Assembly (NCBI GenBank): GCA_046292385.1
Contig: JBKBRF010000019.1
Coordinates: forward strand, 1-64,000
Direction: 5' to 3'
From: Armatimonadota bacterium
Lineage (GTDB): Bacteria; Armatimonadota; SYMT01
DNA: 64,000 nucleotides
Shown here: in pieces, positions 1 to 64,000 of the stretch
Numbering within the stretch: the stretch's first letter is position 1
Layout: the number at the start of each line of letters is the position of its first letter
The notes under the pieces: generated by a model
What the model saw: only the letters and a program-made list of their open reading frames with translations
Database searches by the model: none
What the model was told of the DNA's origin: nothing
Program-made: the position numbers and the translations under genes

Positions 1-270
1 GCACCTGCCAGAAACCATGCCGATGTACGAAGTGTAGTGGAAAGATTCAGCCTCGCTTGATGCTTCGCAGCCACCGCGAGGCTGAATCTTTCTTACAAAC
101 TGCGGAACTTGGGCTAGCAGCTTCAGAATGCGCCCAGCGACCCAACTCGCGTAGCCTCCCATTCGCTTCTCCACCAGGCGCCCGTCCACCAGCTCGTATC
201 CCTTGCCGCCATCCGGTAGCTCCAGCAGGCTCTCTGGTGTATAAAGCATTTCTGCGACTGCGGTGCTCAT
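1..270 (-). pseudogene. Uma2-family (PD-(D/E)xK) endonuclease N-terminal fragment, apparently interrupted at about position 114-117
   Basis: Manual translation from ATG at 270 gives MSTAVAEMLYTPESLLELPDGGKGYELVDGRLVEKRMGGYASWVAGRILKLLA, with the Uma2-type YELVDG-x-LVEK-x-M motif. After CTAG at 114-117 the frame stays open to the window edge but no longer resembles Uma2. Confidence 0.6.
40..92. repeat. Perfect 17-bp inverted repeat (hairpin), probably inside an inserted element
   Basis: GAAAGATTCAGCCTCGC (40-56) and GCGAGGCTGAATCTTTC (76-92). Confidence 0.8.
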
Positions 271-490
271 CAGTGAGGAGGTCCTGAGTAATGGATGGGT
301 CGCGCTGGGCGGTGCATCGACCTCTCGCGCGAGGCGCTGCTGCTGACCTGTCTGACAGATGATACCGAAAACTCGCACTGGCGGGGCGCGCGAGGCCCGC
401 GCGCGGCCGAACAGGAGAAGCCCGCAACTGCATCGCGAAGGTGGCACCGGCGGTCTCGCTCGCGGGTGGATTGGAGAACTGCGTGCGTGC

Positions 491-703
491 TCAGGCCGCG
501 GCTGCCATTTCCTCCTCTAACTTGCTTTTCTCCGCAAGGCTGGTATCGCTGCCGAGACGCGCCTCCACGTTCCGGATCTGCCGGTAGTAGCTCAGGATCA
601 GGTCTTCCGCGTCGGTGGTCCCGGAGTGGGACGTTCCCAGGAACGAGCAGGTGAGCTGCACCGCCAGCTCCATCACGTCTTCATGGTCCAGGCGCTCTGC
701 CAT
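491..703 (-). CDS. Small acidic hypothetical protein (70 aa)
   Basis: Strong SD (GGAAGGAGA) before ATG; helical protein-like composition unlike the GC shadow ORFs. Confidence 0.65.
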   Translation of the reverse strand: MAERLDHEDVMELAVQLTCSFLGTSHSGTTDAEDLILSYYRQIRNVEARLGSDTSLAEKSKLEEEMAAAA

Positions 704-930
704 CTGAGTCTCCTTCCACAGCCTGCGCCGCGCGGGTGAGTCGAGCAGGCAACAACGCCAGTCTGCTGCCCGCCCCGCGCGGGTCTCGAAACGTCGATTC
801 GTCGCCCTCCGTCGGTGCCGGAGGCGAGTGACGGGTCCCGACGGCGATCCTCCTGCCGGTGGAGCGAGCTCCGCCAGTGCTTCCAGGGTGCGCTCCGGCG
901 TGAAAGCGCCGCCGCGAGGACCAGTTCAGG

Positions 931-959
931 TTGACACCGTTCTGGCCGGCGGATAGCAT
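931..959 (+). promoter_or_regulatory. Sigma70-type promoter of the cysteine synthase operon
   Basis: TTGACA (931-936), 17 bp spacer, TAGCAT (954-959). Confidence 0.7.
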
Positions 960-966
960 GTCTACG

Positions 967-991
967 TATTCCGATCAATTTACTCAGGTAT
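967..991. promoter_or_regulatory. Putative Rrf2-family (IscR/CymR-like) operator
   Basis: TATTCCGATCAATTTACTCAGGTAT, an AT-rich imperfect palindrome between the -10 and the start codon; resembles IscR type-1 sites as I recall them. Confidence 0.45.
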
Positions 992-1913
992 GCTGCAAGC
1001 CGTCGAGCGCTCCGGTAACGTCGTCGATCTGATCGGCCACACCCCGCTGCTGCGACTCCGCTCCTTTGAGCAGGATCTCGCGCCGGGAGTAGAGCTGTAC
1101 GCCAAGGCCGAGTGGTACAACCCCGGCGGCTCCGTGAAGGACCGTGCGGCGCTGCAGATGGTGCTGGAGGCGGAGCGCTCCGGCGCGCTGCGGCCGGGCA
1201 CCACCCTTCTGGAGGCGACCTCCGGAAACACCGGGATCGCGCTGGCGATGCTCGGCGCCGCCCGTGGTTACCCGGTGAAGCTGTGCATCCCCGGGCACGT
1301 GAGCGAGGAGCGCAAGCGGATCCTCCGCGCGTACGGTGCGGAGCTGGTCTTCACCGACCCGATGGCGCTCACCGACGGCGCCCAGCGCGAGGCGCGCCGG
1401 CTCTACGACGAGTGCCCGGAGCGCTATTACTACACCGACCAGTACAGCAACCCCGCCAACTGGCGCGCCCACTACCTGACCACCGCCCCCGAGATCTGGG
1501 GCCAGACGGAAGGCCGTATCACCCATTGGGTCGCCGGGCTCGGTACCAGCGGCACCTTCGTCGGCACCACGCGCCGCCTCAAGGAGCTGAATCCGGGAAT
1601 CCGCTGCGTCTCCGCCCAACCGGCCCAGCCGCTCTACCTGCTGGACGGCTGGAAGCACATGGAGACCGCCATGGTGCCGCGGATCTACGACTCGTCGCTG
1701 GCGGACGACAACCTGTGGGTCGAGGACGAGGACGCCCTGGAGATGGTGCGACTCCTGGCCCGGCGGGAAGGCCTCCTGGTGAGCCCCTCCGCCGGCGGCG
1801 CGCTCTGGGCCGCCCTACAGGTCGCCCGCGGGCTCCGAAGCGGCGTCGTAGTGACACTCTTCGCCGACAACGCGATGAAGTACCTGAGCAAGGAGTTCTG
1901 GGACCAACTTTAA
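990..1913 (+). CDS. cysM: PLP-dependent cysteine synthase family protein (CysM/CysK-like)
   Basis: NPGGSVKDR (PLP lysine), EATSGNTG and GLGTSGT motifs; adjacent to a Mec-like JAMM peptidase. Confidence 0.9.
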   Translation: MLQAVERSGNVVDLIGHTPLLRLRSFEQDLAPGVELYAKAEWYNPGGSVKDRAALQMVLEAERSGALRPGTTLLEATSGNTGIALAMLGAARGYPVKLCIPGHVSEERKRILRAYGAELVFTDPMALTDGAQREARRLYDECPERYYYTDQYSNPANWRAHYLTTAPEIWGQTEGRITHWVAGLGTSGTFVGTTRRLKELNPGIRCVSAQPAQPLYLLDGWKHMETAMVPRIYDSSLADDNLWVEDEDALEMVRLLARREGLLVSPSAGGALWAALQVARGLRSGVVVTLFADNAMKYLSKEFWDQL

Positions 1914-2090
1914 AGGGATGCAGGATGGGGGATGAGGGATGAATCCGAACCCTCCGTAGACGGGAGGTCCTGCTCCTGCTCTTTCTCTTTCTCTTGCTCC
2001 TGCTCGCTGGCGACCCCCGCATTCCGCCACGTCCTCGCTAACCCGCAAACCTGCAAACCTGCAACTTGCGAACCTGCAAACCTCCAACCC
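1911..2090 (+). repeat. Intergenic modular repeat copy A1 (GGGATGA-type arm, CCGAACC, CCTGCT-hexamer core, AACCTGC-type arm)
   Basis: Core 1945-2034 closely matches the reverse complement of 29392-29475; left arm closely matches the reverse complement of 59694-59734. Confidence 0.8.
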
Positions 2091-2096
2091 CGAAAG

Positions 2097-2597
2097 ATGC
2101 TCATCCTCACCCCCGAAGCGCTGGAGACGATCCGCGAGCACTCCCGCCGCGGCTATCCGCTCGAGATCTGCGGTCTGCTGGCCGGCTCGGTGGACGGCGA
2201 CGCCCGCACCGTGACGGCGGTGTGGCCGGTCCGCAACTCCTGGGAGGAGGACGCGGAAGAGCGGGCGCGACTCATTGCCGCGATGGAAGCCTCGGGCGCG
2301 CAGAGCGCGGGCGGTTGGGACGACTTTTCAGAGGAGCGGCGCTTCCTGGTTTCTCCGGCCGACATGCTCCAGGCGATGAAGCGCGAGCGCGCGGAAGGCG
2401 TGAAGGTGGTCGGGGTCTACCACACCCATCCCAACCACCCGGCGCAGCCCTCGCAGTTCGACCTCGACGCCGCGTGGCCGGAGTGGTCCTACCTGATCCT
2501 CTCCGTGCGCGGCGGCGAGGTCGCCGAAGAGCGCAGCTGGGTGCTGAACGAGGCGGAGGGACGCTTCGTCGAGGAGCAGGTGCTCACCGAGAGGTAG
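2097..2597 (+). CDS. M67/JAMM (Mov34/MPN) metallopeptidase, Mec (CysO-cysteine peptidase)-like
   Basis: EICGLL and YHTHPNHPAQPSQFD (HxH-x7-S-x2-D) motifs; start moved to ATG 2097 because the upstream part of the ORF translates the repeat. Confidence 0.88.
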   Translation: MLILTPEALETIREHSRRGYPLEICGLLAGSVDGDARTVTAVWPVRNSWEEDAEERARLIAAMEASGAQSAGGWDDFSEERRFLVSPADMLQAMKRERAEGVKVVGVYHTHPNHPAQPSQFDLDAAWPEWSYLILSVRGGEVAEERSWVLNEAEGRFVEEQVLTER

Positions 2598-2604
2598 CGG
2601 ACTG

Positions 2605-2757
2605 GCGTATTGCGTATCGCGTATTCCGTAGCGGAGCGCAGCTACCTCAGCCCAGAGATCCTGCCGGGCGAGGCGCTGCAAAGGTTTTCCGCCCGGCACG
2701 ATGTACCGGTTCAGAGGACGGAGCAGCTCGCTACGGAATACGCGATACGCAATACGC
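2605..2757. repeat. MITE-like element with perfect 29-bp heptamer-built terminal inverted repeats (family B, copy 1)
   Basis: GCGTATTGCGTATCGCGTATTCCGTAGCG (2605-2633) and its exact reverse complement (2729-2757); internal TGCCGGGCG/CGCCCGGCA stem; second copy at 54046-54195. Confidence 0.85.
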
Positions 2758-2763
2758 TCCCCC

Positions 2764-3225
2764 CTACCGCGCCCGAGACGACGCCGCCGGGCTCTCCGCC
2801 GTCTCCGGGGGCGACGGAGCATTCTTGCGATGCCCGCCGCTGGTGAGCACCACGCCGACCCCGATGCTGATCATGATCACCCCGAGCCAGCGTTGGGGGG
2901 TGACGTCTTCCCGCAGCCACAGCTTGGCGAGGAGCGTCAGGATCAGGTAGTTCATCGCTCCGGCCGGAACCACTACACTCACGTCCGCGCGCGAGAGCAG
3001 GCCGAGCAGGGCGCTGAAATGGATCGCCAGGATGGCGGTCCCCAGGATCACCCCGGGCGTGGTAAGCACGTAGCGCAGCAGTCGCCCGATCTCGGGTAGG
3101 GAGATCGTCTCCATCGGCGGCATGCCGCGCATGGAGCGGCCGAGGATGAGTTGGCCGCAGATCCCGAAGCCGACGAAGATCAGGACCCCGGCGAGAGTCT
3201 TCCAGTCCACAGCCCCGCTCCTCAT
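2764..3225 (-). CDS. EamA/DMT-family small membrane transporter
   Basis: About 4 hydrophobic segments, LSRADVSVVVP and LREDV..RWLGV motifs; ATGA overlap with the upstream deacetylase. Confidence 0.8.
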   Translation of the reverse strand: MRSGAVDWKTLAGVLIFVGFGICGQLILGRSMRGMPPMETISLPEIGRLLRYVLTTPGVILGTAILAIHFSALLGLLSRADVSVVVPAGAMNYLILTLLAKLWLREDVTPQRWLGVIMISIGVGVVLTSGGHRKNAPSPPETAESPAASSRAR

Positions 3226-4052
3226 GCGCTCCGGACCACGGGAAAGAGCCGCTCCAGCTCCTCGGCCGCCGGCTGACGGCCGTACTCGCTGATCTGGAAC
3301 GCCTCCGCGAATGCGCAGCCGGACGGCACCTTCTCCGGCGCCAGCTCGCGGCAGCTCTCCGTCACCGTACGAGCCCGGGATTCCATCCATGCGCGCGCCA
3401 TCCGCCGGCGCCCCTCCGCGTCGGGCGGCACCTGGTCGAGCGTGCCCATGTTGTAGGGGAGCCACTCGAAGAACTGCGACTCGTGCGCCGCCATGATTTC
3501 CAGCTTGTGGTCCATCACGCTGTCGATCGGCACCACCACGTCCGGGCGGAAGGGGCCGCCCTCGCGGAACCGGTCCCACCAGTAGGCGAAGACCGGCATC
3601 CGGTCGAGGTGCCGGGTTTCCGGGCACATCGGCGGGACGGTGAGCATGAAGGTGGCGTCGAGCACGAGCTGCGTGGTGTAGCGGTGATCGCGGTGGTAGT
3701 CGTTCGGCCGGTTCACGATCACCAGGTCCGGCCCCTGGCCTTCCGGCCCGAAGGAGCGGATCAGGCGGATCATCTGCTCCGTCAGCACTTCGGTCACGTA
3801 GACGGAGCCGTCGTGGACGCCCATCGTCTCATACTCGCCGCCGAAGACTTCCACGGCGCGCTGCGCCTCCTCCAGCCGCCGCGCGGCGAGCGCCGCCCGG
3901 TTCGAGACGTACTCCGGGTAGTAGTGGCCGCGGTCGCCATTGGTGACGGAGACGAACTTGACGCGATCCCCGCGCTGCGCGAACAGTGCCGCGACGCCGC
4001 CGCAGGCGAAGTCGCAATCGTCCGGGTGCGCCCCGATGAACAAGACGTACAT
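3222..4052 (-). CDS. PIG-L/LmbE-family N-acetylglucosaminyl deacetylase
   Basis: GAHPDD, VTNGDRG, YHRDH and AHESQ motifs; SD before ATG 4052. Confidence 0.9.
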   Translation of the reverse strand: MYVLFIGAHPDDCDFACGGVAALFAQRGDRVKFVSVTNGDRGHYYPEYVSNRAALAARRLEEAQRAVEVFGGEYETMGVHDGSVYVTEVLTEQMIRLIRSFGPEGQGPDLVIVNRPNDYHRDHRYTTQLVLDATFMLTVPPMCPETRHLDRMPVFAYWWDRFREGGPFRPDVVVPIDSVMDHKLEIMAAHESQFFEWLPYNMGTLDQVPPDAEGRRRMARAWMESRARTVTESCRELAPEKVPSGCAFAEAFQISEYGRQPAAEELERLFPVVRSA

Positions 4053-4086
4053 GTTGCTGATCGTATCCTTGAAGTTCTCACGCGGT

Positions 4087-4271
4087 TGAGTGGGAGCAAG
4101 GGAGAGTGGGGGAGTCGGAGATCCGAACCCTCCGTACACGGGGACTCCTACTCCTACTCGTTCTCATACTCTTACTCGAAGTCGCTCTGGGATAGCTGTG
4201 CTCTGCGCCAAGAGATCACCGCTCACGCAGGCGGTTTCTCCCACTCTCCCTTGCGCCCACTCTCCCACTCA
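4087..4271 (+). repeat. Intergenic modular repeat copy A2 (GGGAGAGT-type inverted arms, CCGAACC, CCTACT-hexamer core)
   Basis: Core 4122-4217 matches the reverse complement of 59606-59700; the arms 4087-4114 and 4238-4271 are mutually complementary. Confidence 0.8.
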
Positions 4272-4282
4272 GTTCAAGGGTG

Positions 4283-6883
4283 CTAGCCCGGCAGAGCCGG
4301 CTCCACCACCTCCCAGCGGTCCTTCCGGCGCGCCAGGAGCATCAGGAAGCTCTTTCCTTCCACGGTGTATCGCACTACGGCGAGGTCGCCGGACTTGAGC
4401 GCCGAGTAGGGGAAGCGGCTCAGCGACGCCGGCTCGGCGGGTGGGTTGCCGCGAAGCTGGTGCTGGATCTGCGGATAGGTAAAGAGCAGCCCCACGTCCC
4501 AGCGGGAGAAGCGGGTATCGAGCTCCGGCTTCGGCGGCTCGCCCGAGAACGGCGGCTTGCCGTGGTCCGGCCGCGTCTCCCACTGCTTGGACCACTCCCC
4601 CAGGTCGGCGGCGAAACCGGGGGCTTCCGGGCTGGTGAGGGCGTGCAGCGCGGGAAGCTCACCGCGGCCCCAGGCCTGCAGGTAGCTCCCGGCCGCCGCC
4701 ACCGCTCCGTCCCCCGCCGCGGGAGCGTAGGGCTGGCCGAAGAGCGCCTGGTCGCCGGGAACGGCGCTGATCCCCTCCGTGTCCGGGCGCGGCGGGCCGG
4801 CTACCTTCCAGCCGTCGGCCCCGCGGTGGGCGAGCAGCAGCACGTTTACGCCTTCCGCGGCGCGGTAGCCGACCAGCGCCCATTCCGGCCGCTCCAGCGA
4901 CTCCCGCAGCGGGGTGAGATCGTCCTGCTGCAGGTCGACGCCGAAGAGCAGCGCGTAGGTGAGCCGCGGGGCGGCCAGCGCCGCGTGCAGCTCTTCCTTC
5001 TTGAGCGCGCGGACCGCCGGCGGCACGTAGAAGGAGTGCTGCGCGAGGAACTGCTCCGCCTCGGGCGAGTAGGTGGGGGTGAGCGGGGAGGTGAGGGCGT
5101 GGACCCGCTTCAGATCGCCCGCGGAGAGCGCCTGGAGATACTCGAAGGCGAGATCCCGCACCGCCGGCAGCTCGGAGGCGGCCGGCACCGCGGGCGGATA
5201 GAGCAGCGGGGCCAGCAGCCGTGGGTCCGGCTCGCCCTCGGCGACCCCGGCCCCCGGCGCCAGCTTCACGTCGCCGAGGCTGATACCCGGGCGGTCGGCC
5301 GGCACCGGGAACGGGCCGGCCTGCAGGAGCGGCGGCTCGACCACCGGCGCGTTCCCCTGCGGCTTCGGGAGCGCCGGACGAACCGCCACGTGGAGCTCCA
5401 CGCCCCGGGGCACGCCGAACACCTCGAAGCGGCCGGCGGCGTCGGTGACGCTCACACCCGCCACCTCGCGCTTGCCGCGGAGGGGATACCAGAGGATCAC
5501 GCTCGCGCCGGGGAGGGGGGCGCCGTCACCGCCGAGAGCGCGGCCCTGCACCGTCATCAACACGCGCGGGGTCAGCGTGAGCGTGAGCGGCTCCTTCAGG
5601 GTGGAGGGATCGCCGACCCACTCGCCGATCAGGTTGTCCTTCACCGCGCGGACCACCACCTGCTTCGCATGCCACGGGAAGCCGGGGAACTCGAAGGCGC
5701 CGGTCGCGTCGGTGCGGACGGTCGTCTCCGGAGCGGGCGGCCACGCCACCGCCGGTCGCCCGATCTCCACCTCGATCCGCGCGTTCACCACCGGAACCGG
5801 CTCGGCCGGAGGGGCCTCTTTCTTCGCCTTCGCGTCCGCGGTGGGCTTCGGCTGCGGCTTCGCCGGGTCGGGCACCGGGATCGCGCCTTCGGTGCGGACG
5901 AGCGCCAGGACTTTTCCCTTGAACGGCTCCACGGAGCCCTGCAGGCGGACCGGGCCGGCGGTGTCCCCCGCGGGGACTTCCACTGGGAAGACGCGGCCCT
6001 GGAACGCCAGCTCGTAGCGGCCGGGGACCACGTTCTGCAGCCGGACCACCCCTTTCGGATCGGTCTCGATCAGGCGCGAGTTGCCGAAGGAGCGGTCACG
6101 CGCGCTCGCCAGCAGCGCCCCGAGCGGGGTGGAGGTGCTCGCGGAGGCGCGGCGGATTCGGAACGCGGCGCGCGGGAACGGCTTGCCGTCCGCCCCCACC
6201 GCCTCTACCGCGAGGGTACCGGGGCGCACCACCACCAGCGCGTCCTGCGGCTGGGGGTCGCCGGCGGTCAGCGAGACGGGGAAGCCCTCGGACGGAATCC
6301 AGCCTCCACTCACTTCCAGGCGCACCTGCCAGCCGGAGGGGAGACCGTCGAGCCGGAAGCGGCCGGCGGCGTCCGACTCCGCGCGCAGGCTGCCGATCAG
6401 GTCCGGCGGGGCGGGAAAGTAGGCGTCTGCCGGCCCCGTACCCGGGACCGGCCGCATCGCGCGGATGCCGACCGTCACCCCGGCGGCGGGGGCGGCATTG
6501 GTCCCCAGCAGCCGGCCTGCCACCGCCGCGGCGGGAGCCAGGGAGAGGCGCGCGGGCAGGCGGATCTCTTGATCGAGCCTGGCCGCGGACGTCTTCAGCG
6601 GCAGCCAGGTCGGCGCCGTGCCCGGGGCGGAGCCGCCGAGCGTGAGCGCCTCGATGCCGGCGGCGCGGGCGAGCAGCTCGAACTTTCCGGCGGCATCGGT
6701 CTTTCCCTGGGCGAGGCCCTGCTGACGGTCCCGCGTGGCCCAGCCGACCCAGACCCGCGCTCCCGCCGCCGGCTTCTTGCTCGGCAGCAGCACCTGTCCG
6801 GAGACCCGGTAGGTCTCCGCCTGGGCCGGCCGCGGCAGCAGGACCGGAAGCGAGATCAGGATCAAGGCGACGAAAGACCGCAT
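4283..6883 (-). CDS. Secreted protein with repeated carboxypeptidase-regulatory-like (beta-sandwich) domains
   Basis: Signal peptide MRSFVALILISLPVLLPRPAQA; repeated GxV..P..GA.V and TDAxGxF motifs. Confidence 0.75.
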   Translation of the reverse strand: MRSFVALILISLPVLLPRPAQAETYRVSGQVLLPSKKPAAGARVWVGWATRDRQQGLAQGKTDAAGKFELLARAAGIEALTLGGSAPGTAPTWLPLKTSAARLDQEIRLPARLSLAPAAAVAGRLLGTNAAPAAGVTVGIRAMRPVPGTGPADAYFPAPPDLIGSLRAESDAAGRFRLDGLPSGWQVRLEVSGGWIPSEGFPVSLTAGDPQPQDALVVVRPGTLAVEAVGADGKPFPRAAFRIRRASASTSTPLGALLASARDRSFGNSRLIETDPKGVVRLQNVVPGRYELAFQGRVFPVEVPAGDTAGPVRLQGSVEPFKGKVLALVRTEGAIPVPDPAKPQPKPTADAKAKKEAPPAEPVPVVNARIEVEIGRPAVAWPPAPETTVRTDATGAFEFPGFPWHAKQVVVRAVKDNLIGEWVGDPSTLKEPLTLTLTPRVLMTVQGRALGGDGAPLPGASVILWYPLRGKREVAGVSVTDAAGRFEVFGVPRGVELHVAVRPALPKPQGNAPVVEPPLLQAGPFPVPADRPGISLGDVKLAPGAGVAEGEPDPRLLAPLLYPPAVPAASELPAVRDLAFEYLQALSAGDLKRVHALTSPLTPTYSPEAEQFLAQHSFYVPPAVRALKKEELHAALAAPRLTYALLFGVDLQQDDLTPLRESLERPEWALVGYRAAEGVNVLLLAHRGADGWKVAGPPRPDTEGISAVPGDQALFGQPYAPAAGDGAVAAAGSYLQAWGRGELPALHALTSPEAPGFAADLGEWSKQWETRPDHGKPPFSGEPPKPELDTRFSRWDVGLLFTYPQIQHQLRGNPPAEPASLSRFPYSALKSGDLAVVRYTVEGKSFLMLLARRKDRWEVVEPALPG

Positions 6884-6987
6884 GGCGCCACTCCAGTTAC
6901 CGAGGGGCGAAGTCACAGCCAGAGCCGGCGCCCGAGGGAAAACTTCACCCGGCCGCGGAAGCGTCCCTCCGCGGGGTGCCGTCGCCG

Positions 6988-7073
6988 GGTTGCAGGTTGA
7001 CAGGTTGCAGGTTTCAGGTTCCGAACCCCGTCTCCGGAGGGCTCAACGTACAACCTGCAACCTGCTAACCTGG
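6988..7073. repeat. Heptamer inverted-arm element (GGTTGCA.../...AACCTGC) with CCGAACC at the junction
   Basis: GGTTGCAGGTTGACAGGTTGCAGGTTTCAGGTT, then CCGAACC (7021-7027), then AACCTGCAACCTGCTAACCTGG. Confidence 0.75.
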
Positions 7074-7076
7074 AAG

Positions 7077-8297
7077 TTACGGTCGCCGCAGGCGGGCGAA
7101 CTTGCGGCGGCCTACCTGCACGACCATCCCGTCCCGCACGTCGATCTCGGCGTCCGGGCTCTCCACGCGCTCGCCGTCGAGCGAGACCGCTCCCTGCTCC
7201 ACCATCCGGCGCGCCTCGCGGGAGCCGTTCACCAGGCCGGCCCCCGTGAGGAGACGGGCGATCCAGACCCGGCCGGAGTCGTTGAAGAGATCCGCGGGCA
7301 GGGCGACCTCCGGCATCTCCTGCGGCAGTTCCCGTCGGCTGTGGACCCGCTCCCACTCCGCGCGCGCTTCCGTGGCTGCATCCGCGCTGTGGTAGGTGGT
7401 CACGATCTCCGCGGCGAGCTGTTTCTTCGCCTCCATCGGGTGCTCCGCCACGCGGCGCTTCCACTCTTCCGGCGGCACCGCGGAGAGGAGATCGTAGTAG
7501 GTGCCCATCGTCCCGTCATCGACGCTCATGATCTTGCTGAACATCGACTGCGGCTCTTCGGTGACGCCGACGTAGTTGCCGAGCGACTTGCTCATCTTCT
7601 GGGAGCCGTCGGTCCCCACCAGGAGCGGCATCAGCATCGCCACCTGCTGCTCCAGGCCGTAGCTCGACTGGATGTCCCGGCCCATCAGGATGTTGAAGCG
7701 CTGGTCGCTGCCGCCGAGCTCCACGTCCGCCCGCAGGTGCACGGAGTCGTACGACTGCGCGAAAGCATACATGAACTCGTGGACGGCGATCGGCCGCCCC
7801 TGGGCGAAGCGCTTGCTGAAGTCGTCGCGCTCCAGCAGGCGGGCGACGGTGAAGCGGGACGTGAGCTTCACCACGTCCGCGAAGTTCATGGCGCCGAGCC
7901 AGTCGTTGTTGTAGACGATGTGGGTGCGCTCCGGATCGAGCACCTTGAACACCTGCTCCTGGTAGGTGCGGGCGTTCTCGCGCACTTCCTCTTCGGTCAG
8001 CGGCTTCCGCGTCTCCGACTTGCCGGTAGGGTCGCCGATGATGGCGGTGAAGTCGCCGATGATCAGGAAGAGCTCGTGGCCCAGGTCCTGGAACTGCTTC
8101 AGCTTGCGGAGCACCACCGTGTGTCCGAGGTGGATATCCGGCGCGGTGGGGTCCATCCCCAGCTTGACGCGAAGGGGACGGCCGGTCTCCCGGGAGCGGA
8201 TCAGCTTGCTCACCAGGTCGGCTTCCGGGACGATGTCGACGCCGCCCGCTTTGAGCCACTCGACTTGCTGCTGCGGGGAGAGATCCTGGGGGTTCAT
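7077..8297 (-). CDS. tyrS: Tyrosine--tRNA ligase
   Basis: GMDPTAPDIHLGH (HIGH), ELGGSDQRFN, KMSKS and a C-terminal S4 domain ending QVGRRKF. Confidence 0.97.
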   Translation of the reverse strand: MNPQDLSPQQQVEWLKAGGVDIVPEADLVSKLIRSRETGRPLRVKLGMDPTAPDIHLGHTVVLRKLKQFQDLGHELFLIIGDFTAIIGDPTGKSETRKPLTEEEVRENARTYQEQVFKVLDPERTHIVYNNDWLGAMNFADVVKLTSRFTVARLLERDDFSKRFAQGRPIAVHEFMYAFAQSYDSVHLRADVELGGSDQRFNILMGRDIQSSYGLEQQVAMLMPLLVGTDGSQKMSKSLGNYVGVTEEPQSMFSKIMSVDDGTMGTYYDLLSAVPPEEWKRRVAEHPMEAKKQLAAEIVTTYHSADAATEARAEWERVHSRRELPQEMPEVALPADLFNDSGRVWIARLLTGAGLVNGSREARRMVEQGAVSLDGERVESPDAEIDVRDGMVVQVGRRKFARLRRP

Positions 8298-8466
8298 CGG
8301 AAGGGAGCTCCGGGCGGGACCGGGCGGTGGGGCGGGGCGCACACTCACCGCGGCGCCCGCGGAAATGATAAAATGCGGCGTCGGCTCCGGCGGTCGGAGC
8401 GGCGCCCGCATCCTCGCCGGCGCCTCGCCAGAACCGCCGCGCCGGCGCCGTGGGACGGAACGCGCA

Positions 8467-8496
8467 ATTCTATCACGCGGCTTTTTTGCCCTTCAA
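8467..8496 (-). promoter_or_regulatory. Putative sigma70 promoter of tyrS
   Basis: Minus strand TTGAAG, 18 bp spacer, TGA-TAGAAT (extended -10); a divergent TATACT lies at 8514-8519. Confidence 0.5.
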
Positions 8497-8699
8497 GCGG
8501 CAGTGGTGGGGCATATACTAGGGGAGTGCGGCTCCCGCCCGGGGGCCGGACCTCGCCGCACGGGCCACTCGTGACGCGAGCGATTGACGAACAGGTGACG
8601 GCGGCGCCGGTGAATGAGCTTCCGGTGCTCCCGTGCGGCGCGGCCCGTCCCCAGCGGCCGTGAGCAGACCCGATCCCTCGTGCCACGACACGGGGCAGG

Positions 8700-9932
8700 A
8701 TGAGCATCGACGTGGATAATCGCAAGGTCGTCCTTCTCAAGAGCCTTCGGACCAACAACCGCTTCTACGCGCTGGTCGATCCAGACAGCGGGATGAAGAA
8801 CGCGGACGCGATTGCGGAATTCCCCCCGGATCTGCTTCTCGGCATCGCTTATCCCTGCCTCGAGGACGGTCTCAACGACTTCGCCGTCATCCGGACCACC
8901 TTCGAGACGATCGACGTATTCCCGGACGACGACGAGCTGCGCGCGGAGATGCTGACGATCATCGACGACGCCCGCGGCAAGATGATCGCCCGCCTGGAAG
9001 AGCTGCGAGACCGGATCGTCTGCGGCCAGGCCCACTTCCTGGGGACCGACCTGAACGAGTTCAAGCAGCACGCGGTCCACATGGCGACGAAGGGCACCAT
9101 CCGCCGCCAGCTCGACAGCATGATGAAGGTCGACGTCTTCGAGTCGGTCGCCAAGACGGAAGCGGCGCTCTCCGGCGGCGGGTCGGAGCCGATGTTCCGC
9201 TACCAGTTCCTGCCGGAGCACAGCCTCGCCACGATCGGCGAGCTGCCGCCGCGCGTCTTCATCGGCCGGCTGTTCGATGACATCCTCGACTCGGTCAACC
9301 AGAACGAGAACTACCAGAACAAGTACGTCTTCGACCGGAACGTCTTCCAGAAGTTCATCGCGGTGATGTTCGTCAACTACGCGACGACCGACCCGATGTT
9401 CTACGGCACCAGCCGCGACGACTACGGGGTCTCGTCCGAGAAGGACATGCAGACCACGCCGCTCTACGTAGCGGTCAAGAAGGCGCTGCAAGACCTGGAG
9501 CAGGAGGTGCGGGACGGGAGCATCCAGCTCACCGCGGCGCCCACCCGCGAGGGGGCTCCGGTAGAGCCGGCCGGGGTCGCCGCTTCTTCCGCCGGCGCGC
9601 CGCCGGCCGCCGCGGCGGCCCCGGAAGCCGCGCCCGCCGAAGGGGATCTGAGCTTTCTCTTCGACGAGCAGGAAGACGACTTCACCCGCTCGCTCCGCGA
9701 AGCAGGACATACGGTGGAGCTGCCGTTCGGAGCGGGCGAGCGGATGCTACTGGAGCCGCTGACCCGGCTCGCCGACGCGCTGCGGCTGCTGGGCCACCTG
9801 GACAACCCCCGGGTCAACGAGGCGCGGAAGCTCGCCGCGGAAGCGGGCCAGCAGGTTTTCCAGGGTCTGAAGGAGCTGCGGATCATCTCCCCGCTCGCCA
9901 GCGACCCCCTGGAAGATTTCAACCACGACTGA
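8700..9932 (+). CDS. Hypothetical cytoplasmic protein (410 aa), no family recognised
   Basis: Strong GC3 codon bias, globular N-terminal part of about 275 aa, Ala/Pro linker, short helical C-terminal domain. Confidence 0.8.
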   Translation: MSIDVDNRKVVLLKSLRTNNRFYALVDPDSGMKNADAIAEFPPDLLLGIAYPCLEDGLNDFAVIRTTFETIDVFPDDDELRAEMLTIIDDARGKMIARLEELRDRIVCGQAHFLGTDLNEFKQHAVHMATKGTIRRQLDSMMKVDVFESVAKTEAALSGGGSEPMFRYQFLPEHSLATIGELPPRVFIGRLFDDILDSVNQNENYQNKYVFDRNVFQKFIAVMFVNYATTDPMFYGTSRDDYGVSSEKDMQTTPLYVAVKKALQDLEQEVRDGSIQLTAAPTREGAPVEPAGVAASSAGAPPAAAAAPEAAPAEGDLSFLFDEQEDDFTRSLREAGHTVELPFGAGERMLLEPLTRLADALRLLGHLDNPRVNEARKLAAEAGQQVFQGLKELRIISPLASDPLEDFNHD

Positions 9933-9951
9933 GCGTCCCCTGCCGCTCGGG

Positions 9952-10998
9952 TCAGGCCATGCAGGCGACCTCCCGGTTTGACAGGGCGCTCCCGTAGAGC
10001 CGCCGGTACTCCACCTTGCGCTCGATCGCGTCGACGACCGTTTCGGCAAACGGTGTGTCGTTCAGGGTGCTGGCGGAGTAGAGCCCGCCCGGACTGATGA
10101 CGTTGATCTCCATCAGCTTCTGCCCCGCGATATCCAGCCCGACCAGGAACGCGCCGTCTCGCACCAGCAGCGGACCTACCGCTTCCGCCAGGTGAAGCAG
10201 CTCCGGAGAGACCTCCTCCCGCTCCGGGTGGCCGCCGGCGGTCATGTTGCTGCGGAGGTCGTCGCCCTGGTTGACCCGCCGGAAGAGCGCGATCTTTCCA
10301 TCCCGCTCCAGCGGCTTTCCGTTCAGCATGAACAGCCGCACGTCTCCCGCCGCCGCCGCCGGAAGATACTCCTGCGCCAGCACGTAGCCGGAGCGGGTCA
10401 CCGCTTCCACCATCTGGTTCAGGTTCGTCCGGTCGTTCTTGAGCAGGAACACGTCCGACCCGCCGAATCCCTGGAGCGGCTTGATGACCGCCTTATGACC
10501 GCATCCTTCCCAGAAGCGGAGGATCTCCTGGTGGTCCCGCGTGATCAGCGTCTTCGGCCGGACCGATTCCGGGAGCTGCTGGAAATAGAGCTTGTCGATG
10601 TTGTTCCAGAGCGAGACCGGATCCGGCAGCACCAGCACCCCGTCCCGCTCCGCAAGCTGCGCGAACCCGATCGGCGCGATCTGGGCCCAGGGCCGCTCTT
10701 CCAGCTCATCGACCGGGTTGTAGCGGATGAACAGGACGTCGAGGTCGCGGGAGGAGATCGTCACCCGCTTTGCGTCCCGCTCCTTCAGCGCGGCGGTGAA
10801 GTCGTCCACCCGGCGCGGCGGCTTCCGGGCGGGCTGGATCGCCTGGCCGCCGACGCTGCCGTCCGGGAAGTAGGTAAAGCAGTCGACTTCCAGCACGAAC
10901 ACCTCGTGGCCGCGCCGCTGGGCGGTCCAGGCCAGGAGCATGGTCGTGTAGCGGGGCTGCTCCGTCTGGATGCCGTTGATCACGAAGGCGATCCGCAT
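9952..10998 (-). CDS. Glutathione synthase-like ATP-grasp ligase
   Basis: VIKPLQGFGGSDVF, AQEYLP, GDVRLFML, DLRSN and GLDIAG..LMEINVISPGG motifs of the GshB/RimK type. Confidence 0.85.
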   Translation of the reverse strand: MRIAFVINGIQTEQPRYTTMLLAWTAQRRGHEVFVLEVDCFTYFPDGSVGGQAIQPARKPPRRVDDFTAALKERDAKRVTISSRDLDVLFIRYNPVDELEERPWAQIAPIGFAQLAERDGVLVLPDPVSLWNNIDKLYFQQLPESVRPKTLITRDHQEILRFWEGCGHKAVIKPLQGFGGSDVFLLKNDRTNLNQMVEAVTRSGYVLAQEYLPAAAAGDVRLFMLNGKPLERDGKIALFRRVNQGDDLRSNMTAGGHPEREEVSPELLHLAEAVGPLLVRDGAFLVGLDIAGQKLMEINVISPGGLYSASTLNDTPFAETVVDAIERKVEYRRLYGSALSNREVACMA

Positions 10999-11016
10999 GG
11001 GTCCTCCTCGCGCGTA

Positions 11017-12864
11017 TCAGTTGAGCAGGCCGAGCACCCCGGCACCATTCCGCAAGCGCTCCAGCCGCTTCCGGCCCTCCGACGATTGGAGGCACCGGGG
11101 GAGCAGCGGCGGATCGCGGACGATCTGCCGGTGGCGCAGCTCTTCGATCACCGGAACGTGTTTCAGGGCGATCTTTCCGGTGTAGAGCGGCTCGACCGGA
11201 TGCCCCGCGCGGAGGTAGGCAAGCAGGTGGAGTAAGCCACGCAGATAGATCACGTCTTTGATGAAGCCGCCGCCGGCGTAGACGCGGGTGGCGACGTCGA
11301 ACGCCGCCCGCGGCGGGAAGCCGAGGCGGCCGGTCAGCTCCCGGTAGGTCTCCGGGAGCTCGGCGCCCTCCAGCACGCGGTGCGCCGCCACCACGCGCGC
11401 GGCGAGCAACCGCATGCGCGAGGGGGTGAGACCGCCGACCAGGTACTCCGCCAGCACTCCCAGACCTTCCTGGAGCTCGTCGTAGTTGTCCAGCCCGTAC
11501 CGGAGCTGCCGGAACGGCTGGGCCCGCCCGTTGTTGAAGGTCAACACGTGGGTGCCCACCTCGTGCTGAATCAGCGCCTCCAGCCGCTCCGGCAGCAGTC
11601 GCAGTCCCCGGGGAATCAGCAGGTTTCCCTCGGAGACCATGAGTCCAACCAGATCGGAGCGGATCTCGATGCGGGAGGCAAAACCGGGATAGACCTCCCG
11701 AAACGCGGCGTACTCCGCCTCGGCGGCCCGCCGGAATGTCTCTGCGTCGACGGTCCCGTTCCCGGACGCCGCGGCCGCCGGGACCTCGCGGAGGATCGCT
11801 TCGGCGGTTTCCAGGAGCTCCGGCTCGACCCCTTCGTAGAGGCGGATGCTGCTGTAGAGGAAGCGGGCAGTGCCGCGCTCCGCGAGCATCGTAATCTGGA
11901 TATCCAGCTCCTCCCGCTTCTCGCGGAACATCTGCGCCAGCACCGGATCGTCCACCCGGTCGAGGTCGATCTCATAGAGACGACGCTTGAGTGCGTCGGG
12001 ATCGACCGGCAGCAGGCGGTAGTGGAAGTGGGGAGGGGCGGAGCAGCCGCCGCTGCGGAACTGCTCCCACGCCTGGTCCGGGTTGACCGGTAGCACGAGC
12101 AGCAAGAACTGGAACGACGCCTCGATCTGGGCCAGCCGCCGGTCGATGTGCCGCTCTGCGGCCCCGATCGACCGGCGGCCGAGCGCGTAGGCGCTGGTGA
12201 GGTCGCAGGTGGTCTGAACGCGGATGAAGTCGTAGAAGGCCTGGCGCAGCGCCCGGGAGATCAGCGGCTGGGCCCGCCGGTAGAAGACGGGGAAGAAGGT
12301 CCGGCTTTCCGGCTCGTGAAAGAGCGGCGGCACCTCCAGGCCGAGGGTGAGCACCCCCAGCTCCGCCTGCTGCTCCGCAGTCAGCACGGAGGCGAGTCCT
12401 GAAGGTGCGGTCCGCTCCGCCACGTCCACCCCACCGTGAAGGCTCTGCAGCTTCTTCAGCCCCACGTTCAGCTTCTCTACCGTGGAGTGCGCCGCGCCGC
12501 CTGGGGAGTTGATAACGAACGCCGTCTCGCGCGGCTCCCCCGGCCGCAGCTCCAACAGCAGAAAGGCACGGTACTCTTCCGTCAACAGCTCGGCCAGGCT
12601 GGCGACCAGCTTCCGTACGCCGGACGCGAGCGCCGGATCGTCTGGCGCGACCAGGTAGCACGACTCGCTGGCGGCGAGGCGAAAGAGCACCGGGTCCGGC
12701 GCCTCTCCAGCGAAGCGGTAGAGCACCAGGTACGGCAGCTTGCGGTCGATGCTAAGCCGGCCGCCACGCGGCAGGCGGCGATGGACGCGCCGTCCACGAC
12801 GGACCGCTTCCGTCACGCGCCGGACCAGCGCATCGGAGATCTCGACTGCGAGTTCGGGAGCCAT
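11017..12864 (-). CDS. QEGLA-motif (DUF1704, MATCAP-like) zinc carboxypeptidase
   Basis: HEVGTH (HExxxH), ELQEGLG and GGFIKDVIYLRG motifs. Confidence 0.85.
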   Translation of the reverse strand: MAPELAVEISDALVRRVTEAVRRGRRVHRRLPRGGRLSIDRKLPYLVLYRFAGEAPDPVLFRLAASESCYLVAPDDPALASGVRKLVASLAELLTEEYRAFLLLELRPGEPRETAFVINSPGGAAHSTVEKLNVGLKKLQSLHGGVDVAERTAPSGLASVLTAEQQAELGVLTLGLEVPPLFHEPESRTFFPVFYRRAQPLISRALRQAFYDFIRVQTTCDLTSAYALGRRSIGAAERHIDRRLAQIEASFQFLLLVLPVNPDQAWEQFRSGGCSAPPHFHYRLLPVDPDALKRRLYEIDLDRVDDPVLAQMFREKREELDIQITMLAERGTARFLYSSIRLYEGVEPELLETAEAILREVPAAAASGNGTVDAETFRRAAEAEYAAFREVYPGFASRIEIRSDLVGLMVSEGNLLIPRGLRLLPERLEALIQHEVGTHVLTFNNGRAQPFRQLRYGLDNYDELQEGLGVLAEYLVGGLTPSRMRLLAARVVAAHRVLEGAELPETYRELTGRLGFPPRAAFDVATRVYAGGGFIKDVIYLRGLLHLLAYLRAGHPVEPLYTGKIALKHVPVIEELRHRQIVRDPPLLPRCLQSSEGRKRLERLRNGAGVLGLLN

Positions 12865-12946
12865 TCAGGGGTGTGCCTTGCCCCTGGTATTGCACCCTGC
12901 CCTCCGAACGAAACGGCCCGGTGTGAGCGGTGGTGTCCCGGCCGAA

Positions 12947-12987
12947 GCAGAGACGGCAGGCTCCGAACCCGGGCCTGCCGTCTCTGC
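12947..12987. terminator. 15-bp stem hairpin with CCGAACC in the loop; likely terminator of the methyltransferase operon
   Basis: GCAGAGACGGCAGGC / GCCTGCCGTCTCTGC; no clear U-tract. Confidence 0.55.
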
Positions 12988-13008
12988 CTCCAGTTAAAGA
13001 GAGGCCTC

Positions 13009-14256
13009 TCAGACCTGGGTTGGTTGAGAGACCACCCAGACATTCGGGATCGGGATGATGAACCGGCCGCCGCGCTGCAGGTACTCCTGCTGCTGCCGCA
13101 GGATCTCGTCCGCGAAGTTCCAGGTCAGCAGCAGCACGTAGTCCGGCTGGTCTTCCACCAGCCGCTCCGGCGCGTGGATCGGCAGGTGATACCCGGGAGT
13201 GTAGCGGCCCTGCTTGTGCGGGCTGCGGTCGACCGCGTACTCCAGCGTGCCCGCGCCGATTCCGAGCGAGTGGAGGAGGGTGTTGCCCTTGGCGGAGGCG
13301 CCGTAAACGGCGACCCGCTTCTCTTCCGCCTGGAGCTGTCCCAGCAGCATGCGGAGTTCGCCGCAGAGCGACTCGACGCCCGCCGCGAATCGGGTGTAGG
13401 CCGGGATGTCGCTCACGCCCCAGGCCGCTTCCTCCGCCAGGAGCGCCTCGACGCGGGGGCGGTCGCCCTCCTCGCCGGCGTGGGCCACGGTGACCCGCAG
13501 CGAGCCGCCGTGCAGCGGAATCCACTCCACGTCCGCGGCGGCCAGCCCGTGGCGGCGGTAGAGCTGCTCCAGCGCGGTGAGCGAGTAGTAGAAGAGATGC
13601 TCGTGGTAGATGGTGTCGAACTCCAGGTGCTCCAGGAGGTCCTTCACGTACGGCGTCTCCATCACGAAGACTCCGCCCCGCTTCAGAAGCGCCTTGACGC
13701 CGGCGACGACGCCGTTGATGTCCGGCACGTGCGCCATCACATTGTTCGCCAGGATCACGTCCGCGCCGCGGCCGGACGCCGCCAGCTCTCGCGCCAGCTC
13801 CCGCCCGAAGAACTCGGTCACCGTGTCTACCCCGGCGGCGATAGCTGTCTGAGCGACGTTGCGCGCCGGCTCGATTCCGAGCACCGGCACGCCCGCGGCC
13901 ACGAAGTTCCGCAGCAGGTAGCCGTCGTTGCTGGCGATCTCCACCACCAGGCTCTCCGGACCCAGCGCCCGCTCTCGCGTGAGCTGCTCCGCCACCTCGC
14001 GCGCATGGGCGAGCATGGTGTCGGAGTAGGACGAGAAGTAGACGTAGTCCCGGAAGAGGATCTCCGGCGGGACTGTCTCCGTGATCTGGACCAGGGAGCA
14101 GCCGCGGCAGAGGACCAGGTCGAGCGGGAAGCTCGGCTCCGGCAGCGGGAGCTGTTCCGCGGTGAGCAGCGAGTTGGCAAGCGGCGTCTCGCCCAGGTTC
14201 AGGATCACGGGCAGGTCGGTCGCGCCGCACGACCGGCATTCGGTAATTCGACTCAC
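13009..14256 (-). CDS. NDP-hexose C-methyltransferase (zinc-binding N-terminus, class I SAM)
   Basis: CRSC..CRGC zinc motif, [27 protein letters not shown] and [13 protein letters not shown] start overlaps the upstream stop. Confidence 0.92.
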
Positions 14257-15242
14257 TGGCGTTCTCCCAGGAAGGCCCCGTACCACTCGATCGTCCGCAC
14301 CAGCCCCTCCCGGAGCGAGAAGCGCGGCTGCCACTGCAGCTCCCGCATGGCGCGAGAGGGGTCGAGGTACTGGTGGGGGATCTCGTTCGAGGCGGTGGCG
14401 CGGACGTCCGGCGCCAGGTCCTCCCGGCCGCAGAGGGAGAGGATCTCCCGGACCAGCTCCAGCACGGAGACCGGCTGCCGGTGGCCGAAGTTGAAGGCGG
14501 CTCCCGCCAGCTCGCGCCGCTCCGCCAGCGCTTCGGCGAGCGTGACGTACGCGGACGCGCCGTCTTCCGCGTAGAGGTAGTCGCGGAGACAGCTTCCGTC
14601 GCTGCGGATGATCGGCCGCTCCCCGGACAGGACGGAGCGGATTGTCCCCGGCACCAGCCGGTTCCAGTTCAGGTCGCCGCCGCCGTAGAAGTTGCCGCAG
14701 CGCGTGATCGCCACCGGCAGGCCGTAGGTGACGGCGTACGAGTGCGCGATCAGGTCCGAGCACGACTTGCTGACGTCGTACGGGTGCCGCCCCTGGAGCG
14801 GCGTGTCCTCGTTGTACGGCAGGTTCTCGTGAGTGCCGTACGCCTTGTCGGACGAGGCGGCAACGATCTGGCGGACCGCCGGGCTGCGCCGGCACGCCTC
14901 CAGGATCGACCAGGTGCCCCGGATGTTCGATTCGAAGGTCGACACCGGATTGCGGTTGGCGATTCCCACAATCGTCTGGGCCGCCAGATGGAAGACGGTG
15001 TCGATCTCGTGCTCGCCGAGCACCCGCTCCATCGCCGCCTGGTCCGCCACGTCTCCCGTTACTGTCTTGACGCGCTCGACCATGCCGGTCGTGACGAGCT
15101 GGCTCTGCGGCACGCGGTCGCGCACCAGGCAGACGACGTCGGCGCCTGCTTCCAGTAGCTGCCGCACCAACCATCCGCCGAGCAGCCCGGTGGCCCCGGT
15201 GACCAGCGTCGGGCGGTCACGCCAGAAGCCCGAATTCCTCAT
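14253..15242 (-). CDS. NAD-dependent sugar epimerase/dehydratase (CDP-glucose 4,6-dehydratase-like)
   Basis: [25 protein letters not shown] and [10 protein letters not shown] motifs. Confidence 0.88.
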
Positions 15243-15424
15243 TCAGATTCCTCCCCTCGGCCGCTCTCGGCCGCCCTTTCACGTGCCGGGTGGGGGAGGC
15301 CCGTGCAAGCGGCGAGAGGAGGAGCGAACGGGCTCGGACGAGATGCACGCCGCGCCGCCGGAGAGCATCTCCGTAGGCGACGCCGGGTCTGCGCCGCTGG
15401 GGGCCGGCCGGCGAGAGGAGCGCG

Positions 15425-16336
15425 ATGGATACTGCAACCTCGGTCAAGATAGAGGCGCGCGGGGCCGCCGAGGCGCCGGCCCGGGTAGGCCCGGGTGCGC
15501 CCGACGACACGGAAACCGGCTGGCGCTACTTCCAGGCGCAGCGGGGCTGGAGCGCGGTCAACTGGGCGGAGCTGTGGCGCTACCGGGAGCTGCTCTACTT
15601 CTTCGTCTGGCGCGACGTAAAGGTGCGCTACAAGCAGACGGCGCTCGGCGTGGCGTGGGCGATCCTGCAGCCGGTGCTGACGATGATCGTCTTCTCCTTT
15701 TTCTTCGGCAAGGTGGCGGGGCTCAGCAGCTCCACCGGCTCGATCCCGTACCCGCTCTACGTCTTCTCCGGGCTGCTGCCCTGGCTCTTCTTCGCGACGG
15801 CGGTGGGGCACAGCGGGGAGTCGATCCTCAACAGCGCGCGCCTGATCACCAAAGTCTACTTCCCGCGGCTCAGCGTGCCGGTCGCCTCGGTCGGCGCGGC
15901 GCTGATCGATCTCGCCGTCTCTTGCAGCGTGCTGGTGGTGCTGATGCTCACCTACGGCATTACCCCGGGGCCGCAGCTCCTGATCCTGCCGGTCCTGCTG
16001 GCCGGGCTGGTGCTGGCCGCCACCGGGGTCGGCACGCTGCTGGCGAGCCTTTCCGTGGTTTACCGCGACTTCAAGTACGTCATCCCGTTCACCCTGCAGA
16101 TCTGGATGTTCGTCACCCCGATCATCTACCCCGCCTCGCTGGTGCCGGAGAAGTGGCGCTGGGTGCTGCTGATCAACCCGATGGCCGGCCTGATCGGCGG
16201 CTTCCGCTCCGCGCTGCTGGGGGAGCCGTTCCAGTGGGGTCCGCTGGCGCTCTCGCTGGGGATCGCGCTGGGGCTCTTCCTGGGCGGCGCGCACTACTTC
16301 CGCTCCCTGGAGCGCCGCTTCGCGGACATCATCTAG
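15425..16336 (+). CDS. wzm: Polysaccharide ABC transporter permease
   Basis: RDVKVRYKQTALGVAWAILQP, LITKVYFPR and ERRFADII motifs. Confidence 0.93.
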   Translation: MDTATSVKIEARGAAEAPARVGPGAPDDTETGWRYFQAQRGWSAVNWAELWRYRELLYFFVWRDVKVRYKQTALGVAWAILQPVLTMIVFSFFFGKVAGLSSSTGSIPYPLYVFSGLLPWLFFATAVGHSGESILNSARLITKVYFPRLSVPVASVGAALIDLAVSCSVLVVLMLTYGITPGPQLLILPVLLAGLVLAATGVGTLLASLSVVYRDFKYVIPFTLQIWMFVTPIIYPASLVPEKWRWVLLINPMAGLIGGFRSALLGEPFQWGPLALSLGIALGLFLGGAHYFRSLERRFADII

Positions 16337-16377
16337 ACCGCGCCGACCCGGCGCTGCCGGCGGCGGACGAGACCACT

Positions 16378-17664
16378 ATGAGCAAACGCGTGATTCGGGT
16401 AGAGCAGCTCTCCAAGCGGTACCAGCTCGGCGGACGGGAGGGGCCGTACCGGACGCTGCGCGAGACGATCTCCGGCCTGGCAACGAGTCCGCTGCGGCGG
16501 TTCCGCCGCCGGAGCCCCGGGGAGAAGGCGGACCGGGAGCTCTGGGCGCTGAAGGAGGTCTCGTTCGAGGTCCGGGAAGGCGAGGTGCTCGGCATCATCG
16601 GCCGCAACGGCTCCGGCAAGAGCACGCTGCTCAAGGTGATGTCGCGGATCACCGAGCCGACCACCGGCCGCGTGGGGGTGCGGGGCCGCGTGGCGAGCTT
16701 GCTGGAAGTCGGCACCGGCTTTCATCCGGAGCTGACCGGGCGGGAGAACATCTACCTGAACGGGGCGATCCTGGGGATGTCGCGCCAGGAGATCCAGCGG
16801 AAGTTCGACGAGATCGTCAGCTTCGCGGAGATCGAGCAGTTCCTCGACACGCCGGTCAAGCGCTACTCCAGCGGGATGTACACCCGGCTCGCCTTCGCGG
16901 TGGCGGCGCACCTGGAGCCGGAGATCCTGGTGATCGACGAGGTGCTCGCCGTCGGCGACGCCAGCTTCCAGCGGAAGTGCCTGAACAAGATGCAGGACGT
17001 GGGCCAGGAAGGGCGGACCGTCCTCTTCGTCTCCCACAACATGCCGGCGGTGACGCGCCTCTGCCCGCGGGCGGTGCTGCTGAACCACGGGAAGCTGCTC
17101 GACGACGGGCCGTCGTCGCGAGTCGTCACCGCCTACCTCAACTCCGGGCTGGGGACGACGGCCATCCGCCGGTGGGACGACCCGGCGACCGCACCCGGCA
17201 ATGAAGTCGCGCGGATCTGCTCCGCTCGGGTCCGGACGGAGGACTCGGACGCCGCCGACGCGATCGACATCCGCCGCCCGGTCGCCATCGAGATGGAGTA
17301 CGAGGTGCTGCAGGACGGGCACGTGCTGGTGCCGCACTTCAGCTTCCACAACGAGGAAGGCATCCTGCTCTTCGTCTCCGTCGACCAGGATCTCGAGTGG
17401 CGGGGCCGACCGAAGCGCCCCGGCCGCTACTCCAGCACCGCCTGGGTCCCCGGCAACTTCCTGGCGGAGGGGACGGTGATCGTCGGGACCGCCCTCACGA
17501 CACACCAGCCGTTCAGCGTGCACTTCTACGAGCGAGACGCCGTGGCGTTCCAGGTGATCGACAGCCCGGACGGCGACTCGGCGCGCGCGGACTATTCCGG
17601 CCACTATCCCGGGCTGGTGCGCCCCAGGCTGCAGTGGGAGACGCAGGCCTCGGGTCGAGCGTAG
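16378..17664 (+). CDS. wzt: Polysaccharide ABC transporter ATPase with Wzt C-terminal domain
   Basis: GRNGSGKST, YSSGM and IDEVLAVGD motifs, plus a C-terminal extension. Confidence 0.93.
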   Translation: MSKRVIRVEQLSKRYQLGGREGPYRTLRETISGLATSPLRRFRRRSPGEKADRELWALKEVSFEVREGEVLGIIGRNGSGKSTLLKVMSRITEPTTGRVGVRGRVASLLEVGTGFHPELTGRENIYLNGAILGMSRQEIQRKFDEIVSFAEIEQFLDTPVKRYSSGMYTRLAFAVAAHLEPEILVIDEVLAVGDASFQRKCLNKMQDVGQEGRTVLFVSHNMPAVTRLCPRAVLLNHGKLLDDGPSSRVVTAYLNSGLGTTAIRRWDDPATAPGNEVARICSARVRTEDSDAADAIDIRRPVAIEMEYEVLQDGHVLVPHFSFHNEEGILLFVSVDQDLEWRGRPKRPGRYSSTAWVPGNFLAEGTVIVGTALTTHQPFSVHFYERDAVAFQVIDSPDGDSARADYSGHYPGLVRPRLQWETQASGRA

Positions 17665-17695
17665 CCCGCGGGGACTCCGAGAAGAGGGGGGAGCA

Positions 17696-18064
17696 ATGGA
17701 GCTCCGGATCGAGCGATGGGACCACGCGGGGAGGCTGGTGGAGCTGCGGCTGGAGGGCCGGCTCGACCGCCTGGGAAGCGCCTACCTGGCGGCGCGCCTG
17801 CGGGACGCGCTGCGGGGACCGCTGCCCGCCGCGGTGGCGGTGAACCTGGACCAGGTGGCGTGCCTCGACGCCGTGGGCATGGAGGGGCTGCTCCAGGCGG
17901 CGCGGATCGCCGCCGAAGGGGGATGCCGGCTGGTCCTGGTGATCCAGGACACGCGGGTCCGCGGGCTGCTGGAGGGGGTCGGCCTGACCAAGCTGCTCGT
18001 CGTTTTGCCGGACCTGCAGGGGGTACTGGCGGGCTGCTGCCCCACGGCGGCGACTGCCGCCTGA
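17696..18064 (+). CDS. STAS-domain protein (anti-sigma-factor antagonist-like)
   Basis: LEGRLD, VNLDQVACLDAVGM and VRGLLEGVGL STAS pattern; SD GGAG. Confidence 0.75.
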   Translation: MELRIERWDHAGRLVELRLEGRLDRLGSAYLAARLRDALRGPLPAAVAVNLDQVACLDAVGMEGLLQAARIAAEGGCRLVLVIQDTRVRGLLEGVGLTKLLVVLPDLQGVLAGCCPTAATAA

Positions 18065-18110
18065 TCGTTATGGCACCGGCGCCGCTCGTGAGCCGGGGAG
18101 GAGTGTCGCG

Positions 18111-18884
18111 ATGAAAGCCGTGATCCTGGCGGGAGGCTACGGGACCCGCCTTTCCGAAGAGACCGCGCTCCGGCCGAAGCCGATGGTGGAGATCGGCGGC
18201 CGGCCGATGCTGTGGCACATCATGAACGTCTATGCCGCGCACGGCATCGAAGAGTTCGTGGTTGCCGCGGGCTACAAGGCGGAAGTGATCAAGCAGTACT
18301 TCCTGAACTTCTACGCCATCAACAACGACGTCACGATCGACCTGACCCGCGGCGAGACGAAGATCCACGACGGCAAGCAGCCGCGGTGGCGGGTCCACGT
18401 CTGCGATACCGGCCTGAACACCCAGACCGGCGGGCGCATCCGCCGGCTGCGGGACTGGCTCCAGGAGGACGAGCTCTTCCTGCTCACCTACGGCGACTGC
18501 CTCGCCGACCTGGACATCCGCGCCCTGCTCGACTTCCACCGCTCGCACGGCAAGCTGGCCACCCTCACGGCGGTGCTGCCCCCTGCGCGGTTCGGCCGCT
18601 TGAGCTTCGAGGGGGACCGGATCACCACCTTTATGGAGAAGCCGGTCCACGGCGAGGGCTGGATCAACGGCGGCTACTTCGTGCTCCACCGGAGCGTGAT
18701 CGACTACATCGACGGCGACGACACGATCTGGGAGCGGGACCCGCTGGAGCGGCTGGTGAGGGACGGCGAGCTGATGGGCTACCAGCATCGCGGGTTCTGG
18801 TCGCCGATGGACACGCTCCGGGAGAAGAACAGCCTGGAGGAGATCTGGGCCAGCGGGCGCGCGCCCTGGAAGTGCTGGAAGTAA
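18111..18884 (+). CDS. rfbF: Glucose-1-phosphate cytidylyltransferase
   Basis: LAGGYGTRLSEET..PKPMVEIG, TQTGGR, WINGGYF and FWSPMDTLREK motifs. Confidence 0.95.
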   Translation: MKAVILAGGYGTRLSEETALRPKPMVEIGGRPMLWHIMNVYAAHGIEEFVVAAGYKAEVIKQYFLNFYAINNDVTIDLTRGETKIHDGKQPRWRVHVCDTGLNTQTGGRIRRLRDWLQEDELFLLTYGDCLADLDIRALLDFHRSHGKLATLTAVLPPARFGRLSFEGDRITTFMEKPVHGEGWINGGYFVLHRSVIDYIDGDDTIWERDPLERLVRDGELMGYQHRGFWSPMDTLREKNSLEEIWASGRAPWKCWK

Positions 18885-18888
18885 GGCG

Positions 18889-19470
18889 ATGCGCTTCATG
18901 GAAGTCGAGATTCCGGGCGTGCTGGTGGTCGACGTGGAGGCCCACGCGGACGACCGCGGCCTCTTCGCCCGCACCTGGTGCGAGCGGGAGTTCGCGGCGC
19001 GCGGGGTGGCGGCGCCGCTGGTGCAGTGCAGCGTCTCCTTCAACCAACGTGCCGGGACGCTCCGCGGGATGCACTACCAGGCGCCGCCGGAGCCGGAGGG
19101 GAAGCTGGTCCGCTGCACTCGGGGCCGCATCTACGACGTGGTGCTCGACCTGCGGCCCGACTCTCCGACCTACCTGCGGCACCTCGGCGTGGTGCTGAGC
19201 GCGCAGAACCGGCGCGCCGTCTGGATCCCGGAAGGCTGCGCCCACGGTTTCCTGACGCTGGAGCCGGAGTCGGAGGTCTTCTACCAGATGAACCGCCACT
19301 TCGCGCCGGAGCTCTCGCGAGTGGTGCGCTGGAACGATCCGGCGTTCGCCATCGAGTGGCCGGGCCCGGTGCGTGCCATCTCCCCGCGAGACGCCACCGC
19401 GCCCGACTTCAACGCCGACGAGAGCCTCCACGGGCTGCTGCGAGGGGAGCGTCTCTGTGCTCACGTGTGA
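18889..19470 (+). CDS. rfbC: dTDP-4-dehydrorhamnose 3,5-epimerase family protein
   Basis: DDRGLF, GTLRGMHYQ, GKLVRC and AHGFLTL motifs. Confidence 0.9.
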   Translation: MRFMEVEIPGVLVVDVEAHADDRGLFARTWCEREFAARGVAAPLVQCSVSFNQRAGTLRGMHYQAPPEPEGKLVRCTRGRIYDVVLDLRPDSPTYLRHLGVVLSAQNRRAVWIPEGCAHGFLTLEPESEVFYQMNRHFAPELSRVVRWNDPAFAIEWPGPVRAISPRDATAPDFNADESLHGLLRGERLCAHV

Positions 19471-20779
19471 AGCGAAGAAAGGCGAGGAAGTCTCGCCCCA
19501 GGCGATCGGGGCGCAGCTCTACGCCCTGGCGGCGCGTCTCTACCCGATCTGCCGGAGTATTACCGGAGAAGGGACGCGTGAGACGCTGCGGGTCCTGCAG
19601 GAGCACGTGCCGCTCACCATGCACGAGGTCCCAAGCGGCACCCCGGTCTTCGACTGGACCGTGCCGCCGGAGTGGAACGTCCGGGACGCCTGCGTCCTGA
19701 ACTCGCGCGGCCGGCGAGTCATCGATTTCCGCCGCTCGAACCTGCACCTGCTCGGGTACAGCGTGCCGGTGCACCGGACCGTCTCCCGGGAAGAGCTGCT
19801 CCAGCACCTTTACACGCTCCCGGAGCATCCCGACCGGATTCCCTACCGCACCTCCTATTACTCGGAGAACTGGGGCTTCTGCGTCCCGCACTCGCTCCTG
19901 ACGGAGCTGACCGAGCCGGAGTACCGGGTGCGGATCGACACGCGGCTGGCGCCCGGCCATCTCACCTACGGGGAGCTCCTGATCCCAGGTGCGACGGACG
20001 AGGAGGTGCTGCTCTCCTGCCATGTCTGCCACCCCTCTCTGGCGAACGACAACCTCTCCGGCATCGCGATCGCGGCGAAGCTGGCGGAGCACCTGCGGAG
20101 GCGGGAGCTCCGCTACTCGTACCGCTTCCTCTTCATCCCGGGGACGATCGGCTCGATCACCTGGCTGGCCCGGAACCGGGAGCGGGTCGACCGCATCCGC
20201 CACGGTCTCGTGCTCGCCTGCCTGGGAGACGGCGGCCGCTCCACGTACAAGAAGAGCCGGCGCGGCGACGCGGAGATCGACCGGGCCGTCGCCCACGTCC
20301 TGCGCCACCGCGGCGACCACGAGCTGCTGGAGTTCACGCCGTACGGCTACGATGAGCGCCAGTTCTGCTCCCCCGGGTTCGACCTGCCGGTCGGGCTGCT
20401 GATGCGGACACCGCACGGCCGCTTTCCGGAGTACCACACCTCCGCGGACAACCTGGAGCTGATCCGCCCCTGGGCGCTGGCCGACTCGTTCGCCAAGTGC
20501 CTCGACGTGATCGCGGTGCTGGAGGGGAACCGCCGCTACGTGAACCTGAACCCGTGCTGCGAGCCGCAGCTCGGGCGGCGCGGTCTCTACCGCAAGATCG
20601 GGGCTCCCGGCGCCGGGGCGATCGACGAGATGGCGCTGCTCTGGGTGCTGAGCCTCTCCGACCGCCGCCACTCGCTCCTCGAGATCGCGGAGCGCGCCGG
20701 GCTGCCGTTCAGCCAGATCCGCGGCGCCGCGGACGCGCTGCTCGACTGCGAGCTGCTCTCTGAAGCGAGGGAGGACTAG
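19457..20779 (+). CDS. DUF4910 aminopeptidase-like polysaccharide-cluster protein
   Basis: PICRSITGEG, PYRTSYY, CHPSLANDNLSG, GYDERQF and EYHTSAD motifs with C-terminal HTH; GTG start estimated. Confidence 0.85.
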   Translation: MLTCEAKKGEEVSPQAIGAQLYALAARLYPICRSITGEGTRETLRVLQEHVPLTMHEVPSGTPVFDWTVPPEWNVRDACVLNSRGRRVIDFRRSNLHLLGYSVPVHRTVSREELLQHLYTLPEHPDRIPYRTSYYSENWGFCVPHSLLTELTEPEYRVRIDTRLAPGHLTYGELLIPGATDEEVLLSCHVCHPSLANDNLSGIAIAAKLAEHLRRRELRYSYRFLFIPGTIGSITWLARNRERVDRIRHGLVLACLGDGGRSTYKKSRRGDAEIDRAVAHVLRHRGDHELLEFTPYGYDERQFCSPGFDLPVGLLMRTPHGRFPEYHTSADNLELIRPWALADSFAKCLDVIAVLEGNRRYVNLNPCCEPQLGRRGLYRKIGAPGAGAIDEMALLWVLSLSDRRHSLLEIAERAGLPFSQIRGAADALLDCELLSEARED

Positions 20780-21496
20780 ATGCCACGACCGCTCACGGCG
20801 GAGCGTCTCCGCCGCGTCTGGATCCGTCTCTGCATGCGCTATGCGGGGCTTACGCCGGGCGGCCGGATCGCCACCCGCCTGGCCACGTGGGTCGCGCCGC
20901 CGCACAAGGCGCGGACCTGCCTGGCCGACCTCTGCCCGCGGGGTTTCGTCGCCCCCTCGGCCGTGCTGGCGCACTCCGGGCTCCACCTGGGACGGCACGT
21001 CTTCGTGGGAGACCGCACCGTCATCTTCCGCGCGGACGGCGGAGGGCCGGTGCTGCTGGAAGACGAGGCGCACGTCCACTGCGAGAGCTTCATCGAGACG
21101 GGGGACGGCGGCAGCGTGCGCGTCGGGAGCGGCAGCTCCATCCTGCCCCGGTGCCAGCTCATGGCCTACAAAGGGAGTATCACCATCGGGAAGTATGTCC
21201 AGCTTGCCCAGGGCTGCGCGCTCTATCCGTTCGACCACGGGATGGATCCGGAGCAGCTCATCATCCGCCAGCCGCTGGCGAGCCGCGGCGACATCGTGAT
21301 CGAGGACGACTGCTGGCTCGGGACCGGAGTGGTGGTGCTCTCCGGGGTCCGGATCGGCGCGGGCGCGGTGATCGGCGCGGGGGCCGTGGTGACCCGCGAC
21401 ATCCCGGCCGGCGCCATCGCGGTCGGCACGCCGGCCCGGGTGATCGGCTACCGAGACCGCCTGAAGGGGATGCGGCGCCCAGAGGTGGTGCATTGA
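20780..21496 (+). CDS. Hexapeptide-repeat (LbH) sugar O-acyltransferase
   Basis: IEDDCWLG..GVRIGAGAVIGAGAVVTRDIP...VGTPAR motif. Confidence 0.9.
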   Translation: MPRPLTAERLRRVWIRLCMRYAGLTPGGRIATRLATWVAPPHKARTCLADLCPRGFVAPSAVLAHSGLHLGRHVFVGDRTVIFRADGGGPVLLEDEAHVHCESFIETGDGGSVRVGSGSSILPRCQLMAYKGSITIGKYVQLAQGCALYPFDHGMDPEQLIIRQPLASRGDIVIEDDCWLGTGVVVLSGVRIGAGAVIGAGAVVTRDIPAGAIAVGTPARVIGYRDRLKGMRRPEVVH

Positions 21497-22449
21497 GCCC
21501 GTCGGAGTGGGGGCCGCGCGAAAGGCCGCTCGTCAGCATCGGGGTGCCGGTCTACAACGGCGCCCGCTACCTCCCGGGCACGCTCGACCGGCTCCTGGCG
21601 CAGGACTATCCGCACCTGGAGGTGGTAGTCTCCGACAACGCCTCCACCGACGAGACGCCGGCGATCTGCGAGCGCTACGCGCGGAAGGACCGTCGCGTCC
21701 GCTACTCGCGGGCGGCACGGAACGTGGGGCTGGTGGGGAACTTCAACCGCGCCTTCGAGCTGAGCCGCGGCGAGCTCTTCATGTGGAACTCGGTCACCGA
21801 CACGCGCCACCCGAGCTGCGTCCGCAAGTGCGTGGAGCGGCTGCTCGCGCATCCGGACGCGGTGCTCTGCTACTCCGCCGCGCAGGCGCTGACCCAGGAC
21901 GGGGAGCCGCAGGGTGAGGTGCTCCGCGAGGTCCGGGGACAGTCGCCGGATCCGCTGGTCCGGCTGCGGGAGGCGATCGGCGACGTGGACCACTACGAGG
22001 CGATCTGGGGCGTCATCCGCGCCGACGCGCTGCGCCGCGCGGGGCCGATGGTGGCGAACGTGAGCCCCGACGCGCTGCTGATGGCGGGGCTGGCGCTCCT
22101 GGGCCGGTTCGAGTGGATCGACGAGCCGCTCCACTTCCTGCGTCTCCGGAAACCGGAGACGTGGCAGGAGTTCTCCCAGCGGACCCTCCGCGCGGTGCGG
22201 CCGGGGATCGGGCCGCTGCACCGCCGCTTCCCCGCGACGCGGCTGGTGCTGGACCACCTGTGGCTCTGCCTGCGCGTGCCCGGCCCGCTCCCGGAGCGGC
22301 TGCGGCGGCTCCGGGTGCTCGCACGCGCGTTCCCTTACGTCGCCACCAGTCACCTGCAGGAAGAGTGGCCGTCGCCCTGCGTCTCTCCGCTCCGCTCGGT
22401 CCGCCGGGCGGCGCGGCGGAGGGCGGCCGGTCGGGTCGATACCGCTTGA
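21493..22449 (+). CDS. Glycosyltransferase family 2
   Basis: VSIGVPVYN and SDNASTD motifs; TTG start overlapping the upstream stop. Confidence 0.85.
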   Translation: MSPSEWGPRERPLVSIGVPVYNGARYLPGTLDRLLAQDYPHLEVVVSDNASTDETPAICERYARKDRRVRYSRAARNVGLVGNFNRAFELSRGELFMWNSVTDTRHPSCVRKCVERLLAHPDAVLCYSAAQALTQDGEPQGEVLREVRGQSPDPLVRLREAIGDVDHYEAIWGVIRADALRRAGPMVANVSPDALLMAGLALLGRFEWIDEPLHFLRLRKPETWQEFSQRTLRAVRPGIGPLHRRFPATRLVLDHLWLCLRVPGPLPERLRRLRVLARAFPYVATSHLQEEWPSPCVSPLRSVRRAARRRAAGRVDTA

Positions 22450-22458
22450 GGAATCAGC

Positions 22459-23340
22459 ATGCCACGGGTCTCCGTCGTCATCCCCAGCTACAACTACGCC
22501 CGGTTCGTCTCCCGGGCGATCGACAGCGTCCTGGCCCAGACCTACCGGAGCCTCGAGTGTATCGTCGTGGACGACGGCTCTACGGACGAGACCCCGGAAG
22601 TGCTCGCGGGCTACGGCGACCGGATCCGGACGATCCGCCAGCGGAACCAGGGCCTCTCCGCAGCGCGGAACACCGGTCTCCGCGCCGCGACGGGTGAGCT
22701 GGTGGCATTCCTGGACGCGGACGACTGGTGGGAGCCGCAGAAGCTGAGCCGGCAGCTCATCGTGCTGGGCGCCGAGCCGAAGGTGATGGCGGTCGGCTGC
22801 GGCGAGTGGAACATCGACCGCCAGGGCCGCCGCACCGGCGCCACGATCAGTGCGCCGTTCACCGGCGACTGGAAGCGGGACCTGCGGGACGTAGCGGTGC
22901 GGAAGCGCTGGGTCGGGGGCTCCGGCTCCGGCGTGGTGCTGCGCCGCGAGGTCTTCGAGACGCTCGCCCCGTTCGACACGGAGCTGAAAGCGGCGGAGGA
23001 TTGGGACATGTGGCTGCGGCTGGTGGCGCGGTTCCGCGTGGTCAACCTGCCGGAGATCCTGAACAACCGCCTCTGGCACGGCACCGGCACCTTCCGCAAC
23101 GCGGCACGCATGGAAGAGAACCAGTGGCGCGTCTACCACCAGGCGGTCGAGCGCTGGCCGGAGGTGCTGCACGAGGGCATCCGCCGCCGCATGCGGGCGA
23201 TGATCCTGGCCGACTCCGGCACCGAGTACCTGATGTCCGGCGACCGGCGCATGGCGGGCGCGCGATATCGCTCCTCGGTGCAGCAATGGGTCTCTCCCGG
23301 TCGGCTCTACCTCGCGGCACGCCTCTCGCTGCTCGGCTGA
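22459..23340 (+). CDS. Glycosyltransferase family 2
   Basis: VSVVIPSYN, VDDGSTD, NQGLSAARN, FLDADD and AEDWD motifs. Confidence 0.92.
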   Translation: MPRVSVVIPSYNYARFVSRAIDSVLAQTYRSLECIVVDDGSTDETPEVLAGYGDRIRTIRQRNQGLSAARNTGLRAATGELVAFLDADDWWEPQKLSRQLIVLGAEPKVMAVGCGEWNIDRQGRRTGATISAPFTGDWKRDLRDVAVRKRWVGGSGSGVVLRREVFETLAPFDTELKAAEDWDMWLRLVARFRVVNLPEILNNRLWHGTGTFRNAARMEENQWRVYHQAVERWPEVLHEGIRRRMRAMILADSGTEYLMSGDRRMAGARYRSSVQQWVSPGRLYLAARLSLLG

Positions 23341-23446
23341 ACGAATCCTTGCACGCCCTCCCGGCCGGCGGCATCTGCCTTTCCGTCAAGCGGCGCGTGG
23401 GTGCCGCTCGACGGACCAATCACCAGCAGCCCGTGGGAGGAAGCGG

Positions 23447-24739
23447 ATGGGTCGACCGCGTCGCCGTGGCTCGCGCCGGCACCCGCGGGTGACATCCGCC
23501 GAGGGGGGATCGCGTCCGCCAGCCCGCAGCCGGCGGCTCACTCGCTCTCTGGGTGGCTGGGTGGCCGCGGCCTGGCAGCGCTACGCCCTCCCGCCGCTGC
23601 GCGACCTGGCCCACCCTCCCGCCCAGCAACTGCCCGGGCTCGATTTCCTCCGCGCGTGGGCCATCCTGCTCGTGGTGTTCGGCCACCTGACCGTTGAGTA
23701 CGTCGCGAGCGGAGGGACGCCCAGCTTCTTCTCCGCGCTCCCCTGGGTTCGCGGCGGCTGGATCGGGGTCGACCTCTTTTTCGTCCTGAGCGGCCTGCTC
23801 ATCGGCAGGCAGCTCTGGCAGGAGGCGGCGAAGACAGGCCGCGTCGACTTCCGCCGCTTCTGCCTGCGCCGGGGCTACCGGATCTGGCCGCTCTACTTCT
23901 TCTTCTGGATCGTGGTGGCGCTCGGGCTCGGAGGAGCGGGGGTCCCCCTGGAGCGAGGGTGGTCCGACCTCGTCTTTCTCACCAACTACTTCAACCACGG
24001 AATCGTGATGGGGAGCTGGTCGCTCTGCGTAGAGGAGCAGTTCTACCTCATCGCGCCGGTGGCCGTGGGCCTTCTGGCGGTTCGAGTGCCGGACCCGGCG
24101 ACACAGCGGCGGATCCTGATAGGAGCGCTGCTCCTGCTGCCGCTGACCCGGGCCGGAATCTGGTGGTGGGTGACCGGCGGCCTGGAGAGCGGGCGGCCGG
24201 AGGCGTTCCGCCAGTTCCTCTACCAGCCGATCCACACCCACGCGGATGGGCTGGTGATGGGCCTGCTCCTCGCGCACCTCTGGCACTCCGGGGAGATGAA
24301 GAAGCAGCGCTTCCTCACCTCCGGGTGGTGCCTCGGCCTGAGTGCCGCCGTCTTCCTGGCGTTCCGGAAGGCGCACAATGAAATCCTCGACTTCTCCGGC
24401 TTGAGCTTGGTCTGGGGTGCGGCGACCTGTTTCCTGCTCGGCCATCCGGGCTTCCTGCCGCGTCTGATCGTCTGCCGCGTCTTCCACCTGCTCTCCCGGC
24501 TCTCGTTCGGGATGTACCTGAACCACGAGTACCTCCAGAAGCCGGTCGCGGAGCTCGCGCTGCGCTTCATCCCGTTCGCCGGGGAGCTGGCTCCCTGGCA
24601 CAACATCCTGACCGGCTGGCTGCTCGTGCTCGTCTCCGCGGCAGTGGCGACCGTCACCTACTGCGCGGTCGAGCACCCGTTCCTGGAGCTCCGCCGCCGG
24701 AAGCTGGAGGCGGGGTCGTCTCGCACCGAGCCGCGGTAG
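23447..24739 (+). CDS. Acyltransferase family 3 (AT3/OafA-like) membrane protein
   Basis: LDFLRAWAILLV, GVDLFFVLSG, RRGYRIWP, WSLCVEEQFY and SFGMYLNH motifs; true start may be about 100 bp downstream. Confidence 0.9.
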   Translation: MGRPRRRGSRRHPRVTSAEGGSRPPARSRRLTRSLGGWVAAAWQRYALPPLRDLAHPPAQQLPGLDFLRAWAILLVVFGHLTVEYVASGGTPSFFSALPWVRGGWIGVDLFFVLSGLLIGRQLWQEAAKTGRVDFRRFCLRRGYRIWPLYFFFWIVVALGLGGAGVPLERGWSDLVFLTNYFNHGIVMGSWSLCVEEQFYLIAPVAVGLLAVRVPDPATQRRILIGALLLLPLTRAGIWWWVTGGLESGRPEAFRQFLYQPIHTHADGLVMGLLLAHLWHSGEMKKQRFLTSGWCLGLSAAVFLAFRKAHNEILDFSGLSLVWGAATCFLLGHPGFLPRLIVCRVFHLLSRLSFGMYLNHEYLQKPVAELALRFIPFAGELAPWHNILTGWLLVLVSAAVATVTYCAVEHPFLELRRRKLEAGSSRTEPR

Positions 24740-25103
24740 CCCGCTTCCGGGCGCGCGGATTCGGGGGCGCCGCGTGTACGGGTGCCTGCGAGAGCTCGGC
24801 CCGCCTCGCGGCGGGGCTGCGGCGGTCCCAGCCTGCTCGCACGCGCGGCACGCGCCGCGGCCGTCTCCTAGAGAAGTTCTGAGGGGCTGCACCCGCGATG
24901 CAGGGTTGGCACTTCAGAAGTCGAGCCCGGGTCTTATCCGACCCCTATCCGGCTCATAACTCTGCGCCCGGCGGGATGAAGGTCACCCGCCGGCGGAGAG
25001 GGATGCCGGCGGGTTTCTGTTGGCCGCGCGAGCAGCCGTCTTCCGTTTGCCCATGGCGGACAGTTGCAAGCGCCTGTCTGTAAGACGTGAAAGGAAAGAT
25101 CGA

Positions 25104-28100
25104 ATGTCTCGGCTTTCTACTGCCTGCCGGGAGCACCCACCGGGGGACGTGCGAGGCACGCCCCGGCTCTCCTCGCGGGGCGGACGCCGGTCGTCCCTCC
25201 GCCGGGCGCTGGTGGGCTGCTCTCTGGCGGCGCTGGCGCTGATCACCGCCATCACCGGAACCCGCGAGCCCGCGGCAGCCGATGGCGGTGGCCCGCGCTT
25301 CATCAAGGGAGTCAACTTCAACGGAAACCCGGTCACGGTCGAAGGCAACCAGTGGCTTTCGTACTCCCAGGCCCGCGCGGACGGTCTCACCGTCTCGAAC
25401 GCGATCACCTGGACCTGGACCGTGCCGTTCAACCCGGCTCCCAGCGCCGACGTGGCCCACGTGCTCGGGACCGGCATCGGCCGGCTCGCGCCCCCCAACG
25501 GGCAGGGCTTCGGCGTGGCGCAGACGATCCCCAACGGCGACTACCAGGTCTACCTCTGGATGGTCGAGAACAACGCCGACCACTACCGGGACGCGGAGGT
25601 CCGCCTGGAAGGCGTCACCGCCGCCACCAACAAGGGCGACCTGCCGTTCGGAAACTGGGAGCGCATCGGGCCGTACCCCGTGACGGTGGGTGACGGCGTG
25701 CTGAACGTCGACATCCTCCGCGCCACCAAGGGCGACCCGCTGCTCTGCGGCATGGAGATCTACGGGACCGGGCCGGAAGTCGCCATCACCAACCCGAGCA
25801 GCGGAGCCACCCTCTCGGAAGGCTCCACGGTGGAGGTCGAGGCGACCGCGGACGATCCGGCGGGAGTGGACCGCGTGGAATTCTTCGCCGGCTCCACGCT
25901 GCTCGGCTCGGACGACACCGCGCCCTACAGCGCCACCTGGTCCAACCTGCAGGCGGGCAGCTACACGCTGACGGCTCGTGCCTACAGCGAGACCGGCCTG
26001 AGCACCACCTCCGCCGCGGTGCAGGTGACGGTGGGACAGAGCTCCAGCACCTTCGTGCGGGGCATCAACCTGAACGGACCCGCCGTGGTGATCGAGGGCA
26101 ACCAGTGGCTCTCGCACGCCGAGGCGACCGCCTCCGGCTTCAGCACTGAGGATGCGATCACCTGGACCTGGCCGATCGAGCTCACCCCGGATCCGGATGC
26201 GGATACGGAAACGATGCTCGGCTCCGGCGTGGGACGGCTCTCGCCGCCGAACGGGGACGGGTTCAAGATGACCCAGGCTCTCCCCGCGGGCGAGTACGAG
26301 GTCTACCTCTGGCTCGTGGAGAACAACGCGGACTTCTACCGCGACGTCACCGTGGAGTTGGAAGGCACGCAGGTGGCGGTGGGCGCCGGCGAGCTGCCGT
26401 ACGGTTACTGGCAGAAGTACGGTCCGTACCCGGTCAGCGTCTCCGACGGCGCGCTCGACATCGACATCCTGCGCGAGAGCAAGGGCGATCCGCTGGTCTG
26501 CGGCCTGGCGATCTACGACGCCGAGGGCGGCAACCAGAAGCCCGCGGTGCAGATCACCGCGCCGGTGAACGGCAGCACGGCGACGGCCGGCTCCACGGTC
26601 GCCATCACGGCGAACGCCTCGGATCCGGACGGCACGATCGAGCGGGTCGACTTCTGCGCGAACGGGAACCTGCTCGGCTCGGACTTCGGCAGCCCCTACG
26701 CCTTCGACTGGGCGAACGTCCCGGTGGGCACGCATACGATCGTCGCCAAGGCGATCGACAATAACGGCGCCTCTACCAGCTCCACCGCGGTACAGATCAC
26801 CGTGAACGCGGGCGGCGGCAGCGGCACTCTCGGCTTCGTGCGCGGCGTCAACTTCAACGGGGACGCTGTCACGATCGAGGGGAACGAGTGGCTCTCGTAC
26901 AGCCAGGCCCAGGCGGCCGGGCTTACCGTCTCGAACGCCCAGGTCTGGAGCTACAGCGTCGCTCTCACCCCGACGCCGACGGCGGACGAGCAGAACGTGC
27001 TGACGCGCGGCCTCTGGCGGGCAGCCCCGCCCGTGGGCGAGGGCTTCAGCGTGGCGCAGCCGCTCACGACCGGCGACTACGAGATCTACCTTTACACGGT
27101 AGAGAACTTCCAGACCAGCTACCGCGACCTGGACGTGAAGCTGGAAGGCGCCGTCGCGGCGGAGAGCATCGGACAGCTCAACTTCGGCACGTGGCAGAAG
27201 TACGGCCCGTACCGCGTATCCGTAACCGACGGCACGCTGAACCTCGACGTCCTGCGGCGGAGCAAGGGCGACCCGCTCCTCTGCGGCATGTCGATCTTCA
27301 GCGCGGCGCCGCAGGTGCAGATCACCAGCCCGATCCCGATCGCGGTGCTGCCGGAAGGCACGCCGGTACAGGTGACGGCGGTCGCGCAGAGCAGCGTCGG
27401 CATCTCCGCGGTGGAGTTCTACAGCGGCGACACGCTGCTGGGGACCGACACCTCGGCGCCCTACACCCTGGCGTGGGGAACGCCGGCGGTGGGCAGCTAC
27501 TCGCTCACGGCCAAGGCGACCGACACGACGGGCCTGCCCGGGTTCTCGGCTCCGGTCCACGTGACGGTGGCGCCGTTCGTTACCGGCGTCAACCTGAACG
27601 GCGAGGCGGCGGTCGTGGACGGAAAGCCGCTCCTCTCGCACTCGGCGGCGATCGCCGGCGGCATGACCCTGCGGGACGCGATCACCTGGAACTGGCCGAT
27701 CGCGGTGACCCCCAGCGCCGACTCGGACACGCGGCGGATGCTCGGCTCCGGGATCGGACGCTACGCCAGCAGCAACGGCGACACGTTCGGCCTCTCGCAG
27801 CCGATCGCGAACGGCGACTACCACGTCTACGTGTGGGCGGTGGAGAACAACACCGATTACTACCGCAACGCCAACGTGCGCCTGGAAGGGAACACGGTGG
27901 CGGTGGGAATCGGCGACCTGCCGTATTCCGGCTGGCGGAAATACGGTCCGTACGACGTCACCGTCGCGGACGGCGTTCTCGACCTCGACATGTCCCGCAC
28001 CAGCCGCGGTGACCCGCTACTGTGCGGCTTCGCCATCTACGGCGGGCACGCCGCGGCGGCGCACCCGGTGCAGGTGATGCCTCTGGGAGACTCGCTCACC

Positions 28101-28703
28101 TACGGTGTCATCGACGCGTCCGACTACGGCGTCGGCGGCTACCGCCGGCCCCTGGCCGCGGCAATCGAGGCCGATGGGCTGAGCGTGGACTGGATCGGCT
28201 CGCTGAAAACCGGCACCAACGACTTCGATCGGGATCACGAGGGCCGCAACGGCTGGACCATCCAGCAGCTCTCGGACCAGGTCGAGGATTGGATGGTGAA
28301 CTGGCAGCCGGAAGTGATCCTCCTGACCGCGGGGGTGAACGACCTGGCCCAGGGCGCCACGCCGGAGGTGGCCGCCCAGCGGATGGACACGCTGCTGAAC
28401 AAGCTGTTCACGGCGCGCCCCAACGCCCACGTGCTGCTTGCCACGCTGACGCCGGTAAAGAGCCCGAACAGCTACGTCAGCAACCCGGCCGCGGTGCTCG
28501 ACCTGAACTCGCGCTTCCCGGCGCTGGCGCAGGCCCACGCCGGCCTGGGGCGGAACATCCGCCTGGTCGACGTGGCGAGCGGCGCCGGTCTCACCGGCGA
28601 CGACTATGGTCCGGATGGTCTCCATCTGAACCACAGCGGCTACCAGAAGGTGGCGAACGTCTGGCATCCGGAGGTGAAGGGCGAAGTGAAGGCCCTCCGC
28701 TAG
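25104..28703 (+). CDS. Large secreted protein: four malectin/CBM-like repeats, three Ig-like spacers, C-terminal SGNH hydrolase
   Basis: Signal-like hydrophobic segment; 4x repeat GVNxNG..VENN..GPYxVxVxDG..GDPLxCG; 3x VxITxP..V(D/E)F Ig-like units; GDSLT, GVND and DGLH SGNH blocks. Confidence 0.85.
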   Translation: MSRLSTACREHPPGDVRGTPRLSSRGGRRSSLRRALVGCSLAALALITAITGTREPAAADGGGPRFIKGVNFNGNPVTVEGNQWLSYSQARADGLTVSNAITWTWTVPFNPAPSADVAHVLGTGIGRLAPPNGQGFGVAQTIPNGDYQVYLWMVENNADHYRDAEVRLEGVTAATNKGDLPFGNWERIGPYPVTVGDGVLNVDILRATKGDPLLCGMEIYGTGPEVAITNPSSGATLSEGSTVEVEATADDPAGVDRVEFFAGSTLLGSDDTAPYSATWSNLQAGSYTLTARAYSETGLSTTSAAVQVTVGQSSSTFVRGINLNGPAVVIEGNQWLSHAEATASGFSTEDAITWTWPIELTPDPDADTETMLGSGVGRLSPPNGDGFKMTQALPAGEYEVYLWLVENNADFYRDVTVELEGTQVAVGAGELPYGYWQKYGPYPVSVSDGALDIDILRESKGDPLVCGLAIYDAEGGNQKPAVQITAPVNGSTATAGSTVAITANASDPDGTIERVDFCANGNLLGSDFGSPYAFDWANVPVGTHTIVAKAIDNNGASTSSTAVQITVNAGGGSGTLGFVRGVNFNGDAVTIEGNEWLSYSQAQAAGLTVSNAQVWSYSVALTPTPTADEQNVLTRGLWRAAPPVGEGFSVAQPLTTGDYEIYLYTVENFQTSYRDLDVKLEGAVAAESIGQLNFGTWQKYGPYRVSVTDGTLNLDVLRRSKGDPLLCGMSIFSAAPQVQITSPIPIAVLPEGTPVQVTAVAQSSVGISAVEFYSGDTLLGTDTSAPYTLAWGTPAVGSYSLTAKATDTTGLPGFSAPVHVTVAPFVTGVNLNGEAAVVDGKPLLSHSAAIAGGMTLRDAITWNWPIAVTPSADSDTRRMLGSGIGRYASSNGDTFGLSQPIANGDYHVYVWAVENNTDYYRNANVRLEGNTVAVGIGDLPYSGWRKYGPYDVTVADGVLDLDMSRTSRGDPLLCGFAIYGGHAAAAHPVQVMPLGDSLTYGVIDASDYGVGGYRRPLAAAIEADGLSVDWIGSLKTGTNDFDRDHEGRNGWTIQQLSDQVEDWMVNWQPEVILLTAGVNDLAQGATPEVAAQRMDTLLNKLFTARPNAHVLLATLTPVKSPNSYVSNPAAVLDLNSRFPALAQAHAGLGRNIRLVDVASGAGLTGDDYGPDGLHLNHSGYQKVANVWHPEVKGEVKALR

Positions 28704-28815
28704 AACGCCGGAACACTCCTCGGCGCCCGGGATTGCACCGGGCGCCGAGGGGACCACAATCGCATACGACGGCAGCGGGGGCGGTTCGTAAGAGCTCGCC
28801 CCCGCTGCGCTTTTC

Positions 28816-29067
28816 TCAGGCTGCGTGCTGCATCGACGTGTCGAGGAGCGAATGCAGCCGCTTTTCATCGAAGCCGACCACCACCTCGTCACCGATCCTG
28901 GTGGCGGGAGTCGACATGACCTGCAGCTTCCGCAGCTCGTCGATCGCGGACGGGTCCTGGCGGATGTCTCGTTCCGTGAACGAGACGCCGTGTCGGGTGA
29001 GGAACTCCTTCACCATCTTGCACGGCGGTCAGCCAGGCTGCGTGAACACGGTTACGTCGCGTGTCAT
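28816..29067 (-). CDS. Glutaredoxin/NrdH-like protein with in-frame UGA, a probable selenoprotein (83 aa, U-P-P-C)
   Basis: SD GGAGG then MTRDVTVFTQPG-[TGA 29031-29029]-PPCKMVKEFL...STPAT...VVGFD; the TGA sits at the first Cys position of CxxC. Confidence 0.85.
28986..29027 (-). promoter_or_regulatory. Putative bacterial SECIS hairpin directly 3' of the UGA
   Basis: mRNA UGA-C-CGCCGUG-CAAGAU-GGUGA-A-GG-AGUU-CC-UCACC-CGA-CACGGCG forms a two-part stem with G in the apical loop. Confidence 0.65.
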
Positions 29068-29134
29068 TCTCGAACCCTCCTCCCTCACATCATTCCCCGG
29101 CGCCCCGCGTCTTACCCGGCGCGGAATCCCACAC

Positions 29135-29332
29135 GAAAGGACCGCCGCGAGATTGCTCCCGCGGCGGTCCGTCTATTAGAACACCCTTCCGGGTGTAACC
29201 AGCTTTCTATGTAGTTGTTCCAGGCCTCCGGGAGGCCAGGCATCTATGCGGTTGTCCGTGTGTTCCGTCCAGTCCCTAACTCACTCGTCATCAGGTTGGG
29301 CTCTTCGCCCCTGCGAGCTCCCCTCGCTTCAT
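29135..29332 (-). ncRNA. Candidate structured small RNA or leader upstream of the glutaredoxin gene
   Basis: -10-like TAGTAT (29342-29337), several hairpins including ACACCC-GGAA-GGGUGU, about 10 GGA motifs, and an 11-bp GC stem (29139-29170) followed by UUU; no convincing ORF. Confidence 0.45.
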
Positions 29333-29391
29333 CCTGATACTACCCGGCCCGAGATCTCTCAAACCTCGCCCGTGCCGGTTCGACTCCACGT

Positions 29392-29510
29392 GGACGTGCC
29401 GGAGCACGGGGGTCGCCAGCGAGCAGGAGCAAGGGTAGGAGCAGGAGCAGGACCTCCCGTGCACGGAGGGTTCGGCTTTAGCCTATTGCCTTTTGACTTT
29501 AGCCTTTTGA
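29392..29510 (-). repeat. Intergenic modular repeat copy A3 (GCTAAAG/TCAAAAG heptamer arm, CCGAACC, CCTGCT core)
   Basis: Reverse complement matches 1945-2034; the arm contains the stop codon of the DUF6807 gene. Confidence 0.8.
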
Positions 29511-30506
29511 AAACTCCCGGTAGAGCGCGGGCAAGTCCGCGGCGGCGGCGGCGCCATCGTGGGCTACCAGGCGGTAGCGCAGCACCAGCGGCTTTCCGGG
29601 CTGGATCGTAACCGGCCCGGCGGCGACGATGCACGGGTTCAGCATGTGGATGCCGCGCACCACGTGCCAGGTGCTGGCGGGGTTGTCCGGGTGGCTCATC
29701 ACCGCGACGCCGTTCACCGTCCCGTCCGGCATCTCGTAGGAGAGGTCGTACCAGCCGGCGGAGGGCCAGTTCGTCTCCGCCTTGTCGAACACCGAGTCAC
29801 GATAGGTTGCCGGTCCGTTCGGTCCCGTGAGAAGCTGCTTGCCACGCGGCTTCGCGCGGTAGCAGAAGCCTCCGAACGGGTTCTGCGCCAGCACCACCGG
29901 CTTCTTGGTCGGCGCGGCGTAGCGCAGCTCGTAATCGATGACGTTGGAGACGCCGACCGTGCGCGCGGTGATCGCCACCGTCTCCCGCAGCACCGGCCGG
30001 TCCTCTGCCAGCCAGTCGTTCTCCGCCCGCAGGGAAGCGCGTCCACGCCCGGCGCGCGTGGAGAGCGCGCGGTTGGAGATGCGGCGTCCGTCCTTCGGAG
30101 CCTTGGCGCCCCAGCCCCACCAGTCGCCGGTCCTTTCGCCCTCCACCTCTACCCAGGCGCTGAAGACGCCGCGGTGATGGGGATGGTCCGCGGGGCCGAC
30201 GTCGGTCACTACGGCGCCGGACGGCGTATGCAGTGGGTGCGTGAAGCAGGTCCCCTCCACCGAAGGGGCGCGCTCGCCTTCCGGGACCTCGCCGGTGACA
30301 TACCGCAGGATCGGCCGCTCGTTCTCGCCGCGCAGCCACGCCAAACGTCCGCTCTGCACCGTCGTGGTCTCCCGGGTCTCGGTCCTCTCTACCCTCCGCC
30401 CGCCGTCCTGTGCCAGCGCGGCGCCGCAGAGCACGGCTGCGCAGCCAATTCCCAGCACGGCGGCCGCCGGGCCTCGCGGGTCTCGAGAGTTGTTCGAATG
30501 TGCCAT
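29499..30506 (-). CDS. Secreted DUF6807 (PmoA-like family) protein
   Basis: Signal peptide; FTHPLHTPSG, DHPHHRGVF, FGGF, SHPDNP and LRYRLVAHDG motifs. Confidence 0.75.
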   Translation of the reverse strand: MAHSNNSRDPRGPAAAVLGIGCAAVLCGAALAQDGGRRVERTETRETTTVQSGRLAWLRGENERPILRYVTGEVPEGERAPSVEGTCFTHPLHTPSGAVVTDVGPADHPHHRGVFSAWVEVEGERTGDWWGWGAKAPKDGRRISNRALSTRAGRGRASLRAENDWLAEDRPVLRETVAITARTVGVSNVIDYELRYAAPTKKPVVLAQNPFGGFCYRAKPRGKQLLTGPNGPATYRDSVFDKAETNWPSAGWYDLSYEMPDGTVNGVAVMSHPDNPASTWHVVRGIHMLNPCIVAAGPVTIQPGKPLVLRYRLVAHDGAAAAADLPALYREFSKG

Positions 30507-30511
30507 TCCCG

Positions 30512-30994
30512 TCAGCTTTCTACGCGATCCGGGCAGCCCGCAGACTGCCCACTCTTGCTCGCACCCATTCGGCACGCTCGACGCGATTCCATCCCCAGCC
30601 ACAGGAGCTGGAGGCCCCGGCGCGCGTCCGCTTCGGTGGCCACGAGCATGCTCACCCAGCCGGAGCGCGGAAAGGTGTGGTGCGGCAGCGCCTCGCCGGA
30701 GCCGACCACCGCGTCCCGCGTCTCCCGATCCAGATACACGTCCAACACCCCGTTTCCGTGGATGTGACCCAATTCCCGCCCGTGAAGATCGAACTGCGTA
30801 CCCCCGAACCGGTGGCAGGTGAGCCGGACGCCCGGCCAGTTGCTCACAGAATCGATCACCCGCGCGACCGCCCGGAACCGCCGCGGAGCGCACAGGGCGT
30901 AGATCAGAGTCAGCAGCGCGTCAAAGAGGTGCGGCAGCAGCGGCACCCGCTTGAGTGCGCCGAGGTGCTTCGCCAGGATTCGCAGCAGCTCCAT
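30512..30994 (-). CDS. DUF5519 (luciferase-like domain) protein
   Basis: HRFGG..F...GRELGHIHGNG.LD and PHH...SGWV motifs. Confidence 0.75.
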   Translation of the reverse strand: MELLRILAKHLGALKRVPLLPHLFDALLTLIYALCAPRRFRAVARVIDSVSNWPGVRLTCHRFGGTQFDLHGRELGHIHGNGVLDVYLDRETRDAVVGSGEALPHHTFPRSGWVSMLVATEADARRGLQLLWLGMESRRACRMGASKSGQSAGCPDRVES

Positions 30995-31922
30995 CTCCCG
31001 CCTCCGCCAGCCGCTTCAGGTGGCCCATGACGCTCCAGTGGACCTCTCGCCCGATCCGCTCCGCCCACCGGTCGTAGTACCACGCCGGATAGACGTGCAG
31101 CCGGTACCAGGTCGTACCGGTCAGCGTGGTCGTGCCGTCGCCGTTGTCGTGCAGCCGTAACTCGCCCCTGGTCACGTCCAGGTGACCCATGATCTCCGGG
31201 TGGCGCGGCTGCCCCACCACCTCGAACGCCATCCGGCGGTTGGGCTCCAGGGCGGTGATCCGCTCGTCCAGGGTGTACCCGCCCTCGAAGATGCAGAGCC
31301 GCCGCGCGCCGACGCGGTGGGCTTCCGCCGTGGTGCGGACCGGACGCGGCAGCCCGAGCCGGAACAGCCAGAAGCTCGAGCGCGGCTCGATCGTCGGGAC
31401 CTCCACCACGTGCCGCCACACCGCCTCCGGGCGAGCGCGCACCACCAGCCGGTCGGTCACCGCGTTTTCGTGGTGGCGCGGCAGGCGGGCGTCGACCCAG
31501 ATCAGGACCAGCACGACCGGCACCACACACACCCGCAGCGGCCCCGGGCCGCGGAAGGCGTAGCGTCCGAGCAGCGCGCCCGCGAGGATGAAGGCGGCGA
31601 TCAGCGGGCTGACGATCACCAGGCAGATCACGCCCTCCCGCATCGTAAAGTAGCTCGCCACCAGCGCCAGGAACGTGTTCACCAGCGAGTAGGCGACGTA
31701 TTCTCCGGTACCGAGGCCGAGCCGCGCCCAGAACCCCGCGCTGACGAACCCCATCAGCAGCGGGATGAAGATAAACGCCGAGAGGGTGAAGGTCCCGCTG
31801 GCGAACGTCGCCTGGGTCATCAGGTAGGTCGTCAGCTGCAAGAGCAGCCAGCCGACCAGCGGAGGCACCACGAAGCCTCCCAGGAGCGCGCCGCGCCGCC
31901 ACGTACTCCGCTCTCGAGCCAT
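30921..31922 (-). CDS. Membrane protein with C-terminal SRPBCC/START-like domain
   Basis: About 5 N-terminal TM helices with EGVICL motif; VRARPEAVW, FRLGLPRP and TTLTGTTWY motifs. Confidence 0.75.
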   Translation of the reverse strand: MARERSTWRRGALLGGFVVPPLVGWLLLQLTTYLMTQATFASGTFTLSAFIFIPLLMGFVSAGFWARLGLGTGEYVAYSLVNTFLALVASYFTMREGVICLVIVSPLIAAFILAGALLGRYAFRGPGPLRVCVVPVVLVLIWVDARLPRHHENAVTDRLVVRARPEAVWRHVVEVPTIEPRSSFWLFRLGLPRPVRTTAEAHRVGARRLCIFEGGYTLDERITALEPNRRMAFEVVGQPRHPEIMGHLDVTRGELRLHDNGDGTTTLTGTTWYRLHVYPAWYYDRWAERIGREVHWSVMGHLKRLAEAGDGAAANPGEAPRRTQAGAAAAAPL

Positions 31923-31999
31923 CTCGCCCTCCGCCGTTCCGAATGGAATGCCACCACGGAATTGTAATGCGGTGAGGGCTCGTTCGCTCGCCGGGTGCG

Positions 32000-32170
32000 C
32001 TACCGATCGGGGAAGACGAAGTGCCGGAGCGCCAACGCCGCGAGAATCGCGGCGGCAATCAGGAGCATCGGCCAGCCGGTGCCGGAGCCCCACTCCGTCA
32101 CGCCGAGGATCACCAGCAGCGTGGCGGCGGCGAGCGCGGCGACCGTTCGAATGAGCCGAAAACGTGACAT
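32000..32170 (-). CDS. Small two-TM membrane protein (56 aa)
   Basis: Manual translation MSRFRLIRTVAALAAATLLVILGVTEWGSGTGWPMLLIAAAILAALALRHFVFPDR; co-oriented with neighbours. Confidence 0.6.
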   Translation of the reverse strand: MSRFRLIRTVAALAAATLLVILGVTEWGSGTGWPMLLIAAAILAALALRHFVFPDR

Positions 32171-32224
32171 GCGATGGAAACCGGTGGAAGCGGGGTGTTC
32201 ACCCGAACGTTAGCCGCGGCGGCG

Positions 32225-32845
32225 TCATGCCGTCAATAGCGTCGCGCGCCCAGGAGCCCGGTTGGGCCACTCCCGCTTGAGCAGTGCGAAGAGCAGCGAG
32301 TCCCGCCATTCGCCCCGGCGCAGGCGGTGTTCGAGCAGGTAACCCTCTCGCCTCATGCCGAGCTTCTCCAGCACCCGGGCAGAGCCGTGGTTCTCCGGAT
32401 CGCAGGTAGCCCAGACCCGGTGGAGCTTCAGCGTTCCGAACGCCAGATCCAGGAGAGCCTCCGCAGCTTCTACCGCATACCCCTGTCCCCAGGCATCACG
32501 CGCCAGGCAGTAGCCGATCTCCGCTTGTCGGCTTCCGGTGTCCGGCCGCATCAGCGCGGCGCTCCCGAACGGGCGATCCTCGCCGCGCCGGGTGATCGCC
32601 AGGGCGTACGTCGAACGCGGATGAGCGGTCTGGCTTTCGATCACCCGCGCCAGGAACTCGACCGTGTCCGACTCGGTGTTCGGCCCCCAGTCGAGCCATT
32701 GGCAGACTTCCGGATCCGAGCCGTAGACGTGTACCGCCTCCCGGTCCTCCGGGCTGAAGTCGCGCAGCAGCAGCCGAGGCGTCTGCAGTGGAAGAACTTC
32801 CATGGGCGCAGACCGGCGCGGTCGCACCCGCCATTCAACGTTCAC
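32225..32845 (-). CDS. GNAT N-acetyltransferase, RimJ/RimL family
   Basis: TPRLLLR, EIGYCL..WGQGYA and N.GSARVLEKLGMRREG motifs. Confidence 0.9.
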   Translation of the reverse strand: MNVEWRVRPRRSAPMEVLPLQTPRLLLRDFSPEDREAVHVYGSDPEVCQWLDWGPNTESDTVEFLARVIESQTAHPRSTYALAITRRGEDRPFGSAALMRPDTGSRQAEIGYCLARDAWGQGYAVEAAEALLDLAFGTLKLHRVWATCDPENHGSARVLEKLGMRREGYLLEHRLRRGEWRDSLLFALLKREWPNRAPGRATLLTA

Positions 32846-32951
32846 CGGCTCCCTCCGTGTCGTCCCACTACCACTTTATACGTGGTACAGGCGAGACCCC
32901 TCCGGCAGGATGGCCGGAGGGGTCTGGCTGCTGAGATCTGCGAGGGGTCGC

Positions 32952-33893
<942 letters not shown>

Positions 33894-34106
33894 CGGGGCG
33901 TCTCCCTTGGCGACGAAGCGCCGGTCGGTCACTCAAAGTGGCACCTGGTATTGGTGTCCATCTTGGGGGACCCACCTTAAGGGAGCCTCAGCGTTCGCTC
34001 ATCGCGCGCTTAACGGAAGCTGAAACTGAGGTGCGGAGACCGGTTTACCGACCGCGCGAGCCGTTCGCCCGGCTTGCCAGGCTCACGCGGTCGGGCTGCC
34101 TGCTGG

Positions 34107-35534
34107 CTACTTGACGGCGCGGAGGAAGAGGTTGAGGCCGGAGGGGGTGGGGGCCACTTCCGCGTCCGTCTGGTTGAACGGGCTGCGGGTGATCACGTCC
34201 TGCAGGTCGCGCGGGCTGTGCCGGCGGGGGCGCCAGTCGAGCAGCGTCTCCATCAGGAGCCAGTCCGGGACCGCCTCGCCGAAGACGACCATCAGCACGG
34301 AGCCATGCGCGTGCATCCAGCGGTGCGCCGTGTACAGGATCCGGCCGAGAGCGGCCTGGTCGGCGTTGTCCGCCGTGTAGAGGCTGGCGACCAGGTCGTA
34401 CCCGCCGTAGCCCTCCGCGTCGGGCCGGAGCTCGGTGGGGGAGCCGTGGCGAAACGTGATGTCGCCGCGAGGTGCCCGGCCCTTCAGGAGGTTGTTGGCG
34501 TGGACCAGCGCTTCCTGGTCGTCGTCCACGCACATCACGGAGATCTTCTCCGCCATCCCCGGCTCTTCCAGCAGGTCGGCCAGGGAGCGCGCCGGGCCGC
34601 AGCCGAGCGAGAGGATGCGAACCATGCGGTCGGGACGGGCGCGGTCGAGCACCTCCCGGATCACCCGCTCGTTAGCCGCCGTGCGCCGCTCCCGGATCGC
34701 TTCCGCGAACGGCCGCGTGAGCAGCCAGGCGTCGGTCAGCAGTCCCAGCGTGTCGTCGCCCTCCGGCACGTTCCGGTAGATGTGGTTGAAGCCGCGATAG
34801 CCGGCGGCGCGGTTGGTGGGGCGGGCGTTCATCCACTCCACCAGGCGGCTGCGGCCGGCCAGCTCCATCAGCTCCCGCCGGGCGAGGTCGACCAGCTGGG
34901 AGCGATCGACCGCCGGGGCGTTCTCCAGCAGCCCCGCCAGGGCGCGCAGCACGGGGCGGTAGGCGGTGGCGACCGCCGGAATCCGCTCTCGCGCCCAGAA
35001 CGACTGGCCCTCTTCCGGCGCGTCGCCCAGCTTCTCCAGGGCGGCGCGCGCCTCGCTGCACGCGGCGGAGAGCTGCTGGAGAGCGGTCGGCTGCGTGCGG
35101 GCTTCCGCGCTCTCCGGGAGCGCTCCCGCGCCGACCGGCACGTCCGCGTTCCGCGCGGCCACCGCCGCCGCCAGGGCGCGCGTCAGGCGCGCGGCAACCG
35201 TCGGCTCCGTCTCCGTCAACCAGTCGAGGTCCGCGGGGGTGGCGGTAAGCAGGATCACGTTGTCGAGCGCGATCACGGAGTGGGGGCTGATCCGGGAGCG
35301 GATCAGGCTGGTGCTGCCGATCACCTGCCCCCGCCGCAGGAACTTCGGACCCTCCGGCGCCTCCACCTGCAGGGCGCCCTCTTCCACGATGTAGAAGCGG
35401 TCGACGCTCTCCCCGGCCGCCACCACCACGTCGCCGCGCTCGTAGGGCCGGCGGAAGCCCATGTTCAGGAGCAGGTCCAGATCTTCCGGCCGGAAGAGCC
35501 GGAGCACGCTATCGGCCAGTACGCTGCCATCCAT
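34107..35534 (-). CDS. cNMP-binding-like domain fused to class I SAM methyltransferase (PhcB-like architecture)
   Basis: N-terminal GDVVV..GE..DRFYIVEEG.LQV cNMP fold; RILSLGCGPAR SAM motif; AGY..FNHIY.N...G motif. Confidence 0.75.
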   Translation of the reverse strand: MDGSVLADSVLRLFRPEDLDLLLNMGFRRPYERGDVVVAAGESVDRFYIVEEGALQVEAPEGPKFLRRGQVIGSTSLIRSRISPHSVIALDNVILLTATPADLDWLTETEPTVAARLTRALAAAVAARNADVPVGAGALPESAEARTQPTALQQLSAACSEARAALEKLGDAPEEGQSFWARERIPAVATAYRPVLRALAGLLENAPAVDRSQLVDLARRELMELAGRSRLVEWMNARPTNRAAGYRGFNHIYRNVPEGDDTLGLLTDAWLLTRPFAEAIRERRTAANERVIREVLDRARPDRMVRILSLGCGPARSLADLLEEPGMAEKISVMCVDDDQEALVHANNLLKGRAPRGDITFRHGSPTELRPDAEGYGGYDLVASLYTADNADQAALGRILYTAHRWMHAHGSVLMVVFGEAVPDWLLMETLLDWRPRRHSPRDLQDVITRSPFNQTDAEVAPTPSGLNLFLRAVK

Positions 35535-35791
35535 CCGCAAAAATCCCCCTTGGCGAAATCATACCGTGGGCAAGACGGAAGAAGAAAGAAGGGAGAAGAA
35601 AGAACCGGTCATCGCCCGGCTTCTCCCGTCCACGACGCGCGCCGTCTCGCTCGATGTCGGAGCGCAGTGATGAGGCCTTACTGAATAGGTGAGTAGCCAG
35701 GCGGAGCATCCGAGGGGCCGCGAGGCATTGAAATACCTCGCTGAACGGCCTGCGGCCAAGCGTCCTCCGGACGCGCAAACCGGGCCTTCTC

Positions 35792-35841
35792 AGTCCGCGG
35801 AGGCGGACTTCGTGCCGTGGTTGCCGCGGTTTCAACCGCCC
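35792..35841. repeat. REP-like double-hairpin element
   Basis: AGTCCGC-GGAG-GCGGACT plus GCGGT-TTCA-ACCGC; single copy in the window. Confidence 0.45.
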
Positions 35842-35922
35842 GGTGGCTACAGGTAGCGGACTACCGTCCCCGGCTGCAGCTCTTCTTTCCTCTTTCCTCT
35901 CCCATCTACCAGTCTTGAACCG

Positions 35923-35951
35923 TTGACTGAGGGCCGCCTGGCTGCTACGAT
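35923..35951 (+). promoter_or_regulatory. Sigma70 promoter driving the mgtE leader
   Basis: TTGACT (35923-35928), 17 bp spacer, TACGAT (35946-35951). Confidence 0.75.
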
Positions 35952-35956
35952 TTGGA

Positions 35957-36229
35957 GGAGATTGGACAACTGCTGGCTTGCGGACCCGTCTGTCTGCCAA
36001 TTGGGGCGACAGTGGAAGCGGGGCTGCGGCGGGCTGATCGCGGCGCCGGTCGATCCGGCTTACCGTCCAGCCAGTGCCACCAGCGGTAAGGGATCCAACG
36101 TGGACGCTGAAAGTACCCACAGGTACTCCAACAACCGGCGCGTCAGCGGGACGAGCGGGGTAGTGGCAGCGCGGGCGTAACTTTACGCCCGTCTAGCGTT
36201 CACGCCCCGAGCTTCGGGGCTTTTTCTTT
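35957..36229 (+). ncRNA. Structured 5' leader of mgtE, candidate riboswitch/attenuator
   Basis: Nested helices 36033-36050/36134-36147, 36052-36065/36084-36095, 36112-36127 and 36171-36192, ending in an intrinsic terminator 80 bp before mgtE. Confidence 0.6.
36204..36229 (+). terminator. Intrinsic terminator within the mgtE leader
   Basis: GCCCCGA-GCT-TCGGGGC followed by TTTTTCTTT. Confidence 0.85.
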
Positions 36230-36308
36230 GTACGGCTCCATCTTCCGCTCCGCGCCAGGGTTCGGGCCCGCGGGCTCGAACCGGTAAGCCCGGATCGGGA
36301 GGTGAAGC

Positions 36309-37679
36309 ATGACCTTCGCGTTGCCTGCCGCGCCCTCCGTGGAGGTGCGTGAGCTGCTGGAGCGGGACGGCCCGCAGGCCGTGGCGCTGCAGCTTCTCAC
36401 GCTGCACCCGGTGGAGACGACGGAAGCGCTGGAGACGCTCGATCACGACGAGCGCTTCCGCGTAGTGAGCGCGCTCCCCATCAATATCGCGGCGCAGGTG
36501 CTGCTGAACGCGGACTCCGAGTTCCGCTCCGGCTTGCTGGAGCGGCTCTCCGCGGAGAGCCTGGCACAGATTCTCGATCGTCTCCCGATCGAGCACGCCA
36601 CGCAGATTCTGGAGCAGCTCGGCGACGACCGCCAGACGGAGGTGCTCGCCGCCGCTTCGCCGGAGGACGCCGCCCAGATGGAGGCGATCCGGCGGTGTCC
36701 GCCCTCCAGCATTGGCCGGCTGATGGTGCGCCAGGTCCCCCGCATCCGGGGCGGAATGACCGTGGCGGACACGTTCCGCTACCTGCGCCGTGTCTCCGCG
36801 GACCTGGAGACGATCAACAACCTGTACGTGCTCGACTCCACCGACCGCCTCGCCGGCGTGATCGCCCTGGGCGAGCTGGTGCTGGCCGACCCGCAGGCCC
36901 GGATCCAGGACCTGATGCAGTCCCGCGTGGTGATGGTGACCCCGGAGACCGACCGGGAAGTCGCCGCGAACCTGATCAGCCGCTACAACTTCCTGGCGCT
37001 CCCGGTGGTGGATGAGCAGAAGCGGCTGATGGGCGTGGTGACGGTCGACGACCTGGTCGACGTGCTGATCCAGGAAGGCACCGAGGACGTCCTCCGCCTC
37101 GGCGCGGTGGCGGGCGGGGACGACGCCGAGGGCCACACTTCCTACTGGGCGGGCCGCATCACCAGCGCGGTGAAGAAGCGGCTCGGCTGGCTGGTGCTGC
37201 TCTTCCTGGCCGGCTCCCTCACCAGCCAGGTGCTGCACATGTTCCAGGCGCCGCTGGAAAAGGTGGTCGCACTCTCCTTCTTCATCCCGCTGCTCATCGG
37301 CACCGGCGGCAACGCCGGCTCGCAGACCGTTATGACGGTGGTGCGCGGCCTCGCCCTGGCGGAGATCCGCCCGCGCGACGCGGGGCGAGTGCTGATGCGG
37401 GAAGCGCTCACCGGCCTGCTGCTGGGACTGATCCTCGGGATCCTCGCGTTCGCCGGCAGCGCGCTCTTTACCGGCGACGCCGGGATCGGGCTCGTCCTCG
37501 GCCTGGCGGTAGTGGCGGTCTGCGCCTGGAGCACCTGCGTCGGCGCCCTGGTCCCGATCACGGCGCACTTTCTGAAGGTCGACCCCACCGTCGCCAGCGC
37601 GCCGTTCATTAGCACGCTGGTCGACGCCACCGGGCTGATCCTCTACTTCATGATCGCGCGGCTGGTCCTGGGGATTTGA
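36309..37679 (+). CDS. mgtE: Magnesium transporter MgtE
   Basis: N-terminal helical domain, two CBS domains, IPLLIGTGGNAGSQ and DPTVASAPFISTLVD motifs. Confidence 0.95.
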   Translation: MTFALPAAPSVEVRELLERDGPQAVALQLLTLHPVETTEALETLDHDERFRVVSALPINIAAQVLLNADSEFRSGLLERLSAESLAQILDRLPIEHATQILEQLGDDRQTEVLAAASPEDAAQMEAIRRCPPSSIGRLMVRQVPRIRGGMTVADTFRYLRRVSADLETINNLYVLDSTDRLAGVIALGELVLADPQARIQDLMQSRVVMVTPETDREVAANLISRYNFLALPVVDEQKRLMGVVTVDDLVDVLIQEGTEDVLRLGAVAGGDDAEGHTSYWAGRITSAVKKRLGWLVLLFLAGSLTSQVLHMFQAPLEKVVALSFFIPLLIGTGGNAGSQTVMTVVRGLALAEIRPRDAGRVLMREALTGLLLGLILGILAFAGSALFTGDAGIGLVLGLAVVAVCAWSTCVGALVPITAHFLKVDPTVASAPFISTLVDATGLILYFMIARLVLGI

Positions 37680-37768
37680 TCGGAGCCGGAGGCCTTGCCC
37701 TCCGCCGGAAAGAACTGTGAGGGGAGCGAGGCGGTATCTCGCTCCCGTTTTCTTTGGCTGCGATCCAG

Positions 37769-40495
37769 ATGCGCGCGCTGCCCCCGCTGCTCCCACAAAC
37801 GAAGAGTGGCCTCTCCCCCTGGCTGCGGCGGCTCCGCTGGCTGGGCCCGCTGCTGCTGCTGGTGGGCGCTCTCGCCTGGCGGCCCGCGCTGGCCCTCTCC
37901 GTGCTGGCGATCGTCCTGGGAGGCGGCGGCCTGCTCTACTGGGTGACGGCGGTCGGCTGGGGCATGTTCCACCCGCGCGTCGTGCTGCGGGGGCGCGACG
38001 GGGCCCTGCGGTGGTCGTTCGGCCTCTCGCTCCTCGGCGGGTTGTTCATCACCGGCGGCCTGGAGGCGCTCCTCGCGCTGCGACCGGACTACCCGCTCTT
38101 CCCGTCGGCGCTAATCCCGCTGCTGGTGCTGCTGGCGGTGCCGCTCGGCTTCCTGCTGCTGCTGCCGCTCAGCTTCTCCGGCGCGGCGGTCGGCGCGTTC
38201 GCGTCCCGGCGCTCGCCGGAGGTGGAGACGGCGGCGCAGGCGGGGCCGACATGCTGGTGGGGAGCGGCGCTGCTCCTGCTCGCGTTCGCCAACCTGGCGA
38301 GCCGGATCCCCGGCGTCGCGCTGCGTCCGCTCCCGGCGCTCTTCCTGCTCGGAACGCCGCTGCTCGCGGCTCTCCTCTCCCGCGCCGCGCTGTGCCCGTC
38401 GCTGCGCCCGGAGCGGCTGACGCGGGGGGTCGTGCGGCTGCTCTCCCGACGCCTGGTCTGGCGGCCGAGCGTGCGCGGGCGCCCGCTGAAGCTCGACTTC
38501 CGCGGTGCCGCTCTCGGCCTCTGCGCCGCGCTCCTGGTCCTCGCCGCCCGCCCCTGGGTGCAGCCGCTCCAGGGGACCGTGTTGATCACGCTGATGAACT
38601 TCCGGAACGCGCTGGCGGTCTGGAACCAACGCGCCGACGCGGAGCTGCGCTTCGTGGAGACGGGGTCGCCCGCGCGAATCGTGCTGCTGGAGCTCGACGC
38701 GCCGCTCCGGCGCGAAGCGGTACAGACCGGCTCCGAGGCGGAGGTCCAGGCGCGGCTGATCCGAAAGCTCGCCGCCTGGAAGCCGCTGCGGGTGGTGCTG
38801 CCGCAGCCGCTGCTCCCTGGCGATCGGCCTTCCGACTGGTACTCGGTTCCCGGCGAGCCCCAGCCGGATGCAGCGGACGCTGAACGGAACGCGAAGCAGA
38901 TCGGAGTGCTCACCGGGGCGATGCGCGAGGCCGGCAACGTGGTCTTCGCCCGTCCCAGGCTGCCTTCCATGGTGTTGGAGGGACTTCCCGCCCAGGAGAT
39001 TCCGCAGGAGACGCTGGCCGCGGCGCGCGCTCTCGCTGCCGCCGCGGCCGCAGTCGGCGACACCGACCTGCCCACCGCCGGCACCGCGCGGCTCCCTGTG
39101 CTGCCGACCGCGTGGACCGAGAACCCACCGCTGCCGCTGCTGATGGCGGCCGCGGCGAAAGGGGAGGTGCTCCGGCCCGGAGAGCTTCGCGACGACGAAG
39201 TCTCGATCCTGGGACGTACCGTCGTCCCGGTAGAGGACCGGCAGCTCCTGATCGACTTCGTCTCCGGCGGCGGGGGAGGGGACTTCCCGCGGTTCACCTA
39301 CAGCAGCATCCTGCGGGGAGACTCGTTCTACACTACGGAGGCTGCAGCCGCCGAGCGAGCGCCGGCCGGCCGGTGGATCCGCCCGGCGGAGTACTTCCGC
39401 GACAAGATCGTGGTGCTCGACTCGCTCGCCCGCCGGCCGCGGGAGACCCCGCTGGGCCTGCTTCCGGCTTCCGAGGTGGCGGCCTATGCGGCGCAGGACC
39501 TCCTCGCGCCCGCGCCGCTCGCCCCGACCGCTCCCCTGGAGCTCGTCCTGATCGTCCTCTTCTTCGGCGTGCTGACTGGATACGTTTGCGCCGGGCGGGG
39601 CCCCCTCGACGCCGGGTGGAGGGTGATGTTCGCCATCGTGGTGATCGTCGGCGCCTCCGTCGTGCTCTACCTGGAGCGGGAGTGGCTCGATCCGGTCCTG
39701 CCGATTGTCACCGTGGCGCTGGCGGGATTCGTCGTGACCCAGCTCACCTTCGCGATGGAGAGCGACGAGCGGGAGCGCAACCGGCAGGTGCTGAGCCGCT
39801 TTCTGCCGCCGCAGCTCGTGGAGCGCCTGATCGACGATCCGGATGCCCGCCTCAAGCTCGGGGGTGCCCGGCAGCAGGTCTGCGTGCTCTTCGCGGACGT
39901 GCGGAACTTCACCCGGTTCGCGGAGCTAGCGAGTCCGGAGGCGGTGGTGGAGACGACGAACGCCTACCTCACCGCCATGACCGGCGCGCTCTTTGAACAC
40001 GGCGGCGTGCTGGACAAGTTCACCGGCGACGGCCTGATGGCGTGGTTCCCGGTGAGCGACCGGGACCACGACGTGCGGCAGGCGGTGCGCGCCGCGATCG
40101 CCATGGCCCGCGCCGCCACGGAGGTCGGGCGGGGGATGCTGGCGCAGGGGCGCCCGCCGCTGCAGATCGGCATCGGCATGCACTACGGCGAGGCGATCGT
40201 CGGCCTCGTCGGCAGCCCAAACCGGCCGGACTTCACCGCGCTCGGCCACACGGTGGTGGTGAGCCACCGGCTCCAGAGCCTCGCGGCCGGCGGAGAGGTG
40301 GTAGTCAGCCAGGATGTCGCCTCCGTCATGGGGGAAGACTTCCACGCCGAAGCGGGCGAGCCGGTGCAGGTAAAGGGGCTCTCCGCCCCGGTCCGGCCCT
40401 ACCGCCTCCGGCTCCAGCTCGACCTGGAGCCCGCCGGACTGGACGAGTGGGCCGTTCCCGAGCCGGCGCCGGCTGCCTCTTCGGAGAGCGGCTAA
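37769..40495 (+). CDS. Multi-TM CHASE2-type class III adenylate/guanylate cyclase
   Basis: VLFADVRNFT, LDKFTGDGLM, GIGMHYG and VKG motifs; CHASE2-like periplasmic part (YFRDKIVVL) followed by 3 TM helices. Confidence 0.85.
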   Translation: MRALPPLLPQTKSGLSPWLRRLRWLGPLLLLVGALAWRPALALSVLAIVLGGGGLLYWVTAVGWGMFHPRVVLRGRDGALRWSFGLSLLGGLFITGGLEALLALRPDYPLFPSALIPLLVLLAVPLGFLLLLPLSFSGAAVGAFASRRSPEVETAAQAGPTCWWGAALLLLAFANLASRIPGVALRPLPALFLLGTPLLAALLSRAALCPSLRPERLTRGVVRLLSRRLVWRPSVRGRPLKLDFRGAALGLCAALLVLAARPWVQPLQGTVLITLMNFRNALAVWNQRADAELRFVETGSPARIVLLELDAPLRREAVQTGSEAEVQARLIRKLAAWKPLRVVLPQPLLPGDRPSDWYSVPGEPQPDAADAERNAKQIGVLTGAMREAGNVVFARPRLPSMVLEGLPAQEIPQETLAAARALAAAAAAVGDTDLPTAGTARLPVLPTAWTENPPLPLLMAAAAKGEVLRPGELRDDEVSILGRTVVPVEDRQLLIDFVSGGGGGDFPRFTYSSILRGDSFYTTEAAAAERAPAGRWIRPAEYFRDKIVVLDSLARRPRETPLGLLPASEVAAYAAQDLLAPAPLAPTAPLELVLIVLFFGVLTGYVCAGRGPLDAGWRVMFAIVVIVGASVVLYLEREWLDPVLPIVTVALAGFVVTQLTFAMESDERERNRQVLSRFLPPQLVERLIDDPDARLKLGGARQQVCVLFADVRNFTRFAELASPEAVVETTNAYLTAMTGALFEHGGVLDKFTGDGLMAWFPVSDRDHDVRQAVRAAIAMARAATEVGRGMLAQGRPPLQIGIGMHYGEAIVGLVGSPNRPDFTALGHTVVVSHRLQSLAAGGEVVVSQDVASVMGEDFHAEAGEPVQVKGLSAPVRPYRLRLQLDLEPAGLDEWAVPEPAPAASSESG

Positions 40496-41997
40496 GCCCC
40501 CCGGATCAAGCCTGAGCCGGCCCCCGCCCAGTCGGTCCCCACGAGCGCCTGGTAGAGCTTGGCCTGGCGCTCCCGCGCCTCGCGGTAGCGAGCGTGGCGC
40601 TCCGGGTCTGGGGAGAAGACGCGACCCAGCGGGGCGGGGAGGTCGCGCAGGTCCCGGATCAGGCCGGCACCCTCCAGCGCCAGGAGGGCGGCGCCGCGGG
40701 CGGAGGCCTCTTCCACGCGAGATGCGGCGACTTCCCGGCCGAGCGCGTCCGCCACCATCTGGGTCCAGGCGGGGGAGGCGAGCAGGGCGCCGCCGGTGGC
40801 AACGATCTGGTGCTCCGGAGCGGCGACCGGCGCCAGGAGCTCGTGGATCAGCGCGAAACGGTAGGCGACCGCCTCCAGACCCGCCCGCAGGATCTCCTCC
40901 GGCCGGGTGCTCCAGGAGAGGCCCACGATCGCCGCGCGCGCGTCCCCGCGCCACCCGGGGCAGCGCTCCCCGGCCAGGAACGGCAGCACCGTCAGCCCGT
41001 GCCCGTCCGGCTCCCCCGCGGAGAGCGCCGCTTCCAGCTCCTCTGCCGCGGGGAGCTTCAGCGTGTCGCGCAGCCATGCAAAAAGGCTGCCGCCGTTGCT
41101 GAGGGCGCCGCCCTGCAGGTAGCGCCGCGCGTCCCACCGGTAGCGCCAGAGCCCCCACGGCGTCTCCGGCGCCGGCCCCTCCGCCATCACCCGGACGGCC
41201 CCGCTGGTACCGACCATCAGCGCCACCCGCTCCGGCGAGACGCAGCCGCTGCCGACGTTGCTGCAGGCGCCGTCGCCCGCCGCCGGGAACCAGGGCACAT
41301 CCGAGAGCTGGGGCAGCCGGGCGGCGAGCTCGGGCGTCAAACCGACGAAGGGCGTGCCGGTGTCGACGATCGGGCTCAACTGCTCCGCCCGCACCGGCAG
41401 CTCGGAGAGGAAGGTCTCGTCCCACTGCCCGGCCTGGTGGTGGTAGAACCCGGTCCCCGAGGCCATGGAGATGCTGCAGGCGGGGGCGCCGAAGAGCCGC
41501 GCGTGGAAGTACTCACCCGGCGACATCCAGCGTGCGGACTCCCGCAGCCACTCCGGCCGATGATGGGCGGCCCAGAGGAGGCGCGGCCCGGGGTAGCTGG
41601 TGTGCAGCAGCGCGCCGGTGCGGGCGTGGAGGGCGCGCTCGTCCAGCCGGCTCCGCAGCTCCGCCACCTCTGCCACGCTGCGGGTGTCGGCCCACATCAG
41701 CACCGGCGTGGCGGGCAGGCCGTCCGCGCGGACGCCCAGGATGCTGTGCCAGAAGGTGGAGATGCCGACCCCGGCAATCCGGCGGGCCCGCTCGCCCGCC
41801 AGCCGCAGCACCTGCTCCACGCAGCCCAGGCTTCGCTGCAGCAGCGCTTCCGCGTCCATCTCCACCCCGCCGTCCGGCGAGGCGGCCGGCGCGTGGGAGA
41901 CTCCGGCGGCGGCCCCGGGGACCGGCTCTCCCCGCTCGTCATAGAGCGCGGCGCGAATGGACGAGGTGCCAACGTCGAGCGAGAGGACGTAGTTCAT
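40492..41997 (-). CDS. gntK: FGGY-family sugar kinase, gluconokinase-like
   Basis: LDVGTSS, WADTR, GDGACSNVG, VGTSGA and LPFLAGERCP motifs. Confidence 0.85.
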   Translation of the reverse strand: MNYVLSLDVGTSSIRAALYDERGEPVPGAAAGVSHAPAASPDGGVEMDAEALLQRSLGCVEQVLRLAGERARRIAGVGISTFWHSILGVRADGLPATPVLMWADTRSVAEVAELRSRLDERALHARTGALLHTSYPGPRLLWAAHHRPEWLRESARWMSPGEYFHARLFGAPACSISMASGTGFYHHQAGQWDETFLSELPVRAEQLSPIVDTGTPFVGLTPELAARLPQLSDVPWFPAAGDGACSNVGSGCVSPERVALMVGTSGAVRVMAEGPAPETPWGLWRYRWDARRYLQGGALSNGGSLFAWLRDTLKLPAAEELEAALSAGEPDGHGLTVLPFLAGERCPGWRGDARAAIVGLSWSTRPEEILRAGLEAVAYRFALIHELLAPVAAPEHQIVATGGALLASPAWTQMVADALGREVAASRVEEASARGAALLALEGAGLIRDLRDLPAPLGRVFSPDPERHARYREARERQAKLYQALVGTDWAGAGSGLIRGA

Positions 41998-42098
41998 GCG
42001 AAGTGGTAATCTAGCCGTAGCACTGGCGGCTGCCGGCCTGGCACAGCCCCGGGATCGAGTTTCACCCACTCCCCGAGTTCAGAGAGGATTGTAACAGC

Positions 42099-42962
42099 AT
42101 GAAGACCGAGAACGGCTCCGAGCTGGACCGCCGCGCCCTCCTCAAGGGCGCTACGGCGGGTGTGGTTGGCGCCGGTGTCGCCGCCACGGCGCTCGCGGCG
42201 GCGCCGGAGGCGGCGGCGCAGGACAAGGGCGCCCTCAAGGACGAGGGAGTCCTCACCGAGACGATCCGCTTCCAGAGCGGCGGCGACACGATCAGCGGTT
42301 TTCTCGCCCGTCCCCGCGCCGCGGCGCGCCGGGGAACGGTGATCATCATCCCCGGCATCTTCGGAATCACGGACCAGATCAAGGAGACGACCGCCCAGGT
42401 GGCGCAGGCGGGTCTGAACGCGCTGGCGCTCGACTTCTACGCTCGCAAGGGCGGCGCGCCGGAGACGAACGACTTCAACGTGCTGCGCACCTTCGTGGCG
42501 GAAAACGCGCCGGACAAGCAGATCGTCCAGGACGCGCAGGCGGCGATTGACCACCTGGAGAAGCAGCCGTACGCCAACGACAAGTTCGGGATCACCGGCT
42601 TCTGCATGGGCGGCCGGATCACGCTGCTCGTCGCCGCGGCTTCGCCGGACATCGACGCCGCCTCGCCCTACTACGGCCCGGTGCGCGCGGCAGGTCCGAC
42701 CAACCTGGCGCCGATCGAGATGACGGAGAAGATCAAGGCGCCGGTGCAGGGCCACTACGGTGCTACCGACCGCAACCCGTCTCCGGAAGACGTGCGCGCC
42801 TTCTACGCCAAGCTGAAGGAGACGAACCCGCACGCGGAGTTCCACATCTACGAGGGAGCCGGCCACGCGTTCCAGGACTGGACCCGCCCGTCCTACAACG
42901 CCGAAGCGGCCCGGACCGCCTGGGGCCGCACCGTGGAGTTCTTCCAGAAGCACCTGAAGTAG
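42099..42962 (+). CDS. Tat-exported dienelactone hydrolase family protein
   Basis: DRRALLK twin-arginine signal; GFCMGG and YEGAGHAF motifs. Confidence 0.92.
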   Translation: MKTENGSELDRRALLKGATAGVVGAGVAATALAAAPEAAAQDKGALKDEGVLTETIRFQSGGDTISGFLARPRAAARRGTVIIIPGIFGITDQIKETTAQVAQAGLNALALDFYARKGGAPETNDFNVLRTFVAENAPDKQIVQDAQAAIDHLEKQPYANDKFGITGFCMGGRITLLVAAASPDIDAASPYYGPVRAAGPTNLAPIEMTEKIKAPVQGHYGATDRNPSPEDVRAFYAKLKETNPHAEFHIYEGAGHAFQDWTRPSYNAEAARTAWGRTVEFFQKHLK

Positions 42963-43000
42963 CCGTCTCGCGCGGCTCCACAAACCCCACTACGATGGAG

Positions 43001-43033
43001 CGCCCCGGCCGGCGGCCGGGGCGTTTCCTTTTT
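43001..43033 (+). terminator. Intrinsic terminator
   Basis: CGCCCCGGCC-GGC-GGCCGGGGCG followed by TTTCCTTTTT. Confidence 0.8.
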
Positions 43034-43201
43034 GATCCGTAACGATGCTGGACAGAACCTGAAAGAATGACATGGGGGTGAAGCGTACCGTCGCACGGCC
43101 GGCAGCGGCACGTGACGCAGGAGAAGCGTTCTGCCCGCTCGGAATGGGGCATTGAGCTGTGACGGCCCCGCCGGCCGTGTTGTGTTCTGGAGGAATCCCG
43201 G

Positions 43202-45574
43202 TTGGAAAGTGACGCAACTGCCCCCCTGCAGGACCCGAGGCAGCTGGCGATCGGCGACGGAGTCTACGGCCTGGATCCGCAGGGCTTCTGCACCTTTATT
43301 AATCCCGCCGCGGCCGAGATGCTCGGCTACCGCGCGGAAGAGCTGCTCGGCCGGGAGCTCCACGCGCTGATCCACCACACGCGCGCCGACGGCTCCCCTT
43401 ACCGGCTGGAGGAGTGCCCCATCGCGGGCTCGCTGTGGACCGGCGAGCCGGTCCGGCTGGATGATGAGCTCCTGTGGCGGCGGGACGGCACTTCCTTCCG
43501 CGCGGAGTACTCCGCGTACCCGCTCCGGACCGGTGACGCGGTGCAGGGCGCGGTGGTCGTCTTCCGCGATTCCTCGGCCGCCCAGTCGGAACGGGAGCGG
43601 CTCTCCGCAGCGCTGCAGCGCGCCCACCAGGAGCGGCAGGAACTGCTGGAGCGAGAGCGGCTAGCGCGGCAGGCGGCGGAGCGGGAGCGGGATCTGCTGC
43701 TGCGGGTTACGGAGAACGCGCCGATCTCCATCGGAGTGCTGGAAGGCCCGGAGCATCGCTTCACCTTCGTCAACTCGGTCACGGCGGATCTGTGCGGGCT
43801 GCCGGTGGAGGCGTTCCTGGGACGGACGCATCGGGAGGTGGCCCCCGAGGCAGACGCGGTGGTCGGCCCGGTTCTCGATCGCGTCTTCCGGACGGGGCAG
43901 CCGGAGGTGATGCCGGACCTGGAAGTCCGGCTCCCGAACGGACGGCAGGCCTCTCTTCACGTCATCTGGACCCCGCTCCAGGGGCCGGACGGCACGCTGG
44001 CCGGAGTGCTCTACCTCTCGCTCGATACCACCGAGCTCCGCCGCGCGCAGGAGGCGCTGCGGACCGCGCACGACAGCTTCCGGCACCTGGTGCAGAACTC
44101 GCCGTTCGGACTCTATGCGGTCGACGCCGACTTCCGCCTGGTGCAGGTGAGTGCCGGCGCGCAGAAGGTGTTCGAGAATGTCCAGCCGCTGCTCGGGAGG
44201 GACTTCGCGGCGGTGCTGCGCGCCATCTGGCCGGAGCCGTTCGCGACCGAGGCGATCGGCTACTTCCGCCACACCCTGGCGACGGGGGAGCCTTACCACG
44301 CCCCCAGCACCGTAGAGCGCCGGCGGGACATCGACGAAGTGGAGGCGTACGACTGGAAGATCGAGCGGGTGACGCTGCCGGACGGCCGCTACGGCGTGGT
44401 CTGCCACTTCTACGACCTTTCGGAGCGGCAGCAGTACGAAGAGGCGCTGCGCGACGCGGACCGGCGCAAGGACGAGTTCCTGGCGATGCTGGCCCACGAG
44501 CTCCGCAACCCGCTGGGGGCGATCCGCAACGCCGTGGGGCTGCTCCAGCAGGCAGAGCCCGGAAGCGCGCCGTTCCGGCGAGGGCTGGAGGTGGCGCGCC
44601 GTCAGATTCAGCACCAGAGCCAGATCGTGGATGATCTGCTCGACGTCTCCCGGATTCGCAGCGGCAAGCTGGAGCTCCGCCGCGAGCAGCTCGACCTGAC
44701 GGAGCTGGTGCGAGACACCGCCGAGGATTTCCGCGCGGAAGTGGAGCGGCGGGGGCTGGCGCTCACGGTCGCGCTCCCGGACGAGCCGGTGTCGGTGCAG
44801 GGCGACCGCACCCGGCTTGCGCAGGCGCTGGGCAACCTGCTGAACAACGCCAGCAAGTTCACCCCCGCGGGAGGCGAGGTGCGGATCGAGTTGGAGACCC
44901 GGCCCTCCGAGAAGCGAAGCGAGATGGCCGAGATCCGGGTGCGCGACACCGGCGTGGGCATCGACCCCGAGATGCTGGCCCGGCTCTTCGAGCCGTTTAC
45001 GCAGGCCGACCGGAGCCTGGACCGGTCTTGCGGCGGGCTGGGGCTGGGGCTCTCGCTCGTTCGCGGACTGGTGGAGATGCACGGCGGCCAGGTACACGGG
45101 CGGAGCGCCGGGGAAGGACGCGGAGCCGAGTTCACCCTGACGCTGCCCGTGAGTGCCGCGCCACTCGGTGAGCCGGCTCGCCGCGCCGCAGTCACGAGCA
45201 ACAGCGGCTCTCAGCGCGTGCTGGTGGTGGAAGACCTCCCCGACGCGGCGGAGACCTTGCGGGACCTGCTGGAGCTGGCCGGCTACACGGTCGAGGTCGC
45301 CTCCGACGGTCCCGCCGCGCTCGCGTCCGCTGCCGCCTTCCGTCCGAACGTGGTGCTGTGCGACATCGGGCTGCCAGGCATGGACGGTTACTCCGTGGCG
45401 GAAGAGCTCCGGCGCCGCGCCGCCACCGCGGAGAGCTACCTCATCGCGCTCACCGGGTACGGGCAGGAAGCGGACCGGCACCGCGCCGAGACCGCCGGCT
45501 TTAACCTGCACCTCACCAAGCCGGTCGAGCCGGAGGCGCTGTACCGGGTCCTCGCGTCGCTCGCGGCGGCGTAG
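43202..45574 (+). CDS. Cytoplasmic hybrid sensor histidine kinase (3 PAS, HisKA, HATPase, REC)
   Basis: FLAMLAHELRNPL, NLLNNASKF, DTGVG, GLGLGL and VLCDIGLPGMDG motifs. Confidence 0.93.
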   Translation: MESDATAPLQDPRQLAIGDGVYGLDPQGFCTFINPAAAEMLGYRAEELLGRELHALIHHTRADGSPYRLEECPIAGSLWTGEPVRLDDELLWRRDGTSFRAEYSAYPLRTGDAVQGAVVVFRDSSAAQSERERLSAALQRAHQERQELLERERLARQAAERERDLLLRVTENAPISIGVLEGPEHRFTFVNSVTADLCGLPVEAFLGRTHREVAPEADAVVGPVLDRVFRTGQPEVMPDLEVRLPNGRQASLHVIWTPLQGPDGTLAGVLYLSLDTTELRRAQEALRTAHDSFRHLVQNSPFGLYAVDADFRLVQVSAGAQKVFENVQPLLGRDFAAVLRAIWPEPFATEAIGYFRHTLATGEPYHAPSTVERRRDIDEVEAYDWKIERVTLPDGRYGVVCHFYDLSERQQYEEALRDADRRKDEFLAMLAHELRNPLGAIRNAVGLLQQAEPGSAPFRRGLEVARRQIQHQSQIVDDLLDVSRIRSGKLELRREQLDLTELVRDTAEDFRAEVERRGLALTVALPDEPVSVQGDRTRLAQALGNLLNNASKFTPAGGEVRIELETRPSEKRSEMAEIRVRDTGVGIDPEMLARLFEPFTQADRSLDRSCGGLGLGLSLVRGLVEMHGGQVHGRSAGEGRGAEFTLTLPVSAAPLGEPARRAAVTSNSGSQRVLVVEDLPDAAETLRDLLELAGYTVEVASDGPAALASAAAFRPNVVLCDIGLPGMDGYSVAEELRRRAATAESYLIALTGYGQEADRHRAETAGFNLHLTKPVEPEALYRVLASLAAA

Positions 45575-45766
45575 CGCGTCGGGCTGCTTCGCTTCTGCAA
45601 GTCCCGTGCGTGCGGTGGCCCTGAATACCAGCGATCCACGCAGGAGTTCCCTCCGCTCCTGCGCAACTGTCGGCACAGTACTCATTCGTGCGGAGAGCAT
45701 CAGAGCCGATTTGCTCCGCGCGCCCCCGTCCCATCCACCACCTTTTCTCACCACAGGAGTCCAACC

Positions 45767-47350
45767 TTGAGCAGCGCAGCCAAAGTGGGGCCAAAGGAGT
45801 TCGCCGGCTCCGATCTGCCCGAAAACAAGAAAGTCATGCTCTTCTGGGCGTGCTTTGCCGCCCTGATTGCCACGGCGTTCGGCTTTATCGTGCGGGTCTT
45901 CCTCATCCCGGAATGGGGCGATCAGTTCGGGATGACCGAGGTCCAGAAGGGCCGAATCCTCGGCGCGGGTCTGTGGCCGTTCTCGATCAGCATCATCCTC
46001 TTTAGCCTGGTGATCGACCGGATCGGCTACGGCAAGGCGATGGCGTTCGCGTTCGCCTGCCACGTCGCCTCCGCCGTGATGCTGATTACCGCGCGGAGCT
46101 ACGACCAGCTCTACTGGGGAAGCTTCGTTGGGGCGCTGGCGAACGGAACGGTCGAAGCGGCGGTGAACCCAGTGGTCGCCACGCTCTTCCCCAACGAAAA
46201 GACCAAGTGGCTCAACCGGCTGCACGCCGGCTGGCCCGGCGGCCTCGTCCTGGGCGGAATCCTGGCGCTCATCATGGGGCCGGGAACTGCCTGGCAGTGG
46301 AAGGTCGGCCTGGTCCTGATCCCCACCGCGATTTACGGCGTGATGATGCTGGGAGCCAAGTTCCCGGTCTCCGAGCGCGTCGCCGCGGGCGTCTCCTACA
46401 AGGAGATGCTGAAGGAGTTCGGCGTTCTCGGCGCGCTGATGGCCAGCTTCCTGGTCTTCGCGGAGCTGGGGAACACCTTCGGATGGAACCCGTGGGTGAT
46501 CGGCGCCATCGTGGTGGCGGTAACCCTGGCTTTCGGGGCCACCATCAACTTCGCGCCGGGACGACCGCTCTTCCTGGTCCTGATGGCGATCATGATTCCG
46601 CTCGCGATCACCGAGCTCGGGGTCGACAGCTGGATTACCGACCTGATGGGACCGGAAATGATCGCGCTCGGGCTGCAGGCCGGCTGGGTGCTGGTCTACA
46701 CCTCCGTGATCATGATGATCCTCCGCTTCTTCGCGGGCTCGATCGTCCACCGCATCTCCCCGCTGGGGCTGCTGGCGGTCAGCGCGGCGATCGCCGCGAT
46801 TGGCCTGGCGTTCCTCTCCAAGGCGGCCGGGGCGACCATCCTCGTCGCGGCCACCCTCTACGGCCTGGGCAAGACCTTCTTCTGGCCCACGATGCTCGGG
46901 GTCGTGGCGGAGCAGTTCCCCCGCGGCGGCGCCCTCACCCTGAACGCCATCGCCGGCGTTGGGATGCTGGCGGTCGGCGTGGTCGGGAATCCGTTCCTCG
47001 GCTACATCCAGGACACCAGCGTGAACAGCCACCTGCAGCGGGAGAACGCGGCCATCCATCAGCAGGTCGCCACCGAGAAGCAGTGGGTGTTCGGCCAGTA
47101 CGTCGCGCCGGACCCCGGTAAGATCGCGACTCTGCCGGAAGCCGATCAGGCGGCCGTGAAGCACGTTTCCGACGTGGCGAAGAAGGAAGCGCTGCTTACG
47201 GTGACGATCTTCCCGATCATCATGCTCCTCGGCTACCTCGCGCTGCTCGGCTACTTCAAGTCGCGCGGCGGCTACAAGGCGGAGGTGCTGGCGGGCCACG
47301 CCGCCGAGGACGAGGAGTTTACGGGCGGCGTCAAGGGACCGGTCCGTTAG
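45767..47350 (+). CDS. MFS transporter
   Basis: About 12-14 TM helices; IDRIGYGK, NGTVEA and WLNRLHAGWPGG motifs. Confidence 0.88.
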   Translation: MSSAAKVGPKEFAGSDLPENKKVMLFWACFAALIATAFGFIVRVFLIPEWGDQFGMTEVQKGRILGAGLWPFSISIILFSLVIDRIGYGKAMAFAFACHVASAVMLITARSYDQLYWGSFVGALANGTVEAAVNPVVATLFPNEKTKWLNRLHAGWPGGLVLGGILALIMGPGTAWQWKVGLVLIPTAIYGVMMLGAKFPVSERVAAGVSYKEMLKEFGVLGALMASFLVFAELGNTFGWNPWVIGAIVVAVTLAFGATINFAPGRPLFLVLMAIMIPLAITELGVDSWITDLMGPEMIALGLQAGWVLVYTSVIMMILRFFAGSIVHRISPLGLLAVSAAIAAIGLAFLSKAAGATILVAATLYGLGKTFFWPTMLGVVAEQFPRGGALTLNAIAGVGMLAVGVVGNPFLGYIQDTSVNSHLQRENAAIHQQVATEKQWVFGQYVAPDPGKIATLPEADQAAVKHVSDVAKKEALLTVTIFPIIMLLGYLALLGYFKSRGGYKAEVLAGHAAEDEEFTGGVKGPVR

Positions 47351-47376
47351 CTCGAACTGATCTCCGGATCGATTGG

Positions 47377-47406
47377 GGGACCAGCCGCCTGGCTGGTCCC
47401 TCTTTT
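47377..47406 (+). terminator. Intrinsic terminator
   Basis: GGGACCAGCC-GCCT-GGCTGGTCCC followed by TCTTTT. Confidence 0.8.
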
Positions 47407-47450
47407 CGTTTCCGACGTCCTGAAGCGCACGCACGCGGCGGGGTGTCTGC

Positions 47451-47510
47451 GTTACGCAAAGTTCATTGCGGCGAAACATTTCGGAAACGGAGGAGAAAAG
47501 GTCGGGAAAT
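47451..47510 (+). promoter_or_regulatory. Array of six 11-bp-spaced pentamers resembling GlnR boxes, upstream of amtB-glnK
   Basis: GTTAC(47451), TTCAT(47462), GAAAC(47473), GAAAC(47484), GAAAA(47495), GAAAT(47506). Confidence 0.55.
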
Positions 47511-47687
47511 ACGGCGGGTCTACCCTTTCTTCAACAGGTTGACTTTCCGCGGGAGCAACTCCCGCGGGCCCTGCGGCGGCCTGCCTTCGTTTCAGCGCAG
47601 AGCGAAGGGATCCCATGCCGCCGCAAGGAGAGCAGCCGCTGCTCGCGCCTCGAGGCCGAGGCGCCACGGTTAGCTACAGAGGATGGT

Positions 47688-49034
47688 ATGACAAGCTCCG
47701 CGTCCCGAATGCTGCGCCGGGGACTCCCGCTCGGCGCGCTCCTCTCCCTGCTTCCCTCGCTCGCCTGGGCGCAGGAGACAGCAGGAGCCGCCGCTGAAGC
47801 GGCCGCGCCCGCGATCGACAAAGGCGACACCGGCTTCATCCTGGCCTGTGCCGCGCTGGTGCTCTTCATGACCCCGGGCCTGGCGCTCTTCTACGCCGGC
47901 ATGGCGCGCCGCAAGAACGCGCTCGGCACGATCATGCAGAGCTTCATCGCGATGGGGATCATTACGGTCCTCTGGGTGACCGTCGGCTACAGCCTCGCTT
48001 TCAGCCCGGGAGGGCCCTGGATCGGCGGTCTGAGCTGGCTGGGACTGAACGGCGTGAGCGCTTACGAGGCCGGCCCCCTCGGCTCGACCATCCCGCACCA
48101 GCTCTTCATGGTGTTCCAGTTGATGTTCGCGATCATCACCCCGGCCCTGATCAGCGGCGCCTTCGCGGAGCGGATGAAGTTCAGCGCCTACCTGGTCTTC
48201 ATCGGGATCTGGTCCCTGGTCGTCTACGTGCCGCTCGCCCACTGGGTGTGGTCGCCGGACGGATGGCTGTTCAAGATGGGCGCGCTAGACTTCGCCGGCG
48301 GCACCGTGGTGCACATCAGCTCCGGTATCACTGCCCTCGTCGCGGCGATCATGATCGGCAAGCGGCGCGGCTATCCTAACGAGGAGATGCGCCCGCACAA
48401 CCTGACGATGACGCTGCTCGGCACCGGCATCCTGTGGTTCGGGTGGTACGGCTTCAACGGCGGCAGCGCGCTCGCGGCGGACAGCATCGCAGTCATCGCG
48501 TTCGTCAACACCCACATCGCGGCGGGCGTCGCAACGATGGCGTGGCTGCTGGTCGAGTGGGCGCACCGCGGTAAGCCGACCGCTCTCGGTGCGGCCTCCG
48601 GCGCGGTGGCGGGCCTGGTAGGGATTACGCCGGCAGCCGGGTTTGTCAGTCCGATGGGCGCCATCGCGATCGGGGCCGTCACTGCCGCCGCGTGCTACTT
48701 CGCGGTAATGTGCAAGTCGAAGGCCGGCTACGACGACAGCCTGGATACCTTCGGGGTACACGGCGTGGGTGGAACCGTCGGGGCGGTCCTGACGGGCGTC
48801 TTCGCCAGCGCGGCTGCGAACAACGTGGCGAAAATCGATGGCCTGCTCTACGGCAACGCCGGTCAGATGATCCCGCAGCTCACGGGGGTGGCGGTCACCT
48901 GGGTCTACGCGGCCGTAGTGAGCGCGGTGCTGCTCTTCATCATCGACAAGACGATCGGGCTCCGCGTGAAGAGCACGGATGAGGAAGTCGGACTGGACAT
49001 CAGCCAGCACGGTGAGGAAGGATACGTCCTGTAG
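47688..49034 (+). CDS. amtB: Ammonium transporter
   Basis: MTPGLALFY, FQLMFAIIT, DFAGGTVVH, WFGWYGFNGGS and DDSLDTFGVH motifs. Confidence 0.97.
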   Translation: MTSSASRMLRRGLPLGALLSLLPSLAWAQETAGAAAEAAAPAIDKGDTGFILACAALVLFMTPGLALFYAGMARRKNALGTIMQSFIAMGIITVLWVTVGYSLAFSPGGPWIGGLSWLGLNGVSAYEAGPLGSTIPHQLFMVFQLMFAIITPALISGAFAERMKFSAYLVFIGIWSLVVYVPLAHWVWSPDGWLFKMGALDFAGGTVVHISSGITALVAAIMIGKRRGYPNEEMRPHNLTMTLLGTGILWFGWYGFNGGSALAADSIAVIAFVNTHIAAGVATMAWLLVEWAHRGKPTALGAASGAVAGLVGITPAAGFVSPMGAIAIGAVTAAACYFAVMCKSKAGYDDSLDTFGVHGVGGTVGAVLTGVFASAAANNVAKIDGLLYGNAGQMIPQLTGVAVTWVYAAVVSAVLLFIIDKTIGLRVKSTDEEVGLDISQHGEEGYVL

Positions 49035-49180
49035 GCCTCGCCACCGCAGCGGCCAACCTGTGTCGAGAGAGAGAAGCGAAGGGTCGGTGATCGTATCCGC
49101 CCGGCGCTTCTCCTCTCTCCCGCTCATAACGATTTCGGACCGCCCCCGCGGCGGTCGAGCAGACTGGGGATAACACGCAG

Positions 49181-49519
49181 ATGACGAAGATGGAAGCGAT
49201 CATTCGTCCGGAGAAGCTGGAGGACCTGCAGCACCAGCTCGAGGACATGGGCCTCACCGGGCTCACCGTGACGGAAGTCCGCGGCGCCGGCCGGCAGGCG
49301 GGCTACGTGGAGCGCTACCGCGGCCTGGAGTACCGCGTCCGCCTGCTCCCGAAGGTGAAGGTGGAGGTGGTGGTACCGGACACGATGGTGGAGGACGTGG
49401 TGAAGACGATCCGCGACGCCTGCTACACCGGCGAAGTGGGGGACGGCAAGATCTTCCTCTGGAAGCTCGACGACGCGGTCCGGATCCGCACGGGAGACCG
49501 CGGGAACGAAGCTATCTAG
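49181..49519 (+). CDS. glnK: P-II nitrogen regulator
   Basis: AIIRPEKL, YRGLEY T-loop, TGEVGDGKIF and RIRTG motifs; downstream of amtB. Confidence 0.93.
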   Translation: MTKMEAIIRPEKLEDLQHQLEDMGLTGLTVTEVRGAGRQAGYVERYRGLEYRVRLLPKVKVEVVVPDTMVEDVVKTIRDACYTGEVGDGKIFLWKLDDAVRIRTGDRGNEAI

Positions 49520-49716
49520 GGGCTAGGGGCCAGGGCCTAGGGTTTAGGGGACCGAACCCCGCCCCGCATGGCTCTCCACTGGGACGACGAGCCCAAGTAC
49601 CCGCGAGCTTTGCTAGGAAGAGCAGAAAAACGAGAGGGGGAGCTAACCGGTTGGATGCTCCCCCTCTCGTTGAATTCAGGTGAGGGCTGCGGATTAGGCT
49701 AGACCCTATCCCCTAG
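49517..49716. repeat. Heptamer inverted-arm element (TAGGGGC.../...CCCCTAG) with CCGAACC junction, enclosing a terminator
   Basis: TAGGGGCTAGGGGCCAGGGCCTAGGGTTTAGGGG, A, CCGAACC (49552-49558), and CTAGACCCTATCCCCTAG at the far end. Confidence 0.65.
49626..49671 (-). terminator. Intrinsic terminator of the small Cys-rich gene, possibly bidirectional
   Basis: CGAGAGGGGGAGC/GCTCCCCCTCTCG stem; AAAAA at 49626-49630 gives a U-tract on the minus strand. Confidence 0.8.
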
Positions 49717-49718
49717 AA

Positions 49719-49892
49719 TCAGGCTTTGCCGGCCTTCTCGCAGCAGAGGCGCGCGATGTGGCGCTTGCCCACGCTGGGGACGCGCATCACGATCTCGGTC
49801 TTGCCGCCGCAGACCTTGCAGGTCGAGGCGAGCGCCTTCTGCTCGGCGCGGGCCGCGACGTTCGTCTTCGAGGTTCCTCTATCCTTCGCCAT
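49719..49892 (-). CDS. Small basic Cys-rich protein (57 aa, CxxC...CC)
   Basis: Manual translation MAKDRGTSKTNVAARAEQKALASTCKVCGGKTEIVMRVPSVGKRHIARLCCEKAGKA; SD GGAG, GC3-biased codons, own promoter and terminator. Confidence 0.75.
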   Translation of the reverse strand: MAKDRGTSKTNVAARAEQKALASTCKVCGGKTEIVMRVPSVGKRHIARLCCEKAGKA

Positions 49893-49965
49893 TGGATGAT
49901 CTCCCGCTTCTGGTGGGCGCCGCGCGCCCTACGCTGTACTGGCCGCCCGCGGGGACGACGCTGGC

Positions 49966-49994
49966 ATTATAGCGAATCGGAGCCGGCTTGTGAA
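49966..49994 (-). promoter_or_regulatory. Sigma70 promoter of the 57-aa gene
   Basis: Minus strand TTCACA, 17 bp spacer, TATAAT. Confidence 0.75.
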
Positions 49995-50106
49995 GGCGGC
50001 CCCACGCGGAGCGTGCCCGGAGGCGCACTGCGCGAAACGTTCGGCTCGACGGCTGCGTTACTATGGAGGAGAGGACTGGGCCCGGGCGCGCAGCCGGAGG
50101 TGCGTG

Positions 50107-50301
50107 ATGTCACAGGTGGATGACGAGACCCGCCGCCGGATCGACCGCTGGATCCGGGACAACGGCCGGAACGAGTACGGCGACCCGCAGGGGACGGTCT
50201 ACGCGGGCGGCAACCCGCTGTTCAGCGAATTCACCGGCCGCACGATGGACCGCTACGAGTATGTCCTCAAGCGGCATCCGGAGCTCCGTAAGGAGAAGTA
50301 G
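50107..50301 (+). CDS. Small hypothetical protein (64 aa, NEYGDP..T.YAGG.PLF motif)
   Basis: SD GGAGG before ATG 50107; strong codon bias; 29 bp upstream of the S8 protease. Confidence 0.75.
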   Translation: MSQVDDETRRRIDRWIRDNGRNEYGDPQGTVYAGGNPLFSEFTGRTMDRYEYVLKRHPELRKEK

Positions 50302-50330
50302 CCGGGATCCGCCGGAGTGGGAGGTACGCG

Positions 50331-52112
50331 ATGCGCCGAGAACGGTGGAACTGGCTGGTCCGGGGTGTGATGGGGGCCGCCCTGGCGGCGACCGGTTGGC
50401 CCCTGGTCGCCCACTGGTGGCCGGCGCCGCTGCAGCCCGCTGGGCCCGCGGAGGTCGCCGCGTCAACCGGAGGCATCGCCGTCGACGCGCGGGACAATCT
50501 CGCGCCAGCCGAGCTGGCGGGGCTTAACGCGAAGTACGGCGTCAGCTTCCGCTACAACAGCATCCACGCGCAGGACGAGAAGCTGCTCATCGCGGACAAC
50601 GTCCCGCCGGAGCGGATCGAGAGCCTGGTCGCGCAGCTGCGGCAGGACCCGTTGATCGAGACGGCGGAGCCGCTCTACCACTACAGCAGCCCGAAGCCGC
50701 CGACCGCAGCCCAGCGCGTCCGGCAGGAGCAGCCGTCGCGCAAGCGCGGCGGGAAAGCTTGGACGCCGAACGATCCGCGCTTCGCCGAACAGTGGAACAT
50801 GCGGATGGTCGGCGCGGAGCAGGCCTGGACCCGCACCCGCGGGAAAGGCGTTATCGTCGCCGTGATCGATACCGGCGTCGCCTTCGAGAACGACGATACG
50901 CGCTGCTACCAGGCGAAGGACTTCGGCGAGACGCGGTTCGCGCGCGGGTATGACTTCGTGAACGACGACGACCACCCGAACGACGACCACGGGCACGGCA
51001 CGCACGTCGCCGGCACCATCGCGGAGAGCACCAACAACGGCGAGGGCGCGGCGGGCCTGGCGTTCGAAGCGACGATCATGCCGCTCAAGGTACTCGACGA
51101 GTTCGGGATGGGCACCAACGCCGACATCGCCGACGCGGTCCGGTTCGCGGCAGACCACGGCGCGGACATCATCAACATGAGTCTCGGCGGCTCCCGCCCG
51201 GACGCGGTGCTGCATGAGGCGTGCAAGTACGCGGTGAAGAAGGGCGTGCTGATCGTCTGCGCCGCCGGCAACTCGATGCGGGGACCGGTCGGCTACCCCG
51301 CCGCCTTCCCCGAGTGCCTCGCCGTCTCCGCCGTCGGCCCCAGCGGCGACCTCACCTTCTACTCCTCCGTCGGCAAGCAGGTCGGCATCGCGGCGCCGGG
51401 CGGCGAGTACCGCTCCGAAGACGAGCGCGAGAACGGCGTGCTGCAGAACACCGTCCCGATGGGCATCCGGGAGGACGACGGCTACTACGCCCTGCAGGGC
51501 ACCTCCATGGCGAGCCCGCACGTGGCCGCCACGGCGGCGCTCGTGATGTCGATGGGCATCCGGGACCCGGCCCAGGTGCGGGAAGTGCTCGCCCGCGGGG
51601 CGACGCCGAAGAAGCCGGCGCACCACTACGGGGTGGGGGTGCTCGACGCGCAGCGCAGCGTGCAGGCCGCCGGCGGGATGGCCCGCGATTCGTGGCTGAA
51701 GCTCGTCTTCACCGTGATTGCCGGCGTGCTGGGCGTCGGGGTGGGGGTGATCCGCCACCCGGCGCGGGGCCTGCTCCGGATTCCGTTTGTGCCGCTCGGC
51801 TTTGTCCTCGGCTTCCTGATCCCGGACCTCTTCTTCGGCTGGATGGGCTACGGCAGCCCGTTCAACATCATCCTGCACAGCGCGCTGATCCCGCTCTACC
51901 TGCTGTGGGAGGCGGAGAGCGGCAAGGTTTACCGGTTCGTGGCGGCGCTGGCGCTGGCGATGTCGATCCACCTCGGCTGGGACGCGGCGATGGGGCACGC
52001 GCCGTTCGCCGGCGTGCTGCCGTCCCACGCGCTGCCGTGGCTCTGGGTCAATACCGCCGTCGGCCTCGGCGTGGCGCTCGTCGCGTGGCGGCGCTCGTTC
52101 TCCGCGGGATAG
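50331..52112 (+). CDS. S8 subtilisin-like serine protease with C-terminal multi-TM domain
   Basis: VAVIDTG, HGTHVAG and GTSMASPH catalytic triad; about 5 C-terminal hydrophobic helices. Confidence 0.92.
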   Translation: MRRERWNWLVRGVMGAALAATGWPLVAHWWPAPLQPAGPAEVAASTGGIAVDARDNLAPAELAGLNAKYGVSFRYNSIHAQDEKLLIADNVPPERIESLVAQLRQDPLIETAEPLYHYSSPKPPTAAQRVRQEQPSRKRGGKAWTPNDPRFAEQWNMRMVGAEQAWTRTRGKGVIVAVIDTGVAFENDDTRCYQAKDFGETRFARGYDFVNDDDHPNDDHGHGTHVAGTIAESTNNGEGAAGLAFEATIMPLKVLDEFGMGTNADIADAVRFAADHGADIINMSLGGSRPDAVLHEACKYAVKKGVLIVCAAGNSMRGPVGYPAAFPECLAVSAVGPSGDLTFYSSVGKQVGIAAPGGEYRSEDERENGVLQNTVPMGIREDDGYYALQGTSMASPHVAATAALVMSMGIRDPAQVREVLARGATPKKPAHHYGVGVLDAQRSVQAAGGMARDSWLKLVFTVIAGVLGVGVGVIRHPARGLLRIPFVPLGFVLGFLIPDLFFGWMGYGSPFNIILHSALIPLYLLWEAESGKVYRFVAALALAMSIHLGWDAAMGHAPFAGVLPSHALPWLWVNTAVGLGVALVAWRRSFSAG

Positions 52113-52121
52113 AATCGCGGT

Positions 52122-54038
52122 GTGGAACGCCGCCGCTACCTGCGCAAGACCAGCCTGGCCGCCTGCCTCGAGGCCTGGCTAGGGCACCCGCACGTCCTCC
52201 GACGCACCGCAGCGGAGACGGTGCCGGCGCCGGAGGCGCGCGGACGCGTGACTGCGGAGGCGGTCTACGCGCGGCGGTCGGTCCCGCACTTCCACTGCTC
52301 CGCCATGGACGGCATCGCCGTCGCCGCGGAGCTGACCTACGGCGCCGCCGAGACCCGGCCGGTGCGGCTGGAGCCCGGGCAGTACACGGTGGTCGATACC
52401 GGCGACCCGATCCCGGACGACGCTGACGCCGTGGTGATGATCGAGGACGTACAGCAGCTCGAGGGCGGCGCGGTGGAGCTGGTGGAAGCGGCCTCGCCCT
52501 GGCAGCAGATCCGGCTGGCGGGCGAAGACCTGGTGGCGACGGAGATGGTGCTCCCCTCCGGACAGCTCCTCCGCGCGCCGGACGTCGCGGCGCTCCTCTC
52601 CTGCGGCGTACGCGAGCTCTCCGTGCGCCGCCGGCCCCGCGTGGCGGTTCTGCCGACCGGGGACGAGCTGGTCGATCCGCTCTCCGGCCCGGAGCAGCAG
52701 GACCGGCCCGGCGCCATTCCGGAGACGAACTCCTACCTGATCGGCGGGCTGGTGGAGGAGTGGGGCGGCGAGGCGGTCCGCTACCCGATCGTCGCCGATA
52801 CGCCGGAGGCGGTCCACGAGGCGCTGCACCGCGCGCTGGAGCAGGCCGACGTAGTGGCGCTGAACGCCGGCTCGTCCGCGGGGAGAGAAGACTTCGTTCC
52901 GCGCATCATCGAGCAGGCAGGCGAGCTGCTGGCGCACGGAGTCGACATCATGCCCGGCAAGCCGATGGCGATCGGCGTGGTCCGCGGCAAGCCGGTCATC
53001 GGGATCCCCGGCTATCCGGTTTCCGCCTGGGTCGTCTGCGAGCAGTTCCTGCGTCCCTTGGTCCACCAGCTCCTCGGGCTCCCCGCGCCCCGTCCGGAGC
53101 GCGTCCCGGCGGTGATGGCGCGCAAGACGCCGTCCCGCATGGGCAACGAGGAGTTCCTCCGCGTGAAGGCGGCACGGGTCGGCGGGCGCCTCGTCGCCGT
53201 CCCGCTCTCCCGCGGGGCGAGCCTCCTCAGCTCGGTCGTGCGGGCCGACGGGGTGGTCCGCATCCCGGCGAACGTGGAGGGAGTCGAAGCCGGAGAGGAG
53301 GTCCGCCTGGAGCCGCTGCGCCCGCTGGAGGAGATCGAAAGCGCGCTGCTGGCGGTCGGCAGCCACGACCTGCTCCTCGACCTGATCTCCGACTTCCTCC
53401 ACCAGCGCGCCGCCGGCTTCGGGCTCTCCAGCGCGCACGTCGGCAGCCTGACCGGACTGGTGGCGCTCCGCCGCGGCGAGTGCCACCTCGCCGGGACGCA
53501 CCTGATCGACGAGGAAACCGGCGAGTACAACCTCTCCTGGCTGCGCCGCTACTTCCAGGAGGGGGAGGTAGCGCTGATCCACCTCGCCTACCGGGAGCAG
53601 GGGCTGCTCGTTCCCCCGGGCAATCCCCGCGGCCTCCGGGGCCTGGCCGACCTGACCGGCGGCGAGCTCCTCTTTATCAACCGCCAGCGCGGCTCCGGCA
53701 CCCGCCAGCTCCTCGACTTCCTGCTGCAGCGGGAGGGGCTGGAGCCCGCGTCGATCCGCGGCTACGACCGGGAGTTGTATACGCACCTGGCGGTCGCCGC
53801 CGCGGTCCAGACCGGAGCCGCGGACACCGGTCTCGGAATCCGCGCCGCTGCCAAGGCGCTCGATCTGGATTTCGTCCCGGTGGCCCCGGAGCGGTACGAT
53901 CTGGCCGTGCGGCCGGACGCCCTGGGGCTGCCGCAGATGCAGGAGCTGCTGCGGATCGTGCGCTCGGAGGCGTTCCAGACGAAGGTTCAGGAGTTGGGCG
54001 GCTACGACGCGTCCCGGGCGGGAGAGCGATTGGTTTAG
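52122..54038 (+). CDS. moeA: Molybdopterin molybdenumtransferase MoeA fused to a periplasmic-binding-protein-type domain
   Basis: SAMDGIAV, PTGDEL, GSSAGRED, PGKP and GIPGYPVS motifs; C-terminal GSHD..VGS..NRQRGSGTR. Confidence 0.9.
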   Translation: MERRRYLRKTSLAACLEAWLGHPHVLRRTAAETVPAPEARGRVTAEAVYARRSVPHFHCSAMDGIAVAAELTYGAAETRPVRLEPGQYTVVDTGDPIPDDADAVVMIEDVQQLEGGAVELVEAASPWQQIRLAGEDLVATEMVLPSGQLLRAPDVAALLSCGVRELSVRRRPRVAVLPTGDELVDPLSGPEQQDRPGAIPETNSYLIGGLVEEWGGEAVRYPIVADTPEAVHEALHRALEQADVVALNAGSSAGREDFVPRIIEQAGELLAHGVDIMPGKPMAIGVVRGKPVIGIPGYPVSAWVVCEQFLRPLVHQLLGLPAPRPERVPAVMARKTPSRMGNEEFLRVKAARVGGRLVAVPLSRGASLLSSVVRADGVVRIPANVEGVEAGEEVRLEPLRPLEEIESALLAVGSHDLLLDLISDFLHQRAAGFGLSSAHVGSLTGLVALRRGECHLAGTHLIDEETGEYNLSWLRRYFQEGEVALIHLAYREQGLLVPPGNPRGLRGLADLTGGELLFINRQRGSGTRQLLDFLLQREGLEPASIRGYDRELYTHLAVAAAVQTGAADTGLGIRAAAKALDLDFVPVAPERYDLAVRPDALGLPQMQELLRIVRSEAFQTKVQELGGYDASRAGERLV

Positions 54039-54045
54039 GGCTGGA

Positions 54046-54195
54046 GTATTCCGTGTTGCGTATTGCGTAGCGGATCGCCCTCTCCGCTTCCCAAGACGTG
54101 GTGCCGGGCGATACGCTCCCTCAGCGCCCCGTCCGGCACTACGCCGTCTCAAGCGGAGAGAGCCTACCGCTACGGAATACGCGACACGCAATACG
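54046..54195. repeat. MITE-like element family B, copy 2
   Basis: GTATTCCGTGTTGCGTATTGCGTAGCGG ... CCGCTACGGAATACGCGACACGCAATAC; internal GTGCCGG/CCGGCAC stem; about 150 bp like 2605-2757. Confidence 0.8.
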
Positions 54196-54212
54196 AACGA
54201 AGGAGATCAGAC

Positions 54213-55262
54213 TTGGCATTGAAGACCGAAAGCCACATGCTCCGGGAGATCCGGGAGCAGCCCGCCGCCCTGGAGCGGCTCCTGGAGGGAGAGCTCGGCC
54301 GCGCGGAGGCGCTCGCGAACGCGGCAAAGGAGCGGGAGATCGACCTCCTCTTCCTCGCGGCGCGGGGAACGAGCGACCACGCCGCCATCTACGCGAAGTA
54401 CCTGATGGAGATCGAGACAGGGCTGCCGGTCTCGCTGGCGGCGCCGAGCGTCTTCACGCTCTACCGGGCGCCGGTCCGGCTCGACCGCTCCCTGGTGCTC
54501 GGGATCAGCCAGAGCGGCAAGGCGGCCGACGCGATCGAGGTGCTGCGGCAGGCGCGGGAAGGGGGACAGCTCACCGGCTGCATCACCAACGACCAGCAGT
54601 CGCCCATGGCGCAGTGCGCCGAGCACCCGCTCTACTGCCACGCCGGCCCGGAGCAGAGCCTGCCGGCCACGAAGACCTACACCACGTCGCTGGCGCTGGT
54701 CACCGCGCTGACGGCGTACCTCTCCGGGAAGACGGAGCTGCTCGACGGCCTCCGCGGCGCGCCGGACCTGGTTCGGCAGGCGCTGGCGCTGGAGGAGAGC
54801 ATCGCCGCGGGAACGGAGCGGTACCGCTACATGGAGGAGTGCGTGGTGCTGGCGCGCGGGATCAACCAGTGCAGCGCGCTGGAGACGGCGCTCAAGCTCT
54901 CCGAGACGAGCTACCTGCGCGCGCACCCGTACAGCTCCGCCGACTTCCTCCACGGGCCGATCGCCATTGTGGACGAAGGCTACCCGTGCTTCCTCTTCGC
55001 GCCGGACGGTCTCGGCTACCCGTCGATGGTCGAGGTCGCGGACGAGCTGTCGAAGCGCGGCGCCGAGCTGATCGTCCTCTCCAACCGGGAAGAGCTGCTC
55101 GCCCGTGCCACCACCCCCCTCCGTATCCCGGAGGCGCCGGAGTACCTCTCGCCCCTCGTCGGCATCGTCGCCGCCCAGCTCTTCGCGTACCACCTCGCCG
55201 TGGTGAAGGGCCGCGACCCCGACAGCCCGAGAGGCCTGAAAAAGGTCACGCACACGTTCTGA
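54213..55262 (+). CDS. Double-SIS-domain sugar-phosphate isomerase/deaminase (GlmS C-terminal-like)
   Basis: EIREQP, ARGTSDHA, GISQSG, ATKTY, ETALKLSE and PRGLKKVT motifs; AAGGAG SD then TTG. Confidence 0.88.
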   Translation: MALKTESHMLREIREQPAALERLLEGELGRAEALANAAKEREIDLLFLAARGTSDHAAIYAKYLMEIETGLPVSLAAPSVFTLYRAPVRLDRSLVLGISQSGKAADAIEVLRQAREGGQLTGCITNDQQSPMAQCAEHPLYCHAGPEQSLPATKTYTTSLALVTALTAYLSGKTELLDGLRGAPDLVRQALALEESIAAGTERYRYMEECVVLARGINQCSALETALKLSETSYLRAHPYSSADFLHGPIAIVDEGYPCFLFAPDGLGYPSMVEVADELSKRGAELIVLSNREELLARATTPLRIPEAPEYLSPLVGIVAAQLFAYHLAVVKGRDPDSPRGLKKVTHTF

Positions 55263-55270
55263 CGGACCGG

Positions 55271-55495
55271 ATTTACCGCCAGCGCCAGGCACGCAAATTC
55301 CGAACCGGAATTCACCGCAGAGACGCGGAGAGCGCAGAGAGAACCGGAACATGAGGGCAGGGCCGGGTCCGTTTAACCAATTCCGTACAGCGGCTCCGGG
55401 GTTCGTCTCTTCTGGTTCCTCTTTGCGTCCTTTGCGTTCTTGGCGGTGAATCAGGTTCGGGTTCTCTCCGCGTCCTCTGCGTCTCTGCGGTGAAT
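55271..55495. repeat. Inverted-repeat element built of about 9-mer units (CACCGCAGAGACGCGGAG type) with two CCGAACC motifs
   Basis: 55310-55345 is an imperfect inverted repeat of 55460-55495; CCGAACC at 55300 (+) and 55454 (-). Confidence 0.75.
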
Positions 55496-55514
55496 CTTCA
55501 AACGGGCAGCCGAG

Positions 55515-56621
55515 ATGATCAACGAAGCACGCGTTCGGGAGACGTTTCTAGACCTGGTCCGCTTCAACAGCCCGCCGGGGCAGGAGGGGGAGGTCGCCCG
55601 GTACTGCGCGGAGGCGCTGCGGGACGCGGGGTTCCTCTGCCAGAAGGATGCGGCGGGGAACCTGATCGCGCAGAAGGCGGGGACCGTCTCCGGCGCGCCG
55701 CGGATCTTCTTCTCCGCGCACATGGACACCGTCCAGCCGACGGAGGGCCTCGAGGTGCGAGAAGAGGACGGGATCTTCCGCACGGGCGGCACCACGATCC
55801 TCGGCGCGGATGACAAGGCGGGCCTGACGCAGATCCTGGAAGGCGTGCGCGTGCTGGAAGAGCACGGCATCCCGCACGGCGACCTGCAGGTCGTCTTCAC
55901 CACCGGCGAGGAGGTGGGGCTGCTCGGTGCCCGGGCCCTGGCGATCGAGGTGGTGGCGGGGAGCATCGGCTTCGTCTTCGACGCCAGCGGTCCTACCGGC
56001 ACGGTCATCACCGGCGCGCCGACGCACGACAAGCTCGAGGTGCGCTTGCAGGGCCGGGCTTCCCACGCGGGGTTCGTGCCGGAGAAGGGGATCAGCGCCA
56101 TCCGGATGGCGGCGCGGGCGCTCGACCGCATGCGCCTGGGGCGGATCGACCCGGAGACGACGGCGAACATCGGCACTATCAGCGGCGGTACCGCGGACAA
56201 CATCGTCGCCGAGGAAGCAATCCTCACCCTGGAGGCGCGCAGCCGGAACCGGGAGAAGCTCGACGCGCAGGTCGCGCACATGCGGGAGTGCCTGGAAGAG
56301 GCGGCGGCGCACTACGGCGGCTCCGTGGAGATCCGGCACGAGCGGGAGTACCAGGGCTACACCTGGGAGCGGGGCGACCTCCCGCTGAGCCTCGCCGCGG
56401 CGGCCTGGCGGAACGTACCGGCGAGCCGGGGCGAGGAGCCGACCTTCCGCCCCACCGGCGGCGGCAGCGACGCCAACGTCTTCAACGCGCGAGGCGTGCC
56501 GGCGGTCGTCTGCACCTGCGGCTACGCCGATGCCCACTCCGTGAAGGAGCACATCCCGGTGGCGGACCTCCTCGCCGGCGCCGAATGGGTCGTCCGCATC
56601 GCCGAAGCCGCCGCGGTTTAG
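55515..56621 (+). CDS. M20 family peptidase (peptidase T-like)
   Basis: SAHMDTV, LGADDKAG, GEEVGL and GGGSDAN motifs. Confidence 0.92.
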   Translation: MINEARVRETFLDLVRFNSPPGQEGEVARYCAEALRDAGFLCQKDAAGNLIAQKAGTVSGAPRIFFSAHMDTVQPTEGLEVREEDGIFRTGGTTILGADDKAGLTQILEGVRVLEEHGIPHGDLQVVFTTGEEVGLLGARALAIEVVAGSIGFVFDASGPTGTVITGAPTHDKLEVRLQGRASHAGFVPEKGISAIRMAARALDRMRLGRIDPETTANIGTISGGTADNIVAEEAILTLEARSRNREKLDAQVAHMRECLEEAAAHYGGSVEIRHEREYQGYTWERGDLPLSLAAAAWRNVPASRGEEPTFRPTGGGSDANVFNARGVPAVVCTCGYADAHSVKEHIPVADLLAGAEWVVRIAEAAAV

Positions 56622-56629
56622 GTAGTAGG

Positions 56630-56722
56630 GGTCAGGTTCCAGGGGCCAGAGAGTGGGGTTGGATGACAGGACCTTGGCCGCACAACCTGGAACCTGGAAC
56701 CTGAAACTGGAAAACCTGAAAC
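56630..56722. repeat. Heptamer inverted-arm repeat between convergent genes
   Basis: CAGGTTCCAGG ... AACCTGGAACCTGGAACCTGAAAC. Confidence 0.6.
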
Positions 56723-56734
56723 GGACAGGCAGCG

Positions 56735-57589
56735 CTACGGGGCGGGGTCGAGGACCAGCATGTCGTAGACCTGCTGTCCTGGGATGGTGAACTGACGGCG
56801 CGGCTTCCAGGTGGCGGGGTCTAACTCCACGATCCCGCACTCCATCCGAGAGCGGGTGAGCAGCTTCTGGAGCGGCGTCTGCTTCTTCTTCCAGCCGCTG
56901 ATGCCCACGTAGGCCATGCCCTCTGTGAAAACGAGGGCGCGGACGAAGCCGTGGAGGCGGCAGACGACCTCCTTCGACTTCTCCCGCAGGTTCAGCAGCG
57001 TCACCTCGGAGGTGTACGACTCGCAGCAGTAGAGCTGCTCCTCGTGCCAGACGAGGCTGTGCGGCTGGGCGAGCGGCTCGTAGAGCACCTGGTAGCCGCC
57101 GGTCTCCCAGTCGAGCCGCAGCACCTTACCTTCGTAGGCCCAGGCGTCGGTCTCGTTCTTCTCCTGGCGCCGTCCGGGGGAGAGGGTGAAGATCGTCAGC
57201 AGGAGCTGTCCGTTCACCTGCGCCAGGCAGTTGGCGTGGCAGACGTCGTCTTCCTGGCGGATGATCTGCAGGTCGTCGACCGGCCGCAGCTCGCGGTCGA
57301 AGCGCGCGATCCGGTTCGAGTCGCTTGCCACCAGGTAGAAGTGGTCGTCGATCCAGCGGAAGTCGTGGGCGCCGTGGAGCGCGGTATCGCCGATCGGCGT
57401 CACTTCCCAGCTCTCCGGCGCCAGGCGCCAGACGAAGCCGCGCGTGCCGACCACGTAATAACCGTCCGGCCCCCGGGTGATGCCGCGGCTCGGCTGCTCG
57501 GTGAGGCGGGTCAGCTCGGAGGTGTCGGCGTCGAGGAGGTAGACGCCGCCCTCGTCCGGGGTGAAATTGGTGATGAGCAGTCGCGCCAT
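56735..57589 (-). CDS. DUF4915-like beta-propeller protein, paralog 1
   Basis: RGITRG, AHDF, DDVCHANC, QPHSL, CCESY and GFVRAL motifs. Confidence 0.75.
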   Translation of the reverse strand: MARLLITNFTPDEGGVYLLDADTSELTRLTEQPSRGITRGPDGYYVVGTRGFVWRLAPESWEVTPIGDTALHGAHDFRWIDDHFYLVASDSNRIARFDRELRPVDDLQIIRQEDDVCHANCLAQVNGQLLLTIFTLSPGRRQEKNETDAWAYEGKVLRLDWETGGYQVLYEPLAQPHSLVWHEEQLYCCESYTSEVTLLNLREKSKEVVCRLHGFVRALVFTEGMAYVGISGWKKKQTPLQKLLTRSRMECGIVELDPATWKPRRQFTIPGQQVYDMLVLDPAP

Positions 57590-57592
57590 CCG

Positions 57593-58450
57593 CTACGCCT
57601 CGTCCACGATCAGCAGCTCGTAGACCTGCCGGCCGGGGATGCGGAAGTCGCGGCGCGGCTTCCAGGTGCGGGCGTCCAGCTCCACCACGCCGCAGGGGAT
57701 GCGGAAGCGGGCGAGGAGACGGTCGAGCAGCGGGCCTTCGTTGTTCTTGCGCTGGCTGATGCCAATGAAGACGCTGTCGCCGTGGAAGGCGATGCCGCGG
57801 GCGAACCCGTGCATCCGGCGCAGGAGCTTCTTCGTCTTCGACTTCAGGTCGAGGATCGAGACCTCGGAGGTGAGCGACTCGCAGCAGTAGAGCTGCTCCC
57901 CGTGCCAGACCAGGCTGTGCGGCTGGCAGAGCGGCTCGTACACGATCTCGAAGCTCTTCGTCTCCCAGTCGAGCCGGAGCACCTTGCCCTCGCGGAACCA
58001 GACCGGCGTGGTGTTCTTCTCCTGCCGCCGCCCCGGGGAGAGGGTGAAGATGCTCAGGAGCAGGTGACCGTTCGCCGCCTCGATGCAGTTGGCGTGGCAG
58101 ATGTCGTCATCGCTCTGCACCACCCGCAGCTCGTCCAGCACGTTCAGGCTGCTGTCCAGCCGCACCACCCGGTTGCCGGTGCTCGCCACCAGGTAGAACT
58201 CGTCGCCTACCGCGCGGAGGTCGTGGCACGCCTGGTACGGGGTGGCACAGCGCTGGGTCACTTTCCACGTGGCGGGATCGAGGTGGCAGATGATGCCGTC
58301 CGGCTCGATGAAGTAGATCCCGTCCCGCCCGCGGGTGATGCCGTTCACGCGGCGGTCGTAGAGCCGGCGCAGGCCGCCGGTCTCGGTCTCGAGCAGGTAG
58401 ACCCCCGCCTCGGAGCCGCGGGTGTGGTTCGTCACCAGGATGCGTGGCAT
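57593..58450 (-). CDS. DUF4915-like beta-propeller protein, paralog 2
   Basis: CHDL, DDICHANC, QPHSL and GFARGI motifs. Confidence 0.75.
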   Translation of the reverse strand: MPRILVTNHTRGSEAGVYLLETETGGLRRLYDRRVNGITRGRDGIYFIEPDGIICHLDPATWKVTQRCATPYQACHDLRAVGDEFYLVASTGNRVVRLDSSLNVLDELRVVQSDDDICHANCIEAANGHLLLSIFTLSPGRRQEKNTTPVWFREGKVLRLDWETKSFEIVYEPLCQPHSLVWHGEQLYCCESLTSEVSILDLKSKTKKLLRRMHGFARGIAFHGDSVFIGISQRKNNEGPLLDRLLARFRIPCGVVELDARTWKPRRDFRIPGRQVYELLIVDEA

Positions 58451-58463
58451 GTGGGGCTGTGGG

Positions 58464-59369
58464 TCAGGCGGAGGGGGCGCCGTCGAGGAGGCGCACGTCG
58501 TAGATGTCCGAGCCGGGGATCGGGATCTTGCGCTTCACCTTCCAGGTGCGGGAGTCGAGCACCAGCAGCCCGGAGAAGGGGAAGAACTTGTCGTAGATCC
58601 GGCGGAAGAGGGGGAGGGTCTTCAGCCGCGCGCGGTCGCGGATCTGGAGAAGGCAGGCGCCGACCGCCAGCTCGTCCGGACCGAAGGCCAGGCCGCGAAG
58701 GAAGCCGCGGTACTGGCCCAGGTGCTTCGCCTTATGGTTCTGGAGGTCGACCCAGGTGAGGCTGGAGGTGTGGGACTCCACCAGGTAGATGCCGCCGTCC
58801 CGCGGGATCAGGCTGTGCGGCTGCGCGAGCGGCTCGAAGCGGACTTCCCACTTCTTGCGCTCCCAGTCCAGCTTCAGGATCTTGCCGGAGCGGTGCCAGG
58901 CACCGGTGAACCGCTTTTCCTTCCGCTCGCCGGGGCTCAGGGTGAAGATCGAAAGGTAGATCTCGCCGTCGATCACCGTCAGGCAGTTCGGGTGACAGAC
59001 GTCGCGGTCGTCCTCGATCACCTGGAAGCGGTCGACCATTCGGCACTGCTCGTCCAGGCGCACCACCTGGTTGCCGACGCTCGCCACCAGGTAGAAATAG
59101 CCGTCGTGCCACATCAGGTCGTGGCAGTCGCCCAGCGGGTAGCGGGCTACCTCTTCGGTCTTCCAGGTCTGCAGGTCAAGGCGGTGGACCACCGACTCGC
59201 CCTCTTGCGGATCCCGGTAGCCGGAAACCACGTAGTAGCAGCCGTCCGGTCCCAGGGTCATCCCCCGGAAGGAGCCGCTCATGACGCGCTTGACGTGACC
59301 GGTGCTCGAGTCGGCGAGGTAGACTCCGCCTTCTTCCCGGTTGGAGCTGGTAATGAGATAGCGGGGCAT
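58464..59369 (-). CDS. DUF4915-like beta-propeller protein, paralog 3
   Basis: CHDL, DVCHPNC, QPHSL and GFLRGL motifs; start at MPRYLIT by paralog alignment. Confidence 0.75.
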   Translation of the reverse strand: MPRYLITSSNREEGGVYLADSSTGHVKRVMSGSFRGMTLGPDGCYYVVSGYRDPQEGESVVHRLDLQTWKTEEVARYPLGDCHDLMWHDGYFYLVASVGNQVVRLDEQCRMVDRFQVIEDDRDVCHPNCLTVIDGEIYLSIFTLSPGERKEKRFTGAWHRSGKILKLDWERKKWEVRFEPLAQPHSLIPRDGGIYLVESHTSSLTWVDLQNHKAKHLGQYRGFLRGLAFGPDELAVGACLLQIRDRARLKTLPLFRRIYDKFFPFSGLLVLDSRTWKVKRKIPIPGSDIYDVRLLDGAPSA

Positions 59370-59454
59370 TCTAAACCAGGGCTCCCGACCGCCGCGACCT
59401 GGCACGCGTTGAGCGTACCGGTCGCCGGACTGCGCGGGGGGTAGCGAACGACCA

Positions 59455-59483
59455 ATTATAAGAGCTGAGCCGGGCCGGAGCAA
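59455..59483 (-). promoter_or_regulatory. Sigma70 promoter of the leftward three-paralog operon
   Basis: Minus strand TTGCTC, 17 bp spacer, TATAAT; a divergent TACAAT lies at 59532-59537. Confidence 0.65.
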
Positions 59484-59605
59484 GCAAACTGCGGCTTCCG
59501 TGCCGCTTGCGCTGGAGACCTTCCCTTCGGCTACAATAGGGAGCGTCGGCCGGCAAGACGGTAAAGCTCAGCGCCTTCCACCGCTTTCCGCGGCGAGGGG
59601 CACGC

Positions 59606-59734
59606 GATCTCTTGTCGGAGACCGCCAGCTCTCCGAGACGCCATTCGAGTAAGAGTAGGAGAACGAGTAGGAGTAGGAGTGCCCGTACCGGGAGGTTCGG
59701 ATTCATCCCTCATCGTTCATCCTTCATCCCTTTA
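59606..59734 (-). repeat. Intergenic modular repeat copy A4 (GGGATGA arm, CCGAACC, CCTACT core)
   Basis: Arm matches copy A1 (1911-1951); core matches copy A2 (4123-4217). Confidence 0.8.
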
Positions 59735-59781
59735 CGGCTTACGAACGAAGTAGCTGAAAGCACCCGTAGTCCCCCCCGCCC

Positions 59782-60630
59782 ATGCCCTCTCTGCTCACTA
59801 CCAGCCACACGCCGGCGCACGGCGGGGTCTTTCTGCTGAACACGGAGACCGCAGAGACCCGCAAGATCCTCGACGTGCCGTGCCGGGGCATCACGCGGGG
59901 ACCGGACGGCTACTACACCGTCGAGAACTTCGGCGTGGTCCACTACCTCGACCCGAAGACCTGGCAGCCGGTGCGCCGGGCGGAGACCGGGTACGCCTGG
60001 TGCCACGATCTCAAGTGGTTCGGCGGCTACTTCTACCTGGTGGCCAGCAAGGGCAACTGGGTGGTACGGCTCGACAGCGACTTCCGCGAGCTCGACCGGA
60101 TGCAGATCGTGGAGAGCGACGACGACGTCTGCCACGCCAACTGCATCGAGGAGATGGACGGCGAGCTGATCCTGAGCATCTTCACCCTGGTGCCCGGGAA
60201 GCGGGAGGAGAAGAACGGCTCCCACCCGTGGCGGCACGACGGCAAGGTGCTCCGGCTCGACTGGCAGCGCCGCGGCTACGAGGTGCTCCACGAGCCGCTC
60301 TCCCAGCCGCACAGCCTGAACTGGCGGGACGGGCAGATCTACTGCTGCGAGTCCTACACGTCGAAGCTCTCCGTCATTCCCGGCGGGGGCCAGCGCCACC
60401 GCACGCTGCGGAAGCTGAACGGCTTCGTGCGCGGCCTCACCTTCGACGGAGACCGGGCCTTCGTCGGCGTGACCCGCCGCCGGCTGGAGCACTACCACCC
60501 CATGGTGCGCTGGTGGGCCCGCCTCACTCGCTGGTGCGGGGTGCTGGAGATGGACGCCAACACCTGGAAGCCGCTCCGACGCTACCCGCTGCCGAGCCGG
60601 CAGGTCTATGACCTGACCGTCGTGCGCTAG
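59782..60630 (+). CDS. DUF4915-like beta-propeller protein, paralog 4
   Basis: RGITRG, CHDL, DDVCHANC, QPHSL and GFVRGL motifs. Confidence 0.75.
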   Translation: MPSLLTTSHTPAHGGVFLLNTETAETRKILDVPCRGITRGPDGYYTVENFGVVHYLDPKTWQPVRRAETGYAWCHDLKWFGGYFYLVASKGNWVVRLDSDFRELDRMQIVESDDDVCHANCIEEMDGELILSIFTLVPGKREEKNGSHPWRHDGKVLRLDWQRRGYEVLHEPLSQPHSLNWRDGQIYCCESYTSKLSVIPGGGQRHRTLRKLNGFVRGLTFDGDRAFVGVTRRRLEHYHPMVRWWARLTRWCGVLEMDANTWKPLRRYPLPSRQVYDLTVVR

Positions 60631-60644
60631 CCGAGACGACTCCG

Positions 60645-61469
60645 ATGCGCCCTGTCGAGAAGCAGCAAGACCTGCGGACCGTGGTCCACACCACGTGGGA
60701 GAAGTTCGCGTTCCGGTACGGCATCCGGTCGCGGGCCAAGCTGCACCTGCCGGACTTCCTGGGGATCGGCGCGCAGAAAGCGGGCACCACCTGGCTGGAC
60801 CGGAACATGCGCGCGCACCCGGACCTGTTCCTCACCAGCCCCAAGGAGCTCCACTACTTCGACCTCCACTTCCACGAGAGCCTGAAGGAGTACTCGCGGA
60901 AGCTGCGGCCGGGGCTGGGGAAGGTCCGCGGCGAGATCACCCCCGGTTACAGCACCCTCACCCGCTCCCGCGTGCGCTTCATCCGCGCGCTGATGCCGGA
61001 CCTGCGCCTCCTGTTCCTGATGCGGAACCCGGTAGACCGGGCGTGGTCGCAGGCGATGATGACGCTGGTCAGCAAGCCGGGCCGGCCGTTCGAGAGCGTG
61101 AAGGAGGCGGAGCTGCTGGAGTTCTTCCGCTCCCCCGCCTGCCGGCTCCGCGGCAACTACCTGCGGACGCTGCGGATCTGGGAGAGCACCTTCCCCAAGG
61201 ACCAGCTCTACGTCGGCTTCTACGAAGACATCAAGCAGCGCCCCCAGGAGCTGCTGCGGGAGGTCTTCCGCCACGTCGGCGTGCGTGAGGAGGTCGATTG
61301 GGACTCGATGCCGTACCGGGAGGTAATCCACCGCGGCGCCGGCATCCCGATGCCTCCGCGCATCCGGGAGGCGCTGGGGGCGCTCTACGCGCCGGAGATC
61401 GAGCGGCTCTACCAGCGCTTCGGCGACCGGGTGGCGGGATGGCGGGTGCGGACTCCCGCCGGGCGCTAA
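60645..61469 (+). CDS. PAPS-dependent sulfotransferase
   Basis: 5'-PSB loop GAQKAGTTWL, KELHYF and 3'-PB RNPVDRAWS motifs. Confidence 0.9.
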   Translation: MRPVEKQQDLRTVVHTTWEKFAFRYGIRSRAKLHLPDFLGIGAQKAGTTWLDRNMRAHPDLFLTSPKELHYFDLHFHESLKEYSRKLRPGLGKVRGEITPGYSTLTRSRVRFIRALMPDLRLLFLMRNPVDRAWSQAMMTLVSKPGRPFESVKEAELLEFFRSPACRLRGNYLRTLRIWESTFPKDQLYVGFYEDIKQRPQELLREVFRHVGVREEVDWDSMPYREVIHRGAGIPMPPRIREALGALYAPEIERLYQRFGDRVAGWRVRTPAGR

Positions 61470-61475
61470 CGAGTC

Positions 61476-62546
61476 ATGGACGTTCGCCCAGATACCTCCG
61501 GGGCGGTCGACACGCCGGTTCACCGGGACCGCGTCACCGTCGTGCTGCCTACCTACAACCGGCGCGCCAGCCTGCTGCGCTGCCTGGAGGCGCTGCTCGC
61601 CTGCGACCGGCGCGGGGTCGAAGTGACGGTGCGGATCGTCGACGACGGCTCCACGGACGGCACCGAGGCGGCCGTCCAGGAGCTGCGGGAGCGGTGCCCG
61701 GAAGGGTTTACGCTGGTCTACCACCGGCAGCGCAACCAGGGGCCGAGCGCGGCCCGGAACCTGGCGATCCGCGAGTCGGAGACCGACCTGATCCTCTTCA
61801 TCGATGACGACTGCATCCCGGAGCCGGGCTGGATTTCCGCGCTGGTAGGAGTGGACTGGGACGCCGGCGTGGGCGCCGCGGCGGGACGCATCGTCTCGCC
61901 GGAGCAGTCGTCGTGGGTCTCCCGCTACTGCCGCCACATCGGGTTCAACGATTTCCCGCCCCGGAGCGGCGTGGTGACCTTTGCGAACACTGCCAACTGC
62001 GCCTACCGGCGAGCTGCGCTGTTGGAGGTGGAGGGCCTGGAGGAGCGGGTCTCCGGCGGCGGGGAGGACCAGGACCTCACCCATCGGGTGGTGCTGCTCG
62101 GCTACCGCCTGGCCTACGCTCCGAACGCGGTGGTGCGGCACTTCCACCGGGAAAGTTTTCGGGTGCTGGCGCGCACCTTCTACCACCGCGGCTACCGGAT
62201 GACGATGCGGAAGATCCTGTGGGGACGGCAGGCGCATCCCTCGTGGAAGTGGCTGAAGAAGGAGCTGATCTCGCTCGGACAGGTCGTCGGCACCGTCCGG
62301 AGCGTCCGCGCGGAGGCGCGCCGGCTGCGGGGTGAGGGGATCGAGGCGGGAGACGCGCTCCGCTTTGCCTGGATGGACTGGCTCCGCGAGACTCTCCTGC
62401 AGGCCGGGAAGATCCGGATGATGCTCCACATTCTCCGCGGCAAGCAGCAGGTTGCGCGGACGAGCCGCGGAGTGGCCGGCGACCTGGAGGCGGCGCTGGC
62501 GGCGCGCGCGCCGGGGCAGCTGGTCTCCGGAGAGTCTCATCCATGA
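61476..62546 (+). CDS. Glycosyltransferase family 2
   Basis: VVLPTYNR, VDDGSTD, AARN, FIDDDC and GEDQDL motifs. Confidence 0.9.
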   Translation: MDVRPDTSGAVDTPVHRDRVTVVLPTYNRRASLLRCLEALLACDRRGVEVTVRIVDDGSTDGTEAAVQELRERCPEGFTLVYHRQRNQGPSAARNLAIRESETDLILFIDDDCIPEPGWISALVGVDWDAGVGAAAGRIVSPEQSSWVSRYCRHIGFNDFPPRSGVVTFANTANCAYRRAALLEVEGLEERVSGGGEDQDLTHRVVLLGYRLAYAPNAVVRHFHRESFRVLARTFYHRGYRMTMRKILWGRQAHPSWKWLKKELISLGQVVGTVRSVRAEARRLRGEGIEAGDALRFAWMDWLRETLLQAGKIRMMLHILRGKQQVARTSRGVAGDLEAALAARAPGQLVSGESHP

Positions 62547-63544
62547 GCAGCCTCGACCTCTCCCGCGTCACGGTGATCGTGCCGACCTACAACCGCGCGG
62601 CGAGCCTCCGCCGCTGCGTGGAAGCGCTGCTCCGGTGCGATCCCGGCGGGGCACAGGTGGAGCTGCGGGTCTCCGACGATGGCTCGACGGACGACACGGA
62701 GGCGGTGGTCGCCGATTTGAAAAGGGCCGCACCTCCCGCGTTCCGGGTTCACTACCACCGGGGGGAGAACGGCGGCCAGTCGGCGGCGCGGAACCGTGCC
62801 ATCGCCGCCTCCGATACCGACGTGCTGCTCTTCACCGACGACGACTGCGAGCCGGACCGCGGCTGGATCGCCGCGATGCTCCGCGCCGGCTGGCACCCGG
62901 GCCTGGGGGCGGTCGGCGGCCACCTGGTGGCGGCGGCGCGCGGCAACCGGGTCTCCCGCTACTGCCGGTACATGCGCTACAACGAGTACCCGCCGGACGA
63001 CGCGCCGCCCCGGTTCGTGAACAGCGCCAACTGCGCCTACCTGCGCAGCGCGCTGGTGGAGCTGGGCGGCTACGAGCAGCTCCTGCCGCGGCTGGTGGAC
63101 CAGGACCTCGGCCGCCGCATCGCCCTGGCGGGGTACGAGCTGCGCTACCAGCCGGAAGCACGGGTGGACCACCACCACCGGGAGAGCGTGCGCGTGCTGG
63201 CGCGCGACTACTGGCGCCGCGGCTATTCCAGCATCCTGCGCAACGTAATCTGGGACGCCGAGCTGCCGATTACCCCGGCGCGGATCCGCAGCGAGCGCCG
63301 GACCCTCTACCGCCGCGGCGCGCGGATGCTCCTCGCGCTGCCATTCGAGGTGGTCAAGCTGCCGTTCCAGGGGGTCGCGGTGGGGGACGCGCCGCTCTTC
63401 GCCTACCTGAACTGGCTGCAGTGGGTGCAGGGCCGCGCGGGCCAGATCGCGGTGATGGAGGCGATCCTGGCGGGGGAGCAGTCGACCACCCGCACCGCGC
63501 GCGTGGCGGTTGCGGCAGAATCGGCGGGAGCGGCGTCCTCATGA
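62543..63544 (+). CDS. Glycosyltransferase family 2
   Basis: VIVPTYNR, SDDGSTD and FTDDDC motifs; paralog of the upstream gene. Confidence 0.9.
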   Translation: MSSLDLSRVTVIVPTYNRAASLRRCVEALLRCDPGGAQVELRVSDDGSTDDTEAVVADLKRAAPPAFRVHYHRGENGGQSAARNRAIAASDTDVLLFTDDDCEPDRGWIAAMLRAGWHPGLGAVGGHLVAAARGNRVSRYCRYMRYNEYPPDDAPPRFVNSANCAYLRSALVELGGYEQLLPRLVDQDLGRRIALAGYELRYQPEARVDHHHRESVRVLARDYWRRGYSSILRNVIWDAELPITPARIRSERRTLYRRGARMLLALPFEVVKLPFQGVAVGDAPLFAYLNWLQWVQGRAGQIAVMEAILAGEQSTTRTARVAVAAESAGAASS

Positions 63545-64000
63545 ACAGCGTACCCGTCCAGGACGCGGAGGGGCTCCGGGCAGAAGTCCCGGACCTCCGG
63601 CGGATCACCGTCGTCCTCCCTACCTACAACCGCGCGGAGAGCGTGCGGCGCTGCGTGCTCGGCATCCTCGCCTGCGACGTCGAGGGGCTGGAGGTCGAGC
63701 TGCGGGTGGTGGACGACGGCTCACCGGACAACACCGCGGAGGTGATCGAAGAGGTGCGGCGGCGCTACGACGGCCCGATCCGCCTGGTCTACGACCGCCA
63801 GCCGAACGCGGGCCAGTCGTCCGCGCGCAACCGCGCGATCCGCGCGGCGGAGACCGACGTGCTGCTCTTCATCGACGACGACTGCGTTCCGGATCCCGGC
63901 TGGATCCGCGGGCTGGTGAGCGCGGACTGGTCGCCCGGCGTCGGCGCGGTCGGCGGCAGGCTCGTCGCCGCGCAGAAGGGCAACTGGATCTCCGACTACT
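63541..64000 (+). CDS. Glycosyltransferase family 2, partial (runs off the window)
   Basis: Manual translation MNSVPVQD...VVLPTYNR...VDDGSPD...SARN...FIDDDC; ATGA overlap with the upstream gene. Confidence 0.88.
   Translation, partial: MNSVPVQDAEGLRAEVPDLRRITVVLPTYNRAESVRRCVLGILACDVEGLEVELRVVDDGSPDNTAEVIEEVRRRYDGPIRLVYDRQPNAGQSSARNRAIRAAETDVLLFIDDDCVPDPGWIRGLVSADWSPGVGAVGGRLVAAQKGNWISDY

Follow-up and report, generated by a model that had tools for sequence, protein, structure and literature searches.

The mgtE locus and its promoter

The window (the whole 64,000-nucleotide stretch of DNA that was analysed) contains a magnesium channel gene, mgtE, preceded by a structured leader with its own promoter and an intrinsic terminator. 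The features are collected in Table 1. The identity of the gene, already read as mgtE in a preliminary description of the sequence, is confirmed by the Pfam families MgtE_N, CBS and MgtE and by NCBIfam TIGR00400 at 350.7 bits, and the orthologues that lie 3′ of the leader in related genomes are 57–77% identical to it.

The near-consensus promoter of the preliminary description, TTGACT-17-TACGAT, also withstood scrutiny. It has 9/12 consensus matches with a TG ahead of the −10 box, and is the one promoter-like site in the window's leader; 50 shuffles of the sequence yielded 0.0 on average. A promoter of the type TTGAC...TA(A/G)GAT is found at the equivalent place in the leaders of relatives, and transcription would be expected to start at ca 35958. 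The scan revealed no second promoter-like site between the terminator and mgtE. The one candidate noted by eye, in UUUGUAC...CCAU on the 3′ side of the terminator, was discarded, its spacing of 22–23 nt being unfit and the scan having found nothing there. Contigs from the RNA libraries of three studies cross the termination site into mgtE, which is weak evidence of read-through, since such libraries can hold DNA. None of these contigs covers 35874–35984 and, as contigs reveal neither ends nor strand, they are silent on the start of transcription.

Table 1. Features of the mgtE leader and of the gene that follows it, in window coordinates
Feature	Position	Strand	Details and basis
Promoter, sigma-70-type	35923..35951	+	−35 TTGACT 35923–35928, 17-nt spacer, −10 TACGAT 35946–35951
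5′ structured domain (P1–P4)	35962..36098	+	RNAalifold and pair counts
P1	35962–35966 with 36094–36098	+	RNAalifold and pair counts
P2	35969–35976 with 36080–36087	+	RNAalifold and pair counts
P3	35981–35987 with 36020–36026	+	RNAalifold and pair counts
P3a hairpin (CUGUC/GACAG)	35990–36012	+	Conserved loop AAUUGG 35999–36004
P4 region, variable	36027–36079	+	RNAalifold and pair counts
Shine–Dalgarno (SD)-like stretch UAAGGGA	36087..36093	+	Internal loop between P2 and P1
P5, 5′ strand CGUGGACGCU	36099..36108	+	Holds the GUG start; pairs with 36195–36204
Predicted upstream reading frame	36100..36180	+	GUG start, 26 codons, UAA stop; open-frame comparison
P5a hairpin AGUACC-CACA-GGUACU	36112..36127	+	In frame codons 5–9; alignment and pair counts
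Candidate antiterminator, 5′ half GAGCGGGGUAGUG	36153..36165	+	Frame codons 18–22; can pair with CACGCCCCG 36201–36209
P7 hairpin GCGGGCGUA/UACGCCCGU	36171..36192	+	Stop codon of the frame (36178–36180) at the apex; covariation
P5, 3′ strand AGCGUUCACG	36195..36204	+	Abuts the terminator; pairs with 36099–36108
Intrinsic terminator	36204..36233	+	Stem-loop 36204–36220, U run 36221–36229, conserved UUUGUAC 36227–36233
SD-hiding hairpin	36239..36308	+	C/U-rich anti-SD 36239–36252 with the mgtE SD region 36291–36308 (GGGAGG 36297–36302)
mgtE, magnesium channel, 456 aa	36309..37679	+	Pfam and NCBIfam

Distribution of the leader

The leader is narrowly distributed. The model of it matches all eight species genomes of one Armatimonadota class, in one copy each, and only those eight among the 151 genomes of the phylum; it also occurs on three metagenome contigs, of which two represent distinct loci. 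The check in related genomes that the preliminary description had proposed is therefore answered in the affirmative, with conservation in 8/8 genomes of the class and helices that covary between them. Directly 3′ of the leader lies mgtE in nine of the ten distinct leaders and an ABC transporter gene in the other, found in genome G004; no leader was found upstream of the G007 orthologue of this ABC permease. The neighbouring genes otherwise vary between the leader loci. The covariance models used included one of the 3′ domain. Three 21-bit matches of model R1 in other families (L033–L035) were rejected, having no mgtE near them and poor alignments, and being absent with model R2, while BLASTN matches outside the class, and a 22-nt match (L013) that falls within a coding region, were put down to chance.

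The leader of G007 belongs to a sister family. In this leader a short hairpin takes the place of P2–P4, the 3′ domain has a mostly changed interior, and little of the nucleotide similarity within the frame is left; the SD, the GUG, a 26-codon frame (VDPDPGSYPDQRDNQASPDPEERTVT, P0001), P5 and the terminator are all retained, together with a 14-bp antiterminator of its own at the matching offset. Given G007, a single sensing domain kept by all members, as would generically be expected of a riboswitch, is not seen.

Fold of the leader

As the preliminary description held, the leader (ca 250 nt) is a long structured RNA, with a better fold than any of 200 shuffles (z = −3.67). The conserved fold pairs in 85.8% of alignment cells, compared with 36–44% in slid controls, 33 of its 64 pairs are altered on both sides, and none of 500 shuffles scored as high; in a MAFFT alignment that was not fitted to structure, 90.2% of cells pair. 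The leader thus has one feature generically expected of a riboswitch, a structured domain that is conserved and whose helices covary. The covarying helices are P2, P3, P6 and P7: both sides are changed in five of the eight pairs of P2 and five of the seven pairs of P3 (nine sequences), and in all six pairs of P7. P1 is invariant in the five close sequences and weak in three divergent ones, and the P5a stem, likewise invariant in the five close sequences with a variable loop, is weak in four divergent ones, G007 having another 6-bp hairpin at this position. P5, which joins the start codon region to the foot of the terminator, is paired in 88.8% of cells, with a compensatory change from G-C to A-U in G002.

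Of the five helices originally drawn within the leader, CUGUC/GACAG (P3a), AGUACC/GGUACU (P5a) and GCGGGCGUA/UACGCCCGU (P7) are kept in relatives, but the two long-range ones are not. These two (GCUGA..GCGCCGGU/ACCGGCGC.UCAGC and GAUCC..CUUACCG/CGGUAAG-GGAUC) are complementary in the window, yet they pair in 46.8% of cells as against 36–47% in slid controls, the P4 region being one that aligns poorly. A G-U-rich closing helix with 35970–35981, which had been invoked to sequester CGGGGU, is contradicted by covariation, because 35970–35981 is the 5′ strand of P2 and pairs with 36080–36087.

The conserved positions that stay unpaired are the AAUUGG loop, the junction GCGG and ACAACC. A pairing of the AAUUGG loop with UCCAAC was considered and set aside, since by eye the changes in the loop are uncompensated. 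The large covarying 5′ domain with its conserved loops looks like an aptamer, and has no role in the leader-peptide model that is set out below.

A second region of structure lies beyond the terminator, where a hairpin holds the mgtE SD within a minimum-energy stem in 9/9 leaders of family f1, with helix sequences that vary between genomes. The z-scores of this hairpin run from −1.3 to −5.8, and it is weaker in G007.

A small reading frame within the leader

From the aligned, invariant GUG, a frame is open for 22–27 codons in all ten leaders, compared with first stops 15–89 and 2–28 codons off in the other two frames. Its predicted product in the window is VDAESTHRYSNNRRVSGTSGVVAARA (P0002; the GUG would be read as Met). 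An SD stretch is found 6–8 nt to the 5′ side of the GUG, reading GAGG in seven of the ten leaders, GGAG in one and CAGG in one. The predicted N-terminus is MDxD in nine leaders and MEPH in one, with MDAD or MDTD in 8/10 and MDPDP in the sister family, such that residue 2 is D or E in 10/10 and residue 4 in 9/10. The D/E/P total in residues 2–7 is two in nine leaders and four in G007, the other residues being small (A, S, T, G). In 9/10 leaders the frame stops 15–21 nt upstream of the 3′ strand of P5. An SD, a start codon and a short frame upstream of a termination site, as in leaders of the MgtL/CorL type, are therefore predicted in all ten.

The invariant ‘core’ of the leader is in our view better read as an SD followed by a GUG start and the opening codons of this putative frame. 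Variation within this otherwise invariant core is confined to two sites, both at third codon positions (GCN, GAN), and the serine codon 6 is AGT in G002 and TCC in G001 and G003. The pooled base composition of the frame (GC3 0.73 > GC1 0.63 > GC2 0.56) follows the same order as in mgtE. Against a leader peptide stand the entropies at the three codon positions, which are 13.5, 9.1 and 12.4, and the fact that DNA of 65–69% G+C is rich in open frames. Nor do substitution counts favour the frame, with 39 synonymous and 361 non-synonymous pairwise codon differences, compared with 84 synonymous in frame +1, and the mean BLOSUM values of 1.96 (frame 0) and 1.71 (frame +1) do not discriminate between the two. 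AGU and ACC, which belong to stems within the frame, are invariant even at their third codon positions; therefore a constraint at the RNA level overlaps the frame.

Acidic small frames were also sought upstream of mgtE in other Armatimonadota families. Under relaxed criteria (an SD, 15–35 codons, D or E at residue 2 and at least two D/E/P in residues 2–7) none was found at 23 loci, nor in 23 reverse-strand controls; under strict criteria the numbers were 0/23 loci and 2/23 controls.

The terminator and its possible partners

The strong intrinsic terminator noticed at the outset is confirmed as the stem-loop with its U run, ending 80 nt upstream of the mgtE ATG. A terminator hairpin is predicted at the matching place in nine of the ten leaders, with none evident in G003, and UUUGUUUGUAC is kept in 6/10.

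The segment CGGGGU (36156–36161) is complementary to the 5′ arm of the terminator (GCCCCG), as first described, and it recurs as a predicted partner of this arm. In 6/9 leaders the antiterminator segment ranks within the top four duplex partners; with codons 1–7 under a ribosome mask, it is the partner predicted for the arm in the leaders of the window and of G005; and in relatives it folds as the covarying hairpin P6. Duplexes of each arm with its own antiterminator average −16.6 kcal/mol, compared with −15.0 kcal/mol for foreign ones, a difference that is not significant (p = 0.078) and is driven by G007.

Equilibrium folds with ribosome masks are less accommodating. In eight of nine leaders the terminator is probable (0.64–0.99) in every state, i.e. 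there is no switch. G007 is the case apart, where the probability of the terminator is 0.82 with no mask, 0.00 with a mask on codons 1–7, 0.95 with a mask in mid-frame and 0.98 with a mask at the stop. With the model cut to part of the leader, the expected dependence on state is seen in two of nine leaders only, and there in part, those of the window and of G005, in both of which pairing of the terminator 5′ arm to the 3′ half of the frame occurs under the early-stall mask alone. Across the leaders, unmasked minimum-energy folds show no consistent antiterminator partner.

Relation to known magnesium-responsive leaders

Two means of controlling Mg2+ import are well known, the M-box riboswitch, known chiefly from Firmicutes, and the MgtL/CorL leader peptides of enterobacteria; the Mg2+-sensing leader RNA of enterobacterial mgtA is itself an Rfam family. 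Scans with the covariance models of Rfam 15 gave no match for the leader in the 64-kb window, in 35850–36320 or in nine homologous loci. This holds for the mgtA leader RNA in the whole-library scans of the window and the nine loci, and for the M-box (ykoK, RF00380), which is absent at its gathering score of 44 bits from the window and the nine loci and, on 35850–36320, does not appear even with the limit set at E = 10. The suggestion of the preliminary description that the leader may be of a new or very divergent class is in agreement with these scans, by which it is not an M-box. No M-box was found in the eight genomes of the leader's class, with the positive control detected in B. subtilis and L. 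lactis, whereas 10 of the 151 phylum genomes have one, upstream of genes of Nramp type, MgtE type and CorA. The mgtE leader shares with the M-box its context, as both are structured leaders that precede Mg2+ transporter genes, have an intrinsic terminator and are presumably OFF when Mg2+ is high, but its helix layout is unlike that of the M-box and it contains a conserved reading frame. Among the papers listed in literature searches, none describes an Armatimonadota mgtE leader.

A further point of reference is the trp-type attenuator, in which the terminator forms both in the absence of a ribosome and when one sits at the stop codon, and the antiterminator forms when the ribosome is held early. 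The same three-state logic is reproduced in silico by G007, although the leaders have no regulatory runs of codons for a single amino acid, and the proposed signal is the stability of the ribosome at low Mg2+ rather than the supply of charged tRNA.

A close likeness is to the MgtL/mgtA and CorL/corA leaders of Escherichia coli and Salmonella, which belong to Mg2+ importer genes and are described as having a short frame, with one or more acidic residues directly after Met, and alternative RNA pairings that tie the progress of the ribosome to premature termination, the gene being off at high Mg2+. N-terminal peptides rich in D/E/P, a stretch defined within the six residues after Met, are described as aborting translation more at low Mg2+ (MgtL begins MEPDPT), with small residues favouring the effect (bioRxiv 10.1101/2021.02.02.429294), and translation of corL is reported to be inversely related to corA expression (PMC11552253). 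The differences are several. The gene here is mgtE, the phylum Armatimonadota and the start codon GUG; the terminator is intrinsic, whereas theirs is Rho-dependent; the frame follows a covarying domain of 135 nt, and a further hairpin conceals the mgtE SD. Moreover, nine leaders have only two D/E/P in the six residues after Met, far fewer than MgtL, with MDPDP confined to the sister family.

Two other systems bear comparison. The pe20 Mbox of Mycobacterium tuberculosis is reported likewise to have a Mg2+-related RNA domain directly before a conserved small frame, with translation linked to termination; however, it is a bona fide M-box with Rho-dependent termination, while the mgtE leader has an unclassed domain as its putative sensor and an intrinsic terminator (PMC12810186). 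The motif SRC-65-1 of Thioalkalivibrio is, similarly, an orphan, narrowly spread structured leader before mgtE that is not an M-box (PMC11109978). Going by its description only, it differs in its 32 representatives, all in Thioalkalivibrio, and in its long P4 stem, whose base holds the SD and the AUG of mgtE; the accessible part of that description mentions neither a terminator nor a small frame (PMC11109978).

A leader-peptide attenuator as the leading explanation

The evidence supports a conserved, uncatalogued, cis-acting leader, whose conservation, covariation, open frame, complementarities and gene association are all computed properties. It is a composite cis-regulatory mgtE leader, specific to one Armatimonadota class. 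The presence of a small conserved frame within it makes it more likely that Mg2+ is sensed through the translating ribosome than by a classic ligand-binding riboswitch. Of the ligand-OFF riboswitch originally proposed, what stands is the conserved leader with a terminator before mgtE; what does not stand so well is the nature of its core, better read as an SD and a GUG frame in 10/10 leaders, and of its P2–P4 domain, gone in G007. Since the frame is found in all ten leaders, and G007 loses P2–P4 yet keeps the frame, direct binding of a ligand is possible but is no longer the leading explanation. Our leading reading, which we hold with even confidence for and against, is an attenuator controlled by a leader peptide, similar to MgtL/CorL, with a 5′ RNA domain that it leaves unexplained.

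For its working we infer that the frame is translated, that Mg2+ is the signal and that the gene is turned off when Mg2+ is plentiful. Transcription would start from the promoter at 35923–35951, and the four-helix 5′ domain P1–P4 would fold first. The SD and GUG would then open the 26-codon frame with its acidic start, the start codon region being able to pair, as P5, with the segment directly before the terminator. With ample Mg2+ the ribosome would read the frame to its stop and cover or melt the 3′ half, so that the terminator forms and mgtE is off; alternatively, no ribosome would load, P5–P7 would fold and the terminator would again form. At low Mg2+ the ribosome may be destabilised, or may lag, on the acidic first codons, where it would occupy the 5′ strand of P5. 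The segment GAGCGGGG... (36153–36165), now free, could pair with the 3′ strand of P5 and the terminator 5′ arm (36201–36209), and this antiterminator pairing would block the terminator and allow transcription into mgtE. The second conserved hairpin (36239–36308) would in addition hide the mgtE ribosome-binding site.

Other explanations

An RNA-only riboswitch of a new class, responding to Mg2+, another cation or a metabolite, is the main alternative, a possible but rather doubtful explanation. Here the whole P1–P7 fold would be the aptamer, with the SD-like stretch and the GUG as nucleotides of a junction, and the ligand would stabilise P5 and P6, thus sequestering GAGCGGGG and letting the terminator form (ligand-OFF). 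Such a switch would account for the large, multi-helix covarying fold, with a paired fraction above that of the slid controls, and for the conserved unpaired positions; it would suit an element that is present once per genome before a cation channel gene, in a class which lacks the M-box found elsewhere in the phylum; and it is helped by weak coding statistics and by in-frame stems that are invariant at third codon positions. However, the strongest conservation falls on translation signals and first codons, and G007, with no P2–P4 and a mostly different interior, has nevertheless retained the SD, the GUG, the frame length, P5 and the antiterminator. Moreover, minimum-energy folds are in the terminator-on state, with no competing structure unless the RNA is partly masked, and without a mask no antiterminator partner is consistent across the leaders.

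Several elements with no role in the foregoing schemes, namely the loops of the 5′ domain, the SD-sequestering hairpin with its constitutive stability and the conserved UUUGUAC that follows the U run, would find one if a trans-acting factor, either an RNA-binding protein or a small RNA, acted on the 5′ domain or on UUUGUUUGUAC to set formation of the terminator or of the SD hairpin. This we regard as improbable, as no candidate factor gene is linked to the leader, its neighbours differing between loci, and Rfam gave no match to catalogued protein-binding leaders. The ca 270-nt structured RNA, with a strong promoter-like site at one end and a terminator, likewise strong, at the other, might even be an independent small RNA that is merely situated upstream of mgtE. 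To this we attach very little credence: there is no second promoter-like site between the terminator and mgtE, the place directly before a transporter gene is kept in 10/10 leaders, the conserved anti-SD/SD hairpin extends the leader past the terminator, and the RNA-library contigs of three studies run into mgtE, weak as that evidence is in libraries that can hold DNA.

The leader-peptide attenuator could also be enlarged into a scheme that we consider unlikely, in which P1–P4 would be a new cation-sensing aptamer that holds the SD of an MgtL-like peptide in the loop between P1 and P2. An RNA sensor and a ribosome sensor of Mg2+ would then act in series on one terminator, with the SD-hiding hairpin as a third checkpoint on read-through. 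If true, this would amount to a three-tier control of a magnesium channel, of a kind not known for any transporter.

Implications

Neither the M-box nor any leader recognisable as a copy of the enterobacterial ones is used by this class of Armatimonadota, which has a conserved design of its own that combines a large structured RNA and an intrinsic terminator with a small acidic frame and a hairpin that hides the SD of the channel gene. If the frame is the sensor, then ribosome-based sensing of Mg2+ would reach a distant phylum and include mgtE among its targets; if the sensor is the RNA, then the leader would represent a new class of riboswitch.

Genomic context and known RNA families

The stretch 35923-36308, singled out in a preliminary description as a candidate riboswitch controlling mgtE, does contain or adjoin the promoter-like site, terminator and mgtE gene that had been ascribed to it, as judged by a site scan and by Pfam and NCBIfam searches. 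The leader RNA is likewise structured: the promoter-to-mgtE stretch exceeds all 200 dinucleotide shuffles in fold stability (z = -3.67), and a Pfam search of the open reading frames overlapping the leader on either strand returned no family. Just 5' of the promoter lies an intergenic repeat of ~85-90 nt which looks REP- or MITE-like and of which the genome's other contigs carry at least 40 copies (78-97% identical); its fold stability is not significant (z = -1.3), and RNA-library contigs match it at 35800-35843 only, with unlike flanks. Directly 3' of mgtE is the gene for a 913-residue protein in which a CHASE2 sensor domain is combined with an adenylate/guanylate cyclase domain.

Coordinates of the leader and its neighbouring features in the window
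Feature	Position	Strand	Basis
Intergenic repeat	35760-35850	+	Copies on other contigs
Promoter-like site TTGACT-17-TACGAT	35923-35951	+	Sole such site in 35600-36500; shuffles mean 0.0
Predicted small frame, product P0002	36100-36180	+	Open frame from core GUG
Helix P5	36099-36108 with 36195-36204	+	Pairing of start-codon region
Intrinsic terminator and U run	36204-36220 (stem-loop)	+	Terminator prediction
UUUGUUUGUAC	36227-36233	+	Leader comparison
mgtE	start 36309	+	Pfam MgtE_N, CBS, MgtE; NCBIfam TIGR00400, 350.7 bits
CHASE2/cyclase protein	37754-40495	+	Pfam

With Rfam 15, neither the whole 64-kb window nor nine homologous loci gave a match at the gathering score, and an E-value search of 35850-36320 returned only terminator-like chance matches (best E = 0.28). 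The leader matches no known family in these searches, the M-box (ykoK) included. Within the phylum, M-box matches occur in 10 of 151 genomes (nine above the cut-off) and in none of the eight genomes of this class. The genes 3' of those ten M-boxes (L037-L046, in other Armatimonadota families) encode, by Pfam, Nramp in six cases and, once each, an MgtE_N/CBS protein that also carries a PRC-barrel, CorA (behind the one match below the cut-off), an OprB-family porin and no assigned family. The porin is an unusual M-box neighbour; the G004 operon described below likewise includes one.

Distribution and gene association

BLASTN places the leader in two further genomes of the same family, 5' of mgtE orthologues with 77% and 74% identity, and a 23-letter conserved-core pattern recovers three metagenome loci, two of them identical to each other; both metagenome loci with enough sequence have the leader 5' of mgtE. 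R1, a covariance model built from five leaders, finds matches in all seven genomes of the family; its three 21-bit matches elsewhere in the 151 phylum genomes were judged false. In the only sister-family genome (G007) a leader, again 5' of mgtE (57% identity), scores 18.9 bits. R2, a model of the 3' domain from ten sequences, matches all eight class genomes with one copy apiece and, across the 151 phylum genomes, those eight alone. The proposal of an uncatalogued element is borne out: it is real, conserved throughout the class and outside Rfam.

Ten distinct leaders are known in total, and mgtE is the next gene downstream in nine. The tenth (L036, G004:C102 1-5657, minus strand) precedes an ABC operon in place of mgtE, and the mgtE query used found no mgtE in that genome, which is 90% complete. 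The operon encodes an ATPase with AAA_assoc_C and a nitrate/sulfonate/taurine-type permease in which two BPD_transp_1 domains are fused; further downstream lies an OprB-like porin gene. Among genomes of the class, this permease was found in G004 and G007 only, the G007 copy being without such a leader. A second, distant mgtE paralogue (~29-31% identity) lies outside the window at G000:C9:64099-65400, in the window's own genome, and also in G001, G005 and G006; neither model has a match near it, because each genome has a single match.

Secondary structure

RNAalifold on five close sequences (MAFFT) gives 69 pairs, with compensatory changes in 19. Counted on that five-sequence alignment, the R1 structure pairs in 90.2% of cells, against 36-44% in slid controls. 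When nine sequences are aligned to the model, 85.8% of cells are paired against the same 36-44%, 33 of 64 pairs are changed on both sides, and 0 of 500 shuffles score as high; this alignment was fitted to the model and is therefore biased towards it. The covariation that the preliminary description proposed to test is present, mostly in P2, P3, P6 and P7, P1 and P5 being almost invariant. Three of the five helices originally drawn survive, namely CUGUC/GACAG as P3a, AGUACC/GGUACU as P5a and GCGGGCGUA/UACGCCCGU as P7. The two long-range helices, with only 46.8% of cells paired, do no better than the slid controls. The G-U closing helix conflicts with the covariation, as it uses 35970-35981, which forms the 5' side of P2, one of the covarying helices.

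A predicted small reading frame within the leader

The invariant core GAGGA-UCCAAC-GUGGAC is readable as a Shine-Dalgarno (SD) sequence separated by 6-8 nt from a GUG start. A frame beginning at this codon stays open for 22-27 codons in all ten leaders; in the other two frames the first stop lies 15-89 and 2-28 codons away. The predicted N-terminus is MDxD in nine leaders and MEPH in G004, and the predicted G007 peptide (P0001, MDPDP...) has D, E or P at 12 of 25 residues. The stop falls 15-21 nt 5' of the P5 3' strand in nine of ten leaders. Both N positions of the metagenome search pattern are third codon positions, and the pooled frames follow the order GC3 > GC1 > GC2 (0.73, 0.63, 0.56), as does mgtE (0.93, 0.72, 0.43). 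In 23 regions upstream of mgtE from other Armatimonadota families, neither strand contains a comparable frame. Counting against coding, frames 0 and +1 are not told apart by synonymous/non-synonymous counts or by BLOSUM scores, the invariance of some third positions stems from their location inside helices, and the C-terminal half is conserved as the RNA hairpins P6 and P7 rather than as peptide.

Alternative pairings and the terminator

In P5 the start-codon region pairs with a segment adjoining the terminator, and unmasked folds of the leaders contain P5-P7 and the terminator, with no consistent antiterminator. A duplex scan places a segment lying 52-54 nt past the GUGGA core among the four strongest candidates for pairing with the terminator 5' arm in six of nine leaders, G007 among them despite differences in both of its sequences (14 bp, -22.4 kcal/mol). 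The window's candidate segment is GAGCGGGGUAGUG, and the candidate antiterminator CGGGGU of the preliminary description lies inside it. A test of own-versus-foreign pairing is not significant (p = 0.078).

Barring codons 1-7 of G007 from pairing, as a ribosome mask, lowers the terminator probability from 0.82 to 0.00, and a mask mid-frame or at the stop gives 0.95-0.98; equilibrium folding of the other eight leaders shows no such change. With the RNA ending short of the terminator 3' arm, the early mask is the only one under which the 5' arm pairs with the 3' half of the frame, in the window and in G005. On these masked folds, a three-state logic like that of trp or MgtL is clear in G007, partial in the window and G005, and unproven in the remaining leaders.

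In all nine family leaders, the sequence running from the terminator to the start codon folds into a hairpin; at its base a C/U-rich anti-SD is paired with the SD of mgtE, in helices whose sequences vary between genomes. Directly 3' of the terminator stem, UUUGUUUGUAC is kept in six of ten leaders, a conservation that is beyond the need of a plain U run; neither a pairing partner nor a function was found for it. Parts of the leader are covered by contigs (88-99% alike) from metatranscriptome libraries of four runs in three studies, and records X13, X18 and X20 cross the termination site into mgtE. RNA libraries may hold DNA and the contigs are without ends or strand, such that they give only a weak hint of read-through.

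Possible mode of action

A literature search found no description of an Armatimonadota mgtE leader. An orphan mgtE motif has been described, in Thioalkalivibrio only, with SD and AUG within its P4 stem (PMC11109978); corL (PMC11552253) and a mycobacterial Mbox-uORF case (PMC12810186) are further published comparisons. N-terminal D/E/P peptides are reported to destabilise the ribosome, more strongly at low Mg2+ (bioRxiv 10.1101/2021.02.02.429294).

The preliminary description was largely right in its observation of a real, conserved and uncatalogued element; its interpretation of that element as a riboswitch now appears the less likely reading, a leader-peptide attenuator being better supported. 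With roughly even probability, and through mechanistic steps all of which we infer, the leader may act as a leader-peptide attenuator combined with an additional structured 5' domain and an SD-hiding hairpin.
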